Shown piece after piece: positions 1 to 24,000 of a stretch of 24,000 bases of DNA (position 1 is its first letter; every line of letters begins with the position of its first letter). The notes below the pieces were generated by a model. It ran no database searches. It saw only the letters and a list, made by a program, of their open reading frames with translations, and was not told where the DNA came from. The translations under genes and the position numbers were made by a program. The DNA is from Paracoccaceae bacterium (GTDB lineage Bacteria > Pseudomonadota > Alphaproteobacteria > Rhodobacterales > Rhodobacteraceae): positions 55,995 to 79,994 of the forward strand of contig JAZGFN010000011.1 in NCBI GenBank assembly GCA_036479695.1. Reading direction: 5' to 3'.

Positions 1-13
1 TTACTTTTATACA

Positions 14-250
14 TTACATATCAATATCTTGGCGGCCTTCAGATTTAATTGTCCACAATTTCAAACCCAGTAATATCCACGGTGCACCGTGAAAAAGCAG
101 ATCGAAAATATCCAGCCCATTCGACAATTCCCCGGCAAACAGCATTTTCAACTTTTGCCACACATGCGGTTCGGGCACAAACGGCATCAAGCCAAGAAAA
201 AGGCTGGCAATAATTAGCGAACGCAGTGGGATTTTTTTGATTAATTTCAT
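14..250 (-). CDS. small membrane protein, function unknown
   Basis: 78-aa ORF with two hydrophobic segments (LIIASLFLGLMPFV and APWILLGLKLW) and a PEPH motif. I cannot name a family with certainty. Confidence 0.5.
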   Translation of the reverse strand: MKLIKKIPLRSLIIASLFLGLMPFVPEPHVWQKLKMLFAGELSNGLDIFDLLFHGAPWILLGLKLWTIKSEGRQDIDM

Positions 251-407
251 GGGAAACCTCTATAGCTGCACCACTTATGAAGCCAATATTGCATGTGTTC
301 AACAAGATAATATCAGCAAGATTACGCCCATATTCTCACCAACACCTTTTATTGCGCTCTGGGACGTATTATATATCACACACATGCCCTAATAATAAGG
401 AGCCATC

Positions 408-686
408 ATGTATAAATTTCGCCCACTCGCATTGATATTTGCGGTATTCGCCTGTGTTTTACCTGCTTTTGCAAATGAACATGACGATAATTTAAAGTTG
501 ATCTTTTATGCCATCCAGATGGAGGGGTATGATTGCGGTGCGCTCGTCGGTTCGCCCATGCCTCGTGATGAGGCTATGGCCTTTGATGTAACCTGCGCAG
601 CAAATACTGACGGCACGGGTGCTGAAACCCGCTATTTCGTTCAGATTATGGACCAGGGGTTTCTGATTAAACCTCAAGAGGGTTAA
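408..686 (+). CDS. small secreted/periplasmic protein, function unknown
   Basis: AAGGAG Shine-Dalgarno at 397-402 and ATG at 408. N-terminal signal peptide MYKFRPLALIFAVFACVLPAFA followed by NE. 92 aa. Confidence 0.6.
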   Translation: MYKFRPLALIFAVFACVLPAFANEHDDNLKLIFYAIQMEGYDCGALVGSPMPRDEAMAFDVTCAANTDGTGAETRYFVQIMDQGFLIKPQEG

Positions 687-739
687 CACGCTTTAAACTA
701 TTTTGCGCCACAACAGCCAGGTTATGTATTTAATCTGGG

Positions 740-1702
740 TTGTGTCGTATCGTGTCTAAAAATAAAACCGTGTCGGAAAATCAAAACCTCCTCAAACGCA
801 AGATCGATAGCGCGGCAAAGCGCCATGCGAAAGCAGCGCTGCAAAACTCATTGGTTACGGATCTTGAAAAATCAATTGCAAAGGTGTTTCTGACTTTGCT
901 ACATGATGAAGTGTCGGCAAGTGTTTGTGACAGCAGTATAAAATCATCAAAAAATGCTATCGAGGATATGGGCGCCTGCCTGTTTGGCATTCTGGATGCC
1001 TATGGCGGCAAAGGCTTAGCTGGCTTTGACCTGGCGTTCATAAATGCAATCACCGCGCTGTTGATGGGGGCAAAAAACGCTGGCGGAAAACCTGCTGAAG
1101 AACGGCCAATATCACAAACTGATGCATCGCTTTCGGCCATGGTGATCAATGCGATTCTGGCCGAGGCGTTTTTTGGCACAAACCCGCAACCCCAAAATTC
1201 ACCAATACCACCGGCATTTGGGATGAATGGCCATAAGCTGGTAAAAGCCCCGTTGTTTTACATGTTGTTTGAGGATAAATACGCGTTCCTGCGCATAGAA
1301 ATATCCAATAAAAACAATGATTCATACGGACAGATTGAACTAATCCTGCCACTGTCCTGTATTGCCACTTTTACCAGTAATGACACCAACACCTCTGCAA
1401 TGGCAGAGCGTGAAATCTGGCGCGACACCATGCAAACCATCGCCACCATCAGTCCGCTGGAATTTGAAACTGTCCTGCAACATATGCCAATTCCTCTTGG
1501 GGAGGTTCTGGGATTTAAAATCGGGGACACGTTGGATTTACCTGACGGCTCGCTTGAACATCTGATTTTGGAGGCGCAGACCCAATCCGGCCCGCTAAGC
1601 GTTTTTGATGGCCAGCTTGGTGCCCTGAAAACCAAAAAAGCCTTTCGCGTATCCAGACGTCTGCACGATGAAACCGCCCCGGCCATCCCCGCTGAGATTT
1701 AA
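740..1702 (+). CDS. FliM/FliN (SpoA-domain) family flagellar-switch-like protein, orphan
   Basis: 320-aa ORF starting at TTG 740 or in-frame GTG 752. The C-terminal segment IPLGEVLGFKIGDTLDLPDGSLEHLILEAQ...GQLGALKTKKAFRV fits the FliN/SpoA pattern. Size and layout are FliM-like, but there is no LSQxEIDALL-type N-terminus. The stop at 1700-1702 lies 1 nt from the tRNA end. Confidence 0.6.
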   Translation: MCRIVSKNKTVSENQNLLKRKIDSAAKRHAKAALQNSLVTDLEKSIAKVFLTLLHDEVSASVCDSSIKSSKNAIEDMGACLFGILDAYGGKGLAGFDLAFINAITALLMGAKNAGGKPAEERPISQTDASLSAMVINAILAEAFFGTNPQPQNSPIPPAFGMNGHKLVKAPLFYMLFEDKYAFLRIEISNKNNDSYGQIELILPLSCIATFTSNDTNTSAMAEREIWRDTMQTIATISPLEFETVLQHMPIPLGEVLGFKIGDTLDLPDGSLEHLILEAQTQSGPLSVFDGQLGALKTKKAFRVSRRLHDETAPAIPAEI

Positions 1703-1703
1703 G

Positions 1704-1788
1704 TGGTACCCGAGGCCGGACTCGAACCGGCACACCTTGCGGCGGGGGATTTTGAATCCCCTGCGTCTACCAATTCCGCCACTCGGGC
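1704..1788 (-). tRNA. tRNA-Leu (anticodon CAA), CCA encoded
   Basis: The reverse complement reads GCCCGAGTGGCGGAATTGGTAGACGCAGGGGATTCAAAATCCCCCGCCGCAAGGTGTGCCGGTTCGAGTCCGGCCTCGGGTACCA. It has a 7-bp acceptor stem, anticodon loop TTCAAAA, a long variable arm, a GGTTCGAGTCC T-arm, and is 85 nt long. Confidence 0.95.
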
Positions 1789-1959
1789 ACATCGCGCTCA
1801 GCGGTAGTATCTGAGCGTGCCAGCAAAACATTGCTGCGCATCTGCTATCAAATACGTAAATGCAGGTAAAGCGCTATCCGCCTATGGCCAGAAAAAACCC
1901 ACATCAGGCTTGACCTTGAAACCCTGACATGATGCATGGAACAAAACCGAGGGCGCATA

Positions 1960-2538
1960 ATGTTAAAGAGATTATATAACTGGACCATGTCGCTGGCAAA
2001 ATCCCGACATGCCCTGTCTATTTTGGCGATTATCAGCTTTGTCGAGGCCTCTATTTTCCCGATTCCCCCCGATGTTTTGATGATCCCGATGATCCTTGCA
2101 CTGCCACGTCGCGCCTTTTTAATCGCCGCTGTAACCACGATCAGTTCGGTTCTGGGCGGGATGTTTGGATATGTGCTTGGCGTATACCTTTATGAGGAAT
2201 TCGGGCGGCCTGTCCTGGAATTTTACGGGAAAACCGACGCTTTTGCGGTTTTCCAGAAGTATTACAAACATTACGGATCGGTCATTCTGCTGTTTTCCGG
2301 CATCACCCCCTTTCCTTTCAAAGTCACAACCATTTTGTCCGGGGCAACCGGCCTCAACTTTGGGACATTTGCCGCATTCACCCTTGTCGGCCGCGCTGTT
2401 AGGTTCTTTATTGTGGCCGCATTATTGTGGAAATTCGGGCCGCCCATCCGGGATTTCATCGAGAAACGGTTGGGGCTGGTATTTACGGCGGCGCTGCTAC
2501 TTTTACTGGGCGGTTTCTTAGTTGCATGGATGGTCTAA
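1960..2538 (+). CDS. yqaA: YqaA/DedA-type (SNARE-associated) inner membrane protein
   Basis: The ORF track begins at 1936, but ATG 1960 is preceded by GAGGG at 1949-1953. The N-terminus MLKRLYNWTMSLAKSRHALSILAIISFVEASIFPIPPDVLMIPM matches my recollection of alphaproteobacterial YqaA-family proteins. The stop overlaps the next start (TAATG). Confidence 0.8.
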   Translation: MLKRLYNWTMSLAKSRHALSILAIISFVEASIFPIPPDVLMIPMILALPRRAFLIAAVTTISSVLGGMFGYVLGVYLYEEFGRPVLEFYGKTDAFAVFQKYYKHYGSVILLFSGITPFPFKVTTILSGATGLNFGTFAAFTLVGRAVRFFIVAALLWKFGPPIRDFIEKRLGLVFTAALLLLLGGFLVAWMV

Positions 2539-3005
2539 TGACAAAATTTCAGAAAAACGTACTTTTGGCGGCTGGCGGTTCTGCGGGCATGATGCTGGGG
2601 GCGTTAATGTTTCAATATATCGGCGGCATGGCCCCGTGCAAGATGTGCATCTGGCAACGCTGGCCCCATGGCATCGCGATATTCCTTGGGCTGGTTGTTA
2701 TATTTCACCCGCACCGTCTTTGGACAATCATGGGCAGTACCGTTGTATTCATCGGTGCCGGCATCGGGTTTTATCACGCAGGCGTAGAGCAAAAATGGTG
2801 GGAGGGGCCAAACAGTTGCACCGGCAGTGGCCTGTCGTTAAGCGACAACCTGCTGGATCTATCCGCCCCCGTGAACATCGTGATGTGCGACGTTATTCCC
2901 TGGGCAATGTTTGGCATATCCATGGCTGGCTGGAACGCGATTATTTCCGTGATACTGGGGGTTCTATGGCTGCGGGCCTATGCCTCCAGCTCCGCATCCC
3001 AATAA
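2538..3005 (+). CDS. dsbB: DsbB-family disulfide bond formation protein
   Basis: ATG 2538 overlaps the yqaA stop. The 155-aa, 4-TM protein has a CKMC redox pair in the first periplasmic loop and a second Cys pair (CTGSG...MC). The upstream part of ORF 2427..3005 overlaps yqaA and is rejected. Confidence 0.8.
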   Translation: MTKFQKNVLLAAGGSAGMMLGALMFQYIGGMAPCKMCIWQRWPHGIAIFLGLVVIFHPHRLWTIMGSTVVFIGAGIGFYHAGVEQKWWEGPNSCTGSGLSLSDNLLDLSAPVNIVMCDVIPWAMFGISMAGWNAIISVILGVLWLRAYASSSASQ

Positions 3006-3559
3006 AGGAAATCCATCCAGCTTTCATGCAGATGGTTTGGCGGAAATTTGCGCCCGGTGTTCAGCAATTGCATCGGTTCAGGCCTGACCGGCACCCGGCG
3101 CAGGCGCATTCCCGCCTGTTTCAAGCTGTACGAGCCTTTGCGCAAGTTACACGGGCTGCATGAGGCCACAACATTTTCCCAGGTCGTGCGCCCACCCTTT
3201 GAGCGCGCAATAACATGGTCAAACGTCATATCGCCCCGCGCCCCGCAGTACTGGCAGGAAAATTCGTCGCGCAAAAACAAGTTAAAGCGCGTGAACGCTG
3301 CATTGCGCGCCACATGCACGAAATCTTTCAGCACCACGACCGACGGAATGCGCATTTCCATTGAGGGTGCATGCACGACTGCGTCGTATTCGGCAACAAT
3401 GCTAACCCGGTCCAGAAACGCTGCCTTTACCGCCTCTTGCCATGTCCACAGCGATAGCGGCAGATAGGAAAGCGGGCGAAAATCGGCATTCAGAACCAGC
3501 GCCGGATGCTGATTTATACAACCCGGTTGTCTGATGAAATTATTGACATATGCATTCAC
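2978..3559 (-). CDS. HNH endonuclease family protein
   Basis: CQYCG...FDHVIARSKGGRTTWENVVASCSPCNLRKG is a classic HNH/CxxC motif set. 193 aa. The 3' end overlaps the convergent dsbB by 28 nt. Confidence 0.8.
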   Translation of the reverse strand: MNAYVNNFIRQPGCINQHPALVLNADFRPLSYLPLSLWTWQEAVKAAFLDRVSIVAEYDAVVHAPSMEMRIPSVVVLKDFVHVARNAAFTRFNLFLRDEFSCQYCGARGDMTFDHVIARSKGGRTTWENVVASCSPCNLRKGSYSLKQAGMRLRRVPVRPEPMQLLNTGRKFPPNHLHESWMDFLYWDAELEA

Positions 3560-3650
3560 AATACATCCCGATCGAAAATATTCTGGCCTTGGCGTAATTG
3601 TCGCGACTATATCTAGTTCACCGCACCAAACAACCCCCCTATGGGATGTG

Positions 3651-4301
3651 TTATAGAAGCTTCATATTGATGAATTGCAGCGCCATGCTCAACCCATCCT
3701 GGGCGATACTGTGGCCGGTGTTTTCAGAGATATGCGTATAAACCTCAAACCCTTCGCCGCTTAAGGTTTTGGCGGCCTCGTGCATATAGGCAGGGCTGAC
3801 CATTTCGTCGTTATCGCCGTGGATCAACATCACCGGCGGCTTGGAAACCACATCATTCGCCAGTTTCTCCGGCTCCAACAGACGTCCGGAAAACCCAACG
3901 ATACCCCCAAATGCCACAGGGCGGCGGGGCGCCACGGCCAGTGCCATCATCGTACCTTGTGAAAACCCGACGATGATCGTGCGCGCAGGTAAAATCCCTT
4001 CGGTTTTGGCAACATCATCGAGCCATGCATTCAGTAAACGCTCACCCTCGACCTTACCTGCCGCCGCGTCCGCATCGCTAGAGCCATCAAGCCAGGGGAT
4101 CGGAAACCATTGATATCCCATGGGATTATTGATGCAAACCTGTGGTGCATTGGGGGCGAGGAACGTCGTATTGGGCAAATGTGCAGCCAGAGGATCGCCA
4201 AGGCCGATCAAATCCTGCGCATCGGCGCCGTAGCCGTGCAAAAATATCACCAGACTGTCTGCCTTGCCTGATTTCGCGTCCTTACGTGGCCCTGCTAACA
4301 T
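3651..4301 (-). CDS. alpha/beta hydrolase, phospholipase/carboxylesterase family
   Basis: Motifs LVIFLHGYGADAQDL, the nucleophile elbow GFSQGTMMA, HGDNDEMV and a late GHS. I chose the start at ATG 4301 (MLAGPRK), which overlaps the upstream gene's stop as TAATG, rather than 4373. Confidence 0.8.
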   Translation of the reverse strand: MLAGPRKDAKSGKADSLVIFLHGYGADAQDLIGLGDPLAAHLPNTTFLAPNAPQVCINNPMGYQWFPIPWLDGSSDADAAAGKVEGERLLNAWLDDVAKTEGILPARTIIVGFSQGTMMALAVAPRRPVAFGGIVGFSGRLLEPEKLANDVVSKPPVMLIHGDNDEMVSPAYMHEAAKTLSGEGFEVYTHISENTGHSIAQDGLSMALQFINMKLL

Positions 4302-4927
4302 TATCTTATCCCTTCGCGCTCTTTTATGATGCGGTAATAGGCCCACAACAGCCGGGCTGCAACCGCGCGCCACGGCGACCAGGCCTCGGCCATTTCGCGC
4401 AAGGCTTTTTCCTTGGGGCGGGCATCAAGATCAAACAACACCCGCGCGGCCTCTTGCAAGGCTAAATCACCGGGGGCGAACACATCCGCATGCCCAAGCG
4501 AAAACATCACGTATATTTCTGCCGTCCAGGCCCCGATACCGCGAATGGCCACCAGCTCTGCGATAACCTGCTCTGCGGGCATGGTGCGAAACGCGGTGTA
4601 ATCCAGATCAGCCGCCGCCAAATCGCGGGCATAGGTGATTTTCTGGCGCGAAAACCCGCAGGCGCGCAGATCATCATCGCTGGCATCCAAAATGGCGTCG
4701 GCTTCACACATGCCTGCCGTTTCCATGCGCGCCCAAATCGCATTGGCCGATGCAACAGACAATTGCTGGCTGGTGATGGCGTTTAGAATTTCGCGAAACC
4801 CGTCTTTGCGACGGCGCAATGGCAGCGGTCCGCAGGTTTCCAACGCGCGTGCAAACCGCACATCCTGTCCGGCCAGCCACGCCGCCCCGATCGCAACATC
4901 CGCTGCGTTTTCAATTATGCGTGTCAT
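4301..4927 (-). CDS. DNA-3-methyladenine glycosylase II family (HhH-GPD) protein
   Basis: 208 aa. GIGAWTAEIYVMFSLGHADVFAPGDLAL is the helix-hairpin-helix/GPD signature of AlkA-type glycosylases. Confidence 0.8.
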   Translation of the reverse strand: MTRIIENAADVAIGAAWLAGQDVRFARALETCGPLPLRRRKDGFREILNAITSQQLSVASANAIWARMETAGMCEADAILDASDDDLRACGFSRQKITYARDLAAADLDYTAFRTMPAEQVIAELVAIRGIGAWTAEIYVMFSLGHADVFAPGDLALQEAARVLFDLDARPKEKALREMAEAWSPWRAVAARLLWAYYRIIKEREGIR

Positions 4928-5042
4928 TCTAACCCCCGTTTCCCTAAACCTTATATAGCTTTAGAAACGCATGAAACAAAATGTTACAGCGCGTCGCAAT
5001 TTCACGCTAGAACTTCTTGCCTGCACCTCATAGACCCAAACC

Positions 5043-6257
5043 ATGACGCATATTGCCGATGATAAACGCGCCAAGCGCAACGTGGTGGTTCTTGTGGCCG
5101 CACAAGCGATTCTGGGCAGCCAGATGGCTATCAGTTTTATCCTTGGCGGGCTGGCCGGGCAATACCTGTCACCGAACCCGTGTTTTGCGACCTTGCCTAT
5201 CTCATTGATCATTCTGGGCTCAATGCTGACCGCGCCGGTTATGTCAACGATCATGCAAAAACATGGGCGCCGCGCCGGGTTTTTTATGGGCGTAATTGCA
5301 GCCGCCATTGGCGCATCGATTTCAGCCTATGCGCTGTGGGTCAATTCTTTTCCGCTGTTCCTGCTCGGCGCATTCATGACCGGCATTTACATGTCAGCCC
5401 AAGGGTTTTACCGGTTTGCCGCGACAGATATGGCCAGTGAAACCTTTACCCCAAAAGCCATTTCATGGGTCATGGCGGGTGGCCTGCTGGCGGCAATCAT
5501 TGGCCCGCAACTGGTAAAACTGACCCAGGACGCCATGGCGCCGATCCCTTTTGTTGGTGCATACTTCGCCGTTATAGCCATCAATTTCATCGGCTTTTTC
5601 CTGTTTTTCTTCCTCGACATCCCAAAACCGAGCCCTGTTTCTAAAGATGCTCCCAAAGGGCGCTCTTACATTGAGTTACTGCGCGAGCCGCAAATTCTCG
5701 TCGCCATCATCAGCGCCATGGTCGCTTATTCTTTGATGAACCTCGTGATGACCTCAACGCCTCTGGCGGTTGTCGGCTGTGGTTTCAGTACCAATCAGGC
5801 GGCTGACATCGTGTCCGCGCATGTTTTAGCGATGTATGTGCCCTCATTTTTCACCGGCATTCTGATCAGCCGGTTTGGCGTGAAACGGATCATCGGAATC
5901 GGCATGGCAATTCTGGCTACCGCAGGCATGGTTGCCCTTTCAGGGATCGAGATCGGGAATTTCTATGTGGCGCTGATATTGCTGGGCATCGGTTGGAATT
6001 TCGGGTTTATCGGCGGCACGACGATGTTGTCGCGTGCCCACACCCCGGCCGAGCGTGGCCGTGTGCAAGGCATGAATGATTTCATGGTGTTTGGCATGGT
6101 GACGCTGGCCTCGCTTAGTTCGGGCGGGTTGATGAATTGCTCGGGCGGGTCAGCAGAGCAAGGCTGGCAGGCGGTTAATCTGGCGATGATCCCGTTTTTG
6201 ATGCTGGCCAGCGGCGCGCTGATCTGGTTCGTGATATCGGGAAAAAACCGCCGCTAG
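5043..6257 (+). CDS. MFS transporter
   Basis: 404 aa, about 12 hydrophobic helices, with an MFS loop motif MQKHGRRAGF between TM2 and TM3. Confidence 0.8.
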   Translation: MTHIADDKRAKRNVVVLVAAQAILGSQMAISFILGGLAGQYLSPNPCFATLPISLIILGSMLTAPVMSTIMQKHGRRAGFFMGVIAAAIGASISAYALWVNSFPLFLLGAFMTGIYMSAQGFYRFAATDMASETFTPKAISWVMAGGLLAAIIGPQLVKLTQDAMAPIPFVGAYFAVIAINFIGFFLFFFLDIPKPSPVSKDAPKGRSYIELLREPQILVAIISAMVAYSLMNLVMTSTPLAVVGCGFSTNQAADIVSAHVLAMYVPSFFTGILISRFGVKRIIGIGMAILATAGMVALSGIEIGNFYVALILLGIGWNFGFIGGTTMLSRAHTPAERGRVQGMNDFMVFGMVTLASLSSGGLMNCSGGSAEQGWQAVNLAMIPFLMLASGALIWFVISGKNRR

Positions 6258-6376
6258 TTGTGTATAATACTTGGCAAAGGCATTTGCCCTAAGTTACCCT
6301 CTATGAAAACTCGATTTTAAAATACCGCGATATACTGAATTATTGTTTTATAACAATCGATTGCGATATTTTTATG

Positions 6377-6404
6377 GATACTACTAAACCGGTTTAGTAG
6401 TATC
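6377..6404. repeat. 28-bp perfect palindrome gatactactaaacc|ggtttagtagtatc, copy 1 of a shared 22-bp core
   Basis: Read directly: 14-bp arms with no spacer. The core actactaaaccggtttagtagt is identical to that at 11217-11248. It lies in an AT-rich 215-bp gap between convergent genes. Confidence 0.9.
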
Positions 6405-6472
6405 AGTTGGAAACCGTAATTTTCGCACCTGAAAGGGTTTCCAGTTTTAGCTGCGTCAAAGCAATAGTATCA

Positions 6473-7234
6473 CTACCAAAGACCCGATAAGCGGCGCCAA
6501 ATCAGGGATGCATGGCGTTGGGCTGGGGATTCTTGTAACAAGCCTGCGCCGACTTTTGCGGGGTATTTCAGAGCCGTTTTTAAGGTTGCATCTGCGCGCC
6601 AGCCAACCAGCATCGCTCCTAGCGCAGTCGTATCAACCTCGGCCCGTTTGCGGCGCGCGGTTTGCAGGGATTGCACTGCAGATCGCGCATGTGCATCCGG
6701 GGTCAGCACCAAGGGTTTGCGCCCGCGCGCCTGCAATTCCGGCACCGCGCGCAGCAGATTGGCCACCCCTGCCCCGTAAGCAAAATCCGAAATAACAGGC
6801 AGTGCAGCGGGTGATGCGCCCAGCGCCATTGCGGCCAGTTGCATCAGATTGCCCGAGGTTGCGTTGATAAAGATATCAAACGCCGTGCTATCTGCATGGG
6901 GGTCACGATAGATGTCAAAACGCCGTGCATTGATCATCGAGAGGAAAAGGTTTTGGGGCAAATCATGGCGCGCTATAACCTCGGCCAAAGGAGCCAGAAT
7001 CTGGTGGGCGCGGATTGTGCCAGCGTATAGATCATCGATCGCGTCATGCCACCATTGCAGCCGCATCTCGGCGATTATCGCCTCGCCACTAGCCCAGGGC
7101 GCGCGGGCGATTTCAAGGTTAAAGGCGTAAAGAGCAAACAGCCCAACGCGCGCAATAACTGGGGCCGCCATTGTTGCCAGATAGCGATCAGGGTCGTTGG
7201 CGCGCACCATATCTGCGCAAATATTGGTACTCAT
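6473..7234 (-). CDS. squalene/phytoene synthase-family protein (NDUFAF6-like group)
   Basis: The N-terminus DPDRYLATMAAP...LFALYAFNLEIARAP...EMRLQWWHDAI matches my recollection of the alphaproteobacterial SQS/PSY-like family. The start overlaps the upstream stop (ATGA at 7231-7234). Confidence 0.75.
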   Translation of the reverse strand: MSTNICADMVRANDPDRYLATMAAPVIARVGLFALYAFNLEIARAPWASGEAIIAEMRLQWWHDAIDDLYAGTIRAHQILAPLAEVIARHDLPQNLFLSMINARRFDIYRDPHADSTAFDIFINATSGNLMQLAAMALGASPAALPVISDFAYGAGVANLLRAVPELQARGRKPLVLTPDAHARSAVQSLQTARRKRAEVDTTALGAMLVGWRADATLKTALKYPAKVGAGLLQESPAQRHASLIWRRLSGLW

Positions 7235-7929
7235 AAGGGCTGCACCAGAAATACGGCATAGTCGTATTCACCAAAATGCGCCTCAAACAGGGCAATTTCA
7301 GCCTCGGTTTCGACCAGAACGGCGGCCATGTTGTCACTAACCGGAGATTTGCGCAGTTCCGAAATCCGCGCGGCAAGCGAGGCATAGTAATGCTGCCACC
7401 CGGCGCGGCCCAGTGGCGTGGCCGAGGTCACGTTAAATCCGCAACCCTCAATGCGTTGGCGCATGCTGGCGATGGTCCCGATTTGTGGATAGGCTTCTTG
7501 CCAAAAGGTTTTGGCCGCGTTTGATGGGGTATCTGTCAGCCAGACCACCTCGGAAAAGGCGATCCTGCCACCGGGTTCCAGATGCGGCCCCCACGCCTTT
7601 AGCGCCGCTTCAATGCCAACGAAATACACTGCCCCCGCGCACCAGATCAGATCAAACTTGCCATCCGGCGCCAACATGTCGCTCACATGAAAATCCGCGC
7701 GTAACCCGCGGGCTTTGGCAGCGGCGATAAACTCTGGATGTTTATCCACGCCGATGATTTCCACCTCCGGCAGCATGTCCAGCATCATCGCGCTATCTGC
7801 CCCCGAGCCACAGGCGGCATCAAAAATCCGCGCTTCTTTCGCCAGACCTTGCAGCGCCCGCGCCAGACTTGCCTTATCGCCGGGGCCTTCGCGGGTTAAA
7901 CCACTGTAAAGGGTCCAGAAATCCTGCAT
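7231..7929 (-). CDS. class I SAM-dependent methyltransferase
   Basis: Motif I IFDAACGSGADS, then acidic GVD and DLIWCAGAVYF. 232 aa. The ATG at 7929 directly follows the cimA TAG stop. Confidence 0.75.
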   Translation of the reverse strand: MQDFWTLYSGLTREGPGDKASLARALQGLAKEARIFDAACGSGADSAMMLDMLPEVEIIGVDKHPEFIAAAKARGLRADFHVSDMLAPDGKFDLIWCAGAVYFVGIEAALKAWGPHLEPGGRIAFSEVVWLTDTPSNAAKTFWQEAYPQIGTIASMRQRIEGCGFNVTSATPLGRAGWQHYYASLAARISELRKSPVSDNMAAVLVETEAEIALFEAHFGEYDYAVFLVQPL

Positions 7930-9591
7930 CTAGCCTTTGGCCCCGTCGCGGATCAGTTTCCAGTTGATCGCATCAAGCAGTGCCTGAAATGACGCATCGA
8001 CAATATTTGCCGAAACCCCGACCGTCGACCAGCGCTGCCCCTGCGCATCTTGTGAGTCAATCAAAACACGGGTCACAGCCTCGGTGCCGCCGTTGGTTAT
8101 GCGGACCTTGAAATCTACCAGCCTCATATCATCGATATATTTCTGATATGGCCCAAGATCTTTGCCGAGCGCCCTGCTAAGCGCATTGACCGGACCCTGA
8201 TCATGATCATCATCCATGCCGTGACTTTCAGAGGCGCTGATCACCCGTTCACCAGAGATTTTGGCGACCACAACGGCCTCGGAAACCGTAATCATCTGTT
8301 TCAGGGCATTTTGGCGCCGCTCCACAGTCACACGGTAACGCTCAATCTCAAAAAACCGTGGCATAGTGCCCAAAACATCGCGCGCCAGCAGATCAAAACT
8401 GGCCTGTGCGCTGTCATAAGCATAGCCCTTATCCTCACGTTCTTTGACCCGCTCAAGGATCGCGGACAGCGCCGGATCACCCTTGGCAACCTCAATCCCG
8501 GCATCTTGCAGGCGGGCGCGCAGGTTTGACTGGCCGGCCTGATTAGACATTGGCACGGTGCGGGTATTACCGACAACCTCGGGCGGGATATGTTCATAGG
8601 TGCTGGGATCTTTGAGGATCGCACTGGCGTGCAGCCCCGCCTTATGCACAAACGCAGACGCCCCGACATAGGCCGCATGGGCGTTTGGCACGCGGTTCAA
8701 AATATCATCAAGCATCCTCGACAGGCGCGTCAGATTGGCCAAATCGGCGCGGTTAACCCCGATATCATACTGGCTGGCGTAGGGTTCTTTCAGCAAAAGC
8801 GTCGGGATCAGGCTGGTGAGGTTGGCGTTGCCGCAACGTTCCCCCAGCCCGTTGAGCGTACCTTGAATTTGGCGCGCGCCCGCATCCACCGCCGCCAGGC
8901 TGTTGGCCACGGCATGTTCGGTGTCATTATGGGTGTGAATGGCGATGTGATCCCCGGGAATGCCAGCCCTGATCACCGCTTTGACAGCCATGCGCACATC
9001 ATCCGGCATCGCACCGCCATTGGTATCACATAAAACGATCCAGCGTGCCCCGGCATCATGGGCGGCCATAACGCATTCCAGCGTGTAATCGGGGTTGGAT
9101 TTATAGCCGTCAAAGAAATGTTCCGCGTCAAACAGCGCCTCACGTTTCAGGGATTTCAGATGGGCGAATGATGCACGGATATTTTCGACGTTTTCTGCCA
9201 AACTAATGCCCAGCGCCGTTGTCACGTGGAAATCATGGGACTTGCCAACCAGACAAACCGCGGGGGTATTGGCGTTGGTTACCGCGGCCAGCACATCATC
9301 ATTTTCCGCCGAGCGCCCGGCCCGTTTGGTCATGCCAAAGGCCGTGAATATGGCTGATTGCAGCTTGGGCGGATGGGCGAAAAACTCGGAATCCGTCGGG
9401 TTGGCGCCGGGCCATCCCCCCTCAATATAATCCAACCCCAACGTATCGAGCGCATCGGCAATACGCACCTTATCCTTGGCCGAAAAATCCACACCGTGGG
9501 TCTGCTGACCATCACGCAGGGTGGTGTCATATAGGTAAAGACGTTCACGCATCGTATTTTCCTTTGTGCGCTGTGTTACGATGTTTGCCAT
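7930..9591 (-). CDS. cimA: citramalate synthase / LeuA-related (2-isopropylmalate synthase family)
   Basis: LYDTTLRDGQQTHGVDFSAKDKVRIADALDTLGLDYIEGGWPGANPTD plus HTHNDTEHAVANSLAAV, with a long C-terminal regulatory region. The ATG at 9591 overlaps the cysS stop (TAATG); M14 is an alternative start. Confidence 0.8.
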   Translation of the reverse strand: MANIVTQRTKENTMRERLYLYDTTLRDGQQTHGVDFSAKDKVRIADALDTLGLDYIEGGWPGANPTDSEFFAHPPKLQSAIFTAFGMTKRAGRSAENDDVLAAVTNANTPAVCLVGKSHDFHVTTALGISLAENVENIRASFAHLKSLKREALFDAEHFFDGYKSNPDYTLECVMAAHDAGARWIVLCDTNGGAMPDDVRMAVKAVIRAGIPGDHIAIHTHNDTEHAVANSLAAVDAGARQIQGTLNGLGERCGNANLTSLIPTLLLKEPYASQYDIGVNRADLANLTRLSRMLDDILNRVPNAHAAYVGASAFVHKAGLHASAILKDPSTYEHIPPEVVGNTRTVPMSNQAGQSNLRARLQDAGIEVAKGDPALSAILERVKEREDKGYAYDSAQASFDLLARDVLGTMPRFFEIERYRVTVERRQNALKQMITVSEAVVVAKISGERVISASESHGMDDDHDQGPVNALSRALGKDLGPYQKYIDDMRLVDFKVRITNGGTEAVTRVLIDSQDAQGQRWSTVGVSANIVDASFQALLDAINWKLIRDGAKG

Positions 9592-10982
9592 TACAATACC
9601 TCTAGCTTTGCAGGGTCAAAATTCGATGTAATTTCCGGAATAACACTGTCTTTTCCAACCATCAGTTTTACGCCCGCGGCGACCATACCGGATTTGAGAC
9701 GATCCGCCTCCTCCCAATCTTTTGCCGCGCGGGCCGCCATAAGTTGGGCGATGAGTTGCTCAAGCTTGGTATTCGTGTCGCCTGACAGTACCTGATCCGC
9801 CCGGGTGCCATCAAACAGCCCCAGTAGATTAATCGACGATAGGAACATCCCCCGTTGGATAGGGCAGTTTTTACCCCCGTCATTCGCGATCTCTTTGGCC
9901 ATTTCATGCAATCGGGTCATCGCACCGGATATGTTCATATCCTGCGTAAGCGCATCAACCACGCCTTGGTCGATATTCCCCGAGGTTTGCGCATCTTTCG
10001 CAAGTTCGTGCCAATGGCGCAATGTAGCCTCGGCGTGTTTTACCTTTTGCGCAGTCCAATCCATCGGTGATCGGTAATGCGTGGAAAGCAGCACAAAGCG
10101 GATCACTTCGCCTGCAATCCCCTGATCCAACAAGTCGCGCACAGTAAAGAAATTGCCCAAGGATTTAGACATTTTTTTGCCCTCGACCTGCAACATTTCA
10201 TTGTGCATCCAGATGTTAGCAAACCCGCCAGAAGGGTTGGCGCAGCAGCTTTGGGCGATCTCATTTTCATGGTGGGGAAACTGCAAATCCAGCCCGCCGC
10301 CGTGGATATCAAAACTTTCGCCCAGCAAATCCAGCGCCATGGCTGAACACTCAATATGCCAGCCCGGACGCCCAAATCCCCAAGGGCTTTCCCAGCCCGG
10401 TTGATCGCCGCTGGAAGGTTTCCAGAGCACAAAATCCATCGGATCGCGTTTGTAATCGGCAATTTCAACCCGCGCACCGGCGCGCATATCCGCCAGCTTG
10501 CGCCCGGACAGCGCGCCGTAATCTGCATAGGAATTAACGTCAAACAGCACATGGCCCTCGGCGGCATAGGCGTGCCCCTTATCGATTAGATCAGCGATCA
10601 TCTTAACCATTTGCGGGATGTATTGCGTGGCCCGTGGCTCATGGGTTGGGCGCAGATTACCGATGGCCGTCATATCCTGATGATACCAGTCGATGGTTTC
10701 ATCCGTAACATCGCGGATCGACTGGCCCGTTTCAGCAGCTTTGGCGTTGATCTTATCATCAACATCCGTAAAATTGCGCACATAATGCACGCCGTAATGG
10801 CCATAAACATGGCGCAATAGGCGAAACAGTACATCAAACACCACCTCGGCGCGCGCGTTACCCACATGGGCGCGGTCGTACACTGTCGGGCCACAGACAT
10901 ACATGCGCACATTATCCGGATCAATCGGCGCAAAAACTTCTTTGCTGCGGGTCTTGGTGTTATACAATTTTATCTCGGTCAT
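9591..10982 (-). CDS. cysS: cysteine--tRNA ligase
   Basis: Class I signatures HVGNARA (HIGH-like) and KMSKSLGN. 463 aa. Confidence 0.95.
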
Positions 10983-11072
10983 AGGCTTTCCAAACGGTTC
11001 TTTACCGTGGCGGGCCTAGCATTTTGATCAGGGATTGAAAACACAAGAACGCGCCACAGACGATGTCAGTGG

Positions 11073-11098
11073 ATAATGCAAATCTCAATAATGCAAAT
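11073..11098. repeat. 11-bp direct repeat ataatgcaaat x2, 15-bp period
   Basis: Copies at 11073-11083 and 11088-11098 in the 436-bp AT-rich cysS/decarboxylase divergent region. Confidence 0.85.
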
Positions 11099-11216
11099 TG
11101 CGTTTTTCATGCGCATGTTGTGCCAGCAAGCAGCGCAGAGGTCAAGCCTGTTGATTTTGTAGATAATTTTGATGGGTATTATGTGGTTATACATAACATG
11201 GAAAATTCTGTTTCTT

Positions 11217-11248
11217 ACTAAACTACTAAACCGGTTTAGTAGTTTAGT
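11217..11248. promoter_or_regulatory. 32-bp perfect palindrome actaaactactaaacc|ggtttagtagtttagt, candidate operator
   Basis: 16-bp arms with no spacer, sharing its 22-bp core with 6377-6404. It lies 171 nt upstream of the decarboxylase ATG and 235 nt upstream of the cysS ATG, on the opposite strand. Confidence 0.6.
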
Positions 11249-11418
11249 CATTCGCCGGTAATGAGTTGTTATTACAGTATATTTACGAAATTCAGTAATA
11301 ATTTACGGTCAAATATGGTGGTCGCACCTGCGGTATTTTACAATAGTCTATGCATAGGTAATTTACCTTGCTCCCATGCAGGCGAACTGGCAGTTTTGGA
11401 GAGATTGGGGGGATAGAT

Positions 11419-12831
11419 ATGAAATTATCAGAATACACGAAATGGAGCGCCCGGGCCAGTGAATGGGCCACGCGCTATTTTGCCAACCTTCGGGCGCAGC
11501 CGGTGCGCGCGCAGGTAAAACCGGGCGATATTTTGGCAGAACTCCCCCTTGCCCCCCCTGAGCAGCCGGAATCCATGGACAGGGTTTTTACCGATTTCGA
11601 GCGCATCATCCCCAAGGGCATGACCCATTGGCAGCACCCCCGGTTTTTCGCCTATTTCCCCGCCAATGCCGCCCCCGCCAGCATGATTGCCGAGCAATTG
11701 ACCGCGGCAATGGCGGCGAATGCATTGCTGTGGCAGACCTCTCCGGTCGCCACCGAGCTTGAGCAGCGCATGGTTGACTGGCTGCGCCAGGCGCTTGGCC
11801 TGCCGGGTGGTTTTAGCGGTGTTATTCAGGATAGCGCTACGTCCGCGACCCTGTCGGCAATCCTGACCATGCGCGAACGTGCGCTTGATTGGCAGGGGAT
11901 AAAATCGGGGGTGGCGGGCACGGTGCAAACTCGTATTTACGCCAGCGCGCAGACCCATAGTTCCATCGATAAAGGTGTTTGGGTCGCAGGGGTCGGGCAG
12001 GATAATCTGGTGAAAATCCCCACTGACGCGCGGTTTGCCATGTGCCCTGATGCCCTGCGTGCTGCGATTTCTGCGGACCGTGCGGCAGGCATGTTACCGG
12101 CAGGGATTGTGTTATGCGTGGGCGGCACGGCGATCGGGGCTTCGGATAATCTGCGCGAAATCATTGCAATTGCCAAGGCGGAAAACCTTTATACCCATGT
12201 GGATGCGGCCTGGGCCGGCTCGGCGATGATCTGTCCTGAGCTGCGCGATATCTGGGACGGTGTTGAAGACGCTGACAGCATTGTCTTTAATCCGCATAAA
12301 TGGCTGGGCGCGCATTTTGACTGCTCGGTGCAGTTTCTGGCCGACCCCGCGCCGCAGTTGCGCACATTGGGCCTGCGCCCGGATTATCTGCAAACGCTCA
12401 ACCAATCCGAGGTGGTGAATTTCAATGAGTGGACCATCCCGCTCGGCCGTCGTTTTCGCGCCCTTAAACTGTGGTTTTTGCTGCGCGCCTATGGGCTGGA
12501 GGGCCTGCGAGAACGTATTCGCAATCATATCATTTGGGCCAATGAAGCCGCCAAACGTACCGCCAGCCTGCCCGGATTTCGCCTGACTACCCCTATAAAT
12601 TTTTCGCTATTCACGTTTCAATTCGCGCCAGACGGCCAAGATCCAAACACCACAACCCGCACCTTGCTGGAGGCCGTGAATAACGACGGGCGCATATATC
12701 TTAGCCATGCTCTGGTTGAGGATAAATTCGTCATACGCATGCAGGTCGGCCAATTTGATTGCACCCGCGACGACGTTATGTTGGCGGTTAAGGTGCTGCG
12801 CGAGCTGTCCCAAAGGCGCGCAACTATTTAA
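11419..12831 (+). CDS. group II PLP-dependent decarboxylase (aromatic-L-amino-acid/tyrosine decarboxylase-like)
   Basis: ATG 11419 is preceded by GGAGAGATTGGGGGG. Motifs HWQHPRFFAYFP and the PLP-lysine motif FNPHKWL. I rejected the upstream TTG 11368 start from the ORF track. Confidence 0.85.
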   Translation: MKLSEYTKWSARASEWATRYFANLRAQPVRAQVKPGDILAELPLAPPEQPESMDRVFTDFERIIPKGMTHWQHPRFFAYFPANAAPASMIAEQLTAAMAANALLWQTSPVATELEQRMVDWLRQALGLPGGFSGVIQDSATSATLSAILTMRERALDWQGIKSGVAGTVQTRIYASAQTHSSIDKGVWVAGVGQDNLVKIPTDARFAMCPDALRAAISADRAAGMLPAGIVLCVGGTAIGASDNLREIIAIAKAENLYTHVDAAWAGSAMICPELRDIWDGVEDADSIVFNPHKWLGAHFDCSVQFLADPAPQLRTLGLRPDYLQTLNQSEVVNFNEWTIPLGRRFRALKLWFLLRAYGLEGLRERIRNHIIWANEAAKRTASLPGFRLTTPINFSLFTFQFAPDGQDPNTTTRTLLEAVNNDGRIYLSHALVEDKFVIRMQVGQFDCTRDDVMLAVKVLRELSQRRATI

Positions 12832-12940
12832 CGGCGCGGATAATCATGTGCATGTTTGCTCTGATCCCATGGTTTGTGGCTATTTGAATAACGGACATGA
12901 ATGTATGGACATATGCGATCATGTCTGCTCAACCATAAGT

Positions 12941-12968
12941 AAAGCCGCGTCAATGAGCGCGGCTTTTT
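12941..12968 (+). terminator. rho-independent terminator downstream of the decarboxylase
   Basis: aaagccgcg-tcaatgag-cgcggcttt forms a 9-bp stem with an 8-nt loop and runs into ttttt. Confidence 0.7.
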
Positions 12969-13096
12969 CGAGCGCCTGTGATGTGCAGAATGCCAATCCC
13001 GACAGCCGGATTTTGCCGGACTGCAACTGCATACTTGCATTTATAGCGCTTTTTGGTAAGGTTATTTTTTTGCGATTCCACTTTAGGGATAGTTAT

Positions 13097-13662
13097 ATGC
13101 GATCTATAATTTTTGTATTTGGGATAATTCTTGCTACAGTCTCTACCGGTATTGAAGCACAAGAATGCCAGAGTATTGAAGCAGAACACCAACAACGACA
13201 AAAATTCCCAACGACGATGATGGCGCATGGTACGTCACCACCACTGTCTCGGAAATGACAGACGATACGACGGTGACTATGAAGGTGAAATCCGAACAAA
13301 TATTGAGTTGCGGCTATACACCGGCAAAAGCATTGCTGGTCATACGGTGTATGGAAAACAGAACTTCCTTTTTTATATCTACCGAATGCCATTTGGCCAG
13401 TGGACATGGTGGATATGGCAGTGTGACCTATAGACTTGATGATCACGATGCCATTACTAAAGAATTTGATGCCAGCAGCAACAATGCTGCGCTGGGGCTT
13501 TGGTTCGGTAGTGAGGCAATCCCTGTAGTCAAAAATATGTTTGACAATGATTCCGCTATCTTCAGGTTTATGCCGTATAATAAATCCACTGTTACTGCGC
13601 GCTTCAACATCACAGGCCTTAGAAAACAGATCACGCCGCTGCGCGAAGCGTGTGGCTGGTAG
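13097..13662 (+). pseudogene. VasI/TagO-like (VC_A0118-type) secreted protein, split by a frameshift
   Basis: ATG 13097 is preceded by AGGGA and opens a signal peptide MRSIIFVFGIILATVSTGIEA|QEC. That frame stops at 13256-13258. The body (open from 13180, first ATG 13255, ending ...ITGLRKQITPLREACGW at 13662) is in the -1 frame. An A5 run at 13200-13204 lies in the overlap. Confidence 0.6.
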
Positions 13663-13672
13663 ATTTAATAAA

Positions 13673-13726
13673 TATACGCTATTCCGTAAATTACTTCTTG
13701 CAAACACATACGCCATAGCGTATAAT
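13673..13726 (+). promoter_or_regulatory. sigma70-type promoter of the TA operon with flanking inverted repeat (candidate autorepression operator)
   Basis: TTGCAA (13698-13703), a 17-nt spacer, then TATAAT (13721-13726). A 10-bp inverted repeat tatacgctat (13673-13682) / atagcgtata (13715-13724) has its right arm overlapping the -10. Confidence 0.65.
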
Positions 13727-13752
13727 AAAAGTAAGGAAACACGGAACAGGCA

Positions 13753-13989
13753 ATGCAAGTCATCATCACCAACACCGCCGCCAAAGACCTTCGCAAGATG
13801 CCCAAAAGGGATGCGGCAGCTATTCTGGTTAAGCTGGATATCTATGCCACAAAGGGCGTTGGGGATGTTACGAAGCTGCAAGGACGCGACGGATATCGCC
13901 TGCGCCACGGCAAATATCGCGCCATTTTTGAAATCAACGGCGATGTGATCGTGTTGATCATCGCGCACCGTAGCAAAGTTTACAAATAG
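13753..13989 (+). CDS. type II toxin, RelE/ParE superfamily (HigB-like gene order)
   Basis: 78 aa. ...KLQGRDGYRLRHGKYRAIFEINGDVIVLIIAHRSKVY fits the RelE/ParE pattern. The toxin gene precedes the antitoxin gene. Confidence 0.85.
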   Translation: MQVIITNTAAKDLRKMPKRDAAAILVKLDIYATKGVGDVTKLQGRDGYRLRHGKYRAIFEINGDVIVLIIAHRSKVYK

Positions 13990-13998
13990 GAGGCAGAA

Positions 13999-14343
13999 AT
14001 GCACATCGAAATGAACAAAGAAGGCGCAGAAATGGTTGTGCTTACCCGGGGCGAGTTTGACGACATGACCTTTGACAACGCCGCCTTTGACGCCGCGCAA
14101 CGGGATCGCGCCGATCTGACCATTACCAGCCGCGACATAAAGGCCATTCTGTCCGGCACCCTGCACCCGCTGACCGCGTGGCGCAAAGCGGCTGGCTTTA
14201 CGCAAAGCCAACTGGCCGAACGCGCCAAAACCCGCACCGCAACCATTAGCGACATTGAAGGCGCGCGCATCGATCCCCGCATTAGCACCCTGCAAAATAT
14301 TGCCGCCGCGCTGGGGCTGGATGTTGATGATATTACTAGTTGA
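13999..14343 (+). CDS. antitoxin with C-terminal XRE-type HTH (HigA-like)
   Basis: 114 aa. The HTH LTAWRKAAGFTQSQLAERAKTRTATISDIEGARIDPRISTLQNIAAALG sits in the C-terminal half, after an acidic N-terminal extension. It starts 10 nt after the toxin stop, with AGGAGG upstream. Confidence 0.85.
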   Translation: MHIEMNKEGAEMVVLTRGEFDDMTFDNAAFDAAQRDRADLTITSRDIKAILSGTLHPLTAWRKAAGFTQSQLAERAKTRTATISDIEGARIDPRISTLQNIAAALGLDVDDITS

Positions 14344-14360
14344 GACCCTTATCTGCCCTA

Positions 14361-14444
14361 TCGCAGGTCGGCCAGTTTGATTGCACTCGAAACGACGTTA
14401 TGTTGGCGGTGGATGTGTTACAGGAGCTATCCCAAAGCCTTTAA
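14361..14444 (+). pseudogene. displaced 3' fragment of the PLP-decarboxylase gene
   Basis: It translates in frame as SQVGQFDCTRNDVMLAVDVLQELSQSL-stop, versus MQVGQFDCTRDDVMLAVKVLRELSQRRATI-stop at the live gene end. There is no upstream coding continuity (in-frame TAG at 14337). Confidence 0.8.
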
Positions 14445-15691
14445 TCCATGATTAATGCATCAATATCCCTGCGTACAAGTTCCGACGCAACGGGATTAAA
14501 ATCTTTGTCCAAGGCATTGTTTGCATTGTCAAATATATAGTGTAACTGCGGTTGGCCAGCAGTAAGCCCGGAAATCGGCACCACGTATGAACGGGTCATA
14601 TGCATCTGTGTGCGATAGGCGCAAAGAACGCTGTCACCGATCTCGCAGCGCTGGCCACGCGTTGGTAAAAACTGCATGTGATAGTCAATATCCTGAGGCA
14701 CATCATGGCGATATTCCACCCGGTTATTGCGCGCATCCTGCCAATTTGCGCCCACCAACCCCTCGACTTTATCGCCATAAGCCGTGTGATAGACCCCGCC
14801 CCCGTAAGCATAGGCGCGACCCTCATAAAAATGCGAGATTTCGCTTATATAGACAAACGCCGTGCGCTCTGCCAGATCATTGCGAAAGGCGTTGTTTGGC
14901 ACTGTCCCGAGCAAGGCATTCCCCGGCTCTACATGTGTGGCCCCGCAGCTTTTCAAAAGTGCCATATCCGCACAAGATGTGTTACCCGGCGCGTTAATCT
15001 GGTGAACCTCAACCCCAAGAGCGCGTAATTGTTCAGCCGCGCGGATGATCGTATGCATGTTTGGCGTGATCTCGACCCGCTCAGCCGCGGTTTCATTATA
15101 GCGCAAACACGGAAATGCGGTGACGCCGATCAGCCTGACGTTTGGCATGGCCTTCAGGGCTGTCACCAGCGCCGGAATTTCGCCCTCGGCAAATCCGCCT
15201 TCTTGCCCCGTAAAAAATACGTCCTCTGGCGCATGAACCCTGATCAGCAGGTCCTGTATGATCCCAAGCTTTGCTGCCGTGCGATCAATCCAGCTGGCAT
15301 GTTCTACGTTGTAAATGGTGATGACCTCGGGGCGCATGGCCACGACCTTTGCCATCTGGTGTTGGGGTATCTGGTTAAGATGCCCCGCATGGCCCAGCGG
15401 CAATCCATAGCGCGCCGCGTGCAGACAACAGGTCGCATCCACCGCGACAATCTTGTGCAAGCCCTGCCCCAACGCAATCGCGTTGATATAGGGGTTACGG
15501 TTATGCTGTTTAGACATCAGATATGTGGTCAAACCTTGCGCCCGTGCCGCATGCGCCAACGCAGCAGCATTGTCAGCAATTGCATCAAGGTCCACCACCC
15601 AGGAATTGGCCGGTATCAGCCCCTTTTGGTGCATTTCGAGCGCCGCCTGACATAATGCCGGGCTTTTTTCCAAAACATGATCCAGATACAT
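14441..15691 (-). CDS. YhfX-like PLP-dependent enzyme (alanine racemase fold, putative amino-acid racemase)
   Basis: 416 aa. YLMSKQHNRNPYI, GHAGHLNQIP, INAPGNTSC, THVEPGNALLGT and ISEISH all parallel E. coli YhfX as I recall it. Confidence 0.75.
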   Translation of the reverse strand: MYLDHVLEKSPALCQAALEMHQKGLIPANSWVVDLDAIADNAAALAHAARAQGLTTYLMSKQHNRNPYINAIALGQGLHKIVAVDATCCLHAARYGLPLGHAGHLNQIPQHQMAKVVAMRPEVITIYNVEHASWIDRTAAKLGIIQDLLIRVHAPEDVFFTGQEGGFAEGEIPALVTALKAMPNVRLIGVTAFPCLRYNETAAERVEITPNMHTIIRAAEQLRALGVEVHQINAPGNTSCADMALLKSCGATHVEPGNALLGTVPNNAFRNDLAERTAFVYISEISHFYEGRAYAYGGGVYHTAYGDKVEGLVGANWQDARNNRVEYRHDVPQDIDYHMQFLPTRGQRCEIGDSVLCAYRTQMHMTRSYVVPISGLTAGQPQLHYIFDNANNALDKDFNPVASELVRRDIDALIMD

Positions 15692-15809
15692 TTTGCCGCC
15701 TCCCCCCTCAAAATATTGAAATATATTATTGGTAAATGCTACTATCGCTTTTCATCGATGCCTAATAGAATACCATTGATAAGTATACACATAATATAAG
15801 GAATTCACC

Positions 15810-16643
15810 GTGTCGGATCGCGCATATTTCACCCCCAAAGGGGGCCTGCCTTCGCAAAATGCTCTTATGAGTGATCGTGCGGTATTCACCGAAAGCTACG
15901 CAGTCATTCCAAAGGGTGTGATGCGCGATATCGTCACCAGCCGCCTGCCCGGCTGGGCGCATACGCGCACATGGGTTTTGGCGCGGCCTCTAAGTGGTTT
16001 CGCTGAAACTTTCTCACAATATATCATGGAGCTTGCACCCGGTGGGGGCAGTGATACCCCTGAACCCAACCCCAATGCTGAGGGCGTGATTTTCGTAACC
16101 GACGGGGTGCTGGCCCTGACCCTCAACACCATTGAGCATGAAATGCAGCCCGGCGGCTATGCCTATATTCCACCCGGTGGCGCGTGGAGCGTTACAAACC
16201 CCAGTTCCGAAAATGTGACTTTCCACTGGATTCGCAAGTCCTACGAACAAGCCGATAGCATCGCTTTGCCCGAGGCTTTTGTGACGAATGAACAGGATAT
16301 CGCGCCTATTGCCATGCCGGGTACAGATGGCGCCTGGGCGACAACCCGCTTTGTTGATCCCGATGATATGCGCCATGATATGCACGTCAATATCGTAACT
16401 TTTCAGCCCGGCGGCACCATTCCATTTGCCGAAACCCATGTGATGGAACACGGGCTTTATATGCTGGAAGGCAAGGCCGTTTATCGCCTGAATTCCGACT
16501 GGGTCGAGGTTGAGGCCGGGGATTTCATCTGGCTGCGCGCCTTTTGCCCGCAAGCCTGTTATGCAGGTGGCCCGGGGCCATTTCGCTATCTTTTGTATAA
16601 GGATGTGAACCGGCACGCCCGTCTTGGCAGTTTTTTGAAATAG
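15810..16643 (+). CDS. allE: (S)-ureidoglycine aminohydrolase (bicupin, AllE/YlbA family)
   Basis: GTG 15810 is preceded by AAGGA. The C-terminal cupin DMHVNIVTFQPGGTIPFAETHVMEHGLYMLEGKAVYRLN...YKDVNR parallels E. coli AllE. Confidence 0.8.
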   Translation: MSDRAYFTPKGGLPSQNALMSDRAVFTESYAVIPKGVMRDIVTSRLPGWAHTRTWVLARPLSGFAETFSQYIMELAPGGGSDTPEPNPNAEGVIFVTDGVLALTLNTIEHEMQPGGYAYIPPGGAWSVTNPSSENVTFHWIRKSYEQADSIALPEAFVTNEQDIAPIAMPGTDGAWATTRFVDPDDMRHDMHVNIVTFQPGGTIPFAETHVMEHGLYMLEGKAVYRLNSDWVEVEAGDFIWLRAFCPQACYAGGPGPFRYLLYKDVNRHARLGSFLK

Positions 16644-17126
16644 ATGACCCCGCTGAAACCCAAACCGCTGACGGCTAAGGCTTTCGCACCGTTTGGCGAT
16701 GTGATCGCCTTACAAGACACACCTGATTTCATGATTAATAACGCCATGTGCGCACGTCACCACGATCTGGCGGACATGGATTTTGTGGATGGGCGTGCTG
16801 GCATCAGCCTGTTTCATGGCCAACCCTACGCGCTGCCCCTCACCCTTAAGATGATGGAGCGCCATCCGCTCGGCTCCCAAGCCTTTATCCCGCTGTCAGC
16901 CGAACCGTTTCTGGTGATCGTGGCCCCGGATGATGGGTATGCCCCGGCGACACCTTTGGTATTTTTGACAGATGGGGCACAGGGCGTGAATTATCACTGC
17001 AACATCTGGCACGGCGTGCTAACCCCGATAAAACAACCACAGGTATTTGTTGTGATCGATCGGATTGGTGGCGGGGATAACCTTGTCGAGCATCATTTTG
17101 ATACGGGTTTCAGCATCAATATCTAA
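16644..17126 (+). CDS. allA: ureidoglycolate lyase
   Basis: The ATG directly follows the allE TAG stop. AFAPFGDVI, ERHPLGSQAFIP and GVNYHCNIWH match AllA. Confidence 0.85.
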   Translation: MTPLKPKPLTAKAFAPFGDVIALQDTPDFMINNAMCARHHDLADMDFVDGRAGISLFHGQPYALPLTLKMMERHPLGSQAFIPLSAEPFLVIVAPDDGYAPATPLVFLTDGAQGVNYHCNIWHGVLTPIKQPQVFVVIDRIGGGDNLVEHHFDTGFSINI

Positions 17127-17325
17127 TGCCGAATTCGCGTGTTTATTGACGTAACGCAAGCCTTAGGATAGCTTGAACCCACCGGTTACGGCTCTTAAAA
17201 TCCGTTGAATTGCCACATATTTTGCGAAAAACACTGCCTTTTGGCTGAATCTTGATCAAATTTATTGACCAAACGGTTCACGAGGCCATAGCCTTAACCC
17301 AATGATAGTAATTCTGGAGGGAAGT

Positions 17326-18363
17326 ATGAATATCTTTATAAAATCCACCGCCATTGCACTATTGGCGAGCACAACCATAGCGCATGCTGGCGGGCTTGAT
17401 CGCTCGGGGCAAAAAATCGGAATTCTGTTTGAGGAGGGCACATACGGCGAGCTGTCTTTTGGCTATGTCATGCCCAAAATCGATGTGGCCGGGCCGCTCC
17501 CTGCCCTCAACTCACCTAATGTTGCCCAAAGCTATTTCGCGGGCGCGCTTAGCTATAAGGCTGATTACAGCAACACCGTATCCTGGGCCTTGATCATCGA
17601 TCAGCCCTATGGCGCTAATATCAGTTATGTTGGTGGCGGACTGAACGGCGCGTTTGCAGATGTTAATTCTGTCGCGATCACCGGGCTGGCTAAGTATAAA
17701 TTTACCGACAATATCAGCGTATACGGCGGGCTGCGCGCCCAGAATGTCGGGGCTGTGGTAGTGCCGCTGCCTGCTCCACGCACGTATCTCGCCAATACAT
17801 GGGGGTTTGGCTATGTTATCGGTGCCGCTTACGAGGTGCCCTCGATTGCCCTGCGCGCCGCCCTTACGTACCACTCAGAGATCACGCATAACATGGCCAC
17901 AACCGGCGGGCTGGGGGCAGGTACAACCACTGTCGTGACGCCCCAGGCCATCAGTCTGGATTTCCAGACCGGCATTATGGCTGACACCTTGCTTATGGCC
18001 TCGGTACGTTGGGCTGAATGGAAGAGAACAACCATCACGCCGCCGAATTTTCCGGGCAGTATTGTTGATATGACCAATTCAACCACCTATTCGATCGGTA
18101 TCGGGCGGCGGTTCTCGGATCAGATATCTGCCGCGCTCAGCATCGGCTATGAGGCCCCCAAAGGTGATCCCGTCAGCCCGCTTAGCCCGACGGATGGTTA
18201 CATCAGCGTCACCCTTGGCGGCAGCTATAAAACCGGCCCCTATAAGTTTACAGCCGGTGTCAGCTATGTGGTGCCGGGCAATGCAACCCTGACTGCCGGA
18301 CCATTCACCACCGCAAATAACAGTGCGATTGGTGTTGGCTTTAAGATCGGGCGCAGTTTTTAG
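17326..18363 (+). CDS. outer membrane transport protein, OmpP1/FadL/TodX family
   Basis: ATG 17326 is preceded by GGAGGG. Signal peptide ...STTIAHA|GG, alternating beta-strand pattern, C-terminal ...GFKIGRSF ending in Phe. The family call is from recollection of Rhodobacterales FadL-like proteins. Confidence 0.65.
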   Translation: MNIFIKSTAIALLASTTIAHAGGLDRSGQKIGILFEEGTYGELSFGYVMPKIDVAGPLPALNSPNVAQSYFAGALSYKADYSNTVSWALIIDQPYGANISYVGGGLNGAFADVNSVAITGLAKYKFTDNISVYGGLRAQNVGAVVVPLPAPRTYLANTWGFGYVIGAAYEVPSIALRAALTYHSEITHNMATTGGLGAGTTTVVTPQAISLDFQTGIMADTLLMASVRWAEWKRTTITPPNFPGSIVDMTNSTTYSIGIGRRFSDQISAALSIGYEAPKGDPVSPLSPTDGYISVTLGGSYKTGPYKFTAGVSYVVPGNATLTAGPFTTANNSAIGVGFKIGRSF

Positions 18364-18373
18364 GGCAGATGCG

Positions 18374-19552
18374 TTAAGCATTCAACTTTCTGGCGCTCAG
18401 ATTTTGCGCCAGAAAAAACAGGAACCCCACAAAGCACGATAAGCCTGCCATGCTCAGCCAAAGCGCCGTACCGCCAAATTGATGCAGCAAAAATCCCCCC
18501 GTCAGCGGCGCAAGGGAAAACCCGAAAGCACCGAATGCAGCGGCGCCAAAATAGCTGCCCTTAAGGTGCTCGGGCGCCATGCGGTCAACGATGATATTGA
18601 GGGTGGGCAACAAGATAACCTCGCCGATGCTCAGCAAAAACATCGAGATCAGAAAGCCTGCGCGCATATCAACCGGCGACAGCGTGAACCCGATGAACGC
18701 CACAATAAACAGCACGACACCAAGGGCCGCGCGGTGCATGGGCGCTATGTTTTCAAGCAATTTGAGCAGCGGAAACTGAAAGATCAAGACGGTCATGCCG
18801 TTAACAAAAATTAACAGGGCGTAAAACCCGACAATATCGGGAAAATCCACAACCCGCAGGTATTGCAGCAATCCCACGTCGATTTGTGCATAGGCGACAA
18901 ATGCCAACAGGGATGCCAATACAAACAGCAAAAAGGCATGATCACGGCCAAGAATACCAATAACCTGACTTATCGTGTGATCCTGCTGCATTTTTGCGTG
19001 TGTCAGCGGCGATTCTTTCCGAAACACCATACTGGCGGCTAAAAGGTAAATTCCGTAAGCCGCGGCAACCACAAAAAACGTGGTTTGCTGGCCAGTTAGC
19101 CCGATAGAAATCCCGACAAGCGGCCCAAATGCCGCCCCGATATTAAGGGAGAAATACCGCATATGCAGCGCCATATCCTTAACCGCACGATCTTTGAGCA
19201 TGTCCGTCATCAAGGCTTTGCCCGGGTTCTCAACCATGCCACGTGCGATTGACTGGACAATCATACCTGCCATTAACAAGACAGGCGACTGCGCCACACC
19301 AATGGTCAGCATTGCAAGGATGTTGATCACCAGCCCAAGCAGAATGATTTTGCGCCGCCCAAACTTGTCAGACAAATATCCAACATAAAACCCGACACTA
19401 ACCCCGATAAACGTCGGCAGCGCCAGAAAGGCCCCGATTTCAAACTCGTTCAGACCAAATTTTCGGTGCAGGATTATCGCCATAAACGGCCAAACCATGA
19501 AAAAAGCAAACCGGCTGATCAGGGTTGATATGATCACCAGCCACACGGTCAT
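18374..19552 (-). CDS. MFS transporter
   Basis: About 12 TM helices with MFS motif A GYLSDKFGRRKIIL. The first ATG is at 19552 (MTVWLVI); the ORF track extends to TTG 19570. Confidence 0.8.
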   Translation of the reverse strand: MTVWLVIISTLISRFAFFMVWPFMAIILHRKFGLNEFEIGAFLALPTFIGVSVGFYVGYLSDKFGRRKIILLGLVINILAMLTIGVAQSPVLLMAGMIVQSIARGMVENPGKALMTDMLKDRAVKDMALHMRYFSLNIGAAFGPLVGISIGLTGQQTTFFVVAAAYGIYLLAASMVFRKESPLTHAKMQQDHTISQVIGILGRDHAFLLFVLASLLAFVAYAQIDVGLLQYLRVVDFPDIVGFYALLIFVNGMTVLIFQFPLLKLLENIAPMHRAALGVVLFIVAFIGFTLSPVDMRAGFLISMFLLSIGEVILLPTLNIIVDRMAPEHLKGSYFGAAAFGAFGFSLAPLTGGFLLHQFGGTALWLSMAGLSCFVGFLFFLAQNLSARKLNA

Positions 19553-19589
19553 GTTGAATTTTTTTAGCAAGATAAATATATCAACGCCC

Positions 19590-19613
19590 CCCGCAAATAA
19601 TCCCGCAAATAAT
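19590..19613. repeat. perfect 12-bp tandem duplication cccgcaaataat x2
   Basis: Copies at 19590-19601 and 19602-19613, in the 5' region of the minus-strand MFS gene and just downstream of yqeY. Confidence 0.9.
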
Positions 19614-19622
19614 CAACGAGGC

Positions 19623-20075
19623 TTAGCCAAACATCGTCTTAATCGCCGCCCCTACCTTACCGAAATCCATGCGTCCGGTGTATTTGGCCTTAAGCGCCCC
19701 CATCACCTTGCCCATATCCCGAATAGAGCTGGCGCCGGTTTCATCGATCGCTGTTTTAATCGCGGCATTCACCTCAGCGTCTGACAATTGCTTGGGCAGG
19801 AATTCCTCTATCACCTTGATCTCGGCGCGTTCCCCCTCGCCCAGCTCAATACGCCCGGCTTCTTCATATATTTTGGCGCTGTCCAGACGTTGCTTGATCA
19901 TCTTGCCCATGATTGCCAGAATTTCACTGTCAGAGACCCCGTCCGGATTATCCTCGCTGCGCGCGTCAATATCACGGTCCTTGATCGCCGCATTAATCAG
20001 GCGCAACGTCGACAGGCGCAGCTTGGCCTTTTCACGCATCGCATCTTTCATCGCGTCAGACAGTCGCTTTCGCAT
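19623..20075 (-). CDS. yqeY: GatB/YqeY domain protein
   Basis: 150 aa. LSDAMKDAMREKAKLRLSTLRLINAAIKDRDI and a C-terminal ...GKVMGALKAKYTGRMDFGKV are typical of YqeY. Confidence 0.85.
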   Translation of the reverse strand: MRKRLSDAMKDAMREKAKLRLSTLRLINAAIKDRDIDARSEDNPDGVSDSEILAIMGKMIKQRLDSAKIYEEAGRIELGEGERAEIKVIEEFLPKQLSDAEVNAAIKTAIDETGASSIRDMGKVMGALKAKYTGRMDFGKVGAAIKTMFG

Positions 20076-20260
20076 ATATTTCGCCCTCCAAAGGCGGGGT
20101 TGTTAGCAGAATTGTATGAATATATAGGCTGCGCGCTTAATTAACAATACCCTATCGTCAGGTTAACTTATTGTTATATATGTATATTTTACTTTTTTAT
20201 CTCCCTTGACCTGCGCTACATTGCCCTCTACTTTCCGCCCGATCCCTAAGGAAATACCAG

Positions 20261-21442
20261 ATGCCACATGCCGCACCCTCCGAGCAGGCCCAAGCCCGCG
20301 CACCTGATGAACATGCCCATCCAACGGCAGCTTTGGTTCTGGCAGACGGGCAGGTGTTTTACGGGCATGGTTTTGGTGCTGAAGGGATCGCTGTGGCAGA
20401 GCTGTGTTTTAACACCGCCATGACCGGATATCAGGAGATTATGACCGATCCGTCCTATGCCGGGCAGGTTGTAACCTTTACGTTCCCCCATATCGGCAAT
20501 GTTGGTGTTAACCCCGAGGATGCCGAAAGCGCCGACCCTGTTGCCGCCGGAATTGTGGTTAAATGGAATCCCAGTCAGCCCTCAAATTACCGCGCCACAG
20601 AAACCCTGAACGCATGGATGCACAAACATGCGCGCATTGGTGTCGGCGGAATTGATACCCGCCGCCTGACCCGTGCTATTCGCATGCAAGGCGCACCGCA
20701 CGTTGCCATTCAGCACGCGGCTGACGGGGATTTTGATCTTGATGATCTGCTGGCGCGCGCCAAAGCGTTTGCTGGACTTGAGGGGGTGGATCTGGCCAAA
20801 GATGTCACCTGCGCGCAGTCTTATCAATGGGATGAAATGCGCTGGGCCTGGCCGGATGGTTATCCTAAACGCCGTGGCAAAGCCCATAAGGTTGTGGCGA
20901 TTGATTACGGGGCCAAACGCAATATCTTGCGCTGCCTGGCTTCGGCTGGATGTGACGTAACCGTGCTACCGGCCAGCGCCACGGCGGCCGATGTGCTTGC
21001 CCATAATCCTGACGGTGTGTTTTTATCAAACGGTCCCGGCGATCCGGTGGCTACGGGAAAATATGCCGTGCCCGCCATTCAGGGCATCCTCGCGGCCAAT
21101 ATCCCGGTTTTTGGCATCTGTCTGGGGCACCAAATGCTGGCGCTGGCGCTTGGGGCGAAAACCATAAAAATGAACCACGGGCATCACGGCGCCAACCATC
21201 CGGTTAAACATCTTAAAACCGGCAAGGTCGAGATCACCTCGATGAACCACGGGTTTGCCGTTGACGGCCAGTCCTTGCCTGAAAATGTTGTGGAAACACA
21301 TCTGTCGTTGTTTGATGGATCAAACTGTGGAATTCGCCTGAAAGGCCACCCGGTTTTTTCGGTGCAATACCACCCCGAAGCCAGTCCCGGACCCCAGGAT
21401 AGCTTTTATTTATTTGAAAGCTTTGCCGCCTCGATGGCTTAA
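20261..21442 (+). CDS. carA: carbamoyl-phosphate synthase small (glutaminase) subunit
   Basis: NTAMTGYQEIMTDPSYAGQVVTFTFPHIGNVG, the active-site GICLGHQ and the HPE triad region. AAGGA lies upstream of the ATG. Confidence 0.95.
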   Translation: MPHAAPSEQAQARAPDEHAHPTAALVLADGQVFYGHGFGAEGIAVAELCFNTAMTGYQEIMTDPSYAGQVVTFTFPHIGNVGVNPEDAESADPVAAGIVVKWNPSQPSNYRATETLNAWMHKHARIGVGGIDTRRLTRAIRMQGAPHVAIQHAADGDFDLDDLLARAKAFAGLEGVDLAKDVTCAQSYQWDEMRWAWPDGYPKRRGKAHKVVAIDYGAKRNILRCLASAGCDVTVLPASATAADVLAHNPDGVFLSNGPGDPVATGKYAVPAIQGILAANIPVFGICLGHQMLALALGAKTIKMNHGHHGANHPVKHLKTGKVEITSMNHGFAVDGQSLPENVVETHLSLFDGSNCGIRLKGHPVFSVQYHPEASPGPQDSFYLFESFAASMA

Positions 21443-21449
21443 CCTCCAC

Positions 21450-21476
21450 TTAACTTTCACTTAACGCCCATTTAAC
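21450..21476 (+). promoter_or_regulatory. two overlapping perfect CtrA-type boxes (TTAA-N7-TTAAC), i.e. TTAAC x3 at 11-bp phasing
   Basis: ttaaCTTTCACttaaCGCCCATttaac, with TTAAC at 21450, 21461 and 21472. It lies 42-68 nt upstream of the GT2 start codon. Confidence 0.5.
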
Positions 21477-21517
21477 TTTGATGTCGCACAAATAGCGCTC
21501 CTTTATCGAGTAGCGCC

Positions 21518-23272
21518 TTGTCCATTCATGTATCAAATACGCAAACAAATCCGCATCCATTATGGGTGCAGGACGCGCGTAATTTCTGGCCACAATCGGC
21601 AATCATCGATAAGCTTTCCAGTGGGTTACAGCATCCGTTTGATCTGGATAAAACACCACCCGACGACATGTTACTTGAGGGGCTGGACCCGCTGGCGCTG
21701 ATCGCGGCGCTAACGATTCCCTGGCGTAAAATCGGCGATGCTATTATTTATGCCTCAGCCGATCCTGATAATTTCACCCCCCCCGAAATCTTGCCCTTTG
21801 GCGCAGAGCGCAGCCATATCGTCTTTGCGCCGCGCAACCAGATTCACCGGGCAATCCGGCAGGCATTTAGCGATACCCTTCTTGCTATCGCCCATAACAG
21901 ATGCCCCGATGAGTTCAGTTGTAAAAGCCTGCGTATCAACCCCAAAAAACCTCTGTTCCTCCTTTCGGTTACATCCCTTGCGATTTCGGTATTTATGTTT
22001 GCTGAACAATGGCTTACCGCGGTTTTATTGTGGATTATCCTGATAAACGCCGCGACAACTATTTTGCGCATAAGTGCCGTGATGTCTTTGTGGAATCACA
22101 AACCTTCACCGGCATTTTTACCTGCAAACACAGCCCGTTTCGCCCCACCTGACAAACAGCCAACGGTCACGTTGCTGGTGCCCTTGTTTAAAGAAGATAA
22201 AATCCTGCCCCGATTGATTGAAAACCTCAAAGCGCTCGACTATCCCCCGGATCTACTTGAGATTATTTTGCTTTTGGAAGAACGCGACCCGATCACTGCC
22301 AAGGCCCTCGGCCGGCTTAATCTGCCATCGTATATTGTGCCGCTGACAATTCCAAAAGACACATTGCAAACCAAACCCAAAGCGATGAATTTCGCGCTGC
22401 CGTTTTGTCGCGGTGAAATCATCGGGGTTTATGACGCCGAGGATCGCCCGGCGCCAGACCAAATTCGCAAAGTCATCCGCCATTTTCTGGCGGCCCCTGC
22501 CAATGTCGCCTGCGTACAGGGGCAGCTTGATTTTTACAACAGCCGCAGCAACTGGATTGCGCGTTGTTTTACGATTGAATACGCGATGTGGTTTCGTGTG
22601 GTCATGAAAGGTGTGCAAAACCTTGGCCTGCCGATCCCGCTTGGCGGCACGACGCTATTTTTTCGCCATGATATTCTGAAAGAAATCGGCGGTTGGGACG
22701 CCTATAATGTGACCGAGGATGCGGATCTTGGCATGCGGCTCGCCCGTTTTGGCTATCGCTGTGAAATCGTTGAAACCACCACCCTGGAGGAGGCAAATAA
22801 CCGCCCCGTTCAATGGGTGCGCCAACGGTCGCGCTGGCTGAAAGGTTTTGCCATGACCTGGGCCACCCATATGCGCCACCCGCGGCGTTTATGGCGTGAA
22901 CTTGGCCCGGCCGGTTTCACGGGGTTCCAGATTTTGCTTTTGTCCGGCCTGACCTCACATCTGGCCATGCCCCTGTTTTTGGCACTTTGGGCGACATTTT
23001 TTGCATTTCCAATTCTGCCAATCGCCAATATCCCCCAACCCTTATGGCTGTTGTTTATTGCCACGATGATCAGCGCCGAGATAACCCTTTGGGCCGTCGC
23101 CCTGATCGCCACATGGGATAAAACCCGGCGCAATCTTATCCCTTATATTCTGGCGCTACCCTTCTATTGGCCCCTTGGCGCATTTGCCGCCTATAAGGCT
23201 ATGGCCGAGGTGATATTCGCACCGTTCTATTGGGATAAAACCAGCCACGGGCATTCGGATGAGGATCACTAA
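21518..23272 (+). CDS. membrane-embedded family 2 glycosyltransferase (processive synthase type) with T2SSE_N-like N-terminal region
   Basis: DAEDRP, TEDADLGMRLARFGYR and QRSRWLKGF (QxxRW) motifs. TM helices lie before and after the catalytic domain. The N-terminal LTIPWRKIGDAIIYASADPDNF resembles the second half of GspE-N domains. The start is TTG 21518 (uncertain); GTG 21566 is an alternative. Confidence 0.8.
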   Translation: MSIHVSNTQTNPHPLWVQDARNFWPQSAIIDKLSSGLQHPFDLDKTPPDDMLLEGLDPLALIAALTIPWRKIGDAIIYASADPDNFTPPEILPFGAERSHIVFAPRNQIHRAIRQAFSDTLLAIAHNRCPDEFSCKSLRINPKKPLFLLSVTSLAISVFMFAEQWLTAVLLWIILINAATTILRISAVMSLWNHKPSPAFLPANTARFAPPDKQPTVTLLVPLFKEDKILPRLIENLKALDYPPDLLEIILLLEERDPITAKALGRLNLPSYIVPLTIPKDTLQTKPKAMNFALPFCRGEIIGVYDAEDRPAPDQIRKVIRHFLAAPANVACVQGQLDFYNSRSNWIARCFTIEYAMWFRVVMKGVQNLGLPIPLGGTTLFFRHDILKEIGGWDAYNVTEDADLGMRLARFGYRCEIVETTTLEEANNRPVQWVRQRSRWLKGFAMTWATHMRHPRRLWRELGPAGFTGFQILLLSGLTSHLAMPLFLALWATFFAFPILPIANIPQPLWLLFIATMISAEITLWAVALIATWDKTRRNLIPYILALPFYWPLGAFAAYKAMAEVIFAPFYWDKTSHGHSDEDH

Positions 23273-23273
23273 A

Positions 23274-23912
23274 TCAAATACTGCCTGCATCCAGTTTCAG
23301 GCGCGTCTCATAGGCCTGCGATATATGATTTCGCAAGGCTTTACTGGCTGCCTCAGCATCGCGCGCCTCAATCGCGCTGACAATCGCCGCATGTTCCTGC
23401 AAGGCCACATTATCGCGCCCTTCAACGGCAAAAGTGGTGGTGGCCATCAGAGCCATCGTGCGATGCACCATCTCAAGTTGTTGGATTAAATAGCGATTAT
23501 GACTTGCCAGATGTAGCTGACGGTGAAAGCGTCGATTGGCCCGCGACAGTTTTTCCGGCGCACCCAGCAGCGCAAGATCCTGTTCCACCATTTCACGTAA
23601 CACCCGAACCTCTTCGGGGGCGGCATGTTGTGCGGCCAACCTTGCGGCCAGCCCCTCCAATTCAACCCGCACTACATATAATTCGCCAAGCTGATCATGA
23701 TTAAGCGAAGAAACCACCATTGAACGCCCATCGCGCACCAGCACCGACTGGGTTTCCAGACGCTGCAAAGCCTCGCGAATCGGCGTGCGCGAAACACCAA
23801 AGCGTTCCGCCAGTTCTGATTCTACCAAACGGTCCCCAGGCAGATAGGTGCCTGCATCTATCGCCTCAAGAACCAGCGAGTAAGCGTCTGTATTAGCAAG
23901 CGGATTGCGCAT
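23274..23912 (-). CDS. GntR-family transcriptional regulator (FadR/FCD subfamily)
   Basis: ATG 23912 is preceded by a perfect AGGAGG. The HTH is LPGDRLVESELAERFGVSRTPIREALQRLE, followed by a helical FCD-like C-terminal domain. I rejected the longer 23975 start. Confidence 0.85.
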   Translation of the reverse strand: MRNPLANTDAYSLVLEAIDAGTYLPGDRLVESELAERFGVSRTPIREALQRLETQSVLVRDGRSMVVSSLNHDQLGELYVVRVELEGLAARLAAQHAAPEEVRVLREMVEQDLALLGAPEKLSRANRRFHRQLHLASHNRYLIQQLEMVHRTMALMATTTFAVEGRDNVALQEHAAIVSAIEARDAEAASKALRNHISQAYETRLKLDAGSI

Positions 23913-24000
23913 GATACCTCCTGTTGTTGGGCAAATATTACCGCGCGCCTGTGAAAAGTCGAGCGTTTTTGCCAAAGCCGTTGCACATGCCCAGAACCCG

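Follow-up and report, generated by a model that had tools for sequence, protein, structure and literature searches.

The 24,000-nt stretch of Paracoccaceae DNA analysed here (hereafter the window) raises the question of why the 3' end of a PLP-dependent decarboxylase gene is present twice, with a 1.6-kb insert in between. An earlier note on this locus had left three options for the insert, namely a decayed island retained by its addiction module, a mini-element mobilised in trans, or a recombination patch from a diverged donor. Our analysis favours the first of these, as the cargo appears phage-derived and is visibly eroded: the insert is probably the decayed remnant of a prophage or island of the kind represented by e14 in icd, which integrated with replacement of the gene tail and was subsequently eroded. 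The features that define the insertion site are the following.

11419–12831, plus strand: PLP-dependent decarboxylase, now apparently a hybrid gene (Pfam PF00282, E=4e-88)
12741–12831, plus strand: copy A, candidate attL, with a putatively host-derived left part (12741–12769), the core (12770–12788) and a putatively element-derived right part (12789–12831)
14363–14444, plus strand: copy B, candidate attR, with a putatively element-derived left part (14363–14391), the core (14392–14410) and the presumed original tail (14411–14444)
14441–15691, minus strand: yhfX-like gene in convergent orientation, the native flank on the right side of the insertion site (Pfam YhfX-like_C and Ala_racemase_N)

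Pairwise alignment of copy A (12741–12816) with copy B (14363–14438) is ungapped with 63 of 76 positions identical, as had been counted before, and a repeat search of the window recovers the same direct repeat of the decarboxylase 3' end (75 nt, 84% identity, spacing 1622), while elsewhere in the window, with both strands considered, the 76-mer matches at 39/76 positions at most. Embedded in the repeat is the exact 19-nt core ACGACGTTATGTTGGCGGT, which is found at these two sites only; the window contains no third site even when three mismatches are allowed, and the chance expectation is 0. The decarboxylase frame is kept in both copies, which read QVGQFDCTRDDVMLAVKVLRELSQRRATI and stop in copy A and QVGQFDCTRNDVMLAVDVLQELSQSL and stop in copy B, and the TAA of copy B (14442–14444) overlaps the complement of the yhfX-like stop (14441–14443), so that the two stop codons are interlocked. 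As to the assembly artefact that had been considered, a Logan assembly of run SRR17063066 spans both copies and matches the window with 100% identity across 5180 nt.

The only close relative found in the collections searched, and the sole outgroup for polarity, is a Rhodobacterales MAG (L001) whose decarboxylase is 86% identical to that of the window at the amino acid level. Its gene order is cysS, decarboxylase, convergent yhfX-like gene and cupin, with no cargo and a single tail, and its yhfX-like gene (89% amino acid identity) directly abuts the decarboxylase. The decarboxylase of L001 ends in a tail of the copy-B type (...DVLHELSQGL and stop; ...AVDVLHELSQGL and stop), the interlock CTTTAATCC with the yhfX-like gene is the same in this tail and in copy B, and the right part of copy B is colinear with L001 on into the yhfX-like gene. 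The window thus carries an insertion relative to this empty site, and the end that the earlier note had taken to be ancestral on account of its interlocked stop is the one that L001 possesses. The note had also named two observations that would contradict an insertion, a cargo-free relative with both tails and an empty site ending in the copy-A tail, and L001 displays neither.

The two copies differ from L001 in opposite ways on the two sides of the core. To its left, copy A matches L001 at 28/29 positions and copy B at 24/29, and to its right the matches are 23/42 and 36/42, respectively. At the sites where the copies disagree, L001 agrees with copy A at all four on the left and with copy B at 15 of the 17 on the right (Fisher p=0.0025). 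Judged against this one outgroup, at 81.6–85.9% DNA identity, A-left and B-right are host-like and B-left and A-right foreign, with the switch at the 19-nt block, which is the hybrid pattern of an attL/attR pair. A native tail reconstructed from A-left, core and B-right matches L001 at 67/78 positions, equal to the 82–86% identity of the flanking genes, and other lineages at no more than 56/78; the reconstructed foreign tail does not exceed 58/78 with any lineage. This foreign tail retains the appearance of a genuine decarboxylase end, its VLRELSQ-R resembling the native tail of P0042, which lies in an unrelated context, and B-left matching other lineages at 23/24 positions. Hence, the body of the decarboxylase and its tail as far as the core appear to be native, with the stop and the final ~14 codons, which start at about 12789, apparently supplied by the insert, in agreement with the earlier suggestion that the tail now fused to the gene arrived with it. 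The replacement tail in the right part of copy A (12789–12831) reads KVLRELSQRRATI and stop, and the original tail, now orphaned in copy B (14411–14444), reads DVLQELSQSL and stop. With 470 aa, the hybrid protein falls within the length typical of the family (465–475 aa).

Between the two tails lie the following features.

12832–12937, no strand: segment of 106 nt that separates the replacement stop codon from the sRNA terminator, with a hairpin predicted by folding at ~12892–12926
12938–13026, minus strand: gene resembling the isrK/C4 type of phage regulatory sRNA (Rfam RF01394, E=2e-7, 39.2 bits against a gathering score of 50)
13097–13662, plus strand: VasI/TagO-like pseudogene (Pfam PF11319, E=5e-12; phrog_1848, E=2e-29)
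13675–13726, plus strand: toxin-antitoxin promoter predicted by promoter scan, with two operator-like palindromic sites of putative function
13753–13989, plus strand: RelE/ParE-superfamily toxin, 78 aa, frame intact (PF05016, 31.4 bits against a cut-off of 23)
13999–14343, plus strand: Xre-type HTH antitoxin, 114 aa, frame intact (Pfam HTH_3/HTH_31; phrog_7241)

The broken VasI/TagO-like gene and the toxin-antitoxin pair were already recognised in the earlier note, but what it described as an AT-rich spacer of about 260 bp holds the sRNA gene on the minus strand, and the terminator it listed, a hairpin at 12941–12966, is present and belongs to the sRNA as well, being predicted to terminate the decarboxylase on the plus strand too. 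The sRNA gene matches the Rfam model over its full length (positions 1–77 of 77) at 12938–13024, and because its score is below the gathering score, as are those of the homologous copies in the lambda-like prophage L094 (44.4 bits) and in L081 (30.2 bits), we describe it as resembling the isrK/C4 family without assigning it to that family. The consensus of three sequences has three hairpins and one compensatory pair, and a model built from the other three copies (R1) identifies a fourth in L131 with 105.7 bits. In L094, a C4-like RNA and a Rha/ANT antirepressor gene come after the isrK-type RNA. Both are absent downstream of the sRNA in the window, where the decarboxylase tail comes next, so that the RNA is left without a target in cis. 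The homology of the window to L094 and L081 ends at about 12938, just past the isrK-like terminator, and a comparison of the adjoining segment (12832–12937) with 1.46 Mb of fetched loci gave no significant match; this segment could be a residual attP arm or a deletion scar. As a separate observation, RNAs of the isrK/C4 type are present in alphaproteobacterial prophages.

The C-terminal ORF of the VasI-like pseudogene matches PF11319 with 46.3 bits (cut-off 26.5). An internal deletion of 40 nt between 13180 and 13181 has removed the DLDRLACYD motif and shifted the frame, leaving two ORFs (13097–13225 and 13255–13662), and it appears as a clean 40-nt gap in the DNA alignment with L094 and L131; a protein alignment also supports the pseudogene. 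The closest homologue, 61% identical, lies in L094, where it is divergent from the RNA gene and adjacent to it. VasI/TagO is an accessory protein of type VI secretion, and no type VI secretion family besides the VasI-like gene was matched among the scanned ORFs of the window or the called genes of L079. Homologues are located in prophages and islands, including 31 IMG/VR contigs, in some of which they stand directly beside an integrase. In general, VasI-like genes are common accessory genes of prophages.

The toxin-antitoxin pair has a predicted promoter, TTGCAA-17-TATAAT (13698–13726), which is flanked and overlapped by palindromes at 13675–13688 and 13709–13722, and the repeated palindrome TACGCTATAGCGTA is also found upstream of the toxin gene in L081. 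The toxin belongs to phrog_1213 and is RelE-like, the nearest solved structures being RelE3 (PDB, E=3e-4) and RelE; the earlier label "HigBA-like" therefore describes the gene order only. The antitoxin (HTH_3, 41.4 bits) follows after a gap of 9 nt. The pair is kept in L081, where it is 63–65% identical to that of the window, in L082, where the toxin is degenerate, and in L083, L086 and L088, and antitoxin homologues are always paired with a toxin. As a parallel to the window, the same family in L082 adjoins a C-terminal integrase stump that abuts a tRNA-Met gene. The pair is probably the reason why the 1.6-kb piece survived, by an addiction effect that is either post-segregational or selects against deletion.

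All three cargo proteins match PHROG families (3/3), portal, gpW and terminase genes lie near the RNA-VasI module in L094, and the arrangement of RNA and VasI-like gene recurs in L081 and L131, in the former together with the toxin-antitoxin pair. By these homologies the cargo looks phage-derived, and it is visibly eroded, with a truncation in what appears to be an immI-like RNA operon and the 40-nt deletion in the VasI-like gene. The RNA-VasI(-TA) module of L094 and L081 lies inside the phage and not at a prophage end, and the arrangement in the window thus requires either two deletions or an ancestor that was organised differently. The sharp limits of homology could also be ordinary boundaries of phage mosaicism and not deletion scars.

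A recombinase was sought by several routes. Tyrosine and serine recombinase families had no match in the ORFs between the repeats, as the earlier note had stated, in the ORFs of the whole 24-kb window, or in the L079 gene table, and since none lies beside either att site, we call the insert a remnant and not an element. A panel of five integrases gave 0 tblastn matches in 78 loci, integrases are absent from the 25 most frequent Pfam families among the first two ORFs of 180–650 aa downstream of the decarboxylase at other genome loci, and a search of viral contigs with the back-translated tail pattern returned a chance match only. No intact relative with the same attP or a linked integrase was found in the collections searched. 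Only 19 nt separate the antitoxin stop from copy B, which leaves no room on the attR side for a lambda-type P arm outside the coding sequence.

We propose that the attP of a temperate phage, or of a phage-like integrative element, imitated the final ~25 codons of a PLP-decarboxylase gene and that the phage or element would have entered the 3' end of the present gene by site-specific recombination, through a recombinase whose type we infer, with the crossover within or beside the shared 19-nt block. The replacement tail brought by the element would have been fused to the gene as copy A (attL), keeping it open, and the original tail would have been stranded 1.6 kb downstream as a pseudo-fragment in copy B (attR), still interlocked with the yhfX-like stop. 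Later deletion would then have eliminated most of the element, its integrase included, leaving the 5' part of an immI-like RNA operon, the broken VasI-like gene, and the RelE-type toxin with its HTH antitoxin, a pair that still has intact reading frames, predicted promoter and operator palindromes.

The same arrangement might have arisen if the unit had never possessed an integrase, that is, as a small non-autonomous element comprising attP and the genes for the sRNA, the VasI-like protein and the toxin-antitoxin pair, which the integrase of a helper phage or island with matching att specificity would have integrated and could still excise. Elements without an integrase are known to borrow recombinases, with IMEX elements using XerCD at dif and satellites using helper integrases, and the unit in the window resembles them in having no recombinase of its own and flanking repeats that look like recombination sites. 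Both att-like copies are complete and share the exact core, the unit is compact with its cargo running nearly edge to edge, and the RNA-VasI-TA block recurs as a unit in L081. However, the block in L081 is set among phage replication-type genes and has no gene tails at its borders, and the cargo in the window is eroded. Moreover, a search of 5.8 billion proteins with context look-ups revealed no second copy of the unit at another site or in another genome, phage and plasmid collections contained no DNA match to it, and the attL, attR, attB and attP patterns had 0 occurrences, and hence no excision junction, in JGI metagenome contigs, which appear to lack this species. No helper integrase is in view, and the repeats represent a gene tail, whereas IMEX elements occupy the chromosomal dif locus. 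We therefore consider a non-autonomous origin unlikely. Slightly less probable still is that the unit is a functional miniature hitch-hiker, an att-flanked cassette that the integrase of a related temperate phage can still excise and re-insert and that serves as a small anti-phage package; if so, the antirepressor operon of relatives entering the cell would be the trans target of the orphan isrK/C4-type RNA, with the RelE-type module working as an abortive-infection or addiction device.

Alternatively, the remnant could have been acquired ready-formed, with both tails and the cargo, by homologous recombination with a related donor, the crossovers falling in the decarboxylase and yhfX-like genes and not at an att site. 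Fragments of a few kb are exchanged among Rhodobacterales through gene transfer agents, and either this route or transformation could serve for delivery. In line with such a patch, the 3' third of the decarboxylase is only ~72–73% identical to L001 in 60-nt windows, below the gene average of 81.6%, and residues 429–436 (SHALVEDK) depart from a motif found throughout the family. Nevertheless, a sliding comparison shows no sharp break in identity, A-left and B-right are both native-like relative to L001, and no donor lineage was identified. Such a patch would also only shift the duplication event into the donor, which would itself have needed an att-type integration, and we give it little probability.

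The insertion of a transposon or IS with target-site duplication was rejected, as the repeats are 76 nt long and 17% diverged, no inverted k-mers of at least 7 nt are common to the two inner ends, and no transposase genes or terminal inverted repeats are present. It is very improbable that no mobile-element scar is involved at all, even though direct repeats flank an insert that lacks a recombinase, because a 76-nt repeat with this divergence does not fit a target-site duplication, a local tandem duplication that drifted after an unrelated insertion would not predict divergence polarised around a central identical block, and an assembly chimera is at odds with two assemblies that agree base for base.

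For the decayed prophage or island remnant that we favour, the closest parallels are the defective prophage e14 and phage 21, both reportedly placed in the 3' end of E. coli icd by Hill and co-workers in 1989. On insertion into the icd 3' end, e14 provides the terminal codons of the gene and leaves behind a pseudo-icd' duplicate of 163 bp (PMC6379469). In the icd systems and in the window alike, insertion would be site-specific and inside the 3' end of a protein gene, which stays functional with a slightly different replacement tail, the original tail becoming a pseudo-fragment at the far end and the diverged direct repeats acting as attL and attR. They differ in target gene, host clade (Paracoccaceae in the window) and repeat length (163 nt in icd versus 76–91 nt in the window), and whereas e14 measures ~15 kb and has an integrase, the element in the window measures 1.6 kb and has no recombinase. 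The RNA finds its counterparts in the immI operon of P1/P7 (a1b1 - c4 - icd - ant) and the isrK-orf45-anrP locus of Gifsy-1, where, as in L094, a short structured RNA with its own terminator precedes the antirepressor gene at the 5' end of the operon (PMC4825925). The hosts are enterobacteria in those cases and Alphaproteobacteria for the window and L094, and the isrK match of the window RNA is full-length but below the Rfam threshold. Likewise, chromosomal type II toxin-antitoxin islets of the RelBE/HigBA type share with the pair in the window a RelE-fold toxin encoded ahead of an Xre-HTH antitoxin, a promoter with palindromes and a location in an acquired remnant. Unlike in known addiction modules, the toxin is only remotely similar to solved toxins, and its toxicity and stabilising effect are predictions from sequence.

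While this kind of event is already known and the understanding of how such elements work is unchanged, the site is new, with the 3' end of a PLP-dependent decarboxylase gene representing a previously undescribed attachment site in Paracoccaceae. The locus offers a clean, fully polarised case of tail-replacing integration in an advanced state of decay, in which the att scars, together with the toxin-antitoxin pair and the regulatory RNA, appear to have outlasted the integrase. In annotation, neither the stranded 82-nt tail nor the hybrid gene end should be taken for an independent ORF or for natural C-terminal variation, and what the public record calls "TagO" is only a portion of the VasI-like gene broken by the 40-nt deletion.

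An eroded insertion of about 1.6 kb with phage affinity sits in the 3' end of the PLP-dependent decarboxylase gene of this uncultured Paracoccaceae bacterium, between two diverged copies of the gene's tail, copy A (12741-12831) and copy B (14363-14444). The earlier note had seen no recombinase between these repeats, and indeed no matching ORF was found there or elsewhere in the 24-kb window, according to both the ORFs and the table of called genes (L079). The genes in and around the insertion are as follows.

9591-10982, minus strand: cysS
11419-12831, plus strand: PLP-dependent decarboxylase (PF00282; MEE9453995.1)
13097-13225 and 13255-13662, plus strand: VasI/TagO-like gene in two ORF pieces (PF11319)
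13753-13989, plus strand: RelE/ParE-family toxin, 78 aa (family match; nearest solved structures are RelE proteins)
13999-14343, plus strand: Xre-HTH antitoxin, 114 aa (domain match)
14441-15691, minus strand: yhfX-like gene
15810-16643, plus strand: cupin

The duplicated tail is as the earlier note described it. The copies (12741-12816 and 14363-14438) are identical at 63 of 76 positions without a gap, the best other match of the 76-mer on either strand of the window being 39/76, and a repeat search of the window recovered the same pair at a spacing of 1622 nt, with both copies in the decarboxylase reading frame. The 19-nt block ACGACGTTATGTTGGCGGT in their core (12770-12788 and 14392-14410) occurs exactly twice, with no third site in the window even at three mismatches (chance expectation, none), and copy B ends in L and a TAA stop (14442-14444) that overlaps the stop of the convergent yhfX-like gene.

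Among 78 decarboxylase loci, obtained by scanning one genome per species, a Rhodobacterales MAG (L001, 86% aa identity) was the only close relative, and a search of 5.8 billion proteins gave none closer, the next match being at 74%. L001 shares the gene order of the window (cysS, decarboxylase, convergent yhfX-like gene, cupin and ureidoglycolate lyase), lacks the cargo and has a single tail, its decarboxylase ending in …QVGQFDCTRDDVMLAVDVLHELSQGL. The stop of this gene sits in CTTTAATCC, which continues into the yhfX-like gene just as it does at copy B. This makes copy B the ancestral gene end, in agreement with the earlier note. When every difference between the copies was scored against this one genome as outgroup, the allegiance of the copies switched at the core (Fisher p=0.0025). 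Left of the core, 4/4 informative sites agree with A (whole segment, A 28/29 and B 24/29 identical to L001), and right of it 15/17 agree with B (whole segment, B 36/42 and A 23/42). Given these scores, the left part of A and the right part of B are host sequence, and the left part of B and the right part of A were borne by the insert. On this sequence evidence copy A is by definition attL and copy B attR, the predicted crossover falling within the identical block or next to it.

The native tail reconstructed from the host parts and the core matches L001 at 67/78 positions and every other lineage at 56/78 or fewer, in line with the DNA identity of the flanking genes to L001 (decarboxylase 81.6%, yhfX-like 85.9%). 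The foreign tail, as reconstructed (QVGQFDCTRNDVMLAVKVLRELSQRRATI and a stop), reaches at most 58/78 against every lineage, yet still looks like a genuine decarboxylase end: a native tail …AVAVLRELSQQRSG is known from a genomic setting unrelated to this one (P0042/L099). The left part of B matches several other lineages at 23/24, and no lineage stands out in the comparison as the donor. Just upstream of the repeat, decarboxylase residues 429-436 (12703-12726) read SHALVEDK, a position at which L001 and almost every homologue show (T)QT.H.G., and identity to L001 is about 72-73% over the gene's 3' third, below the gene average of 81.6%; both could reflect ordinary divergence or a recombination trace.

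The earlier note had described the first part of the cargo as a terminator and an AT-rich spacer. The terminator hairpin (12941-12966) stands, whereas the spacer is not empty, since it holds a minus-strand isrK-like RNA gene: the full isrK model (RF01394) matches at 12938-13024 (-) with 39.2 bits (E=2e-7; gathering score, 50). The hairpin is the terminator of this sRNA and, on the opposite strand, that of the decarboxylase gene. A Leu-leader match at 12887-12970 was rejected, as it was judged to be driven by the hairpin. At this sub-threshold score family membership is not claimed, and we suggest that the sRNA, which resembles isrK/C4 RNAs both structurally and by the setting of its relatives, may work like them. 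In the lambda-like prophage L094, the same RNA (isrK, 44.4 bits) lies upstream of a VasI-like gene in divergent orientation, followed on the RNA's own strand by a C4-like RNA (39.5 bits) and an antirepressor gene. P1 immI also has this layout. The Gifsy-1 isrK-orf45-anrP locus is arranged in the same way (PMC4825925).

RNAs of this type are found at 12938-13026 (-) in the window, at 7843-7928 (-) and 7726-7821 (-) in L094, and at 56-141 (-) and 437-526 (-) in L081 and L131, two loci with related cargo. In Paracoccaceae-type prophage sequences they score 30-44 bits, under the Rfam thresholds, and are always found upstream of a VasI-like gene, in divergent orientation to it. The isrK/C4 families were described from enterobacterial phages, and these RNAs would widen their range. 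The conserved sRNA pattern occurred nowhere in IMG/VR and in a single 1.2-kb contig in JGI (L131), too short to reveal att ends. A covariance model built from the sRNA copies and run on 31 VasI-bearing viral loci matched its training sequences alone, so that the RNA-VasI linkage is lineage-specific. The early region of L094 also has, at 10582-10681 (-), a SorY/SorX-like sRNA match (45.6 and 38.4 bits, both below gathering scores) with the conserved CCUCCCUGUUGG loop and a terminator.

Each of the three cargo proteins has a PHROG match (phrog_1848; phrog_1213, a RelE-like toxin in the accessory-gene category; phrog_7241). The closest VasI-like homologue (P0020, 61%) is encoded in L094, among portal, gpW, large terminase, Rha/ANT antirepressor and methylase genes. 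L081 combines the RNA with a VasI-like gene that is intact but diverged in sequence (33%) and with a pair sharing 65% (toxin) and 63% (antitoxin) identity with ours; unrelated genes come next, of which one has a phage-primase-like end. L131 has the RNA with an intact VasI-like gene. The 130-nt upstream region of the VasI-like gene shows 77% identity between the window and L081, above the conservation of the VasI-like protein itself, because the RNA gene lies there. VasI/TagO-like proteins (PF11319, phrog_1848; L100-L130 of IMG/VR, L094, L096, L097) have a signal peptide and a C..I..DLDRLACYD motif, and their genes are single accessory genes in islands and in 31 IMG/VR viral contigs, some directly beside an integrase (about 300 nt away in L117, L118 and L120); no type VI secretion genes were seen around them in the neighbourhoods of L094, L096 and L097.

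Erosion is evident at two places. In the VasI-like gene, rightly called broken before, 40 nt present in L094 and L131 have been cleanly deleted at 13180|13181; the frame is shifted as a result, and the conserved DLDRLACYD motif is lost. Homology to L094 and L081 ends directly after the isrK-like terminator, and the window has, in place of the C4-like RNA and antirepressor, 106 nt without detectable relatives (12832-12937), then the replacement tail. This segment, bounded by the replacement stop codon and the terminator of the sRNA, includes a strong hairpin, GGACATGA…TCATGTCT, at about 12892-12926 and had no homologue in any fetched locus. It may derive from an attP arm, mark a deletion scar or have another origin.

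Of the options in the earlier note, the decayed island fits best, and we consider the following three-step history the probable explanation. A temperate phage-like element, whose recombinase class we infer, would have carried an attP mimicking the last ~25 decarboxylase codons; it would have integrated by site-specific recombination, its own tail repairing the gene; and later deletion would have cut it down to 1.6 kb. The two related phages have the RNA-VasI(-TA) block inside rather than at an end, so that two deletions or a differently arranged ancestor would be required. The architecture is of a known kind: in E. coli icd, the 3'-terminal codons come from the prophage (e14 or phage 21), at whose far end a 163-bp pseudo-icd' is left (PMC6379469). 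The window shares with this class the flanking gene-tail repeats, the empty site with a distal-type tail and the hybrid polarity, but lacks an adjacent integrase; for this reason we class it as the remnant of one such element, not as an element itself. New here are the attachment site, the host clade and the unusually small, well-polarised remnant.

No intact parent was found in the searches made, and it is conceivable, if unlikely, that a never-autonomous mini-element was mobilised in trans. The whole insert had no DNA match in phage and plasmid collections, no antitoxin relative was confirmed in IMG/VR, and a degenerate attL/attR/attB/attP pattern found nothing in JGI metagenomes. A back-translated QVGQFDCTR pattern, sought in IMG/VR for a phage with the decarboxylase tail as attP, gave a single out-of-frame chance match (L098) and was discarded. 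There is a slim chance that homologous recombination brought in a ready-made remnant, which is compatible with the integration history. That the insert is a still-mobilisable integrase-less cassette doubling as a small anti-phage package is likewise doubtful. PADLOC defence families gave generic HTH matches only, and no arm-type repeat motif of at least 8 nt is common to both inner ends. Signs of a recurrent integration hotspot were looked for around the decarboxylase loci of 78 other species: no second copy of the tail occurs within 6 kb, a five-integrase tblastn panel had no match, and the 25 most frequent families of 120 downstream ORFs do not include Phage_integrase, families with one ORF being left out of this ranking, so that a single case is possible. 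A non-mobile or artefactual origin is hardly credible. A Logan assembly of a sequencing run (L080) agrees with the window at 100% identity for 5180 nt spanning the entire region, so that the duplication is no assembler artefact.

In contrast to the VasI-like gene and RNA operon, the toxin and antitoxin frames are intact, with a good sigma-70-type promoter (13698-13726) and two palindromic operator-like sites beside it, the same palindrome occurring upstream of the L081 pair, and the pair may have had a role in retention. Homologous pairs elsewhere in Alphaproteobacteria are solitary two-gene islets between housekeeping genes (L083 7753-8483, L086 7743-8363, L088 3986-4593), in the orientation of the upstream gene (cobN, a guanylate cyclase and capsule synthesis genes), without flanking repeats of at least 18 nt; no tail duplication surrounds these or L082. 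The L083 antitoxin has 160 aa rather than about 115. L082, a TARA scaffold, holds at 7743-9004 a mini-islet of ~1.2 kb. Its toxin is degenerate, an in-frame stop interrupting it close to the N-terminus, and its antitoxin homologue is intact. Next to the pair, an integrase survives as a C-terminal stump of 127 aa, which spans no more than the final 75 positions of PF00589 and abuts tRNA-Met (8928-9004, -). L082 can be read as an intermediate of the same decay path, with the island gone, the integrase nearly gone and the pair kept. Elsewhere in the window, a tRNA-Leu(CAA) gene (1704-1788, -) and a stand-alone HNH endonuclease ORF (PF01844; 2978-3559, -) lie ~1.2 kb apart.
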